Assembly: GCF_964194025.1 (NCBI RefSeq)
Contig: NC_134478.1
Span: 21,204,001-21,268,000, forward strand
Reading direction: 5' to 3'
DNA length: 64,000 nucleotides
DNA from: Convolutriloba macropyga
Lineage: Eukaryota
The position numbers and the translations under genes are program-made. Every line of letters starts with the position of its first letter. Position 1 is the stretch's first letter. Below the pieces are notes generated by a model. The model saw only the letters and a list, made by a program, of their open reading frames with translations. It made no database searches and was not told where the DNA came from. Positions 1 through 64,000 of this stretch are shown here, in pieces.

Positions 1-1261
1 AAGCAAGTGAATTTAGAATCAAGAAATTGGGTAAATGCTCAGAAAAGGCTCAAAAATTAGCCGTAATTACACCAGCTTATTTTTTCATATCTTGAGATAA
101 TTGAGTTCTCCGGGCTTAATTTAGCCTAATCATTTGAGAAAATACCTTTTAAGGGCCCTAAATGTGGCCTGATTTCTAGGGGTTTTGTATATCCGTACTT
201 ATTGTGTAATGACCGAAAAATGCGTTCCAGGTCATTTGTTCATGCCTAAATCTTCGAATAATAATTTTAGTATACTTTCAAGGTGTTTCGTTTACTACGA
301 TTATCAGGTCCGAATAATATATTTGTTTTAAATTTGGTACCAACTTAGTTTGAGAGAATCAAATCACAATCAAATCTTGATCTGTACAGATAACTATATT
401 TCTCTTTGATCTAATTTCGGTTTCGGTTTATAAGGTTCATCGAGAAAATTTAAAGGTTAGTTCAAATTTTTTAACATTCGTTTTTCTTGTAATTCTCAAG
501 TTCCAATTTCTACACGTAATAAACCGTCCGTTTGCGTCGTTTCAAATAATGGGAAATCACAAGGAAATTACTTATGGACTTGATTATGAACTTTTTCTTG
601 ATCATAACAAAATTCAGTGAGTAGGGTTCAATGAACTAAATCCCCGTTATTCTACACAAGTATGTTAAAGTTTTAACTTGAAGAATGACTCATAATGTTT
701 GCCTTGTTTTATAAATAAGATACAGAAAAAAATTTTAAATAGAAAAAATAGCGAATGAAAGAATCCGAATATACAGAAGTATTCTTTCTTTCTTTGTTCA
801 GATTAAACATATCAACAATTTCACATTGCTGAAGTCGAACATACCGAACTAACCAAACACACCAACGATTGCAAATCCAAAGATAGCAAACATTTCTTAA
901 CTCGTTTTTCTTCAGTTTTTTGGACCATGAAAGGCATTAATAATCTAAGATCTTGTGAACAAATTTATGAGATCAGTCTTGCTCTTTTTAAATCTTGTAA
1001 GATTCTGAAGTTACTTATGAAGCAATAATATTGCAATTTGTTAAGATTTGAACTGATCGATGACAATGGTATAAAAGTTTCCACGGCAGCTGATAGTTAC
1101 TGAGAATGCGTCTTGCCAGAGATAATTGATTTGACTATTAATATCAAACCCAGGGAATAATAAATTTACATGCGAATCTCTAGAAACTGTTAATATAATT
1201 ACGTTCACTTAGTGAAAATAGTTTTCTAAAGATAATCCGCGAATGTCAACATAATCACTTT

Positions 1262-1291
1262 CTACCGAAGGTAATCAAATAATGCATATCC
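1262..1291 (-). CDS. Possible terminal exon (GYALFDYLR*) of the minus-strand coiled-coil gene
   Basis: Minus-strand acceptor gttatctgtgtag| at 1293-1292, phase 0, matches the phase-0 donor at 1365 (74-nt intron); TAG stop at 1264-1262. Very short and no homology recognised. Confidence 0.3.
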   Translation of the reverse strand, partial: GYALFDYLR

Positions 1292-1365
1292 CTACACAGA
1301 TAACTTGGACCAGATAAAGCATGGTGGGAACGATTTTGACCATAATATAATATGCACTAAATTAC

Positions 1366-1537
1366 CTCTGAAGCAATGCTGTTGCTCTCGTAGGGTAAAA
1401 ATAAGGGGATTCCGCTGGATGCTGTCCCATTCATACCTTCCACGAGCCTAGGATCGTCCATTGCGTGAACACCTCCAGTCGGTTGTGCATGGTTAGGCAA
1501 GACAGAAAAGCTGGTACGATAAGTGTGGTCATCAAAA
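1366..1537 (-). CDS. Internal exon of an uncharacterised minus-strand gene (FDDHTYRTSF...NSIASE)
   Basis: GC-richer island; minus-strand acceptor ttgtatttcag| (1539-1538) and donor GAG|gtaatt (1365-1364); only one of three frames is open; its phase matches the phase-2 donor at 6489. Confidence 0.6.
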
Positions 1538-2189
1538 CTGAAATACAATGGAGAGCGCATAAAAGCGCGGAGAACACCACCGTAAAAATTCTTAGGTTTG
1601 GACCTCAACTTATGAAAAGACTATAAATTTAGTAGGAGGTCCAATATTGACAACAATTACATTGTCAGGCACCTAGTTAAAGTGGACGCAAAGTATTTTC
1701 GTAGGTACGGCTAAGGTCTTTCCATAGTAAATTAAAGTTGAGCACGGTCGTTTCACAGATCGATCAAGAATCTTTTAATAAATTAATTTGATTCGAGCAT
1801 ATTCGTTTCATGGGCCGAGAAATATTGATTTTTTTTGGATCAGAAGTAGTCTTTCATTTCTTGTGGATACACAGTCATCCATGATCAACGCCAAACAAGC
1901 ATTGTAGTTGGAAGTCCCACTTACAAAACATACAGATTTTTGCCAAAAAAACTTTAAAAAATTGATCTTCCTAAGAAGAATCATTTAGAATCAATAATCT
2001 ATATACAAAATTTGATTCGATGAATAGCTACTTAGTATATCTCTAACAATGGTCAATTGAACAGCAAATATTTTGTCGGCTATAACTTTGTTGTTTTCAT
2101 ACCGAACATGCATAATTTTTGATAAATGTAAATGCAAATTTCCTATTTCTAAATAACTTCATGATTAACGAATATTTTTAATTCAAACA

Positions 2190-4825
2190 GACTCCCCAAT
2201 CTGGAAAAAAGCGCTAGTTGAAGTTAGGCGTTGTATGAAAGTCTTCTGGAATTAAAACTATGCCGTTTTTTTGCGGATTTAACTCGATAATTATACAAAA
2301 TGCATCGTTCTTTTTTTTAAAATTGGAAGAATTCCACGCAACAATTGGTCTAATTCGCACACACTTGGAAAACTTGGTCGGTTTGCTAAGCGCGAAACAA
2401 AATCAGGGAGAGATTCGAAAATATCATGGATTCTTAGAATCAGAGACTTTTTTGTTTTTATTTTGATGCTGCCTTTTTTCAAAATATTTTGTTTTTGCTT
2501 TTTAATGTTAATTACTGAAAATATTTTTTATTCACGGCTCCGTTAATGACGGCTCTAATTTACGTAAACTTGAGGCCGAATGTAGATACAGTTTTTTCCG
2601 GAGCATCAAAAGTTGTTTGGCTTTGAGGAAGAGTTTTAGTAAAATTTAACTTAAGTCTTTTCTTTTGCCTTCAATTATTATTCCCTTGGCAGTCTGGTTT
2701 TTAAGTTTAACCACTCAATGATCTAAATTTCTTCCTCAAGAGGTGCAAGTGAACCGTTTTGATTCATTTGTTACTAATGTCTCTTGCGTTATTGAATGTA
2801 TTTGTTTTAAAGAAATTTCTGTGTTTTTTTGAACTGACATTTTTTATATTAATTTAGTCAACATTTTGCTGATTCTCAGTAAGTACAGGTCAACCATTCC
2901 TCCGTATAGAATACAAACCTAATTTGGTGGCCGAATGTCTTACCAAAAGGTTTTCTTGCCTTTCGTATTACGAGTTTTCATACAAAACATTCTGATTTTT
3001 GTGCATAATTGCCCATTTTTGCTGTTGTTTTTATTTCTTTTGTAAATTGTCACATTATTTAACAATCTACCCGAAAAAAACTTACATTTGAAACTGAACA
3101 TATTTTTCGTTTTCATAACATATGGTTTGAAGGGCTGCGACACCGTTCTCTTGCAGACATTGATAGAGTTTTTTATTTTTGCCCTTTATTTCTTTTTAAT
3201 TTTTTTATCTTAACTTTTTTTTTCAATTTTTGTTGTCATATGCCAAATATTGTGTCATTAGAAGTCTCAGTGGCCATCTACGGATGAACAAATGAACTTA
3301 ATAACTGATATCGGTAAATAGCTAATGTTTGTTTTGACTTTCAAATTAAAATTCTAAAAAAAAAAGAGTAATAGCATTCTTCAAATTATCCCTTTTTGTT
3401 CTGGTTTGCATTTTTTTTCGTATTTTGCAATGTTGTATCATTTTCGTAAATTAGTCTCATTATTTAGAGTTCTTTTGAGTGTTTTTGTTGAATCAAACAA
3501 TTTTTCTGTTGTTTAAACATTTTAAATGATGTCTTCAGGGCTTAGACAATTTATTTCAGAAGAATTTTGCGAAGTTTAGAAACTTTTCAGTTTTTGTGGT
3601 TGTTTTTGTTGTCAAAAGAGACGCAAACGAAGATGTTATGTTCTCGCGGTCAATACTCTTTTAAATTTAATGACTTCAAAATTGTGGTTTTGTAAAGTTG
3701 TTTGTGAAACTTATTAGTTCAGCTTGTATTTAATGTTATTTTATGGTCTTATGATTCAGTCTCATTAATTGCAGTTGCAAATAGTTTTCACATTAGTTGC
3801 AAGACAAATTGTCTACACTTTTAGTCGAAAAATTTGTTGCCTATGAATTTTGAAAATATTTGTTTTTAATAAAACAGAGATAGATTTTTGAGAACTGCCA
3901 GTTTTTTTACTGTTAAATTGTGGCTAAGCATCTCTATAAACAATCACATCATTTATCTATTGGATTAAAATTTGCTCTTCATAACGGTTTTATTTTCCTC
4001 AAATGGTTTTTCTTCTTGGAACAACCAGTTTTCTTAAAACCAATTTTCGTGATTTTTGCATATTTGCACCTTTTTGTAGGTTTTTGTTTTCTTTTCGCAG
4101 TATCGCAATAATGGGCGTCATTTGATTTACAAATACTGTCACCTGCAAAAAACTCAAACAATGATTTTTATTGTTTTTAGTGATCAGCTTAATTTTTAAT
4201 TGATTGGGTGGACATCGTTTTCGTGCATAATTTTTCGTGCAAATTTTTAGTTTTGCCTGTATTTGTCGTTCTTTTTTAGTCGTATGGCATATCCTGGATA
4301 ATGAAAGGCCTCAGTTACTCTCTATTGAGGTATAAAAGACTCTCTCAATGATTTCATTTGATGCGTAATGTTTCTAATCATTTCGATTTTTTTTAAAAGC
4401 AATATTTTAATAAACTTTGCCCCTTTGCTCATTTCTAGTCGACTTGTTGCCAAGTCGCATTGAGGAAAAGTCCCATATTTTGTTCCAAAAAAGTGCCGGT
4501 TAATCTTCTGAGTATAAATTTTATCTGATGCCATTTTGATTTGGTGATTAGTGGTTTTCAAAAAATGGGCAAAGAGTTTTGGTCGTAATTAATAATTGTA
4601 ACTATTTGATTTTTATTTTCGTCTTTTCTGGTAGTCATATTATGGTAGCTACAGGTCTCATAGCCCTCTAGAGTAGATTGTTATATTCCTTTAGTAGTTT
4701 GTTGAACGATATGTTGATAAGTTTATTTTTTAAACTCTTCCTCATTTGGTAGACAATTAAGTGAAAAATATAGATGAGTGGGGTCGGAACTTACTGTGCG
4801 AACGCACTTTACCGAGCCTCTTTGT
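2190..4825 (+). mobile_element. 5'-truncated Helentron/DINE-1-like non-autonomous element (HINE)
   Basis: 3' end GGGGTCGGAAC (4780-4790), then hairpin GTGCG-AA-CGCAC, then CCGAGCCTCTTTGT. The interior shows patchy similarity to the 29422-32454 copy (e.g. 4450 vs 32066, 4577 vs 32191, 2390 vs 30067). 5' terminus not found; left boundary approximate. Confidence 0.65.
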
Positions 4826-4827
4826 CG

Positions 4828-4872
4828 ATATATATATATATATATATATATAAATATTTATTTATATATTTA

Positions 4873-4913
<41 letters not shown>
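4828..4913. repeat. Interrupted (TA)n microsatellite
   Basis: Direct reading; abuts the HINE 3' end. Confidence 0.95.
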
Positions 4914-4917
<4 letters not shown>

Positions 4918-6489
4918 GCCAATTTCCTATTTCTAAATACTTTCATGAATAATGAATAATTTTTTTTTCAATAACAGTTGAATACGTTTTATGATTTAAC
5001 CGACTTCCAAAGTGCATGCAAAATTTTGGGTCCAGTTTAAAAAATAGAGGGGATCCAGAGCCGAGTATCAAATAAGAGTTGAGCTACAGTCGAGTAGCAA
5101 AAATTCGATAAAGCTGTAGTTCGACATCAATAATTTGGGTCGAATTAAAGTCATGATGAACACTTAAGTTGAGCTGAAGTCTTTTAGTGGAGTGTTTCAA
5201 TCGATCATCGTCTTTTCATAGGCAAAGAATTTTTGGTATAGCATGTCAAACTTTCATTACTATACATTAGAAAAAATGCTACTGTTAGAAATCCATTGTT
5301 TGAAAAAAAAGTTAGCTTTCTAAATCAGAAATCAATACTTAAGTCGAAGAAGTCAACAGTTCAATTGATGTACAATCTTGCTTCAGCTTAAAAAAAATCG
5401 GTGTAATACCAATAATGCTCTTCGGGTCGTAATAACAATGTCGACACCATTAAGTATCAATTAGTTTTGCTTGTATAAAATACTATTGATTTATTGATTT
5501 TCTTTCCTTTTACAAAATGCGTACATCACGGAAATTTAAGCGTTGTTTGTTGTATAATGGCTTGTAGCTATTAAATTTTTTATGTACAAAAACATTTGTC
5601 CATGAACTGTTCCCTTAGATATATCAATATTAGACTTCTTTAATCAATATCTCCTCGCTGTACGTACGGTGAGGAGGAATCAAATATAAAGATAATTAAG
5701 GTAAGGTCTTACCGTCATATAAATTATCCGCTCTTCAAAAATAAATTGTAGTAAAATGAACAATTGATAGGTATTGATGTTTTCTGTGGATACTGTTACA
5801 ACTCGTTATGTACTTGGACTATTGGGTCATCAATTTTGCCCAAAGTCCAGTTTCACCACAATTTACATTACTGCGTTTGTACGGAAGACCAAACAAACAC
5901 GAAAACAACCATGTAGGAAATCTGCGGTAGCATCAATTTTAAACGTGATGAAGCTTCGGAATGCTCAATTTTGTCGTTATGGTTGGTTTAATTCACCAAA
6001 AATGTTCATTATGTTTGTCTTTTAACTGTGGTAAACGTAATCGTGTTCAATGTGAAGCCTTATAAAAAAATAGTTTACCTGCATGTCAGAAAATAGGGTT
6101 TGTCTCGCAATGTAGTCAAACTTTTGATGTGAAGCGCAACACAGCGGTTGAACTCCCACGTTTGAAAAGCAAAATTTTCGATTTTTATCATTTTTTTGAA
6201 AACTGACAATTACGATATAAACATTAAGGGTTTTGCTGTTTTTGTCTAACTAATGCCAAACATACCAACGATTTTCCACCTTTAACTTCGAGAGTTTCAG
6301 GATTAGGACTGCATTATTTACGGAGTCAAAGTGACAATTACCTAAATGCATCGCATGAATATCGTTTGGTATCTTTGAAAAGCCCTAAAGAGCTCAAAAA
6401 ACTTATCATATAGCCAAAAATGAAAAAAAAAACCCGAAAACTTGTAGTAACAACGCAACGAAAAAGATATATAAGTCTAGTTAACTTAC

Positions 6490-6635
6490 ACTTTGCTGTG
6501 ATTTTGTTCTCTTTGTTGTTCCCTGAGTTGTTCCACTTCCTGTTTCAAGTCTTCTATTATCCGAGTGTTCTTCAATCGGTTTTTCTTCAGTTCGTTCAGA
6601 AGCAACACTCGACTTGTGTCAGAATGCATGGCCAT
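6490..6635 (-). CDS. Probable first coding exon of an uncharacterised small coiled-coil protein (MAMHSDTSRVLLLNELKKNRLKNTRIIEDLKQEVEQLREQQREQNHSK)
   Basis: Minus-strand ATG at 6635 with an in-frame TGA just upstream; heptad-like E/K/Q/L-rich peptide; canonical donor GT|gtaagt (6489-6484), phase 2, compatible with exon 1537-1366. Missed by the ORF track. Confidence 0.6.
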
Positions 6636-7066
6636 TCTTCATCCATAAATCTGATAACTTATGTCAGGAAAAAATTAAGAGGAAATAGTTTTAAAAGAGG
6701 AATAAAACAAGGAGAACACTTTGTTATGTTTAGTTTCAGTATTAAAAAGCATATCTCGCGTTGTCTGTGAAACGTGATCGTCTTTACCAGCAGTTTTCAA
6801 AAATAATATTCAAACAGAACCAAATTGCAGTTCTCTAATGTTTTTTTATTTTAAAGTTGTACAAATGCATCTACCATGTTTATAATTCTCTTGACGTGTG
6901 CGCTTTTACTCAAACGCGTTCAGCGGCTGTGTGTAAGTTGTCGTTTCAACGTACAAGCTGACGTTGAGCCATTCGAGTTACAAATGGCATTTGCAAAAAC
7001 GCTATCAAAAAGTATGAAAAAAGCCGCGGAAGCCGATTGCCATCCCGATTGAGCTTCTCCAGACTT

Positions 7067-7505
7067 CCCGGGTCGAGGTTTGGCGTTGAATTTTTGTAAG
7101 AAATGCGGTGAAATGTGGTGAAAATAAAAAATTTTCACAGCGTATTTCTTACAAACAACTGTTGGCGGTGAATGTGGTGAAATATTTATTGTCACCGCCT
7201 TCTCAGTATTCCTACAAAAAAGATGCTTCCTTACACGGTTTCGAACCTGTTACCTCCCGCAAGCCTTCACCTTCTTAGTCCACTGCCCCAACTGTCACTT
7301 GCTGCTACGGTATTTCTTGTGAACTTAAATCACATTCAGTAAACGTTGGAAAGCCAATGCGGTGAATTTTTGTAAGAATTGCGGTGAATTTCGAGGTGAA
7401 TTTTCGTATGAAATGCGTTGAAATGCGGTGAAATTTTTTTTTTTCACATCTTTCACCGCAATCGCCGCATTTCTTACAAAAATTCACCCAATACCTCGAC
7501 GCGGG
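7067..7505. mobile_element. MITE, CACTA/EnSpm(CMC)-like non-autonomous element
   Basis: Imperfect TIRs of about 40-55 bp (CCCGGGTCGAGGT...GAATTTTTGTAAGAAATGCGG / CCGCATTTCTTACAAAAATTCA...ACCTCGACGCGGG), internal GCGGTGAA subrepeats, TT on both flanks. Confidence 0.8.
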
Positions 7506-7788
7506 TTTGACTTCTGATCAGACTATTTTAGGTCGCACACGCGCGCATAGTTCAACCCAAAATTAATGCTCTGTAACAAACCGGGTCGCTAAAGACTGCA
7601 CGGCAGCGGTAGTCGCAAAAGGACTGATCTGTGGACAAAATCATGAAGATCGTATGGTCACGAGTCGCCTGATTTTATCATCAAAGGGAACAAAATGAAA
7701 AACCAGTCAAAAACGCCGTTCATTGATTAAACCACTTCTGTTAACCAAGATTTTAAAGCAAGGACAATGTTTGAGAGTTGGGCCATTT

Positions 7789-9170
7789 CCCGGGTTGACC
7801 TTTCTTGGCAACCATATCGAAGAACCATATATGGTCCCATACAGGCCATACAAAATTTTCTTATATGATCTTGCTATGGTTGCCAAGATCTCCATATATG
7901 ATTCTTATATGGCATCCAAGAATCCAATGTGGTCATTTGTGCGTTCTTTCAACGCCCATACAAAGCTTATGCAGCAGTTCCAGCTTTTAACGCTTTACAC
8001 GACTTATGGCATATTGGTAACATATATGGTTCTTACATGGCCCATATATGGTTCTTATATGGTCCATATATGGTTCTTATATGGTCCATATATGGTTCTT
8101 ATATGGTCCATATATGGTTCTTATATGGTCCATATATGGTTCTTAAAAGTTTCTTATATGGTTCCGGCATGTTTCTTACATGGTTATTACCTTGTCCACT
8201 CAAGGCCATTACAACAAAACCTTTGTGATTAGATATATGGTGGTTGCATGATCCATATATGGTTCTTACATGTTTCTTTGATGGCTCATATATGGTTCCG
8301 ACATGAGCCAAACATGGTCCATATCAAGTTATTCCAAAAAAACCTTTGTGATTAGTTACATGATTCTTACATGATCCACAAATGGTTCTTACAAGATTCA
8401 TACATAGTTCTTGCATGACCCACAAATTGTTCCATAACGGTTCCTGTATGGCTCTATGGTTTTCTAAATATCCACGTATAGTACGCCATTTTTGCATGGC
8501 TGCTCTGTGTTTGCTACATGCATATGGATGCCAAGAAGAATATAAAGGAACTGAATCTGCTTTTTCTCTAGAAACAATGTTTTTGTGCCAAATTTTAAAG
8601 TCGTTTCGTATCTTTTCTTCTATTATTTTTTTTGAGAACTCCACATAGTGCTGAAGTAATACATATGCCTTTTGCAACCAAAAATGTGTTACTTACTGCC
8701 ATTTTTCAAGTTTTTTAAACACTCTTTAAGAAATCTGACAAGTCATGGATTTCTTGGCAACCATATGCAAGACCATAAATATTTATGGTCTTGGATATGG
8801 TTGCCAAGAAATAAAAAATCGAACTAACTTAATTTGCTTTTTTGGAACGCTTAATGTAGTCAGAAGATGTTAATTAAGCTGTTCTCTGTAATATTTTTGT
8901 ATTTTTTGACTTTGACTTTTATGGTCCTATATGGCACCATAAATGTGAATGGTCTTGGATATGGTTCCCAAGACACCATGAACTTCAATTTTTTTTCAAG
9001 TGTTTTGATGAGTTTCTCTCCACTCAGAGTGCATTGTATGGGTGTTTTAAGAGCTTTATGAGCAATGTTGATTTTTTTGCATGGTCAGCTATATGGTTGC
9101 CAAGTTACCATGAACTCCATATATGGCTTGGATATGGTTGCCAAGAAAGGTTTATGGTGGTCAACCCGGG
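7789..9170. mobile_element. CACTA/EnSpm(CMC)-like non-autonomous element with subterminal repeats
   Basis: Termini CCCGGGTTGACC / GGTCAACCCGGG, subterminal inverted TTTCTTGGCAACCATATC / GATATGGTTGCCAAGAAA, TT on both flanks, internal CCATAT/ATATGG repeats. Confidence 0.85.
8020..8165. repeat. ~21-bp minisatellite (GGTTCTTATATGGTCCATATAT)n inside the MITE
   Basis: About 6 units read directly; explains the repetitive spurious ORFs at 7723-8311. Confidence 0.9.
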
Positions 9171-11410
9171 TTCTGAGCGTTTTCTGACAAGTAAGATATT
9201 TTCAATATATTTTTTCTTTATTGTGTAGATTTGTAGCCTATACATTCCTGGGCGAGAGAGAATGGCTATCTCATAAGATCTTGCATGAATCTTATGACAG
9301 ATGGTTATCTGATAAGTTCTGACAAATTTACTACAAAAGATGGCCATTTATTATTCAGTTACTGCATTGGAAAATTGAGAAAAGGTTGCGCATATTTGAT
9401 CAACTTTTTGAGAATTAATTCATTTGAAAACTGCTTTTCAATATAACAAACTAAAATTTTGCTGCCCCAATACAAAATTGTTACTTTTTAATTTTGGTTC
9501 CAAAAGCATGAAATCATTTTCGTTTATTTTTCTTTTTTTTTCATTATGCTTTTTGAATAACAAGTTCTTCCTGAATTGATTGTCCTTAAATATATATTTC
9601 TTATTGCACATAATCTGGAGCAACATTAAAAAACAACTATATTCTTGCAGGTATTATTGATGACCTTATTGATGACCTTATGATTGGTCATCTAATAATG
9701 ATTTTTTTAGATCACCAATTTTTTGCTAACTTTTGATAAATTTTTCAATTTTTTAAATTTTTGAAAATTTGTGTGATTTTTTAAAATTTTCGAGACTCTG
9801 GGGCAATGCAACCTCCTCTAGAATTTGATAATAGGTTACTGCATAATTTCTTCTAGTAATGGAATGCTTTTACAACATTTTAAATTGTCAATTTTTTGCA
9901 ATTTTTTTAAGAATAAATGCAATTTTGATCAGGATGTTTTGCGAAATGTTTGTCAGTTTTTGAATTTTTCTCACCCTAAGGGCCAGGTAAACTCTTCTAG
10001 TGTTTGATAATAGGTTACTGCCAAATTTTCAGGGAAATGGAATGGTTTTCAACTTTTTAATATTTTAATTTTTTTTTGGACCAGTGAAACTTTTCTTAAG
10101 CTTCAAATAGTGTTCCTGAATAGGGTTACAAAAAAGTGTATAAAAACAATGAAATGGTTTTGAAGATATATTCATCACGAATTTCTGCAACCTTATAATA
10201 AAGACTTTATAATAAAATGTTGTCGTTTTTTTGTTATTTTCTGAGTCTATTGAATTCCAAGGGACAAATTAATTTAAAGTCCAGCTGATGGATAACTGAA
10301 AAAATTTGAAAGGCAGGAAAAATGGTTTCGAACACATTATTATGGCAAAATTTAGAAACTTCGAAAAAAATTTGCCATTTTTAATTCATTTTTAAAGTAT
10401 TTGACATATTTCTCGAGTTTTTCTATCTTTAGTCGCAGATTATTTCCGTTCAAGGCTTGCACGTGGGATAAAGGGTATATTTAAGTGGATCAAATCTGAC
10501 CTGCAAGGTAAAAGCAGTGATCATGTTTTTGGTTAGTTTGTTTGATTGTTTTAGTTTCTCCAATTTTGGGACTTTTTGTTTTTTGGCTGCCATTGTTCAA
10601 CTGATCTGCTCGTCAGACGCAGTAATTTTTTATTCAATTTCTTGGCTTGCATTTCAGGACTTGTCCTGCTATGTTTTATTTTTCTCTTTCTCTCATGGTG
10701 TTTCAAGTTGTTTCAATGAAGTTGTTTTTCGGATATCATTTTGCTAGGCCTCAATATTAAAATAGCACATTTAATGCAAAAACAAACATTTTTAGCACGC
10801 CTTTTTATGTTCACTGTGTTATGCCTTAAGGCTTGGGTTGTGAATTCGTGAACAAATCTGTTCAAAGATTTGGCGAGAGCTAAGCATTACAATAGATCAA
10901 TTCTGGCGACAGACTTAGTTCGCTTCAAAACAATATCCTGCTTAGTCAATCGAAAAAGTTTTTAATATTATTCTCTACAAAACTCAATTTTTACGGTCTA
11001 AACAATGTGTTCAAAACACAGTATAACTCACGTCAAATTTCAATTTGTCGCCAGTTGACAACGGAGGTTATAATTCTGTTACCATTATGTGGCCATAATC
11101 GATTCAAACTGTGCTTACAAATATTCAGAATGTAAATTTTATGCTCGGATAATTGTTTCTAAATTATAATGAGGTCTAAATTAAGATTCTTATCTCAGTT
11201 TCTTCTGAAGAAAGTAACAAAATAATTACGACGTGATCTATGTTACCACATGACATCAGATGTTATAAGTCTATTTATATGTTCACATGAGAACGAAGCC
11301 GAGACAATTAGAATTTTGATGCGCTCATCTGATTACATCAGTTGATCATTGTTGAGATGAGTTTTGGCAGGTCATTCTTTAGTTGATTCCGAAAAGCTAA
11401 ACTAAAAAGT

Positions 11411-12023
11411 ATGCCTTTGGTTTCTGTCAAAATTAAAAAAACCACTCGAGCAAAAACAGCATATGAGGCGAAGGCAGGTAGTCTCTTTCATATTGACAGA
11501 TGGAGCCCCACAAACCGAGAAAGATGTTGGCTATTGATGTCTGGGGCAAGCGACCCCCCTAAGGACGTTGAAATTTCAAATCGGAGGCCTAGGATAAAGC
11601 AAAGCGCATTATCTTCCATACGAGATGGACATTACCTCTACGGTGTCCCAGAAGATCTTAAGAATATGTATAAAGCAATTCCCGAGGAAGAAGATGCAAA
11701 GTCTGTGTTGAAACTGACGATGACAAAAAAGGATGTAAGAGAGCACATTCAAGAATTCTTCCAAAAATGCCAAAGGGAGGACAAAAAGCCAATGTTGTAC
11801 TACACGGGCCATGGTCAAAAGAAAACTGGCAACTGGTGCTGCAGTGATGGAACTATAACGATCGAGGAGATATTCGGAAGGATTCCCAAAGGAATGGAGT
11901 ACCCTACAATCATCAGTGATTCTTGCTACAGTGGAAGATGGGCCAACTTCTGTTTGGCAGAGAATATTGGTGGCTTCGGGTGTCTTTCTGCTTCTCGTGA
12001 GGATGAACAGGCCTATGATGCGG
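11411..12023 (+). CDS. Exon 1 of a metacaspase-like cysteine protease (clan CD, peptidase C14-like)
   Basis: Caspase-hemoglobinase fold motifs in order: CWLLMSG (beta1), LYGVPEDLKNM (cf. LxGCxNDA), TKKDVREHI, MLYYTGHG (His134 at 11810), TIISDSCYSG (Cys172 at 11924), CLSASREDEQAYD. Donor G|gtaata at 12024, phase 1; the ORF tail beyond it is AT-rich read-through. Confidence 0.85.
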
Positions 12024-14059
12024 GTAATATTTTCATTAAAGATGTCCGAGAACCGTATGCATCGTCATGCGGAGTCCCAACTCAAACATTTTTTAAAAAA
12101 ACAAGAAACAATTTATTCGCCCTGTTATGAGTCAGTCGCTGTTATTATTAAATCAGATTTTAAGCTTCGCTAAACAATATATCTTGGATTTCTGTGCAAC
12201 AGACAAAAATATCCACTGATTTCGCGAAGTCTGTTGACTATTGTGCATTTAAAATCAAGGTTCAGAGTCCGAGCAAAGCTCCAATAAAGTTATTTACAAA
12301 AAATTATATATTCTTTTCATACTAACAGCAGGTTCACTGCATGACCATAATAACTTTGCCTCAAGCGTTACAAGATCATTACAAAAATAGGATTTTCGAA
12401 TTACAGGACTGGGTTTTAATCCTAACGCTTTGATAGTACGAAAAACTGCACAATTACAGTTGAGTCACTTCTTTCAAGATATACAGAGGCTAGTTATATG
12501 GCATGATGTATTGAATTCGTTGTCTCGTCATCGCAGCAATAACTATAGGCCACTAACACCAGCGGAGCTCAATTCAGCGCAAGAAAAAAATCCGGAGCGT
12601 ATATAACTTTTAGTTTATGGAGCCAAAAACGGACTTCTTGATATTTACGATCAACTCCAGCGTAGTACTCTAGTTACCATCCATTTAGTGAAAGACATTG
12701 TAACTAACTGTAAACAGAAAGACCCTGGTTAAATAACAGAAAGCAGGGCATTACTTCTGACCGTCGTCGGCAAACGCTTCGTACCAGTCGTGCGTTCGAA
12801 GACGCGCAACTAACAGAAAGCTTTGATAACTGATTATCTCCAAGTTTTGCCTGACTGATGGAGTCCAACCGTTAACTGGCATTGTGAATAAGTCAACTCA
12901 GACGTTACGGGTTAGTTTGTGGTTAGTTCTCCTCAGTAACGTTTTACTAAATGTTTTTCTGTCCCCATTTATTGAGTAACAAAAGCTCGTCCGCTTTTTC
13001 GGAAGGTCTTCTGGTTTCAATTTTTTCATTTTCATTTTTTTGCTTCAATTTTGTTTTGTCTCCCTTCTTTTCACGTTTATCCGATGTTTGACAGTAATTG
13101 AGTTTCGCTGTAGTTCAATTTAGGTTTCTAGTAGTATGCTTATTTTCGTTCCGGACTCTGGTTTGTTTTTCGATTTCAACCCGAATGTTTTGATGGTTTC
13201 TTGTTTTTGCTTGTTTAATTTTGCTTGCATGCTCTTTAGTTTTCTGAGTATGCTTGTTGGCAAGGGTTTCACTTAAGCTTACCTTGGAGGGAGGGCTAGT
13301 GAACGTTTCTACTTTTTTCGGCTCTTTGGTATACTACTGCTCTGCCGTAATTTTATTGTTGGCATAATAAGCCCCATAAAGATCTGTGCTAGTTTATTTT
13401 GCAGTAGCTTCTTTCATCTTTTATAGGGTGCCACGTAAGTTTGTTCTGAAGTTGCCGCCAATTTCTTTGCTTGAGTTTGTGGCTGTAGCCTGCAAGCAAA
13501 TTTCTTTTCACCTCTTTGTTCGTTGCTTTCCTGTTTCTCGCCTGTTCGTTCCCCTCTTCTTGTATTGCAACGCACTGCACGCTTGAAGTTTCCGTTTCGT
13601 TCGCTAGTATTTCCGTTTCCTCGTTGGTTGATCGCTCAAATTTTTTGTCCCGCCCGTCTCGTTTTCTTGCAGCCATGTTTGCCGTTTGGCTGACATTTTC
13701 ACTCCGTCTGTCCCGCTGCTCGTCTCGTCGTGAGTTGTTTGTCTGGCGTTTCTGTCTTTTCCTTGGTTATTCCCGTTGTATTTTACGTACCTCGCTGTAT
13801 TATTTTGTCCCACGGGCGTTTCCCGTTCCGTTGCACATCGCGCGTCTTTGCGCTTTCAGCTTTCCTCTTTCCTTTGTCGGCTACTTCATTACTCGACAAA
13901 CACTGAGCTCCTTGGCGCTTTGCTTGGCAAACCGTGCTCCTAGGGTTTCGTTTAATTCATTTCTGTTTGTGCTCTCATTTCATAGAAGTAAAATAATCTT
14001 TTGGTTCCTGTTTTTCAAATTCATGTCTAACCCACAAAAACGATTTAACACGTTGCATG

Positions 14060-17000
14060 TGCAGGAACAAAATTAGAGGCTGAACAAGGTAATTTGAATA
14101 AAGAATTTGACAATGCCATATCCTGACAGGATAGGCGTGTCAAGGTGAAACGCATCGTTAAAAAGTGTTACGATGATTTGATGAAACTCATAGAGAAAGA
14201 AATGAGGAGCTCTTTGAACTCGCAGAGAAACCAATAGACCTACACGTCTGAAACTTCATTACTGGCTTAGTAATGTGACTAGCAATAATGAAAATTTTCT
14301 TATTACTTTTAGAGAAAACATTATTACTGATGAGCACAGATAAAACAGGAGTACAGCAGAACTCGTCGTCACTCATTGTCAAATCAGCGCCTTAAATATT
14401 CTTAAATACCCAGTCAGCGCAAAAACGATTTTATTTTGGCAAGAATAAGAAAAATCAGAAACAACGAAGCAAAATGAATCTGAACTCTTCATTGTAAAAA
14501 TTCGTCAAGCACTCGAATTGCAAATTAATTAAATAGAAATCTTAGGAAACTCATCATAGGAGCGTGGTTGAAGTAACTTCCACTGAACTCAAACTGACGG
14601 AGAGGTCCTCAGTTGGCAGTGGTCATACTAAGGAAGTGTATGGTCTATTTACCGAAAAATTTCAATTATTATAAATAACAAATTTTAATATTGGGTTAAT
14701 AACTCTTCGGTAAGTTCTGCTTAGTACGAACAATTGACAGATAACGTCAAAAACCTTGGTGAAATTCAAATTAATTTGCAGTATATCTTGCCCCGTAGCT
14801 GCGTTATCAACTGCCAAAAAACAAACTATTTACCAAGCTTTTCTGCAAGCACTGCTGCAACAAAATTAGAGGCTGAACAAGGTAATTTGAATAAAGATTT
14901 TGACAATGCCATATCTTGACAGGGTAGATTAGAGGCTATTAAATACACGACGCGGTAATAGTGATGGCAACCAGAATGACAAAAAATGAGCTTTACTTTC
15001 CATTTTCACGAGCCACGCCTCAATTGCAATCACCATAACAAACTAAAGCATGAAACGACATTTTCACATCATTAAAAGTCCGTCTACCAAGCTGCACTAA
15101 ATTTGGTAGGCATGCACCTAGCAAGTCAAAATACAGAGCACAGGTTTTGTATTATGGATATTTTAAACAATACCAACTCACAGCCTTTTCTGCTTTTATG
15201 TTTTCCAGTTAGATTTCTTTAAACGCCAAAGACAAAAAGGGCCTCCACAGATAGACTCCATCAAACCTATGCAGCCGCACGCATCTAATCATTGATCCCA
15301 CAGATGATGCATAGCAACTTAGCCGCAGCACCTGATGCATAAAACCTGCCAGCCACACTACCTCCCGCATTAAATCCACGGATAGCAACGCAACCCCTAC
15401 TATAAGTTATCCCAAACTATAGCGAATCGCACAATCCTCAATTACAGTAGCCGTGCAAACTATTCCCACATTATTCCCAAAATAATCGCACCATTGAATG
15501 AGCAGAAACCTCTCCAACGTCTTGTCCAACGTCTCCAACCCATGACGCTATCCTTTTGACGGATCCAAACAATTGGCGCTTTCCAGCCATAGTTCCATCT
15601 GATGCATTCCCGCTTCTCAATTTAAATAGTGTACCACCAGTCCAGTTATATGAACCTCATGTCCACTCACGTACAAGCATCAGCAACTTCTCAAACTCAG
15701 GTATCATCGGAAGCCATGAAGACAATACCCTTTATTAATTCTTTTCCGAACCTCTTGTTTTGGTATAGCCCACCTCACTACCACGTAGCTTGTTTTTAGG
15801 ACTCCGTAGATTTGATAAAGCAACTGCCAGGACGCAATAACCACTTAGACCCATTTCCTGACTAATGATGCCAAGTTATCTTAATTAAAAACTTTTGTAA
15901 CTGTACAAGCAAGGACCCTCACCGCTGAGTACGCATACTGTCGTATTTTATAAAGTAAGCCCTAAAACACTTGAACTTAAATTTACCCAGCTGTAGGCAG
16001 TTGTCAGGGCAATTTTTGTCGAATTCATCAAATTTTTGTCAAATTTAGTTTTCCACCAATTAATACGCACAACAGTATAACAATAGATAACCCATAAAGT
16101 GTTCTGCGACCTTCTAAAGTGTTGTTGGGGTACTTAGGTCACTTTCTTACAACGCTGCTACAGAAAGCGCCTAACTGCTTAACATGGCAGATAAAAAACT
16201 GTCATACAATATGAAATCGTCTTGTCTTGTTCACTCTTCGCTGTTCAAAAGCAATTTCCAAAATCGATACTCATCAATTTCACTGAATCGTTGGAGCAAG
16301 AGGTTGAGGGCACATAATTTGATGGAAAAAAAAACATTAGAAAATAACAAAAACTGAGGATCACACCGAATCAGCAGTCAAGACGGAACTCGCTACAAAG
16401 ACATTTGCTGCTAACTTGCAAACTAAGCACCTCGAGGGACCTGAACCAACATCGGCAACCTCTCTGCCCCTAGCTGCATTGTGTGTAATGGTAATGACCC
16501 CATTTGGCAGTGTCGGGTGCTTGAAGAAAAGACTCCCACTAAGCGGGCTAATGTATTGTCAAGATATAGCTCAGTTTTTTATGTTTAAGTGATAAAAAAA
16601 GTTCAAGCACTACTCCAAACCAAGAAAATGCCAGACGGATGATAGCCTGTTCATCTAAACATTAACAATTAGCATTAACAGCGCAAACAATTTATATACG
16701 TCGAAGTAAACTATCAACTGGGCATTTATCAAGTAGGACCACTACTAAGCAACCTGTTAGTAATGAGAAAAGACTCCTCCAGGTGACGAAACTAAATTGA
16801 TCAAATCTTGTGTTACAGCTACCACGTCTTAATTTTAGTGCCATACCGCCTGCGGTAACTCTTGGAGGCCAGTAATCATGCAGATAGATTTGGATTGCGA
16901 GAAAAAACACTAAGGTTAACAGTGAGGTGTATAAACGCCAAGAAAAGTGTAGCCACCTAAACTTTTCAACTGATTGTAACACCTAACGGATATCAATACT

Positions 17001-20000
17001 GCTAAGCATTCAAACTGAGTGAATGTGTAAAAAATTTTAATTTGTTTACAGAGAAAGAAAAAATGACGTTAAAGCACATCAATAATAGTACCATCACTTA
17101 GCGGTTCTAGATCCTATATCACAAAGCTCTGGCAACATTAAGTTGATTCCTATACCGGATGTGCATCACGTCATCCGCTCGTTAGGTTCTTTTGCAGCCG
17201 GCAAGAATTGCTTACCATTTGTTGTCGCTTGCCCATGGGTTCGGTTTTGACCGGTCCGTTGATCGATTTGTTGCAAAGCTAATATGCAGGAGGATTTCGA
17301 ATTGGCTAGTCTGGCAAAGTGTTGGTATGACACAGTACACTTAGGCAAATTGACCCCCAAACCGCCTCGGATGCAGTTGTACATCAGATTTTTGAGAAAA
17401 CCACATGCATGATGGAAAGTGATATGATGTAGGAAAGCTGTGGCCTGAAGATATCATCCAACTGCCCAAGAGTTACTCCTAATCGCTGGTCCAATTAAAA
17501 GAGGACTTAGATAGTGTTTATGCTGTAATGATTCTCATTGTCCACAAGGTGTAGAGGCGCTGAGAGTGTGAATGGTACCTATCGCACCACCCGGTTATAA
17601 ATTTGAGTAAACAAGGGAACAATCGTAGGGTGCTCACTGAAGATGCTTATTTTCATGGTCTATTCTAAAACAAAGTTATACTTACTGCCCCAGATGTACT
17701 ACAGAACCTCCTTTATGTACTCGTAAGGTTTAGACAACAGGATGTAAGGAGAACAAGAAGGATCTAACAAGAAACATTGCGATGCATCAAAACGTGGGCC
17801 ATATATTCGGGGCTAAGTCGCCCACTTGGGCGCACTACCTACTACATCACACTGCACGTCATAATATTAACAATGACAAGGAAGCAGTAAAAGCCGTCCA
17901 TGGGTACTTCTTCATGGAGGATTACTCAGAGTAATTAGACTCCCCCGAGAAAGCGCTCAACCAGTGGAGAGAATTGATGCAATTCCTTTCTCTAGGTGGG
18001 CTTAGGCAAAAAAAGTTTGTAAACAATGTGACAGATCTGGTTCGCCGAACTGACGGCGTCTCCCAATCCACTGAATTGAAAATCATCATTTCCAGTACAG
18101 AAGAGTGCTCACAGGTGCTCGGTCTTGTGTGGGATCAAAAAACAACACTGTGGTTGTAACCTGGGCCACCAGTGGGACCATCGCAAGTAGTTTAACGCAA
18201 CGCCTGGTATTAGGCCTTTTTTCCATCCTAATGTTCTTGTAGCACAATTCACCCAGAGTACACGTTTCACGTTTAATGATCCAGACTTTTGGTGTGTCAG
18301 TTGAAACAATTGGGATCAAGAGTTATCAAAGGCTCAATTGTTAGGTTTCTGACCTGGTGCGTTGATCCTGCACAGCTGACCGCAAACAAGATGACAGGAA
18401 GCCGCTTGTCATGACCGTCCCATAACCTGGAACTTAGCATATTTGCTGATAGCTCCAAGACGTGTTTAGCTTCGTAACATTTTTAGGGCCCCAATTTATT
18501 TCTCCTTCCGGTGACATTGGAACAAAGCTGGCATTCGTCTGGGTAAATTGCGCGTTGCACCTATGAAGACAATGACTGTTTCATAAAGACAAGCTGCTCT
18601 TGTCGCTGCACAATTATTAGGGAAAACAATCAAACATTGACAGTTTCTGTTGATGGAGCATTCATGAGGTCAGACAGTACATCTGTTTTGCATTGTATAC
18701 ATCGGATACGTAGAACTCAAACAACAAGCACCCAATCGTCATTGCAAACCGATTGACTGAAATCTTGAAAACAAATTTTGATCAATGGAATCACACTTGA
18801 AATATCCGCTGAGGTTTGACAATCAAGTAGCTGGGTGAAGGAGCCTGACTTCTTAAAAACTAATTACTCGCCTTTCTAGACAAACAATGACGTCTTAAAA
18901 AAGATTCAAGCACGGAGAAGTACAAGGAGCCAGATGATAGGAGTATAAAAACATGTCATCGCTTCCTGCATCAGCAACCAAGCGCGTTGAGAAACCAAGT
19001 AAAATTCTCATCTCGATTGATATTTTAGCTCATGTCAAAAACTCCTCCGTATAACATCCTTTAAGCTCCCTCTCTTACAATCACACAATTGTTATCGAAA
19101 CATTGACGACAGCATGGCCAATTTTAATGAACTTGACGACGCCCAGCAGAATCTCCAGTATTTTTTCAAGAAGGGTAGCAGAATCTCTTAGTTCCGTAAG
19201 AAAGGGCATTTTTGATAACAAATACGTAAAGAAGAGGAGCCGAATTGATCAGTTTGTAGAGTTTTTTATCCTTATTAATTTATCCGTTCTTGTGCTTGAC
19301 TTTGAGAGCAAGAAGAAACTAATTAAACACTAGCATCATATCCTGCCCGATCCGCCTCATACTTTTGTTAAACTGCTTCTGATCACGTGAAACATCACCA
19401 TTAACGAATTAAATATTTGCTTGGTAAGTAAAGGAACCTTATGTTGTCGTCAAATTACGTTCTTCACTGTCTTCTTTTGAATCGGACTCTGTTTTAAGCA
19501 GAAAGTTCCGCGCAACAACCATTCCATTCATTATGGCTGAACCTTTTAAGGAGAGAATTTCCTACAGTTCTCCTTCCCTTTATCAAAACCGAGATCAATT
19601 AATTTGGCCCACTTAACGTCTCCGTTTGTCGAACTATCGAGAAGAGGTTGAAGTCACCGTTTGTATTGACACTAGTTCCTGTCTAATGGGAGTGGAGTGG
19701 CTTATTTACCGATATATTCCGGCTGCAATCTGATCATATACAGTGGGGCCATAATCAGTGCCGAAAAAAGCTTCGTCATTGCATTGGAAATTGGAAACCA
19801 ATGGACATTGCTACAAAGCTAGCGCAAAAAGGCATTGAGTGGCGGTTTAATCCGTCCAGTGCATTAGACCACGGCAGCATCTGGGAGTGGTTGTTCCGTT
19901 GTTTTATCCCGTTGTTTTTTATGTAGAAATGAGTTTATACCAAACACGGCACGCATCACCTCGACAATGAGATTTTGATCAACATTTTTTGTCTTGTTAA

Positions 20001-20345
20001 ACACGCACTAAATTCATGTCCGTTAACGCCCTAAGTGACCGACCTGGGCACAATTACACCTAATCGTTTTCAATTCGATAACGGTTATCCAGCACTCCTT
20101 TTATCGTTGACGTTGACGCGTTTGATCAACGTAAGCGGTACACTCTCGGGCAGACAAATGTTTGTGCAAATTGGTTGCAATGCCTCAAAGAGTGTGTACC
20201 TAATCGATATCGTAGATCTAAGTGGCACACAATTCTCGAGCAACACCTAAGGATCGTTGATTTAGCTGGGAAAGTTTAAGAAAGTAGCCCTAATCGATAC
20301 CATTCTACTCTTTGTGTTGAAAAACTCCCATACGGCTCCGAGAAT
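14060..20345 (+). mobile_element. Degenerate BEL/Pao LTR retrotransposon (gag-pol remnant) inside the protease intron
   Basis: Frameshifted, stop-ridden motifs in canonical BEL order: gag AKLS*LKTFVT (~15870), zinc knuckle CIVC..IWQC (~16475), YDVGKLW..LP (~17425), RT WYLSHHPVIN (17573), LTAPDVLQNL..RFRQ (~17680), HIFGAKS (17800), FMEDY (~17910), VLGLVWD (~18115), RNase H IFADSS (~18440) and RVAPMK (~18552), integrase WRFNPSSA..HGSIWE (~19840) and LNSCPLTP (~20008). LTRs not identified; boundaries approximate. Confidence 0.9.
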
Positions 20346-20673
20346 TGTTTCTAATGAACGTACAACGATCGGAAAAAATATGTTTAACATAATTTTGAGT
20401 AATTCTTATCTTAAAATAGGATACAACTTGGTTCTATGACTTTCGGATTTTGGATTCATTGGTACAATATGGTGACCGGTTTTGAATTGATTATTGACCA
20501 GACAAAACACCGGCCAGAAGAGCATCAAGAACTGCCATCTAAAAAAACACTTGTTGGTCCTTAAAACCTTGTTTATTGTTCTTTTTGCTGACAATTATAT
20601 AATGTTGAATACGAATTGCTGAGGAAAAGAAAATGGTCACGGTTGAGTATTTTCACCTACATTTTGGTAGTCT

Positions 20674-21257
20674 CTTATATAAAATATGTGCAAATGTTTT
20701 CATCGTATCTCTCTTTACCTTGTCCTACTTTGCACTTTGTCAGTGTTCCATTTCTTGTGAAACAAGCCCAGTAACTAACTTTGTTAAATTTTTGAATTGT
20801 ATTTTCTTTTTGGCGGATTTCTTTTTTCCATGCTTCGTTCCACTTAGAAAAAAAGTGCGTACGAAAAAAAAACAAAAAACTATTGACGTCCAAGACGTTT
20901 TCTTGTGAATATAGGAACCTCACAATCAAGACACTCATAAACTGTTTCACAGAAGAACACTACAATTGCAGTGTTCCTCTGGGAATCTGTTTGTGAGTGA
21001 CTTAATTGTGCGATTGCTTTGTTCATAAGCAAGCAGTCTCGGACGTCAATAGTTTTTTTTTCGTACGCACATTTTGTCCAAGTGGAATAAAGCATGGAAA
21101 ATAGAAATCCGCAGAAAAAAAAAGAAATTCAAATCAAAAATTTTACAAATTTAGTTACTGAGCTTGTTTCACAAGAAACGGAACACTGGCATGGTGAAAA
21201 GTAGGACAAGGTAGACAGAGATACAAGGAAAACCACTGCGGTTTTGTATATAATAAG
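20674..21257. mobile_element. Foldback palindromic MITE-like element (~290-bp arms, no spacer)
   Basis: Arms are imperfect reverse complements centred on CAATTG at 20963-20968 (e.g. TTCTTGTGAAACAAGC / GCTTGTTTCACAAGAA; GTGCGTACGAAAA / TTTTCGTACGCAC). Confidence 0.85.
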
Positions 21258-21497
21258 CTTTCTTCGTCAAAGGGTCTTGAACTTGGATCCGTTTGGGAAG
21301 ATAATGCCAGAGCTCTGCCTCTTGTCCCAATGCTTGGATAATTTTTTCTCATTTCTATGGGATGGTCCCGAGTTCGTTTGAAAATGCTTGTATCGCCAGA
21401 TTATGAGTTTACGTTTACAGTGAAAAAGACGCTGTCGGGAACTGCAACTTAATTTCATTTGCTATCATCTTTATCGTCTCACCTTTGCTCCAGGCTC

Positions 21498-21840
21498 AAT
21501 ATAATAATAATTGTGGTTTCCGCGTAATCGCAGCGGAACAGCATTAGGCCTACAGTAGCCTGTTTTCAGCTGCCCTTTTTCTTATTATTCCCCACATTTC
21601 AGACTGATCTTTTTATGAGCAGCGTTGCTCTTTTTTTGGTGACTTTAGCCACTTTTTTTGCGTCTGAAACGTTCACGTGGTACCATCATTGCAGCCAACA
21701 TTGGTCAGTCTGTTGTCAACCCGAAGCTATGGCTAAGTAAGAGCTCATCCTCACACAGACAACTTCACGGAGGCAGGGGATTGAACTAACGATCATTGGA
21801 GTGTCAACCACAGACCTTACCTCTCGGCTATCACGCCACT
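21498..21840 (-). mobile_element. tRNA-derived SINE
   Basis: Minus-strand head has an A-box TAGCCGAGAGG (21830-21820) and B-box GTTCAATCCC (21786-21777); (ATT)n tail at 21512-21498; a related 3' fragment lies at ~44950-45010. Confidence 0.7.
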
Positions 21841-22218
21841 GCTCTCGGATATCATAACACATCTTGTGTAGTTTTTAAGCAAAATTTATAAGCAATGTAG
21901 GAGTGGGTCCAGGGTGGGCCCGGGCATTCAGGGTGGGCCCGGGTAAAGCTGCCTTGGCTTAATTTTTAGCTGCTCACAAAGTATTCGTATAGTTTGTGTA
22001 GTAATTAATAGTGTCAATACAAGTTACTGTTTTCAGTTTTGTGAGAGCACTTATGTTGCAGCATATAGGGGGGGGGGGGGGGGTTCAAAGTAGTAAGTTC
22101 TAAGCTTGAAGCAATTTAGCTCAACTATCTCACGTGAATTGTAAACTCCGCAAGGGGTAAATGGACCCCCACAATAGACAGGGACAGACCAATGAGAATC
22201 TGGTGATTTATATTCTAG

Positions 22219-22445
22219 AGGACGGTTCTGGTGGAGAATTGACTCTTTTCATATTGGGCTTGGCTGACGACGTACGAGGAAGCACGCCTCTATATGGCAC
22301 TGACTACTCTTATGATCCCCCAAGGCTTCAAAGACAGGGTAGCAACTGCAGCATTACAGAGGAATTTGGTCGCAAGAGTAGGGAAGAGACACATAAAGAA
22401 CGAAGAACGACTAAGTTTAACGTTTCTCGCAATAAAAAAATATAG
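22219..22445 (+). CDS. Exon 2 (terminal) of the metacaspase-like protease
   Basis: Acceptor tattctag| at 22217-22218; the phase-1 join G+AG=Glu gives ...EQAYDA-EDGSGGELTLFILG, completing the conserved 'sA...E.A.d....GG.fT..l' p10 motif. Total CDS 840 nt = 279 aa; AATAAA at 22584. Confidence 0.75.
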
Positions 22446-24228
22446 TGTAAATTGACTGCATGTGATCAAATTCTAATAATGTACAAAAGTGTCAAGGGAA
22501 CTGTATCTGCTTTATCTAGCTCTGATTTATATACTAACAGTCTTATTGTCCGCATATTAATTGTAAATAGCAAGCAAATTTGAAATAAATTAAAAGTTAA
22601 CAAAACATAAATGGAAGTCATTGAGGATTTTTTACAAGTATCAAGTTTTTAAATGCAATTTAGTCATGCTTGGGTCATGCTTGTGTTGTGTGTGTGTTCG
22701 TGGGACTACATCAGACAACATATTTTCAATAATTAACCACAAATTCTAAAATGTTTTAAAAACGGGAACGGGAATCAAAACGAAATTGAAGCGTGTCGAA
22801 GGTGTTGTTATAATGGTGTTGAAACAACTAATAGAAAACTGGGTTGATCATTCTTGATTACCATTACTAGGACCAAATTTGGTAAACCAGCCAATCTCAA
22901 CAAAATTTCGTGCAGCATAGTTTCTATGAAGTCACGCACAATCTTGGGTACGATTTCAGAACTCCACATTTAAGATGAATAGGTATTATATCTGAGATAA
23001 AGGAAAAAAGTTCTTGCGCTGTTGGTTCGTTTGTTCTACAGAAGAGGTACCATGGCATTAGTTTTGAGGACTGACTGAACAAATAACTAATACAAAGCGG
23101 TCGCTGATCGGCGTTACTTAAAACTCTGGGAACTTGGATATGTTATGAAAGAAGAGAACTATAGTTTCAACTTCCAACGGTCCAAACTCATTGAAATCAT
23201 ATCATCGATTTAATTAACAAAACAATTGACACACAGAAACACAGTGACGCAGAGAATCAGTTATCACTCAGTGCCAGGAACCTGATGTCCCACAAAACAA
23301 TCAAAAGCCAAGGGAGCATATTGAAACCCAAACGGAGTTAAGGAGGTTCTGCTCGAACATTCTGCAGCTGGAAAAACTTGGTAAATCCACAAAAATGCTG
23401 GTTTAGAAAGGACATTTTATTGTTGCGTCCAGAGCTACCAGCTGAGTAGGCTGAAGTCTTATTTTGAAGTAATTTCGAGCAGCATAATCTTCTGCCAGCT
23501 TTCCGATTGCCGGCGGTTGCGCATTCTGAGAGGATCTTGTTCCTTGCACGATTCCGGCAGGCTAGCATATCCATCCGACCATGGCCAGCTGTGGGGGGGG
23601 GTCACAAAGGATGTCTAATATACCAAACTTGGAAAAAACTCACATCAATTGTTCCTCATGAGTCATTTTTTGCTCTGATAAATATAGAGGTACAGTTCTC
23701 AAATCAGACGAGCCACCAGGCTTATGACTAAGGTTTTGCCATTTTGTTCTTCAACTAAACTTCAGATTATGAAAAATAAAACCTCCAGCTTTTACAGCTT
23801 TTATTTAAATTATAAATTTTCCAGCTTTTACTTACTAATGAGATCAATTGATTCCAAGTTGCAACATGCACTGCATTATATAGAGCATTTCCGTCCGAAT
23901 TGAAACCTTGCGCGAAATTTTGTGACTTTCAAAATCAAAACAGTAGGGTTTTTATAATTAAAATTATGTTGCTTGAATTGGCTTCTCAATAATCAATTGT
24001 TTGTTTTTAAGATGAGGTTGAAGATGCTTTTTTGCTCTCTTTTGTTCGCTGTACGAGCTGTAAGAACTTAGCGGGGGCGCTCTCGCTGACGGAAACCCAT
24101 TTGTTTGATGTCTAATGATTTTTCTTGATAAATCTTTAAAAATTTTACTTAATCCTAAGACATTGCACTATATTTTTCTAAAGGTGCTTTTTATTTTGTA
24201 CAACTTCGTATGCCTTTTCTTGTCGTGG

Positions 24229-25083
24229 CCCTTGTTGGGAAGGTTGAACAAAAACGAAAAAAATATGTAAGAAATCTTGGGTATCTTCAGTTCAAACGTA
24301 AGAAAGCTTCGGTATGTTTGGGTTCGTCGGTTTCGAAATTAAGAAAGATTCGGTATGTTCGATTTTAGAAGATTCAGTAGGTTCGGTATTTAAATGTAAG
24401 AGATCGTCGGTATGTTTGGTTTCAGGCGTAAGAAATTGTCGGTTTTTTCCATTGGAAAATTGCTGTATATAATATAGTCAAACGTTATGATACGGGTTTT
24501 TTGGAGGAATTTCAAGCGTTCTTCTTAGAAAAAACTCTGAAAGAATATGAAAACTCCATGAAAATTCCTTTTAGCTAATTCTCAAAAATTTGAAAGAGAA
24601 TACAATTCTTGGTTAATTTTGAATTCAAAAATGCAACAGACTTGTTGAACATTGATAAGAATTCTGTTGATTAATTCGCATTCACTGGATTTTGACATAC
24701 TTTCTTGTAAGTTTGCAAGCAAAGTTTTTGACGGTTGGCTGCGGTTCAAACCGCCCAGTGCCAATCGTTTTCATTGTTGGTTCCCCTGGACTACTCTGTT
24801 TTTCAGACCCGGAGTTTGAAAATCCTGGTGTATCTCCTACCGAAATTCTTACCGAGTATCTTTTCAGTTTTTCAGTTTAAAAACGACAAAACCGAACCAC
24901 TCTTAAGTTTCAAAACGGCAATACCGAATCTTTCTTATGTTAAATACCAAAGAATAACGACGATAACGAGGAAAAAATCATAGGAAAATTCATCGTTTTT
25001 GGCTAGAAAAAAAACGACACTACCGACGATTTCTTATGTTTAAAAAACGAAAATTTCTATATGAAATTATTCCAACGCAGGGC
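24229..25083. mobile_element. Degenerate MITE with inverted arrays of TTCGGTATG / ATACCGAA subrepeats
   Basis: Left arm (24290-24450) and right arm (24830-25050) carry reverse-complementary short repeats; degenerate CCC...GGG termini (CCCTTGTTGG / CCAACGCAGGG). Confidence 0.55.
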
Positions 25084-28000
25084 TCTAAGAAGCTTGTACA
25101 TATCTTGATCTTAGCTTACCATGTACCACGAAGAGATCTTTTGGAATAACATTGTTTGAACTGTTTCTCATCAAGGCTAGCTATCAAGTTTCATTTCAAG
25201 GGGAACGCATAGAGATTGTCCTGACAAACCCAATCTACGACTCCGAGAAGCGAAGTAAACTCTGTGGTTTCGTAACACATTTTTGTAGATAAGGTTTTAA
25301 ATTCCAAAGCAGCAGAAATAGCGGACTAAATAACAGAAAGAATTCCTACAAAAAATACGCTAATATAAGGCTAACTATCAGAAAATTAACACTAAGTGCA
25401 TTTCTGTAGTATTCAATTATGAAATTAGGGATTTGCGAAGACATTTAGCTGCAGGTCGTAAAAGTACTTTGTAGATCTGAAAGAGTACTTTGATTTTAAG
25501 GACATTCAAAGTTTATTGTTACCAACAATGTTGTACCAGGTTGCATAAGTAATAATTTCAGCCCTAAAAACAACTCTTTTTGAAGAATTATTTGCAAAAC
25601 TTGATTCCATTTCAGGTAATTGCGCTATTTATCATTCATTTCATAAAACTCCTCGAAAAACTGTGAAAATTTTTCAGCTCAGTTCGATACTTGTGCTTAG
25701 AGACTGCCGAAAGTACATTGTGTTGTCCACCCCAAATAAAATATCTTAGAAGCGGACAAAATATTAACAATAATAAAGCAGTGCATTATTTTTTCTGTTC
25801 TCTATTTTAAATTTGGTTGAAAAAGTTGCCTATATGTGAAAGCAAATCCTCAAGAAACTTTATCAAAAGTTTTTTAAAAAAAACTTAAACGTAATCAAAT
25901 TACCTGTGATTCCCTTCTGTCTAATCAACGGCTTACTAAATCGTAGACAAAGCAATTTAAAAACCAAATACATATAAAACCGAAACGAACAAAAAAGGAA
26001 GAACATTTCCAAATCTAGAAAGATACGGCATTCTCTGAAGTAGTGGATCCCAATATTTGTCTTCCAAGAAACTTAGGATGGCGCTTGAGTATCAATCACT
26101 GACCACCATCACAACCGTTGACACACAAACACCAGCAAAAAACCAGAAATTCAAAAAACTAATAAATATGCAAAAAAAAAATCAAAAACAAAGGTAATTA
26201 TTTTTTTTAAATATTAATAAACAAGCCTTCAAATATTTCCTCAAATAATCCCATTATTTTTCTCGAAAAACATCTGTACAAGGAGTTCAACACTAAAAAA
26301 GCAAAAAATAGTCAAATATTTCCCTTTTAAAAAGCAAATCTTCAAATCTTCAATGATACCCGTGAGAACAAAACTCAACAAAAAATCCAGAAACACGCGG
26401 AGTCCCTTTAAATAGTCCGACCGTTAAAATAATACAAATCTGCTCAGCTGAAAAGGGTTCAATGCAGCAAAACCACAATTTTTTCATCAAAATTGCAACT
26501 TTTTGATCACTAAAATGGTGCAATTAAAACGGTGCATTTAAAAATTAAATAAGCCACAATTTTGTTTACAAAAGAATTAAACAAAAAATTGTTTAAAAAG
26601 CCACATAGCCACAGTAATAAAAACTCACGACGCCATTAATGTTAATACCTATTCTTCAGAACGATAGACGAAGAAAAACCATTGTAAGACTTCTCTTTAC
26701 TTTTGATTTTTGTTCATCAGATTAACCTAAGTACTTGTTTCTATATGCCTCGTTCGAACTGATTACATAGAGAGCAATACAGATTTTTTTTTTAAAATAT
26801 ATGAGACGCGTACTTAAGCAAACTTTGAACAAAACAGTTCTGGAATAAAGTTAATCACGCCAAATGTTTTGCTCAGTCGGAAATTACGTCCAATCGAGAT
26901 TGGACTTTTTATTTATTCGCTTCAAATAAATGACTAAATGTTTTCACCAAAAAAGCTTTAGGCAAAATAAGAATTTTGGAAGTAAAAATGATACCAAACA
27001 ACCGAGTGCAACACTCTATAGACAAATATGTAGCAAAAAGTTTTTTTCCAATATCTTTGTAGATTTGAGAAAAATGGAAGATCTTGAAGAACAGTAAAGA
27101 GTTTTCTGCCTCAGTCACCCAATATTCACTGGTTTGGAAAACTTGCCGAATATTGTTTGATGTTAAATCAAATTCTCGGAGAATTTTTAGAAAATGTTGT
27201 CTTCATAAAGACAAGAAATGATAGACAAAAAAGCAGAGGGCAAAAAAATTCTTTTGAATTCAAAAAACTTCAATCCCGAATCCCGTATATTTCGAGGAAA
27301 AGTAGCTTTCAATACCATCAATCATTTAATTGATATAAATTACTTGATGGATCAGTTTCCGCTTTACTTGGCTCACATTCACTTTTAATTTTATCCCAGA
27401 ACAAACAAAATAAACGATGATGTGCCAATATATTTAAGTTTTAACGTAAAATTCTAAATCACATCAATGATATTGAAACAGAATTGAGTACACATACATT
27501 TGAACACATACATACAGTAAGAAGGAGAGTTTTTAATAGTATCAAAAGCACGTGCGTTCTTAATCAAAGTGCGTTATATAGCAAATGTACATTGTGCAAA
27601 GCGCATTTGACGTATTACGTATGCGTACCATAATATAAGTATACAACGCTGCTTGCCATAATTTTCTATTTTTTTGTTTGACTCTATTTACTTCAGGAAA
27701 AAATTTAACTAGCAAACTTTGAAGCGAACCTGTTTTGTTGTGTTTGTCTATAATTATTGTAGCATTCACGTATATTCTCGCCAAGCACGTTTATCTTAAT
27801 TTCGCACATTTTCTGTCTAAAAAATTTGCTCTGCTTAAAAATTCATAACTGCCCGAGTTATCTTTCAGAAGTAATTCTGAGTTGGTTAATTACAACATTT
27901 ATGATTTATAACTATGTCTGATCCTACAGAAGTTAAGCAGAAGTACGAATCGCTGTGTCATGACAACTCATGTCAGCCACACAGTTACATAGTGCACCAA

Positions 28001-28694
28001 ATGGACATCGGAATTTGTGAAACGTAAGGAAAAAATGCCTGAATTTCTTTTTCCATTTCACAATAACTTTACAGCAAACAAAATTTTGGTCAGTTTTTGT
28101 CAGCAACAAAGTCTGTCTCAACTCTTTGTTCCTTTGAAAATGAATCAGTTTCTCCTCTTAGATAACTAAACGTTAGTTTTTGAACAGAAATTGTTTCTAA
28201 GAAAACGCGTCAACCAAAGGTTCTAGGATTGCAACTTTTCATAGAAGACATAATACAAGTTGTATATTTACAAAACAGACAAATTTTGCTTATCGAGCTA
28301 CAATTTCCTCGAGGTGTTTCCAATGCAATTGCAACTTTTTCCGACACTTTTTGACGTCACAGTGTTCGTAGTTGTGAAGTGAACACTTGATTTAAATCGT
28401 GAAAAGGTAGGACAAAATTTAATATCGGCAGCTGAATCCATATTGAGAAAAGTCTGCAAAGGTTTCGTCATGGGCTTTTTCTTAAAAATCGAACGCTTCA
28501 TAAACACGAACGAAACAAAGGCCGAATAATGAACCTGAGACTTTTTCATAACTTGAACTAGTCAAAGTTTGGATAATTTCTCATTTTGTGCTGGACGGGT
28601 CTTTTCATAATGCTTTCCAACAAGCACATAACCCATCGAAATTTTGAACACGTCAAGGTCTGGATCATCGGTGATTTGGTCTACGTGAGTCTTT

Positions 28695-28722
28695 TTGTTC
28701 CGACCCCATTTTTAGTGGGAGG
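28695..28722 (+). mobile_element. Isolated or interrupted HINE 5' terminus
   Basis: TTGTTCCGACCCCATTTTTAGTGGGAGG matches the 5' subTIR/hairpin of the other copies and is immediately followed by a MITE. Confidence 0.6.
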
Positions 28723-28723
28723 C

Positions 28724-29250
28724 CCGGACCTTAGTGCCATAGTAAATCAGTGCTGAAACATTGGATTCCAATTGTATATCGTCGGCCCAGTACTGTATCA
28801 GTGTATGTTAAGAGTATCTTGCCACGCATGATGTGCAGGATAAGTCCCATAGATATTTTTTTCTGAAAAGAGACTGTGCATTCTTGGTTTTGATTCCCAT
28901 GATGTTCATAGCAAAATCATAATAAAATTTGAAAATTTCGAAAAAAATTTTGAAATTTGGGCGATGCACTTTTTGAGCATGATGATGCCTTATAATCTTA
29001 AAACGTTGCAAGCAACGTATTAAGATTAGCAAAAAACCCGCCAAAACCAGAAAATACACGCCGGGAACCTGGAAACTGCCAAATTGTGACCGAAAATGCA
29101 GATTTTTATGGTTTTTATTTCAGATTGTAATGGTTTTTTGTTTAAATGTCTTAGTTTTAGCTCCGACGGAAACAGATACAGTTATGGGCCGACCATATAC
29201 AGATGGAATACAATGTTTCAGCACTGATTTACTATGGCACTAAGTTCCGG
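28724..29250. mobile_element. MITE with ~75-bp TIRs
   Basis: CCGGACCTTAGTGCCATAGTAAATCAGTGCTGAAACATTG...ACTGTATC versus GATACAGT...CAATGTTTCAGCACTGATTTACTATGGCACTAAGTTCCGG. Confidence 0.85.
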
Positions 29251-29421
29251 TTTATATATAAACTTTTCTGCTTAAGATTTTCGGACGTATATGGGTTTTG
29301 AGATTAAAAAGCAATCTTCTGCATACCGCGGAATGTCACCAGTTTTTGATAATTGTTCCATGAATCCATTTAAATTCAAATTGAAAAAAAGTGGTGCTAA
29401 AACCTTTAACTGAAAAACGCC

Positions 29422-32400
29422 TTGTTGTTCCGACCCACTTTAGTGGGGGAGGAACTATATACCCAACTGGTTTTTTTTGTTCAGTCAATTTTGGCCGAAC
29501 GATACATTTATCGCAGAGAGTTGTGAGTGGTATCATTAGAAGGCCCGTCCAGCGTAGAAATTGGAATTAAAAAGATTTTTCTGATTTTCGTTTTGTTTTA
29601 GGGAGTTATCGAATCTTAAACTTTGATAACTTTGTTTAAATTTTCGTTAATTTTGCTAAAATATCTTACAATTGTTAACGGTAGTGTTATTGATCTTATC
29701 TTAAAAAATAGAGGGGGTTGTTGAATTGTTCGATCTGAGCTTTTTGGCTGAAATTTAAAATTTTTCAAAAATCAGACTTTTTTTTGTCAAAAATCGGACC
29801 AAAAATGCATTTTTGGCCCGCTTTCACTGATTTTGCTGAAAGTAGACACCTTAAAACTTCAGTTATATTCATCGCAAGTTTAAAGAGAGAGCTAATTGCA
29901 CTCCCGCTGTTTTTAAAAGTCTTCAGAAATTATAATAATTTTGCCAGACTTTTGCAAGTTTGATCACGATAATTAAACGAAATGCATTATTTATTTTTGA
30001 TATGCTGAAAATTTTTGTTTGAAAATTGATCTATTTCGCGTTTGAATAATTGAATGTCATTTTAGTCGCGCAGCAAAATCAGGGCTGATATTGATCTCAC
30101 CGTGGATTCATACGGTAAAAGATTTTAGATTTTAATGAGGCTCGGCCTCTTTAAATTAAAAATTATCCGCATATAGTTTCTTATGCAATTTGCTGAAAAG
30201 AATTTCAAATGAGGGCTGTTTTATCGACAGATTTTATTTACAAAAATGAATACAAACGACCATATTGTGCGGTCTCAGAGTAAAGCTCGTGTTTTTTATG
30301 GCTCTGGCCAATTGCTTTCGTAAATTTTGGTGGACTTCTTATGTTCTGCATTCACTTTCTTATACTTTTTGTAGTCCAATGACTTAGTCGCCCCAATCAG
30401 TGATCGGAATGGTTTATTAGAAGGTATAATTGACGCAGTCAATGCTTTCAGTTGTTACCTATTGTCTCTTATAAATTTGAGATCATTTGTTTTAAGAAAA
30501 TGTAGGCAAACTTCTGAACTTTGCCACCATTTTCACTTATTTCTCTCAGCTTCGGCGTAGTCCCAATAAAAACAAGCAAAAAGCAATTTCCTGTTAATTA
30601 AAAAAATAATGTCTGTAACGATTTTATATTTAACCAATGGATTCTTGGTTTATGACGCTACTACGAGTTTCAATCCAATCTTCAGATCCAATTGAAGATA
30701 AGAATAGTTGAGAAAATGAACGAGGTTTAAAAAAGGCTTATCCGAATAAAATAATTGTTTTTTTTTTCAATAGTTTGCGCTTTTGGGCTGAGACACTGTT
30801 CTCTGGCAAAATTTAGTGATTTTTTTTGTAAATTTGTCTTTTTATTTTGGTTGTTATACGACATATATCTGATAATGATAGCTCTCAATTACTTCCCAAG
30901 ACAAATAACAACCTATTTTAACCTTTCACTATATAGCTATTTCTTTTCGTAACTTTCAACCTAACTTTTAAAAAAAAAGACTTTCACAACTGTTTCCTTT
31001 CTGCTTTGATTTTTGTCACCATGTAACTCAATCTCACTAATGAGAAATCTCAATTACTTTTGCTGACCCAGACATTAATTTTTGGTCGGTTATATGCTTT
31101 GAATGATTGCTTGGGCCATTTAGTTTCATAAGAAATATTCGAGATTTCTCTACTGTTCACTTTTCGGGTTTTTGGGTGTCATTCCTATGCAGTTCTTTTA
31201 TAGGGAAAACCCCATTGGTTATCAGATGAGAACCAAATGATGTTTGATAGCTCTTGCAGAGAACATGTTATATATGTAGTACTTTGGAGACTGCGGTTTA
31301 AAATTGTTTGTGGAGTTTTGTCTTCTGCCTGTTTTTGTTATTTTGTTGTCTCGTGACTAAGTCTCATTAATGACAGGCCCAATTGGCTTTCTGATGTGTT
31401 GCATCGTAATTGACCTCTTTTTGTTGAAATCTTATGTCTGTTATGACATTTGAAAAAAATTGTTTTTCAAATATTTAAAAAATATTTGCATTGTTGAGCT
31501 TGGCCTTTTTTTTTAAATTGTTGTTTTTGGTCGATTTGTAGCTTAGCTTCTGTAAAGACAGTTCACAACCCCTTTTTAGCAAGCTATAGTTAAAATAATA
31601 ATGGTTTTTGTTCGAACCAATTGTTTTTTGGCCTTGTTACTACTGTTACTACAAAATTTTGTAACATAATTGAGAACTTTATCTATTTGTACATTTTAAA
31701 GGACTTTTGTTTTCAGTTAAAATTTTTACGCTAATGGTAGGTCCCATTGGCTTTGGAATTTTGAGAAATGGAACATTTTCATTGCTCTTAGCAACAAGTT
31801 TATGGCTTCAACCGTTTTAAGGGTTTCACTGCCATTTCGTGCAAAGCTTAATTTTGCCGGTATTTGTCCTTCTTTTTGTAGTTGTATGACGTACACTGGA
31901 TAACAACAGCTCTCAATTGCTTCGTAAGCCGATATAAATGAAATTTTCAGATATTTCACTTATTATCAAATGATAATAATCACTTTTGAAATCAATAATC
32001 ATTTTCAAATATAGTAGCGTATTTCTGAAATTTGCACATTTTTGCTCTGTTTGTCGACCTTTTACCCAGTCGCATTGAGAGCAGGTCCCATATCTTTTCT
32101 TTTGAAGTAAAGGTTATTTTGTTTTGTTTAAGTTTCATCTGATGCAAGGTTGATTTTGTTATACTTTTTTGAAAATATAGACAGTAATTAGTTTTGGTCG
32201 TAATTAGGAGTTTTGATCGTAATTAATGTTTGTTTTTTAATTTTTATTATAGTCTTTTCCAGTAGTCCTATTAACAACAAGATTTATCGGCCCTCTAGCG
32301 TGGCCTTATTGTATTCCATTATGGTTTATTGAGTGATATGTATGTTTTTGAAACTCTTCTATCGGTTCATCATTTGGTTGCCAATTAAGTCAAGAATGTG

Positions 32401-32454
32401 GATGAGCGGGGTCGGAACATTATGTGCGTACGCACATTACCGAGCCTCCTTGTT
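29422..32454 (+). mobile_element. Full-length Helentron/DINE-1-like non-autonomous element (HINE)
   Basis: 5' subTIR GTTCCGACCC plus adjacent hairpin and a ~190-bp conserved core; 3' subTIR GGGGTCGGAAC (32408-32418), hairpin ATGTGCG-TA-CGCACAT and terminal CTTGTT; no TSD seen; no coding capacity. Confidence 0.8.
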
Positions 32455-33057
32455 ATTTAAAAAATTGGCATGGTATTTTTTCATTTTGAACGGAGACCTC
32501 AACTTGGGAAGACCATTTTTTGTAATGGGTAGCCCAATAGGCTTACTGTTTCAAAGTAAGCGATGATGGTTCGGTTCGATTCTAGTTCTGCTCCATATTC
32601 GCTGTAGTTGCACCTGGTTAGACCACACCTAACCACAAATACCATCTACCACCAACAAAGTTCCAGCCTTGAAAAAACCTTTGATTCATCTCAATTCAGA
32701 CTATGGCCATAGTTTGCTAGGCCCTGGCCCATATCATCTCTTCAACGTTTTTGTTCATTCAAAGTTGTCATTGATGAAACCAGAACAATTGTCTTGACGC
32801 AATATGGGCACACACGTTTTGTTTTTTTTGTATTCCTTTAGTTGTAAATTTTCGCCACAATTGCGTAGGTGTAGAATTTTTGATATTTCAAATAATAGAA
32901 TGGTAAAAAATAAATGCGGTAGGATTTTACATAATATTGCTTTACAGTATCGCACAACCTTGTTTCAGACTTTCAATGATTTGAAGCCAACCCTGATAGA
33001 GCAATTGTGCGATTATGTTCCAGATTTTCATGCGCTCTAAATGTTTTTTTAATCTAG

Positions 33058-33379
33058 TGTCAGACACTGGAGGAAACATGCTCTCACATAACAGACCACA
33101 ATCAAAAATTTTGTACCTTTAACTTTTGTGTGAGTAATTTTTAGCTCAAACTTCCATTTTTAGCTCGATCAAGGTCTGGAATCCCAAGCCGAGCTGGGAA
33201 TATGGGACAAAATTATTATGACGACAATGTAAACTTGGACAGTGCGCCACTTGTAAATCAGCGTTGAACAATTAAAAAGTTCGAATTTTACGAGCAACTT
33301 TTTTCCAAACCTTTATCTTAAAATAGAGTGCTCCAGATGTCTCTTTGCTTCCACGTGACCTGGAAGCAAAAATTACGAG
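33058..33379 (+). CDS. LRRC34: Tentative 5' coding exons of LRRC34 (33058-33112, 33164-33228, 33327-33379)
   Basis: Phase-compatible chain of small exons; the best is 33327-33379 (aaatag| SAPDVSLLPRDLEAKIT AG|gttagt, phase 2, matching exon 33660). Start codon not resolved. Confidence 0.35.
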
Positions 33380-33659
33380 GTTAGTAATTCCTACCACAAT
33401 TGAGCTGAAACAAGATGCAGTGACTGCTTCAGTAACAGCAGTGAGGAAAAAAGTTTTTTCAGTGACAACCTCTTCCCTTCACAAAATCATTTCCCCCTTA
33501 TTGAAGCAATTGGTGAGTTGTACGTCATGTAACCACGAAGTTGGGGGGGGGGGGGGGTTACAACCCCAATAATTATCACACCTTATTCAGATATATCATT
33601 TGTTACCTCAAATTTGAATTAGAAAAACTGTATCAACTGGGTATATAAATTGGTTTTAG

Positions 33660-33858
33660 CCCGTCTGGAGGCTACCTTCTCAACCTAGCTGGCAACAACC
33701 ACCTCCTACGTGGGGGACCCAATGCCCCGAGGATAGAGGATGGTGACATGTCTTTTCTCTGTGCCACTCTGAAGGAGAGTCCCTGCATACATGAAGTGGA
33801 TCTGAGATACAACAACTTGACAGACCAATCGGCACCTCTCATTGCAGACTTGTTAAAG
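33660..33858 (+). CDS. LRRC34: LRRC34 exon (PSGGYLLNLAGNNHLL...EVDLRYNNLTDQSAPLIADLLK)
   Basis: ttttag| and AAG|gtaaga splice sites; resembles the LRRC34 LNIAGNN region as I recall it. Confidence 0.85.
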
Positions 33859-34216
33859 GTAAGAAGAGCAAGGAAGTTTTAGGAAAGTAAATATGGACCA
33901 AGTCAGGAGCTGTTGACATTCATTATTATTTTTTAAAAATATAACTTGGTTAGCAAAAAATATGTGTGGTCACATGTATAGACATATGCTATGACCTTCA
34001 CTAACCAACGAATGGAAATATGCCCAGTAGTTTTTGTGAACAGATTGTTTTGCAGTTACGTAAACTGTAATGGCGATGTATACGAGTTTCAATATGTAAA
34101 GGTAATTAAGAGTGGATGGGTGAATACGAAAACCAAATGCTCGGATGATAGGAACTGCCGCGTGTTTGAAAGAATGTGTAGACCTGACAGAATCAAAGAT
34201 GTCATCCATTTTTTAG

Positions 34217-34300
34217 GATAGTGGTTCTCTTCAAGCCCTGAATCTGATGTCTAATTACTTCACAAAAGACGCTGCCAAACAAATTGCAGAAAGCTTGCAC
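34217..34300 (+). CDS. LRRC34: LRRC34 exon, one 28-aa RI-like LRR (DSGSLQALNLMSNYFTKDAAKQIAESLH)
   Basis: tttttag| and |gtaagt; 84 nt, phase 0-0. Confidence 0.85.
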
Positions 34301-34780
34301 GTAAGTTCCGTGTGTTCAAATTTTTAAACCCACCCCTTTAAGCATTCAAGCACGCAAGCAGTATGTATTTAAGCAAGCAAGCGAACATAAATAAACCCTG
34401 AAAACGATACCCAACAGCTCCGACTGTCCCCTAACTTAATAACCAATCTTGAATGGTGTCTTGACGCAATATGGGCACACACCATATTGAAATCTTAGAT
34501 ACTATATCTAAGACCATAAAAAATACCAGTGTTTGGAAAATCATGAGAACTGTGCTGTTCTACGAAAGCTGATTTTTTTTCAAAATCTTTGCAAACGTTT
34601 TTAAGATCATATATGGCTTCTTAGAAAACATAGCAAGATCATACAAGAAATTTTGCCTTGACTTGGATGGAACTATATGTGCTCTTAGATGTGGTATTGA
34701 AATAAGGGTCAACCTGGGGACCTCTAACAATAGTTTTACAGACTTAAGAGTGTCCCGTGATTTTATTTGAACTGATAAAA

Positions 34781-37700
34781 AACATGGCGGCTCGTTAATG
34801 TGCGTTCGCACATGATGTTCCGACCCGAGCTTATCTAAATTTTTGACTAAATTGTCAACCAAATGAAGAGATAACAAAAATAGATGTTTGAGTTTAAAGC
34901 AAACGTTGCATAAATTATCTACTAATTTAATTACATAATGCCATGCCTCATTACAGCGCCAACGTGATCTGACATTAAAGAGACTAAGAGAAAAAAATAA
35001 AAAACAAAATTAGCACCAACAAAAATTTCACGGCAAAAACGGAATATCTAAATTTAAAAGCACCTAGTAACAACGTCAAAGTGCAGTCAGGTAAAACCTT
35101 AACTACACAAGTTTACTTTTTTCTAACAATACAGCAGATGGAAAATTTTCTTAATGAGACAGGGTAACAAGTCGACAAAAAGAACGAACAGTGAGGGGAA
35201 ACTTAAAAAATTAATCAACATTTTTAACACCAAGAAATTTCAAAAATCTTAAAAATCATTAGCTTTTAACTAAATAATCCTTAATAAATTACTAAAAACT
35301 CATTACAAAACCAAAAGGACCTGTCTTTGGTTAGACTAAGCCATAGAAGCGAACTAAAGAGAAACTCACAAAATTACAAACGATTTGCGAAAACACAAAC
35401 AATTGTTACCATTAAAGTCAGTAGCTATCATCTGAAAATTATTTGTTTTCAATTCAATTGTTCGATTCTACTGATTCAGCCGAAGGATTTAAACTGAGAG
35501 TATAAATAAGTTTACTTACGCCGCATTTGAAAACCATTGGGATCTGTTACTTGGCGATTGTTCTGAAAGAAGAGGAAAAAAAACACAAAAACTGGCCACT
35601 CAATAAACATTCAGAAAAACGCATATTGTCCAATAAACGCATATAACAAAACAAACAATGTGACAAATAAAATCAATAGATAAGTTATCTCTTGAAACAC
35701 AAGAAATTGGATGGGACGTCTCATTGATGAAAATAAGTTACGATTTGACGAAAAGAACAACAAAAACTGAAAAGTTTGAAAAAACTTCAATGTGATTATC
35801 ATAAACTTTAAGACTATTCGCAATAAACTTCCTGCTTTGGGTAACATCATTCATTCTATGCTCAATTAGAAGCCTATGGGAAATTTCAGCAATTTAGGGC
35901 TACCTAAATAACAAAAACAGCAAATTCAAGAAAAAATGAGCGAGAGAAGTGTCGAAGGCATTGAAAAAATGAACTTTTCACTAAAAACTCTTCTATTTTC
36001 AATCAATTTTTAAGAGAAATGAAAATTCTCATATTTATCAATATAATTTCAAAAAATCACCAAACATAAACAAATACATTAGAACAACGAAATTTTCGAG
36101 AAAACACATATTATCAACGCAAGCCAGTAAATACGCTAATTTATGCCTCGACGGGACAATAAGTTTGTTTGACAATCATATTTCATTAATAAGACCAAGT
36201 TACAACAAGCTATTGACTCTGAAAACGACAGCAGAGACAGGCAAAAACCAAAAATTCAGTAGAAAATTGACAGAAGATTATGTCGAAGCAATTCAAATCA
36301 TAAGCTCTTCTCTGAAAACAATATCTATGATCCGTTGAACTTTATCTCTAAAACAGCAGTAGGATGATGCGATCAGATTTCAAAAGGATCCAAAAATAAA
36401 AAAAAGTAGGCAAAAATTTAGAAAAAAAATTATGAAATCTCGTGGCATTGAAGTTTTAAAACTAATAGGTATTTTTTTTAAACTCTTAAAATTATTTTTA
36501 ACTCCTAACAGCCATTAAAGACAAAATCTTTCAACGGAGCTCAATATCTACGCTCAAATATAACCCAATGGGAGGAAAAAGATGTTTGTTACGCATAGAT
36601 ATTTAACATGACATCACAATAATACTTATGACTGTGAAAACAATAACAAAAACAGGCAAAAACCAAAATTCGTTAAAAAAAAAGTGGGAGAAGAAAGTGT
36701 CGAAGCCAATTAAACCATTAGTTTTTCTCTGAAAACTTCATCTTTGATTCACTGAACGTCCTCGTGAAGACAATGGGATTAAAATATTATTTGGATACGG
36801 TGTATAATGTTTGGATAATGCCATAGGAGTTCAAAATTAACCAATAATAAAAAAAATCCAAAAAAAATTTTAAAAAATTTGAAATCTTGTGTCATTGAAG
36901 TCATATAACCAATAGTTAGAAAACAAAACCGCTAACCAGATTAAATTTGTTTGCAGTAGGAAGGAAGAGGGTGGTGTCAATCCTGGAGTGACTAACCATT
37001 CACAATAATAAATTTTATTCTTTAATGTTCAAAAAAAAATCGAGAAATTCTTTTTTAAGTCTTAAGAGCCCTTAGCTGTCCCCTCAAAGCACTAGATATG
37101 TTCACTTAATGCTCATTATGGAAAATATTGCACTGTTAGTCATTGAATCCATGCCATAGGACTCCAAAAAAATAGTAAAACCTGAAAAAGAAATTCAAAA
37201 TTTCATTTAAAATTACGAAAACGCAGAATCGAAGCCAAAAAAACATGAGCCATTCCTTGCAAACGATGTTTTTTGTTCATTTGGCTTTATTTTACTGTAA
37301 AGGAGGTTTGTAATTAATAGAACCTCGATTTAAAAAGTGACTTGTCTCTAGGTGACTTAAAAAAAGCAAAAAAGAGAAAAGTTTTATAAAAAAAAAGAGC
37401 TCTCAAATAGAATTCGTTTTTTTTTATAGTGAACTTCCCAATGAGACCAGAACTAGTCTTTTTTATCGCCTTTAGTCTATTAGGAAAAAAAATTGGTCCA
37501 TTTTTTGGCGTGAAATTTAATTTTGAAATTCTACTTTTATAGAAAATATTTTAATTTGGAGAAAAATCACAATAAAAGTGAACAAATATCGCGTGTTCAC
37601 ACAATACTTCAATCCTCGATAACTCCTCGAAAAAACGAAAATCAAAGAAATCTTTTTAATTTTGAATTTTACGCTGGACCAGCTTTTTAATGATACCACT

Positions 37701-37802
37701 CACATTTCTCTACGATGAATATATCGATCGACCAAAATTGACTGAACAAAAAAAACCCATTTGAGTATATAGTTCCTCCCCCCACAAGTGGGGTCGGAAC
37801 AA
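34781..37802 (-). mobile_element. Full-length HINE (inverted) in an LRRC34 intron
   Basis: Reverse-complement 3' end (AACATGGCGGCTCG..TGTGCGTTCGCACA..GTTCCGACCC) at 34781-34826 and reverse-complement 5' end/core at 37620-37802; internal diverged ~420-450-bp repeats (36282 vs 36699; 36434 vs 36881). Confidence 0.8.
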
Positions 37803-39018
37803 TGAATTTCATGAATCATAGTTAGCGATTCGATAAATTTTTAAACTCCTTTCACGACTAAATAAAACTAACCTCACAAATCCTGGGATTCCCACCTGCT
37901 AAAAACTTACACTGAAATCTTATGAGATCTTCGAATAGTCTCACAAGATCCTATACGACAACCGCTGAGAGTCAAGAGTTTTACAAATATTTGCGTGTTT
38001 TCTTGCGAAACTCTTGCATAATTTTAAAAATAAAAGAATTAAAAGAAAATGAATTTTTTGCACTGCTGTTGCAGCTGGCAGTAACAACCCACCTTTTACA
38101 ACGCAGAAGAGTAGATTAAGCTTTCCGATCAACCAAATTCCCTCTCCGAAAAATATGGAAGAAAAATTGGCGTTATCCTATTCTTTCACGAATAGCTAAT
38201 TTTTGGTTTCAATTATTCAAAGCTATGGGGTGCTCAGTCACAAAAACGACTTTATATTCCATGAAATACAAAAAATAAGTTAACATCGAAAAATTTTATG
38301 AAGCAATTTTTCTATAGTCGACCGGAAAATACACTAACTTCTATCAAAAATTTTTAAAGTTTACTATATTTATCTACGGTAGTGATCTTGTTTACGGGTC
38401 ATTTTGATTCAAACGGAACACTATTTCAAGATATATCCCGATATCAAAGGCAGAAATGTATCAAATCTTCATTTTAAAAAGGACGAAAACAACAAGTTCA
38501 CAAACTATTCACTCCATTTTTTTTCTGAAGCTTGAAACAATTGCCAAATCAGTAAAAAGTCAACAATCGTGAGAAAATCTTACAATTGAGACACGTTTTA
38601 CATTAAGGACTCAATTGTTTGACTTTGTCATATCTGGCAGGTTTCCAGATATCAAGGTTTCGATTTTCAAATAAAATCGAGCATGACCAAGAGCTTTAGC
38701 GAAGAGAAGTAATGTTGTAAAGAATTTATCTTTTGTCAGAGGCTAGTCAAATTTCTTGTTTTGGATATCAGTTTCGTATCACACAAGGGTGCTAACTTTN
38801 NNNNNNNNNNNNNNNNNNNNNNNNNNNNNNNNNNNNNNNNNNNNNNNNNNNNNNNNNNNNNNNNNNNNNNNNNNNNNNNNNNNNNNNNNNNNNNNNNNNN
38901 NNNNNNNNNNNNNNNNNNNNNNNNNNNNNNNNNNNNNNNNNNNNNNNNNNNNNNNNNNNNNNNNNNNNNNNNNNNNNNNNNNNNNNNNNNNNNNNNNNNN
39001 NNNNNNNNNNNNNNNNNN

Positions 39019-41240
39019 CTGAAAAGATTAAATAGGGCACAGAAGAGTTTGTCGGAATAAAGATTATAGGAAAAAAATATTGTTATCATTTAGGTTGTGG
39101 CAAGTTCTGAGCAACACGTTAATAGCTAGCAATGGCGCGACTTAACAAAACCACCCAGATGGACAAATGTCAATAAAAAAACAAAGATAAATAGCAAATT
39201 GATCCTATTATGTTTCATTTGAATCTTTTGCTTCAATCTATTGCATTAAAAAGCTATTTTTGCGCTAACTAAGTTGTTTGAAGAAATCAGTTTCCCACAG
39301 TCAAACAAAGCAGTCATTGTCTATCTGCTTTCATAACAAAGAAAGACTAACAAAAGCTGATCAATTTTTCTGGACCAAGAAATTGGCTTCTATTTATAAG
39401 AAAGTTCAAAAATTTTAATTCTACGACTTTGGACGCCAAAATCTGATTCAAAGAAGAGAAATTTTCTAATAAATCAGATAATGAGATTTTGGAAGAATTT
39501 TTAAAACAATTTTTCAAAAAAAATAATTAATTTTCCGACCCCTCTCTGAGGGGTGAGGAACTATATACTCAATTGAGTTTTTTTGTTCAGACAATTTTGG
39601 CCGACCGGTATAAACAGCGTAGAGATTTGTTATTAATATCATTCAAAAGCCCATCCCGCGTAGAATATGGAATTCAAAAGATTTTTTGAATTTCGTTTTA
39701 TAGAGCAATTTATCAAGGTTTATAAATTTTGTGCATATTGAGATTATTTTTACTCATGTTTTCCGGAATATTGATCGAAAATTTAGTTAATGTTGTTAGA
39801 ATATGTCTTGTTAGAGGTTAGTCAATTTTCCTGTTTTGGATATCAGTTTCGGATCACACAAGGGTGCTAACTTTTTTGTTGTTCAGTATAGATTTTTCAT
39901 GATCGACGTAGCATAGTATTCTATTTTGACAATAACTATGTTAAGTTAATAAATTGTAAAATCTAAAGTGAAATTCCTATCTTATGAAACCCAACAATGA
40001 AGGCGTTATTGACATGCCAGACCTTGTAAAATGAGCCGGGTACATATAATAAACTTCTGTCNNNNNNNNNNNNNNNNNNNNNNNNNNNNNNNNNNNNNNN
40101 NNNNNNNNNNNNNNNNNNNNNNNNNNNNNNNNNNNNNNNNNNNNNNNNNNNNNNNNNNNNNNNNNNNNNNNNNNNNNNNNNNNNNNNNNNNNNNNNNNNN
40201 NNNNNNNNNNNNNNNNNNNNNNNNNNNNNNNNNNNNNNNNNNNNNNNNNNNNNNNNNNNNNNNNNNNNNNNNNNNNNNNNNNNNNNNNNNACTATCAGAA
40301 ACGCAGCATTTGTTTTTGATTCCTTTACTAACAAATTTTCTATATCTATTACAGGTAAAAGAATTAAATGTTTTTAGTGGACAAACAGCAAAAGCAAGGC
40401 TAGTTTTGATCCAATCTCGGACTAGTACAATCCAAAAAAAAGGATTGTAATCAGTCTTTCTTTTTTAAAAAAAATCGATGTTTTTTTTTGTTAGCTAAAG
40501 ACCAGAACAGTTCAAATCAAAGTTCACTAGTGCTGGGTCCAATTGACTTCCTAAGCAGTTCCAAATTAATGCATCTAGTTTTTGACTCGAAAGCTTGTGG
40601 TCGTTTTGACTTTTAAAATTATTTGTTTTCTAAGTAAACCAGGGCATTTTTGGACTTTTCAGTAATTTTCTCTTAATTTGGTCAGCCTGTAGCTTAGTGT
40701 CAGCAGAGAAAGAATTCTTCCTCTTTCAACTGTATTCAAATGTAATCTTTGTGCGGTATTACGCGTTAATTTACGATTTTCTGGCCTTGATTATATGAGA
40801 TTTCACACAATTTTTTGAATTTTAGGCATTTGCCCATTTTTCACGCCATTTTCTCGCTTTTTCACAGTGTGACTTTATTGACAGTTCACATAACACATTA
40901 CTGACTTTCAACATGAAGCCAAATTGAACAAGTTAGAATCTCTAAAGGTACAGATTAAGGTTTTAACGGTTTCGACACCAATTTCTCGAGAAAAAAATTG
41001 AGTTTTTTTAAACTTTGGTCCTTATCTGTGGTTTTCACTTTGTCTTTTTGTTGATTTAAATCTTCTGCAGCATCAAAGATCTCACTGAATTTTTACTGAG
41101 GATAAGTTGAGCCTATATTCTGATTTGAGTATATTGCTGATAGCTTTCTATAATTGTTTTTGAAAAACTCAAAATTATATTTAATTTTAACCCTTTTTCG
41201 CTTTTTGTCAACTATTTGCCTGGCCTCATTAATGAGAATT
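39019..41240 (+). repeat. Near-identical duplicate of 41418-43775, flanked and split by N gaps; includes a HINE 5' end at 39531
   Basis: 39019-39805 matches 41418-42207 and 40291-41150 matches 42459-43323, with scattered substitutions; N gaps at 38800-39018, 40062-40290 and 41241-41417. Confidence 0.9.
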
Positions 41241-41930
41241 NNNNNNNNNNNNNNNNNNNNNNNNNNNNNNNNNNNNNNNNNNNNNNNNNNNNNNNNNNNN
41301 NNNNNNNNNNNNNNNNNNNNNNNNNNNNNNNNNNNNNNNNNNNNNNNNNNNNNNNNNNNNNNNNNNNNNNNNNNNNNNNNNNNNNNNNNNNNNNNNNNNN
41401 NNNNNNNNNNNNNNNNNCTGACAAGATTAAATAGGGCACAGAAGAGTTTGTCGGAATAAAGATTATAGGAAAAAAATATTGTTATCATTTAGGTTGTGGC
41501 AAGTTCTGAGCAACACGTTAATAGCTAGCAATGGCACGACTTAACAAAACCACCAAGATGGACAAATGTCAATAAAAAAAACAAAGATAAATAGCAAATT
41601 GATTCTATTATGTTTCATTTGAATCTTTTGCTTCAATCTATTGCATTAAAAAGCTATTTTTGCGCTAACTAAGTTGTTTGAAGAAATCAGTTTCCCACAG
41701 TTAAACAAAGCAGTCATTGTCTATCTGCTTTCATAACAAAGAAAGACTAACAAAAGCTGATCAATTTTTCTGGACCAAGAAGTTGGCTTCTCTTTATAAG
41801 AAAATTCCAAAATTTTAACTCTACGACTTTGGATGCCAAAATCTGATTCAAAGAAGAGAAATTTTCCAATAAATCAGATAATGAGATTTTGGAAGAATTT
41901 TTAAAACAATTTTTCAAAAAAATTAATTAA

Positions 41931-44404
41931 TTTTCCGACCCCTCTCTGAGGGTTTAGGAACTATATACTCAATTGAGTTTTTTTGTTCAGAACATTTTGG
42001 CCAATCGGTATAAACATCGTAGAGAGTTGTTTTTAGTCTCATTCAAAAGCCCATCCAGCGTAGAATATGGAATTAAAAAGATTTTTTTGAATTTCGTTTT
42101 ATAGAGCAATTTATCAAGGTTTATAAATTTTGTGAATATTGAGATTATTTTTACTCATTTTTTCCGGAATATTGATCAAAAATTTAGTTAATTTTGTTAG
42201 AATATGTTAAATTGATAAAAATTAGTTTGTTGATTTTCAAAAACAAAAAAGTTTTGTTGACTATTTTAATTCGTTTTTTAAGCTAAAATTAGCTGAAATA
42301 AGCTTCTTGGTCCTGTTTGATTAAATTTGCCGGAAATGCACATCCAAAGACTACTAAAACAATCATTGTAAACTCCAAGAGGGATAGTCCTTCTTCAAAT
42401 TCCCTTGAGCGTGCTCAGGAATTAGATTTTCTCCGTTTTTTGAAAACTTATCTCGATTACTATCAGAAACGCAGCATTTATTTTTGATTCCTTTACTAAC
42501 AACTTTTCTATATCTATAACATTTAAAAGAATTAAATGTTTTTAGTCGACAAACAGCAATAGCAAGGCTAGTTTTGATCCAATCTCGGACTAGTAAAATC
42601 CAAAAAAAATTAGGATTGTAATCAGTCTGTCTTTTTTAAAAAAAAAATCGATGTTTTTTTTGTTAGTTAAAGACCAAAACAGTTCAAATCAAAGTTCACT
42701 AGTGCTGGGTGCAATTGGCTTCCTGAGCAGTTCCAAATTAATTCATCTAGTTTTTGACTCGAAAGCTTGTGGTCGTTTTGACTTTTAAAATTATTTGTTT
42801 TCTAAGTAAACCAGGGCTTTTTTGGACTTTCCACTAATTTTCTCTTAATTTGGTCAGCCTGTAGCTTAATGTCAGCAGAGAAAGAATTCTTCCTCTTTCT
42901 ACTGTATTCAAATGTAATCTTTTTGCGGTATTACGCGTTAATTTACAATTTTCTTGCCTTGATACTATGAGATTTCACACAATTTTTTGGCTTTTAGGCA
43001 TTTGCCCATTTTTCACGCCATTCTCTCGCTTTTTTTTACAGTGTGACTTTATTGACAGTTCACATAACACATTACTGACTTTCAACATGAACCCAAATTG
43101 AACAACTTGAAATCTTTAAAGGTACAGATTATAGTTTTAACGGTTTCGACATCAATTTCTCGAAAAAAAAAATTGAGTTTTTTTTAACTTTGGTCCTTAA
43201 CTGTGGTTTTCACTTTGTCTTTTTGATGATTTAAATTTTCTGCAGCATCAAAGATCGCACTGAATTTTTACTGAGGATTAGTTGAGCCTATATTCTGATT
43301 TGAGTAGATTGCTGATAGCTTTCGAGATCTGTTTAAAGAACAATTGTTTAAAAAAACACTTTCCAACATCAATTTTTTGTTTTTTTTGTGCGTCTTTGTT
43401 ACCTAGTCTCGTTAATTAAATGTCGCATATAACATTATTGGCGACCACAGAAGACACGAGTTCACAAAAAGTAAAGTTTTTTAAGAATTGGCTATGAGAG
43501 TACTGGCTTCGAAGCGGATTTTCCGTTAAAAAAGTAAATTAATTTGTGATTTTTGTCTGTTTGACTTTTCTTTCGTCAACGTAAGATATATTCTGAATAA
43601 TAACGGATCTCAAGGGGCTATTTCAGACAAATAAACGGACCTACTTAATTGTTTTATTTTGTAGCTAATGGCTTTCCGGACTTTGAAAATAATTGTTTTC
43701 GAAAAACTCAAAATTATTTCTTAATTTTAACCCTTTTTCGCTTTTTGTCAACTATTTGCCCGGCCTCATTAATGAAAGTTCACAAACCACATTATTGGAA
43801 TTTGACGAAAGCGCAACTGAACTTATTTTGAGGGGCAAAAAACGGCTTTACGGCTTCGACAGAGTCTTCTCACAATTTTTATTTGAAATTTTGTTTGTTG
43901 TCTCTGATTGTTGTCTTTTTTGTAACCGCAAGACAAATTGAATAACGACAGGTCCTAATGCCCTCATATATAGAAATCAGTGATAATTTCAGTTGATGTT
44001 TCTTTTTTTTGTCTAATTGTAACGGAGCCGTGTTATGGACTGGTCTATTCTAGTAAAATACAATATATTTTGCCCAGTTTCAGTTTTATCTGACGCTTTC
44101 GTGACATTGTTATTAATTTTTTTCAACACGGACAAATTAAATTTTAGGATGTAATTAATGTTTGTTGTTGTTTTTGATTTTATTGTTCGTCATGCCTCGC
44201 TTTCTTAATAATGGCAGACCTCATCAAGTTTATGCCGCATTTCTTATTCCACTGAAGTATTTGCGTTGGAGGCGATTTTTTTTGTTCATGCACAAATTTT
44301 TTTAATAAATACTTTGGCGAAATTTTGGGGTTTTCTATATGTTCTCATGTGGATGAGCGGGGTTGGAACTTTATGTGCGAACGCACATTGCCGAGCCTCC
44401 TTGT
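41931..44404 (+). mobile_element. Full-length HINE in an LRRC34 intron
   Basis: 5' TTTTCCGACCCCTCTCTGAGGG plus core; 3' GGGGTTGGAAC, ATGTGCG-AA-CGCACAT, CCGAGCCTCCTTGT; internal diverged ~355-bp repeats; interior similar to the inverted 59249-61783 copy. Confidence 0.8.
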
Positions 44405-44613
44405 CATATTGGAGTTGAAAGTGATTTTTCAGAGTAAAAGTTCTGTTGTGGATTTTATTGTAATAAGTAAAAAGATCTTACATTCAGATCGCTCTGGAAC
44501 TTGACCTGGGAACATGACAAATCCTGGAATTTATTATTTTATCAACTTTTGTCTCCTTTTTGCTTTCCCAACGTTTTGTTGATGTTGAATTTAGTAAATT
44601 TAGTAAATTTCAG

Positions 44614-44742
44614 GACAACACGACACTGAAGCTACTCAAGATGAATGGGAATAAAATTGGTAATGAAGGTGGGATGTCATTTGCAGGAATGCTCCAAATC
44701 AACGCAGGACTCGAGATACTCGACCTCAACGACTGCGACCTC
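44614..44742 (+). CDS. LRRC34: LRRC34 exon (DNTTLKLLKMNGNKIGNEGGMSFAGMLQINAGLEILDLNDCDL)
   Basis: tttcag| and |gtaagt, 129 nt, phase 0-0; close to the LRRC34 segment GNKI...GGM.FA.MLQIN..LE.LDL.DCDL. Confidence 0.92.
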
Positions 44743-45204
44743 GTAAGTTCAAAAATAAAAGACTAGTCAAGCTTGATCTTTGCCTATTTCCTTGACAACA
44801 TATTTTCTGATTTGTAACATACGAAATAATGTTTCCGTTTTAGTTGTGCCTCATAATTATGTGTTTTAAATTTGGATCGTTTTCACGATGACAATATCTC
44901 GGAAAAAACATGTATCTGCAACTGAATGATAGGAAAGCAGATAGTGGAGCTGCATTAGGCTTTTAGTCTGCAGCGCATTAACGGTAGCCTATTCTCAGCT
45001 GCCCTTTTCTTTTACTTTATATTATCTATTATTTTTTATGACTTAATATGATTTACAGCTTCATTTGGTCTATCATGCAGGCTATGTCTATGCTGATTAA
45101 TAATAGCAAAAATTACCCTTAATTAGCAGCGGGAGATTCTTAAGACACGTTTGGAAGGCATTTGTTCCTACTCAGCCGTAGAAGCTGGTTGTTTTCCTGC
45201 AAAG

Positions 45205-45455
45205 GGCATGGAAAGTGTGCTGGCACTAGCGACAGTCCTGCGCCAGAACAAATTCATCTCCAGTCTGGATGTGGGAAGACCTCTTCTCTTCAGTGTACAA
45301 GATGAGACTACTGTTCACATGGGTCTGATGCTGCGTGTGAACACAGTGTTGAGAGAACTGCACCTGACCAAGTGTAATATGGGTGACTTCGGGGCGGAGA
45401 GACTGGCGGATGGATTGTACGATAACAGCACTCTCAAATATATTGACCTGTCCAG
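45205..45455 (+). CDS. LRRC34: LRRC34 exon (GMESVLALATVLRQN...RPLLFSVQDETTVH...LKYIDLS)
   Basis: cctgcaaag| and AG|gtttac (phase 2); characteristic RP.L...Q.E.TVH motif. Confidence 0.92.
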
Positions 45456-45611
45456 GTTTACAAGAAATAACTTTCGAATAATGTTTCAAAAAAACAAACG
45501 GTTGATTTCCTTTTCTTTAGCTAAAACACAAAGATATCAATGATGATAACTCCGGAAATCCGTCTCTTTTGTCATTCACGGTGGAGGGGTTTTTCTATTT
45601 TTGAAACAAAA

Positions 45612-45740
45612 CCCAGGTTGAGGTCCAAGACGGAAGCAAGTATGTCCAGACCGGAGATGAACGCACGAAAGTCTGGACAGGCACTTTCCTTATGGGATGC
45701 TCAGGATCATAATTGTTTCTGTCTGGCACCTCTACCTGGG
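45612..45740. mobile_element. 129-bp CACTA/EnSpm-like mini-element
   Basis: TIRs CCCAGGTTGAGGTCCAAGAC / GTCTGGCACCTCTACCTGGG; AA on both flanks. Confidence 0.75.
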
Positions 45741-47977
45741 AAAATTTCTTTACTAGGAGTGCTATGAAAATCAATATCTCCAAGCTTTAACAATGCATAT
45801 AATTTTTAGCCTTGAAAGAATTTTGACTACTCAACCACAAACCCAGTGTTATTGCAACAACTATTTTGCAGATTTGTTTGCAGAAATTATTATTTATATG
45901 CTTTAACGAGGTCATGTAAAGAACAAAAATGTGCAATCAGTCTGTCCCTTGATACTTCTCAACAAAATCCGATCAAGGTCTTTCAATATAAAACTACCGT
46001 CAACATTAAAAAAAGAACAGAAGCTTTACTAAAGCTTTGACTAAAGATAGCCAGTGGACAAGCCAGAGTAAGCCAATCGATAATGTTGAGATGACCTGGC
46101 ATAGGCCTAGCAAAAATTTTTTGGTCGGCATTTTGGATTGAACAAACAACTTTTCAAGGATAGACAGTGGTCTCTTACAATGTCCAGTTGTGTTTGCATC
46201 AGAGATCAAAGATAGGTTTTTTTCATGTTGAGCCAAATAAACTGCGGTGGCAGTCTCTTTCAAGCAATATTAACTCCATCATCTGTTGGGAAGTTGCCTT
46301 TAATGTTCTATGCAAGGTAATTCCCGTCCATTTCAGTCTATAGAGTTTCCAGATTTTTCTTTTTCATTTTGGGTTGGACATTCTCAGTGAAGTTACGAGT
46401 GTTGCGAATACACAGTTAAAGAACAGATTTGCCGAGCAAATTTTCACAAAATCGTTTTCACAAAATGCTTACAACATCGTTGCAAGTGGCTCGTTAAGGT
46501 CGTTAAATTGTTTCATTTTGAGATTGACATCTATCAGAAGCAAAAGTGAAGCCATTTTCTTTTAATTCACTCTGCTGAAAAATTTCATTGTTCAGCTAAA
46601 ACTGACAAAACTACAAATAACAAATCATATGAAGTTTTTAAAATGTTAATCTTAAAAAATATATGCAAAAATTTTGAACTGCATATAGTTTGCATTACGA
46701 GCGTCTACCAGTACCAAACCTCTGAGTAAACTTACTCAATTTTGTAACCAGGTTTCACCTTTCTCATCTTAATACAATGTAGATATGACACTTACGTACA
46801 AACTTTGCGAATGAAAACGCGGTGACCTATATGTCAGGACTGGAAGTGAAATCTACGTCGCATCGCAAAATACCTTTTGCGGAAGTGATTTTTGCCGACG
46901 TGAAGCAAAACAAACTTTTAAAAGGAGTCGATTTCTGATTTCGCCTTTATGTGAATTAGCTGGAAAGTTTTCTAGAGTTCACATAGCAGCACTAAACAAT
47001 GCATCATTAATTCGGAATGGAATTTATTGACTTTTCTCCAATTAATGAAGGGGACTTTGTTATTTTCTTGAATTTTGTTGAATTTTGTTATTTCTTTTAT
47101 GTTTCGAGAAACTGATCAATCAGCCCCTAAATTGAAAATGTTTGAAATAATTTTATGAATTCTGAGTTTAAAAGTCCCGTTGTAAGTGTAGAAAACACTT
47201 ATACTATTGGTACTTAAATATGTGTACTAAATTGTGAAATCTAGTATTTCATGGTCTCTTTTCAAAAAAAATCTTTCAATAAAAGTTTGGTGGGCTCATC
47301 TTAATTGTCCTGATTCCCTTCACCTCAAAATGAATTAAAAAGTGAAATGCCTTTTCCGCCTAACATAACTACTAACAACATTTCTTTTGAAATATTTAAT
47401 TTCCCTGTGGAAACTATTTACACGAAATTTAATTTCTCTCCATATGGGCGTCAAAGAACGTTTGTAAGTGCAGGCCACATTCTTTTTTACTGTTTTACTG
47501 TTTTTCGGTAACGGTAGACGCTCGTTAAGTGAAATTGAGTTTAAATTTTTTTAGCCCTACTATTACAAACTTTATTAAGTTATCAAGAGAAGAGGATAGT
47601 AATACATTCAATAATTCTCGGTTGTGATTACATAAGATTTCTGCGTCAACTGAGAAGAATAGCCGAAATTCTTGCCCAAAGATAAAAGCTACAATCACAA
47701 AAATATCTTTTCTGCTTTTATATTCCGTCAAAGAGACCCTAGAAAAAAATTCTCGACTTGAGAAGATTCGGTGATTTCACTATAGCTCGACGATCCTCTT
47801 GGCTCTTTCACCGGCCGAGCTAGATTCTAGCGTCTGATTTGAGATTGGCAAAAATTTTGCGGTGAATCAAAAATCCACGTGTCTGGCCATGGTTATTTTT
47901 TGACAGAAAACTGAGACCTAAACCTGCGATGCGGAGACTACATAAAACTAACTGTGTCACGATTCGTGTTATTATAG

Positions 47978-48130
47978 CAACCGAATAACTCGAGATGGCA
48001 CGCGATTCCTAGGCAGGTTATTGGAGAAGAACCAGACTCTGGAGGTGTTGGATCTTGGTCAGAACAGACTGGAATGCGATGGAGCTATTCTTTTGGCCAA
48101 ATCACTTCGCAAGAACTTTTCACTCAGATC
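47978..48130 (+). CDS. LRRC34: LRRC34 exon (NRITRDGTRFLGRLLEKNQTLEVLDLGQNRLECDGAILLAKSLRKNFSLR)
   Basis: attatag| and TC|gttagt, phase 2-2; LRR pattern. Confidence 0.9.
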
Positions 48131-48830
48131 GTTAGTCTTTACCTACCTTTACAAAAGATGCCCCATTTATTTGCATCAACCGTTTACTTGTAGGCTCTTT
48201 AATTGAGTCATATACAAAATCGAGAATTGATTGTGTATTAATGCTAACGACCGATGCCGAAGTCACAATTGACAGCTAGATATTTGCAGTCAAAAATGAG
48301 TAAAAATGAGGTTTTCGTGATCCATTTCATGACTCAAGACTTGAAAAAAAAACGGACGAAAGCACGAAAATCTTATGAAAAAAAATTCTCTGCTTAGATA
48401 GTCTGATCGTTTGGTTGTTTTGGCGTACGGAATGTTGAAGTATTTGTGAGTGCGAGTCGATCCAGGGTTTGCTGAAAGTATTCTTCCAGGCTCGTATAAA
48501 TAAGTTTCGATCTGTTATTTTTTTTTCAAATTTTTGTGCGCCTTCTAGTTTGGAGACCAGTGACATGTGACCTAAAAACGTTGTCTATACATGCTCAGCC
48601 CTCCTAAACTTTTGTCACAGTATGAATTAATGAGCCTTTTGAAATACAAGTCTAATCTACGAAATAAAAGATTCCATTTTTTGAAATTTTTTATCGATTA
48701 CTAATGTACGTCTTTGTCTTCCACACAACGTATTTGATGTTAAATTTATGAGCAATTCAGAACTTCCCGTGCATAAAATATGATTAAAGTCAAATCAGTG
48801 GCTCAGAAACATGGTCACGGATGTGTTTAG

Positions 48831-48960
48831 ACTGTCCATAGTGCGGAACGAGATTAGAGGTCGAGGTCTGTGTGAAATAGCAGAGTGTCTAGAGGTCAAC
48901 AGGACACTAGAGAAGCTGTACATCTGGGGCAACGACTTATCAGAACAGAAAGCTTGCAAG
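48831..48960 (+). CDS. LRRC34: LRRC34 exon (LSIVRNEIRGRGLCEIAECLEVNRTLEKLYIWGNDLSEQKACK)
   Basis: gtttag| and AAG|gtatag, phase 2-0; diagnostic YIWGN motif. Confidence 0.92.
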
Positions 48961-49872
48961 GTATAGTATGCTACACTAAATTAGGTAACGATTGGTTCAG
49001 AAAGTTCATGACTTTCAATCTAATTCCAAAAGAAATGAGTTAGAAACCTCTCCATCTTTCGTAGCAACATTAAATTTTTTGGTAAGTTATGTTGTATGCT
49101 ACAACTCAGGTTGAAGCTCCAGACCCAATTGACCTCTGATCAGTCCTTTTTGTAATTATTGCTTTTCTGATCAGACCATTTTCGAAACACTGGCTGTCTG
49201 ATCGGACCATTTTCCAGACATTGTTCTCCGATCAAACCAATATAGGGCCCTCTCCCGTCAGATTATTGTGCGGACTATGGCACTTGTGTGACCATGTATT
49301 TTAGGTTGCACAATGATCCCCGTGTGCGACAGGAGATGATCTGATCAGAATTCGCTTGGGNNNNNNNNNNNNNNNNNNNNNNNNNNNNNNNNNNNNNNNN
49401 NNNNNNNNNNNNNNNNNNNNNNNNNNNNNNNNNNNNNNNNNNNNNNNNNNNNNNNNNNNNNNNNNNNNNNNNNNNNNNNNNNNNNNNNNNNNNNNNNNNN
49501 NTTATGATCAAATGGGAAAACCTGAAGTTTTGTTGAGATAGACAGAAGAATAACATTACCAGAAAAGCTGGTGAATCTTATTGTTCTGTCTATCTTAACA
49601 AAACTTCAATTTTTCAAAAAGCTGATTGCACGTTTATCTAAAGTTGTGTTTCAGCGAAAAAAAATTGAGGATTCTGTGACGGATTGATTTTATCGGAAAC
49701 ATTGACCGTGACACTGTAAAAGCCATGTAGCACATCTGAAATTTGTTTGCCCCATGTTTATTTCAACAGCTTTTCAATACAGCTCCATGGGATTCATAAC
49801 AGATTCAATCAATGCTTTTAGTATAGATTAATATAAACGTATGAACCAATTTCAAACCATTTCTATTTACAG

Positions 49873-50091
49873 GCCTTAAAGTCACTGATTGACCGCCTTC
49901 GCCTAGACAAAGACAACATAGACATAATGTACTACGAAGCAGATGGCAAAGTCTTTTTAAGTGAGCAATCTCACGGAGTAAGGACATACTACAATTACTC
50001 CCCACTTCATGGACCAGAATCCAGAATCAACCAGCTGTCTCTCCTCAACAATGACTATTCCAGTCCAGTTTCTATCGCTGCTGCATTTTGA
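49873..50091 (+). CDS. LRRC34: LRRC34 terminal exon (ALKSLIDRLRLDKDNIDIMYYEADGKVFLSEQSHGVRTYY...AAAF*)
   Basis: tatttacag|, 219 nt ending in TGA; matches the LRRC34 C-terminal N.D....DG.V.L.E.S.G...YY pattern. Confidence 0.88.
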   Translation, partial: ALKSLIDRLRLDKDNIDIMYYEADGKVFLSEQSHGVRTYYNYSPLHGPESRINQLSLLNNDYSSPVSIAAAF

Positions 50092-50460
50092 TTATTATGA
50101 ACGTGTTGATTACAAAAACTTAAATATTAATATCAGTTCACATATATGAATTTATGAATTTCAGTCACCAAACTTTGATGATTGGACTTTGACTGATGGA
50201 AAAATTGCGAGGTTTTTATAAGGACCTGCTTTCGACACAAAATTGAGAGCATAAATGAATCCTCGTGATTCTGGAAACTCCATCAAAAAATAACTGTTAG
50301 AAGGCTGAGAGAAGTTTGATGTAAACTTTGCAAAAAAATTGCTCGAAATAGCTTGACATAAAGCTCTAACTACTCAACGTATACTTGGCTAATGAAGCGT
50401 CGAAGAACATTGGAAAACAAGGGAATGGGTTATAAGAGATGCCTACGTTTGAGATCTCAA

Positions 50461-50816
50461 GACCAGTTGGTCCAGCGGTAAGCACACTATGCTTGCAAGT
50501 AAGAAATAATGGTTCGAATCGATTACTGGTACATTTTCACTGTAGACACTGCTACAATAACTAGCAAACTTCTTTAGAAAACTATGATATTCGACATCTG
50601 CAACTTACACCAACTATAATAATCGGCACTGAGTACATAAATCGTTAAGACCACTTACCGTACCCGTTTCTAACATTCAGTCGGCATCAGTGCTAGTTAA
50701 GATTTTTTGTGTGGCATCACTACCGATTCAGAAGTGTTCCGGGATGGTTTTTTAACGAATTCGAAACCTCCCTCAATCACAGAATGTCAGAGTCAAATAC
50801 AACATAAACAAAAAAA
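50461..50816 (+). mobile_element. tRNA-derived SINE (second family)
   Basis: A-box TGGTCCAGCGG (50468-50478), B-box GGTTCGAATC (50511-50520), ACCAGT/ACTGGT acceptor-like stem, A-rich end near 50800-50816 (3' end approximate). Confidence 0.6.
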
Positions 50817-51139
50817 CCTCTGCAGCAGTACTGAAATACTCTAAAAGTTATGTAAGGGCAAGAAAGTGAAGTATTTAGTTGAGGTCTGTGATTTACGAGG
50901 GTCAATCTCATCTGCTCCAACAGCCGTCCAAATTGCAGAGGGACTATTTCATACGTCGGATGTCGATAACTCCGTTGAACTCCAAATAAGGTTTATTTTT
51001 TCTCAGCCAAGAAATTGAAAAACTGGCCTACAAACAATCTATGAAAAATGATACAATATTGGGAGGCGCACTGAAACACAGAGAGATTAAAAAACGAAGA
51101 TGCATAGCATAAAGAAATACGAAACAATTCATTTTCCAA

Positions 51140-54100
51140 TGTTTTTTCTTTTATCATAAACACAAAAAAATACTAAAATATGTTTATTGGATCACCTAAG
51201 CAACGGATGATTTTAATTAAGAAACTAAATTGTTCAATTAGTTTTTGAGGGCAAGGAAGGCATTAACTTGAATTTATTGAGATCTACTGCGAGCAAAAAC
51301 TTTTGGTTTTGAGAAATTTTGCAGACCCTAAAAAGTTTTCCGTATAGATTGAGGCTCAAAAGAGACCATTATGGTGTAAAAAACCCTTGGTAACTATTCT
51401 TCGCGCATTATATTTTGATTCGGTTTTTACACAAGTTACTTCATAGGTTGATACATATGTCCAGCTTGTATGCATTATAACTGTCAGTAGACAAACTGTT
51501 TGACCGTTTTCGTTACATTAATAAGACTCAAAAATAGTAAAATAACACCACATTTCAAAAAATAAGGCACCGAACTTCTTGAAAATTTTGTTCTTCAGAT
51601 CATTTTACTAAGAAGAATAAATTGTTCACAAAAAAGTTTTCTTTTATCATAACTAACAAAAGAACACAAAAAATATGCTTGTCGAATCACATAAACAATG
51701 GATGATTTTAATTAAGAAACTAAATTGTTCAATTAGTTTTTGAGGGCAAGGAAGGCATTAACTTGAATGGAAAAGTGCGCAGATAGTTGAAGTTATCTAA
51801 TTGAGTTTAAAAACCCTGATTACTTTTGAAATTCATGAGAGAGAGAGAAAGGGGTGAAATAAAACGAGTGCTGTGATTGATCTAAAACTAGTTTTGCGAC
51901 TCACTCAACTCCTATTAGTTTACTCAATAACAAAAGCAAACGTTCAAATCACAAAAATTTGTGGGATATTTCCAGTCTTTCAAGTTCTTTTTCGGTAACG
52001 TTTCGATTTCATTTAAAATAAATTTTATGCCGATCAACAGGAATTCAATCAACTGAATTTTATCCGGCTATTTTATCCAATCAACTGGATAAAACTTTAA
52101 ATGCTCCAAATTCTAAAAAAAACTACAAAAAATATTTGGCAAGAAAATCCAGATACAGGATAGCCCGTTTTTCTAAAAAAAACAGTAAACTGTATCCACG
52201 CGAAATCTGTCCATCGTTATCGCAAATCTCTTCAACTCATAATTCAAAAAGAGGAATAATTAAGCTGACCAGATTTCATGTGGAACTCAGCTTAAGGCTG
52301 TTTACGGTTACCTGACAAATTTATACCTACATTTTATCGGTAGGTTTTTTTGTCGTTTTTCTGCAATTTAAAACCTTTAATTTTCTATCGATTTCCTATT
52401 GAACAATATAAAAAATTAGGGAAAACAAAAATGGACTAAAATTAAAAATTCCCTCAAATACGGGCTGTTTGTATTGTAATTTTGCTGAATGAAAGCTTAC
52501 TTTTGTTAACGAGTGTACATGATTTTTCATTTTAATTAGAAATTTTACTGACATCAGCTAAAGAAAATTCTTCAATCCGTAATTTTTTCCGAATTTTTCC
52601 TGTTTATAGTTAAACGAATTTTCAAACTTTTGTTAAATTACATTTTCTGTCTTTCAGTCTCAACGGCAGCTGATGTTATAATTGTTTAGGAGAGATGTCG
52701 TGAACATTATTAAAAATAAGTTTGAATTACTTTTTTCTGGTCATATTTTGTAGCCTATTGTTTGCTTTGAGAGCGCAAACAATTGTGATTTCAGATATTA
52801 GATGAGAAACATCAACTATGAAATAATGTTAATAAAAAAGCAAATTTTTGCAACGTTTTATGTGGTTCAGCTCATACTTGACATGAATTTATTGAGATCT
52901 ACTCCGAGCAAAAACTTTTGGTTTTGAGAAATTTTGCAGACCCTAAAAAGTTTTCCGTATAGATTGAGGCTCAAAAGAGACCATTATGGTGTAAAAAACC
53001 CTTGGTAACTATTCTTCGCGCATTATATTTTGATTCGGTTTTTACACAAGTTACTTCATAGGGTGATACATATGTCCAGCTTGTATGCATTATAACTGTC
53101 AGTAGACAAACTGTTTGACCGTTTTCGTTACATTAATAAGACTCAAAAATAGTAAAATAACACCACATTTCAAAAAATAAGGCACCAAACTTCTTGAAAG
53201 TTTTGTTCTCCAGATCATTTTACTAAGAAGAATAAATTGTTCACAAAAAAAGTTTTCTTTTATCATAACTAACAAAAGAACACAAAAAATATGCTTGTCG
53301 AATCACATAAACAATGGATGATTTTAATTAAGAAACTAAATTGTTCAATTAGTTTTTGAGGGCAAGGAAGGCATTAACTTGAATGGAAAAGTGCGCAGAT
53401 AGTTGAAGTTATCTAATTGAGTTTAAAAACCCTGATTACTTTTGAAATTCATGAGAGAGAGAGAAAGGGGTGAAATAAAACGAGTGCTGTGATTGATCTA
53501 AAACTAGTTTTGCGACTCACTCAACTCCTATTAGTTTACTCAATAACAAAAGCAAACGTTCAAATCACAAAAATTTGTGGGATATTTCCAGTCTTTCAAG
53601 TTCTTTTTCGGTAACGTTTCGATTTCATTTAAAATAAATTTTATGCCGATCAACAGGAATTCAATCAACTGAATTTTATCCAGCTATTTTATCCAATCAA
53701 CTGGATAAAACTTTAAATGCTCCAAATTCTAAAAAAAACTACAAAAAATATTTGGCAAGAAAATCCAGATACAGGATAGCCCGTTTTTCTAAAAAAACAG
53801 TAAACTGTATCCACGCGAAATCTGTCCATCGTTATCGCAAATCTCTTCAACTCATATTTCAAAAAGAGGAATAATTAAGCTGACCAGATTTCATGTGGAA
53901 CTCAGCTTAAGGCTGTTTACGGTTACCTGACAAATTTATACCTACATTTTATCGGTAGGTTTTTTTGTCGTTTTTCTGCAATTTAAAACCTTTAATTTTC
54001 TATCGATTTCCTATTGAACAATATAAAAAATTAGGGAAAACAAAAATGGACTAAAATTAAAAATTCCCTCAAATACGGGCTGTTTGTATTGTAATTTTGC

Positions 54101-56274
54101 TGAATGAAAGCTTACTTTTGTTAACGAGTGTACATGATTTTTCATTTTAATTAGAAATTTTACTGACATCAGCTAAAGAAAATTCTTCAATCCGTAATTT
54201 TTTCCGAATTTTTCCTGTTTATAGTTAAACGAATTTTCAAACTTTTGATAAATTACATTTTCTGTCTTTCAGTCTCAACGGCAGCTGATGTTATAATTGT
54301 TTAGGAGAGATGTCGTGAACATTAATAAAAATAAGTTTGAATTACTTTTTTCTGGTCATATTTTGTAACCTAATGTTTGCTTTGAGAGCGCAAACAATTG
54401 TGATTTCAGATATTAGATGAGAAACATCAACTATGAAATAATGTTTAAAAAAAGCAAATTTTTGCAACGTTTTATGTGGTTCAGCTCATACTTGACATGA
54501 ATTTATTGAGATCTACTCCGAGCAAAAACTTTTGGTTTTGAGAAATTTTGCAGAACCTAAAAAGTTTTCCGTATAGATTGAGGCTCAAAAGAGACCATTA
54601 TGGTGAAAAAAAAACCCTTGATAACTATTCTTTGCGCATTATGTTTTGATTGGGTTTTTACACAAGTTACTTCATAGGGTGATACATATGTCCAGCTTGT
54701 ATGCATTATAACTGTCAGTAGACAAACTGTTTGACCGTTTTCGTTACATTAATAAGACTCAAAAAATAGTAAAATAACACCACATTTCAAAAAATAAGGC
54801 ACCAAACTTCTTGAAAGTTTTGTTCTTCAGATCATTTTACTAAGAAGAATAAATTGTTCACAAAAAAATTTTTCTTTTATCATAACTAACAAAAGAACAC
54901 AAAAAATATGCTTATCGAATCACATAAACAATGGATGATTTTCATTAAGAAACTAAATTGTTCAATTAGTTTTTAAGGGCAAGGAAGGCATTAATTTGAT
55001 TGGAAAAGAGCGCAGACAGCTGAAGTTATCTAAATGAGTTTAAAAGCCCTGAAATACATTTGAAATTCATGAGAGAGAGGGCGAAATAAAACGAGAGCTG
55101 TAATTGATCTAATATTTTTTTTGCAACTCACTCGACTTCTATTAATTTATTCAATAACAAAAGCAAACGTTCAAATCAAAAAAAATTTGTGGAAAATTTC
55201 CAGTCTCTGAAGTGATTTTTCGGTAACATTTCGATTTCATTTAAATTAAATTTTATGCCAATAAACAGGAAATCGATGAAACATTGAATGCTCCAAACTC
55301 TAAAAAACGGCAAAACATATTTGGCAAGAAAATCCAGATACAGAATAGCCCGTTTTTCTCAAAAAAAAACAGTAAACTGCATCCACAAGAAATGTTTCCA
55401 TTGCAATCGCAATCTTCTTAAACTCATAATTCAAGTAGAGGATTAATTAATTTGACCAGGTTTCAAGTGGACTCAGCATAGTGCTGTTTACGGTTACCTG
55501 ACAAATTTATACATATATTTTCTCGGTACGTTATTTTATCGTTTTTCTGGAATTCAAAACCTTTAAACTTCTATCGACTTCCTATTGACCTATATAAAAA
55601 ATTAGGAAAAACAAAAAATGAAAAAAAAATTAAAAATTCCTTCAAATACGGGCTGTTTGCATTGTAATTTTGCTAAATGAAAGCTTACTTTTGTTAACTA
55701 GTGTACATGATTTTTCATTTTAATTAGAAATTTTTCTGACATCAGCTAAAGAAAATTCTTCAATCGGTAATTTTTTTCGAATTTTTCCTGTTTATAGATA
55801 AACAAAGTTACAAAATTTTTAAAAAATGCATTTTCTGTCTTTCAGTCTCAACGGCAGCTGATTTTATAATTGTTCAGGAGAGAAGGCGTAAGCAAGTATG
55901 AATTAGTTTTTTGAAGTATAAATTATGAAGTATGATATAAAGAATAAGTACGAGTTAGTTTTTTCTGGTGATATTTTGTAGACTATTTATTGTTTTTAGT
56001 GCTTACACACTTTTATTTCATATATTAGATGAGAAATCTTTCCTATGAATTGAATTTGATTAAAAAAAGCAAACTTTTGCAACATTTTAACTGGTTCGCC
56101 CCACAATTGACATCAATTTTTTGAGATCTAATGCGAGCAAAAATTTTTGGTAGACCCTATGATCCCTTTCGCAGATTGAGGCTCAAAATAGACCATTACG
56201 GTTTGAAATAACAGTGATAACTATTCTCTGCGCATGATGTTTTGATTGAGTTCTTACACAAGTTGCCTTATAGG

Positions 56275-56333
<59 letters not shown>

Positions 56334-56500
56334 AGCTTGTACGCATTATAACTGTCAGTAGACAACCTGTTTGACCGTTTTCGTTACATTATTTGGAATC
56401 AAACATTAGTAAAAGAACACCGCATTTCAAAATTTAAGGTTTCAGACTTTGAAAATTTTTGTTCTTCAGATCGTCTTATTAAGAAAAAGAAATAAATCAC
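51140..56500. repeat. Tandem array of a ~1615-bp unit (about 3.3 copies)
   Basis: The unit marker AATTT(A/T)TTGAGATCTA recurs at 51271, 52886, 54500 and 56115; copies 1 and 2 are nearly identical and later copies are more diverged. Confidence 0.95.
56277..56329. repeat. (TA)n microsatellite within tandem copy 4
   Basis: Direct reading. Confidence 0.95.
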
Positions 56501-59248
56501 AAAAAATTGTTCTTTAAAGGAACAGATATTTGAATTAATTGTTCCATGTAATAAAAAACAATCAGTAGTTTTACGTAAAAATCATCAATTTCATTGGTTG
56601 ACTAACGAATAGATTACTAAAATCTAATAGCCGAAGCTCTAAATAACGTAAAGTAGTTTTTCCTTACGATTTCTATATTGCGATATTATGCATACAAAAG
56701 GACCCTCGAAAGACAAATTACCATTGTCTATAAATATAGCCGACAGAATGCCAGAAACAAGCCACCTATGACAGCTCTTGGTTCGATAGTGATTGAAACA
56801 GGAAAAAAAAACAAAAATTGACAGATTTTTTTTTACAAAGTGTCAGGAGCTGAGCAGTTGAAGTTAGATTAAACAGAAATAATTTTCAAAAATATTTTCT
56901 GCTTCTAAATTACTAGGGCTACTAAATTTATAATAGCACCAGCTACAAATTTCTCTAATGACCTCTGATAACATATTACAAAATTAATTAATGTTCGGGC
57001 TTTATCAGTTTCTCCCGTATTTTCTGATTCTACTTTGACCACATTCACTGCTTGAGGTGCAATAAATTATAAATGAGCAAAAATAAGCATATTACCACTA
57101 CAAAGTGCAGTACACTCAAAAAGAACTTCATAACGTAATGTACTAAGTCTGTAGACTTAAATCTTGGAGCCCCTGCGTCATTGGTTTGTACTGTTTCTTT
57201 TGGTTTTGCTCTATTGACAATGGTTTTGTTCACTACATTGAAAAACGGAATAAGTTAAGTAATTTAAGTTCCGGTGCTTAAACCTCTGAACTAGACAAAA
57301 TAAATACAATACTATGAGTGTACTTCGAAGAACATTTTTTGATAGAATACAAATAGTTTTGAAAGACGTAGACGAAAATAAAGAAATTACTAAAAATTCA
57401 AAAACTTATTTTCTTGCTGTTTTTGAAAAATAAAATCAACCGATTTATTAGGTAGAGCGACATCGGCCTCAAAAACATTTTCACATTATTGGAAGTTTAA
57501 ACGGCAAACACGAACATTCTTGAAAAAGAAAAAAGACAGCACAAACGACATGGCAAAAATCAATTTCAACTAATTTCTATGAAAATAAGTTAACAAAGTT
57601 TTTAACGAAATGCAATTTTTAATCCGAGTTGAACCAATGTGAGCTTTGAATAACGAGTCAAAATGACAGAACCTAAAAGTTTATGAAAGATGAACATAAC
57701 AAAAATTAACGCTATTTTTAAAAAAAAACTGAGTTATGTCAGAATCGTTAAAATAAATTAAGAAAATATTTTAGTTGTGCCTCTCTATAGATTCAATGAG
57801 ATGCTTCATTAATGAGAAAAACAACGGATCAAAAAGAAGAATTATGGGAGAAAATAAAAAGATCACTTATGTTTCTTTTTTTTATGAAAACAAATGGCGT
57901 CATAGTTGCGTAATAGTTAGAAACAATAGCTCAATTTTGAGCGCCTGAAACAATTTTTGGACAAATGTATTTTTTTTAAATATATTTGCAAACCATGAGG
58001 AGATTAATAGTGAAAAAACTGACATTTCGGGGAAAAAACTCTTAAAAACCGAAAATCTTTTCAAACACAAATAAACCACTCCACTTTAAACGCTGTTTGA
58101 AAATTTTTATGCCATAACACTACTCAATTTCTGCTTCTCTTGCTACTCCATTCTGCTTAAAAGCACTGCTCCAATTTTACTTTTCGTTGACAGGAAGAGG
58201 CCGAAAAAAGCGTGAACAGTTCTTTAAAAAAGACAGCAGACAAATACCATTCAAAATCAATGCGTTGTACAAAACGAAAGAACCTATTTAAACACCGCTT
58301 CGAGGTTCAGGGCATCTATTAACCAATACCCAACACGGGCTAAAATTGATCGAACAAGGACCAAATTTGCAAACCAATTTGCAAACAGGAAATTAAAAAC
58401 TTGCAAACAATAGTTCGGGTTAGTTCCGTCCAAGATGTATCTACCTATCCTAACCAAGTTAACATCATATAGGCAATTTTTTATCAATAAAAAATGGAAG
58501 ATATCAACGCTGTTGTGTTGGAAATCAGTTGCAAAAGAATGAATAAATTATTTTGCCAAACTGACAAATAGTTTGTAACACACTGTGGATACGTTTCGAC
58601 TAGGGAGCATAACCTTACTCACTCTAACAGAAACATGGGCATGTAAAGACACCGTTAATAAGAGGGGTAGACTATTAATAGAAAGTAAACATGTAAGAAA
58701 AAAAGAAGAAGTTTTGAAATCAAATTGTATGCAAGCCTCGAAAACCAATAGCTATATGCTAGAATAAATGTAATTGAAAAGACTAACATAGACTTCTTTG
58801 GTAAGAGATTAAATGAGACATGTTAAAAACCAGTTGTTAACAAAAAATTGAAAAAAAATGAAAATTGAAAAAAAAAAGTTACACTCATTTCTCGGAAAAA
58901 ATTTAGTGTGAAATCAAACAGTCATGTATATCAGAATATGACTTGTCAGAGACGAACAGGACGTATCAATTGTTTGGCTATATGGTAGAACCAAGAAAAC
59001 GGCAGCAATAAGGGTAGAATTCAAACACTCATTATTTTTGACATAATTAACTCATTGAAAATAAATGATTTCAAAGTCTCAAAAAGCGTTAGATTTTATT
59101 TTAAATTAATAAGAAAACTCGAAAAAATCTCATAATGAAAACGAGCTATATGCAAAAGAATCACTGAATTGTTTTGAAGAAAAAAGTCGGGTCAAACTTG
59201 ATAAAACAGTTGCTTATGAACAGAAATTATCGAATAACTTGAAATAGG

Positions 59249-61783
59249 AACAAGGCGGCTCGATAATGTGCGATGGCACATAAGGTTCCGACCCCGCCCA
59301 TCCACAATTTTGGCAAAATTGTATACCAAATGAGGAACAGATAGAAGAACCCAAAAATTATTTTTTGCGATTCCCAAAAAAGCCCAAGTCTTTTTCAAAA
59401 AATTCTGTATGAACGATAAGATAGCCTCCAAAGCAAATAACTCAGTGGAGTAAAAATTGATGCATTAGATTGCTGTAATATGTCAATATTAAGAAAGCGA
59501 GTTAAGACGAACAGCAAAATCAAACAACAATAACAACAAACATTAATTACATCAAAAAATTTATGTACCTCTTAAAAACTAAATTTAATAACAAAGTCAA
59601 CATACCGTCAGATAAACCCAAAACTAAACAAAAATAAGTTATAAATCACCAGAAAACCTATGCGACCAGTCCATGAAAAGGTTTGGTAACAATTATACAA
59701 AAAAGAACAAAAACAGTACAGTAAAAAAATTAAGTTATTTTTTTGAAACAGTCAACTTCAAAGTAATAAATACCATTAGGAATCAATTAATATTACCACA
59801 AATTTACAATTACCACCCACTGTTTCTATAGAAGGGCATTAGGACCTGTCCTTATTCATTTTTTAAAGCGGCTAAAAAGAACACCAAAGAACAAACAAAA
59901 TTTCGAAACAAAATTACATTTAATGTCATGAAAGGCATTAATTACAAAAAGAGCTATTTAAATAGGGTCGTTTATTCATAAAAAGGAAGCCCTCGAAACC
60001 TGTAATTATCCAGAATTTTTCTTGCATCTACAAAAAGAACGTCAAATATGACAAAAATCACATTAATTTACTTTTGTTTTGTGAAAAACCGGTGTCGAAG
60101 CCAGTAAGGTCATAACAAATTCTTTAAAAGATTTTGGGACACCAATCCCTCTTATTCCCTTGACACCCATAATGTCATATTTGACCTGTAATTAACTAAC
60201 AAGATTAAGTAACAAAAAGAAACATAAAAAGAACAAAATTGCGAAGTTAAAAATTTTTTTTTTTAATTTTGGAAAACGATTGTTTTCAAAGTCATGAAAG
60301 CCATCAGCTATCTACTAATATCAGAATATCGAGAATATCGGTTCTTCTATTCTTCCATGAAAAGCCAATGAAAGCTATCACTTTACAGGAAGTTTCATAC
60401 GACCGAAACGACAAAGTATAAATGACAAAAGACTAATATAAAAGACAAAATGAAAAAATTCAATTGATTTCTTCAAGAAAGAGGCGTCGAGGCCGTTAAA
60501 ACGATGATGTATATATTTCAGGATTTTAATATGTTCAATTGTGCCTTATTTTGAATGCTAATAAGGTGACATGAGAACCGTCAATAATGTGATAATGTGA
60601 CAAAATTGGAAAACGTGAAAAACTGGCAAATATCAAAACAAACAAAAATCTGAAATCTTGTGGTATCAAAGCCAGAAAACAATAACTTCAGGCTTCAAAC
60701 TGCAACCGAGAATAAATGTTAAATCAGTACAAAGAAGAAGCAGTCTTTATTTGCTGGCATTAAGCTGGAAGTTGAACAAATTAAGAAAAAAGTAGAGGAA
60801 AAGTTAATTAAGCCATTATTTTTTGAAAAGTCAATTATTTTTAAAAAAAGAAACGACCAAAAACTTTCAATTAAAAACTAAATGCATTAGCTTGGAGCTG
60901 CTTAACAAGCGAATTGGTTGGACCTATCACTCCTGAGATTTGATTTGATATGTTCTGTTCTTTATTATTTAAAAAAAGTCCTTTTTTTTAAAAAAAAAGA
61001 CCGGTTGATTACAACCCGATTTTTTTGGATTGTAACAGTCCAAGAATGGCCCAAAACTAGCCCTGATAATACTTATTGTCCGTTAAGTACAACTGATTTT
61101 TCAAATGTTGTAGATATAGATAATTTGTTAGTTGAAAACTCAAAATAAATTAAATAAATTCTGCAATTTTGATAATCAACGAGTAAAGTTAGCAAAAAAC
61201 GGCAAGGTTTTAACTACAGTGCACTCTCAGTGGACTCTCAAGTAGAAATAGCCCCCCTCTGAGTCTACAAAGATTGTATGAGTGTTGTTTGGGGGTGTCC
61301 TGTCGGCAAATTTAATCAAAGTGGACTAAATTAGCTTTTTTCGTGCTGTTTTTGATGAAAAAGGCTAAATTTTGAAATGTTTATCAAGATTTTTTGGCCA
61401 AAAAAATTAAATCAAAACATTCAACAATGCTTGTTCGTCGTCGTTAAAATGCTTGTTCGTATCGTTAAAATCAACGACACTATTCTTAAAAATTATAACA
61501 AATTTTAGCAAAATTGACGAAAATTTAGGCAAAAATTCCGGAAAATGTGAATAAAAACAACGTGAATTCACTCTTCTTTTCTCAGAAGTTTAAACCTCGA
61601 TAACTCCCTGTAGAAAACGAAAATTAAAAAATCTTTTTAATTCCATATTCTACGCTGGACGAGCTTTCTAATGATACCAGTCTCAACTCTCTACGATGAG
61701 TACATCGAGCGGCGAAAATTCACGGAATAAAAAAAAAACCCAGTTGAGTATATAGTTCCTCCCCCTCAAGAGGGTCGGAACAA
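59249..61783 (-). mobile_element. Full-length HINE (inverted)
   Basis: Reverse-complement 3' end AACAAGGCGGCTCG..TGTGCGATGGCACAT..GTTCCGACCCC at 59249-59296; reverse-complement 5' end/core at 61590-61783; interior matches 41931-44404 (e.g. 59834 vs 43940, 59530 vs 44148). Confidence 0.8.
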
Positions 61784-63163
61784 AAAGGTAAAATCAAATA
61801 CAGTTGCTAGAGAGCCAAGGTTTTAAAAAGGCTTAGCAAGGAACATGACGACAAAACAAGTTTAAAACTGGTCAGAACACATAAATTACATATTTCTTTG
61901 GAAATAACTCTCGTCAGAGTCGTTAAAACAGTTAGAATTGAGCTTTGATCTTTTCATGAACTCAAATATGCCTCATTAGAGAGCCAATGGGACCTGCCAA
62001 TAATGAGACTAGGGGATAATGCAACAAGAAACACTAAAAGTGTAAAAGACAAAAGTTGCTAATTTCCGGAAACAAATAGCGCCTAATTCTTAAAGAGGTC
62101 TAATTCTAAAGTGGCCTTTTCAGGGGTTAAAGCAATTGCAACTATGTTTTACCAAATCATACATATCCCATTTGAGAGCATTCGCACAAAATCAACCGAG
62201 AACAGGATTCAAATTACCTACGTGACAAAAATTCTCTCACACAAATAAAAATGTATTTAAACACCTTGTTTTGGTGCACTTTGAAAGCAGTTCCAAAAAT
62301 TGCGTTCTTTAAAAATAGTCGCTTTTATAACTTTTTACTACTTCAGCGTGACTGTAATCACTACTGCAGTTTGACTTGACTTGCATCGATAACAACCAAT
62401 CCACAAAGTGTGAGAAGATCTCAAAAAGGACAGTGGACCAATACAAATTTCAAATTTTTTGAACAGTAGAAAGGCCCACAATATTAGCCGGCTGTGATGA
62501 AAAAATGGAAAACTATCAACAAGAGAGCAAAAAATTGTGGAAAAGCATAGTAATATAGCCCCCAGCCACTCAAGCAGTATCGGTTTCAGTAGGGACATTT
62601 TTGATAGTAAGAAAACTCTAATTTGACAGTGAAATAATTGGAAAGTTCGATGAATGAATTCTGCGTTTCCAGAGCTTTCGTATGTTACTACTTTCATTTT
62701 TCTAGGATGTGTATAAAACTTTCCGATTTGGAGAAAAAAGCAAAGCTCGCACAAATATTCCCCCCTTTCTGTAGAAATGTTGGAACAATTAGGGTCAACA
62801 GTGGACCCATGGACCCTGCTTGAATGAACTTCTGGTTAGTGTGAAATCTAAAGCAGTTCAAACAAGGCGCCCTTATTGTTATCAGCACTGTGCGTTATAT
62901 AGATCAAATTCAATATCATCAAAGCAGTAAAATTGAAGTCGAAGTGACCTTGCGTGACCTTGAGTTAATCATCATCTTCAAAGTGCCTCTGATTTGTTGG
63001 TACTAATAAGCCGAGCACCATTGCTTGCTGGTATAATTTATTACAGAATTATTTCATAACGCAACCCTTCTGAGCAAGATTGTTATTTGAACTAGATCAG
63101 TTTATGAGTGAACGTTCGCTCGGTTAAGTTCACTAACATCAATCGCCATTTAAACACAATCTT

Positions 63164-63482
63164 ATGTTCAGATCAATTGATGAAAGTTGCCATAAAATGT
63201 TTCATAATACAAGCCCTTCAAAAATTTTATTTTCTTTTATCTGGGGAACTTTTGTTTGTTTGCAACTGGCAGCAGATGCAGCATCGGACAACAACGATAA
63301 ACAACAACAACCGAATATAGTGTTTATCCTAGCTGACGACTATGGATGGAATGATGCTGGATTCCATGGGAGTAAACAGGTGTACACACCTGTGCTTGAT
63401 GAGATGGCCAGTGAGGGACTCATTTTGAACAACTACTACACACTACCTATGTGCACTCCTAGCAGGGCTGCTCTCATGACAG
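63164..63482 (+). CDS. Exon 1 of an arylsulfatase B/I/J-like sulfatase (gene continues beyond the window)
   Basis: Signal-peptide-like N-terminus, [27 protein letters not shown], and the formylglycine motif [11 protein letters not shown]; donor G|gtgaat at 63483. The second Met (63198) is an alternative start. Confidence 0.92.
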
Positions 63483-63506
63483 GTGAATAAAAACCTAGAA
63501 TACTAC

Positions 63507-63815
63507 CCCAGGTTGAGGTCCTCGTTCAAAAGTCCTTATGAAAATACCCATCCAGACTATTTTTGCTTATGAAAATACCCAGGCAGACCAAAAATGCCTA
63601 TGATCCAGACTTTGCCTCGTTCAAAATTTTGTTGCGTTTATGTGCTCGTTCAAGAACTCTTATGAAAAGACCCGTACAGACCAAAAAGCGATATGATCCA
63701 GACTTTGGCTCGTTCGATTTATGAAAAGACTCAGAAAGACCGAAAAAGTTTATGATCCAGACTTTGGCTCGTTCAATTTATGAAAAGACAGGAGCTAAGA
63801 CATACCGACAAAAAT
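63507..63815. mobile_element. Left end of a CACTA/EnSpm-like element with subterminal tandem repeats, in the sulfatase intron
   Basis: CCCAGGTTGAGGTCC terminus identical to 45612, followed by repeated TATGAAAA(T/G)AC and ATCCAGACTTTG(G/C)CTCGTTC units; right end not seen. Confidence 0.65.
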
Positions 63816-64000
63816 GGCGTACGAAACGTCGCTATTTGTTGGTTTCATCGGTTTTGCTTGTATTAAGCGTGGGTTTTTTCGGTTTCGTAGAAGTAATCCG
63901 TATTGGTTGTGAGAAGCGTCGGATAATCGAAATTGCCAGTTTCAAATTGCCAGTTGTAATAAAGTCATCGTCCTATCATCGTTAAGTAGTTGTGGTAGTA

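What the first reader, a model, noticed from the sequence alone, without database searches (positions are those of the whole stretch)
11411..22445. Intact, intron-containing metacaspase-type protease in an apparently animal genome
Seen: a 279-aa two-exon ORF with the full caspase-hemoglobinase motif series, His134 in YYTGHG and Cys172 in DSCYSG. Known: animal caspases use QACxG and paracaspases (MALT1) use DxCR, while D-[SC]-C-[HY]-S-G together with LxG..(N/E)D is the metacaspase/bacterial orthocaspase signature, and metacaspases are generally described as absent from animals. The neighbours (LRRC34, ARSB-like, BEL/Pao) point to a metazoan host. Inference: a horizontally acquired (bacterial, algal or protist) or overlooked animal clan-CD protease family, integrated in the genome because it has a spliceosomal intron holding host TEs. 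The acidic residues in PED and DSC suggest Arg/Lys rather than Asp specificity. No CARD, DED or Ig prodomain is present.
Basis: partly seen in the sequence, partly recalled or inferred. Interest (0 to 1): 0.85.

Follow-up and report, generated by a model that had tools for sequence, protein, structure and literature searches.

The report
Truncated metacaspase-like protease gene in an acoel
This is a real, spliced and transcribed gene of the acoel worm Convolutriloba macropyga for a small caspase-fold cysteine protease; it belongs to an uncharacterised family shared with corals and hydrozoans that looks old and vertically inherited, not a recent transfer from a microbe.

Summary
Exon 1 (11411-12023) and exon 2 (22219-22445) give 279 aa, identical to RefSeq XP_075257691.1 of Convolutriloba macropyga. 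A transcript-like contig of a public run carries the 12023/22219 junction.

- The gene is one of at least 20 paralogs in this genome.
- Relatives occur in six scleractinian corals, the hydrozoan Clytia and the acoel Symsagittifera. More distant stand-alone relatives include sequences from a foraminiferan transcriptome.
- Full-length members are about 450-480 aa and carry a C-terminal DUF7477 domain. The window copy has lost it.
- The phase-1 intron lies at the same spot in coral and acoel genes, and acoel and coral sequences form separate clades. No prokaryotic relative was found.

This points to old vertical descent rather than recent transfer. Three conserved Asp residues (82, 170, 203) predict cleavage after Arg or Lys. 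The metacaspase Ca2+ loop is missing from the alignment and the model shows no extra strands, so it is metacaspase-like or paracaspase-like, not a proven metacaspase. The scan had not reported this family on other DNA.

The parts
11411..12023 (+). Exon 1 coding part (residues 1-204 plus the first base of codon 205). It encodes most of the protease domain, including D82, H134, D170, C172 and D203.
   Evidence: ORF and sequence; 100% match to P0035; covered by a transcript-like contig of run X1.
11810..11812 (+). Codon CAT for the catalytic His134, in YYTGHG.
   Evidence: Sequence. His is present in 96% of 128 family rows.
11924..11926 (+). Codon TGC for the catalytic Cys172, in DSCYSG.
   Evidence: Sequence. 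Cys is present in 95% of family rows. It aligns with the Cys of FSDSCHSG in GSU0716.
11654..11656 (+). Codon GAT for Asp82, the first predicted acidic residue of the S1 pocket.
   Evidence: Conserved in 95% of rows. HMMER aligns this position with the Asp that opens DVYELTN in MALT1. That residue is Asp365 when counted back from His415; its role in the S1 pocket is from my own knowledge of the MALT1 structures.
11918..11920 (+). Codon GAT for Asp170 (D-x-C), the second predicted S1 residue.
   Evidence: Conserved in 96% of rows. It is in the same register as the D-x-C of GSU0716.
12017..12019 (+). Codon GAT for Asp203 (A-x-D), the third predicted S1 residue, two codons before the intron.
   Evidence: Conserved in 94% of rows and invariant in the animal clade.
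12024..22218 (+). Phase-1 GT-AG intron of 10,195 nt that contains high-copy repeats.
   Evidence: GTAATA donor and AG acceptor; junction seen in an RNA-like contig; repeat depth spikes. The same phase and site are found in all acoel paralogs and in coral genes.
22219..22445 (+). Exon 2 coding part (residues 205-279 and the TAG stop). Positions 22219 to about 22319 are homologous to the family (GGELTLF helix, TPLYG). The last 40 or so codons form a basic tail unique to this copy, in place of the DUF7477 domain.
   Evidence: Run X6 (159 million letters, probably a transcriptome) holds 73% of the words of 22219-22640.
22584..22589 (+). AATAAA, a candidate polyadenylation signal.
   Evidence: Sequence only; inference.
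11032..11410 (+). Transcribed region upstream of the ATG. It is covered by the same contig that also carries a minus-strand splice from 11032 to 6657, so two head-to-head transcripts overlap here.

Best explanation
The window holds a real, transcribed two-exon gene (LOC142349800) on chromosome piece C11 of the acoel Convolutriloba macropyga. It encodes a 279-aa cytosolic cysteine protease domain of the caspase-hemoglobinase fold (clan CD, Pfam Peptidase_C14). His134 and Cys172 form the catalytic dyad. Three conserved aspartates (D82, D170, D203) occupy the positions that line the S1 pocket in paracaspases and metacaspases, so the enzyme most likely cuts after Arg or Lys (inferred). It lacks the acidic loop that binds Ca2+ in metacaspases, so it is probably Ca2+-independent (inferred). 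The gene belongs to an uncharacterised family marked by YYTGHG, about 35 residues, then D-x-C-[YF]-S-G. The family is expanded to at least 20 loci in this genome and is shared with scleractinian corals, a hydrozoan and another acoel. Normal members are about 450-480 aa and carry a C-terminal five-repeat DUF7477 domain, probably a target-binding or regulatory module (inferred). The window copy lost that domain and ends in a short basic tail. It is therefore a protease-only paralog, either an unregulated enzyme or a modulator of its full-length relatives. A phase-1 intron conserved between coral and acoel genes, together with separate coral and acoel clades, indicates inheritance from before the cnidarian-bilaterian split, not recent horizontal transfer.
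For: Gene model and splice: (RNA-like contig across 12023/22219).
Organism and assembly: (PMC13650328; 1,175.98 Mb, equal to G000).
Family assignment: Pfam C14 is above its cut-off, and 37 of 58 members hit C14 with a best E of 2e-10.
Sequence profile against solved structures: GSU0716 E 0.029 and MALT1 E 0.24; no caspase, legumain or metacaspase below E 10.
Conservation: the window copy keeps 27 of 28 columns that are at least 85% conserved across 128 relatives.
Paralogs.
C-terminal domain: pLDDT 92.8 with five alpha+3-beta repeats. It matches DUF7477 proteins at TM 0.58-0.73 and the chain of PDB entry 7tpu (Fvan-cmp) at TM 0.65.
Loss in the window copy.
Taxa.
Tree: (window copy in an acoel clade of 26 rows, SH-aLRT 96; coral clade of 30 rows, 96).
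Intron conservation.
No prokaryotic relative.
Against: The end branch of the window copy is long (0.65 against a median of 0.34), and loss of the C-terminal domain could mean relaxed constraint. The runs that show expression are not labelled as RNA; X1 and X6 are judged RNA-like from contig behaviour and run size. Most family members come from unnamed assemblies and metatranscriptomes, so absence from other bilaterians is not shown. The two prokaryote scans used narrow peptide patterns and exclude only fairly close relatives. An ancient transfer into early animals from a protist cannot be excluded.
Confidence: 0.75

Rival explanations
1. Recent horizontal acquisition: the gene came into the acoel lineage from a bacterium, an alga such as the Tetraselmis symbiont, or a protist, and later gained an intron.
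For: The motifs resemble metacaspases and orthocaspases. The best sequence match among solved structures is the bacterial protein GSU0716, and there is a weak NCBIfam hit to a bacterial EACC1-type caspase. Stand-alone relatives occur in a foraminiferan transcriptome. The phyletic pattern among named animals is patchy.
Against: There are at least 20 paralogs in several clusters on four chromosomes. Homologs of 45-58% identity exist in six named corals, Clytia and Symsagittifera. The phase-1 intron position is shared by Oculina, a coral-clade locus and all acoel paralogs. Acoel and coral sequences form separate clades. No prokaryotic relative was found. The family is also present in animals without algal symbionts: Clytia and, from general knowledge, the azooxanthellate coral Desmophyllum.
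Confidence: 0.07
2. An expressed but functionless remnant: after losing the DUF7477 domain the copy drifts, and its transcript has no role.
For: The C-terminal domain is lost and replaced by an unrelated tail. The end branch is longer than the median. It is a solitary locus away from the paralog clusters.
Against: The reading frame is open across both exons. It keeps 27 of 28 strongly conserved family positions, including the dyad and all three pocket Asp residues, which is as good as the intact paralogs. The spliced form has high word depth in run X1.
Confidence: 0.13
3. It is a member of an already described class, the p20-only 'type 2 paracaspases' reported in cnidarians and other early-branching animals, so only its presence in an acoel would be new.
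For: PMC5978004 and bioRxiv 10.1101/046789 state that cnidarians have several type 2 paracaspase paralogs. The best AlphaFold/Swiss-Prot match is the Dictyostelium paracaspase. MALT1 is the second-best family by profile and aligns Asp365 with D82.
Against: Similarity to MALT1 is marginal (E 0.24). Full-length family members carry a DUF7477 domain, an architecture not mentioned for type 2 paracaspases in the passages I read. The defining paper (Hulpiau et al. 2016) is not held, so the published set could not be compared.
Confidence: 0.2
4. It is a true metacaspase (type I, II or III) that animals were thought to lack.
For: It has a [YF]-Y-[ST]-G-H-G motif, a D-x-C-x-S-G motif, and an A-x-D...GG-x-[FL]-T segment after strand 5. 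Structure-based identity is highest to AtMC4 and AtMC9 (20% and 18%).
Confidence: 0.05

Closest known systems
Metacaspases (MEROPS C14B; e.g. Arabidopsis AtMC4/AtMC9, yeast Yca1)
   Same: Caspase-hemoglobinase fold; His then Cys dyad in Y-[ST]-G-H-G and D-x-C-x-S-G motifs; acidic residues at the three S1 positions, predicting Arg/Lys specificity; highest residue identity in structural alignments (17-20%).
   Different: The domain is much shorter (about 200 aa). The loop after GHG is shortened and lacks the acidic Ca2+ site. The model shows six core strands rather than eight. There is no prodomain or p20-p10 linker. There is no significant sequence match to solved metacaspases. It occurs in animals and is usually fused to DUF7477.
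Paracaspases (MALT1; 'type 2' p20-only paracaspases of Dictyostelium and early-branching animals)
   Different: It has no death domain or Ig domains. Sequence similarity is marginal (E 0.24). Full-length members carry a DUF7477 domain, an architecture not mentioned for paracaspases in the passages I read. It is multi-copy in an acoel, whereas bilaterians are reported to have a single type 1 paracaspase (PMC5978004).
Bacterial caspase homologs (orthocaspase-like GSU0716, PDB 3bij; NCBIfam 'caspase, EACC1-associated type')
   Same: Best sequence match among solved structures. It shares YSGHG, the W-C-[FL]-x-D-G hairpin and FSDSCHSG. There is a weak NF047832 hit.
   Different: E is only 0.029 and the NCBIfam score is 22 bits against a cut-off of 140. 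No prokaryotic relative was found in two genome scans. The gene is eukaryotic, with a conserved spliceosomal intron.
Animal caspases (C14A)
   Different: There is no QACxG. Acidic residues replace the basic or polar S1 residues. Residue identity is 8-12%. There is no CARD or DED and no interdomain linker.
Legumain / GPI8 (C13)
   Different: The window protein has no C13 hit at E below 1. It has no signal peptide or prodomain. C14 is hit by far more members and with better E-values.

Membership tests
Clan CD / Pfam Peptidase_C14 (PF00656) | Profile score above the curated gathering threshold | tested here: met
   25.7 bits against 21.4, E 1.1e-5. 37 of 58 relatives hit C14 at E <= 0.01, best 2.3e-10.
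Clan CD / Pfam Peptidase_C14 (PF00656) | His then Cys catalytic dyad at the ends of consecutive strands | tested here: met
   H134 follows strand 126-133 and C172 follows strand 166-169 in the model. Both are conserved in at least 95% of 128 relatives.
Clan CD / Pfam Peptidase_C14 (PF00656) | Caspase-hemoglobinase fold | tested here: met
Metacaspases (C14B) | Acidic S1 pocket (Asp after L-x-G, Asp in D-x-C, Asp in the segment after strand 5) | tested here: met
   D82, D170 and D203 are conserved in 94-96% of rows. D82 aligns with MALT1 Asp365. This was tested by sequence register only, not by geometry.
Metacaspases (C14B) | Acidic Ca2+-binding loop after the catalytic His | tested here: not met
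   The family has a 9-residue gap opposite DEPDGVDET of GSU0716. GHG is followed by x-x-x-T-G-N-W with no acidic cluster.
Metacaspases (C14B) | Extended eight-stranded sheet and long 280-loop | tested here: not met
   The DSSP string of the AF2 model shows a six-stranded core plus one hairpin within about 200 residues. This is model-based, so of moderate weight.
Metacaspases (C14B) | Type-defining prodomain (type I) or long p20-p10 linker (type II) | tested here: not met
   There is no domain besides C14. Only about 17 residues separate C172 from strand 190-193.
Metacaspases (C14B) | Phylogenetic nesting among reference metacaspases | not tested
   No reference metacaspase sequences could be obtained. 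The profile against solved structures matched no metacaspase at E < 10.
Type 2 paracaspases (Hulpiau et al. 2016) | Paracaspase-like domain alone, without death or Ig domains | tested here: inconclusive
   This holds for the truncated window copy, but full-length family members carry DUF7477.
Type 2 paracaspases (Hulpiau et al. 2016) | Clear sequence kinship with the MALT1 protease domain, or membership of the published set | tested here: inconclusive
Animal caspases (C14A) | QACxG active-site pentapeptide and Arg/Gln/Arg S1 pocket | tested here: not met
   The motif is DSCYSG, and Asp occupies all three pocket positions.
Legumain/GPI8 (C13, PF01650) | Profile match to Peptidase_C13 | tested here: not met
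   The window protein has no hit at E <= 1. Only 7 of 58 relatives give weak hits.
The YYTGHG + DUF7477 family of cnidarians and acoels (unnamed) | YYTGHG, about 35 residues, then D-x-C-[YF]-S-G-x-W, with a phase-1 intron 2-3 codons after A-x-D | tested here: met
The YYTGHG + DUF7477 family of cnidarians and acoels (unnamed) | C-terminal five-repeat DUF7477 domain | tested here: not met
   There is no homologous exon in the window or anywhere near C11:21.2 Mb. Homology stops at about 22319.

The most novel reading that the evidence does not exclude
Cnidarians and acoels retain an ancient animal protease system that other bilaterians lost: an Arg/Lys-specific metacaspase-like protease coupled to a DUF7477 recognition domain. 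It has expanded in tandem clusters and acts in cell death, innate defence or control of intracellular partners. Acoels are reported to lack the usual immune signalling pathways (PMC12849515). The protease-only window copy would be a free-running effector or a decoy that tunes the full-length enzymes.
Probability: 0.2. Interest if true: 0.75.

Novelty: new variant of a known kind. Interest (0 to 1): 0.5.

Why it matters
Textbook accounts give animals caspases and one paracaspase, and leave metacaspase-like enzymes to plants, fungi, protists and bacteria (PMC5756287). This gene shows that a bilaterian keeps, expresses and has multiplied a distinct Arg/Lys-type clan-CD protease family that it shares with corals and hydrozoans. 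That family has its own architecture, a protease domain fused to DUF7477.

It offers a concrete and testable entry into three questions. How did the caspase superfamily diversify in early animals? What does the widespread DUF7477 domain do? What replaces the canonical immune and death machinery in acoels? The conserved intron also gives a clean argument against the common habit of calling every non-caspase C14 gene in an animal a horizontal transfer.

Tried and rejected
- Homodimer prediction for residues 1-245 gave no verdict, with a score of 0.00 and controls not run. It is not evidence either way.
- Two scans of prokaryotic species genomes, using patterns from the animal clade and from the most divergent relatives, found nothing. 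A third alignment was too diverse to yield a pattern.
- The search for C-terminal-domain exons in the window and in the whole chromosome region found none.
- Literature searches found no paper for DUF7477 and no mention of caspases in the acoel immunity paper. Nothing specific to this family was found in PMC8195603. Hulpiau et al. 2016 is not held.
- Allelic variation as a test of constraint was inconclusive. DNA contigs differ from the window at 13 sites in the first 665 nt of the intron and at 1 site (Y202H) in exon 1. However, the 756 nt upstream show no differences either, so a haplotype boundary explains the pattern as well as selection does.
- dN/dS between paralogs was not attempted, because amino-acid identity of about 50% means saturated synonymous sites.
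- The second run search did not list X1 because of the limit of four rows per study, so coverage of exon 2 by X1 beyond 22301 is unknown.
- The ESM Atlas searches added only a cnidarian 'caspase domain-containing' cluster.
Full report
**What is there**

The window is G000:C11:21204001-21268000 of a 1,175,981,408-base assembly. That size matches the published chromosomal genome of the acoel Convolutriloba macropyga (PMC13650328).

The ORF that starts at 11411 contains YYTGHG and DSCYSG. Exon 1 ends at 12023, which is 613 nt and so phase 1, and is followed by GTAATA. An AG lies at 22217-22218, and the frame continues from 22219 to a TAG at 22443-22445. The spliced product is 279 aa. It is identical to RefSeq XP_075257691.1, 'uncharacterized protein LOC142349800' (P0035).

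**Expression and splicing**

Four public runs of the same organism hold the stretch. Three of them (X2-X4) behave as DNA, with one contig running unbroken from 10655 to 12688.

Run X1 behaves as RNA. A 1498-nt contig lies on 11032-12023 and continues with AGGACGGTTCTGGTGGAGAATTGACTCTTT, which is exactly the sequence from 22219 onward. Flanking and intronic depth is near zero. An intron-retaining contig has word depth 13.8 against 991 for the spliced one. The 12023/22219 junction is therefore observed directly.

A run from a different study (X6, 159 million letters) holds 73% of the words of 22219-22640. A run that small can hold this locus only if it is a transcriptome, so this is inference. 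It suggests that the mRNA runs through the stop codon toward an AATAAA at 22584-22589.

**Protease domain**

- Pfam Peptidase_C14 is passed, at 25.7 bits against a cut-off of 21.4. Of 58 relatives, 37 hit C14 (best E 2e-10), 7 hit C13, 4 hit C25 and 4 hit Raptor_N.
- An AlphaFold model built on 14 family sequences has pLDDT 78 and the strand-helix order of the caspase-hemoglobinase fold. H134 follows strand 126-133 and C172 follows strand 166-169.
- Residue identity in those structural alignments is highest for metacaspases (18-20%), GSU0716 (19%) and MALT1 (17%). It is lowest for caspases (8-12%).
- The family profile finds only GSU0716 (E 0.029) and MALT1 (E 0.24) among solved structures.
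- In the MALT1 alignment, D82 pairs with the Asp that opens DVYELTN. Counting back from His415, that residue is Asp365, an S1-pocket residue (its role is from my own knowledge).
- D170 sits in the D-x-C register, and D203 in the A-x-D segment before the GG-x-[LF]-T helix.
- All three Asp residues, the dyad and 22 further positions are conserved in at least 85% of 128 relatives. The window copy keeps 27 of these 28 positions; the only change is F144C.

This supports an active enzyme with Arg/Lys preference. That is an inference from sequence register, not a measurement.

Compared with GSU0716, the family lacks nine residues of the acidic loop after GHG. The model also shows only a six-stranded core. 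Two features that define metacaspases are therefore not met.

**The family**

The genome holds at least 20 further loci with 33-55% identity. They lie in clusters on C1, C4, C11 and C12 and on unplaced contigs, and nearly all matches stop at residue 203.

A profile search of 1.84 billion representative proteins gives 931 hits at E <= 1e-3 and 71 at E <= 1e-30.

Named sources are:
- the corals Oculina patagonica, Orbicella faveolata, Montipora capricornis, Montipora foliosa, Desmophyllum pertusum and Stylophora pistillata;
- the hydrozoan Clytia hemisphaerica;
- the acoels C. macropyga and Symsagittifera roscoffensis.

A more distant set of stand-alone 220-260-aa proteins includes sequences from a Bolivina argentea (foraminiferan) transcriptome. 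No named protostome or deuterostome appears. Most hits are from unnamed assemblies, so absence from those groups is not shown.

**C-terminal domain and its loss here**

Full-length members are about 445-500 aa. Their C-terminal 220-270 residues fold with pLDDT 92.8 into five repeats of one helix plus three strands. This domain matches:
- DUF7477 proteins, the C-terminal region of plant casein-kinase-1-like HD16 proteins and bacterial proteins, at TM 0.58-0.73;
- the chain of the Fusarium chitinase-modifying protein entry 7tpu, at TM 0.65.

Other acoel paralogs have exons for this domain next to them, but none lies near C11:21.2 Mb. tblastn of the window finds nothing. Paralog exon 2 is about 110 codons long. 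The window's exon 2 is homologous only to about 22319 and then runs into a basic tail of about 40 residues. The window gene is therefore a protease-only, truncated paralog.

**Origin**

In a maximum-likelihood tree of 129 domain sequences:
- the window copy lies in an acoel clade of 26 rows (SH-aLRT 96);
- a coral clade of 30 rows (96) is separate;
- a second, more divergent acoel clade, a Clytia clade and unnamed clades branch deeper;
- the stand-alone protist-like proteins form the other side of the midpoint root.

Every acoel paralog has a phase-1 G|GT donor two or three codons after the conserved Asp. In Oculina patagonica the gene for P0042 has a phase-1 intron in the Gly codon of D-T-R-[G]-E-G-G-D-L-T. 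An unnamed coral-clade locus has the same intron in D-T-K-[G]-E-G-G. This is the same site as in acoel paralogs L004, L011, L014 and L016, and it is within one codon of the site in the window gene.

A shared intron site and phase in corals and acoels is hard to reconcile with separate recent transfers. Two scans of 185,579 prokaryotic species found no relative. These scans exclude only fairly close relatives. The family also occurs in Clytia and Desmophyllum, so it is not tied to algal symbiosis.

**Comparison with what is known**

Reviews state that metacaspases are absent from animals (PMC5756287). However, p20-only 'type 2 paracaspases' have been reported in cnidarians, sponges, placozoans and ctenophores (PMC5978004; bioRxiv 10.1101/046789).

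Whether the present family overlaps that set could not be tested, because the defining paper is not held. Marginal similarity to MALT1 and the DUF7477 fusion argue that it is at least a distinct subfamily. I found no paper on DUF7477 and no mention of caspases in the acoel immunity study.

**Verdict**

This is a real metacaspase-like or paracaspase-like clan-CD protease in a bilaterian animal, from an overlooked family. It is not a recent horizontal acquisition, not a demonstrated metacaspase, and not a complete family member.
- The predicted mechanism is a Cys/His protease that cuts after Arg or Lys and is probably Ca2+-independent. This is inferred. Binding partners and biological role are unknown.
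- The homodimer prediction gave no verdict.

Noticed in passing
window 6491-6657 (-) and 11032 onward (-): The X1 contig that carries the protease splice also joins 6657 to 11032. That 4,374-nt gap has GT-AG ends on the minus strand only. A minus-strand gene therefore has a 5' exon whose donor is at 11032 and which overlaps the protease gene's upstream transcribed region, making the two head-to-head overlapping transcripts. The exon 6491-6657 contains an ATG that opens MHSDTSRVLLLNELKKNRLK..., which looks like a coiled coil, and it ends at a GTAAGT donor.
   Followed up: partly
window 10600-10753, 12294-12447, 12602-12755: Word depth in the DNA runs jumps from about 63 to 3,300-181,000, so short very high-copy repeats flank exon 1 and lie in the intron.
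   Followed up: no
window 10655-12688: The DNA contigs of runs X2-X4 differ from the assembly at 14 sites, plus a 1-nt deletion at 12095. Thirteen of the sites lie in 12083-12654 (intron). One lies in exon 1 (12014 T>C, Tyr202His). None lies in the 756 nt upstream.
   Followed up: partly
G000:C4:79591424-79607344 (L006, P0049): RefSeq isoform X2 of paralog LOC142338694 (396 aa) skips about 67 codons inside exon 1. The skipped part includes YYTGHG and the D-x-C, so the predicted isoform has no catalytic dyad but keeps the DUF7477 domain.
   Followed up: no
L024:11083-11808: The coral-clade locus from an unnamed ENA assembly has an in-frame stop (FHD*CFSG) in its DUF7477 region. This could be a pseudogene, a short intron or an assembly error.
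   Followed up: no
P0197, P0103, P0115: Distant family members have other architectures. One has a ricin-B lectin domain in front of the protease domain (P0197, E 4.7e-8). Two are long proteins of 905 and 1058 aa with no other recognised domain. P0053 and P0115 are each encoded by a single uninterrupted ORF on large eukaryote-like contigs, so some lineages have intronless copies.
   Followed up: partly
G000:C12:39487791-39572811, C16:35784735, C12:30821755: Ordinary Peptidase_C14 (caspase-type) exons lie elsewhere in the genome, partly in a tandem cluster on C12. The acoel therefore has canonical caspases in addition to this family.
   Followed up: no
window 22072-22087: A run of 16 G lies in the intron about 130 nt upstream of the acceptor.
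   Followed up: no
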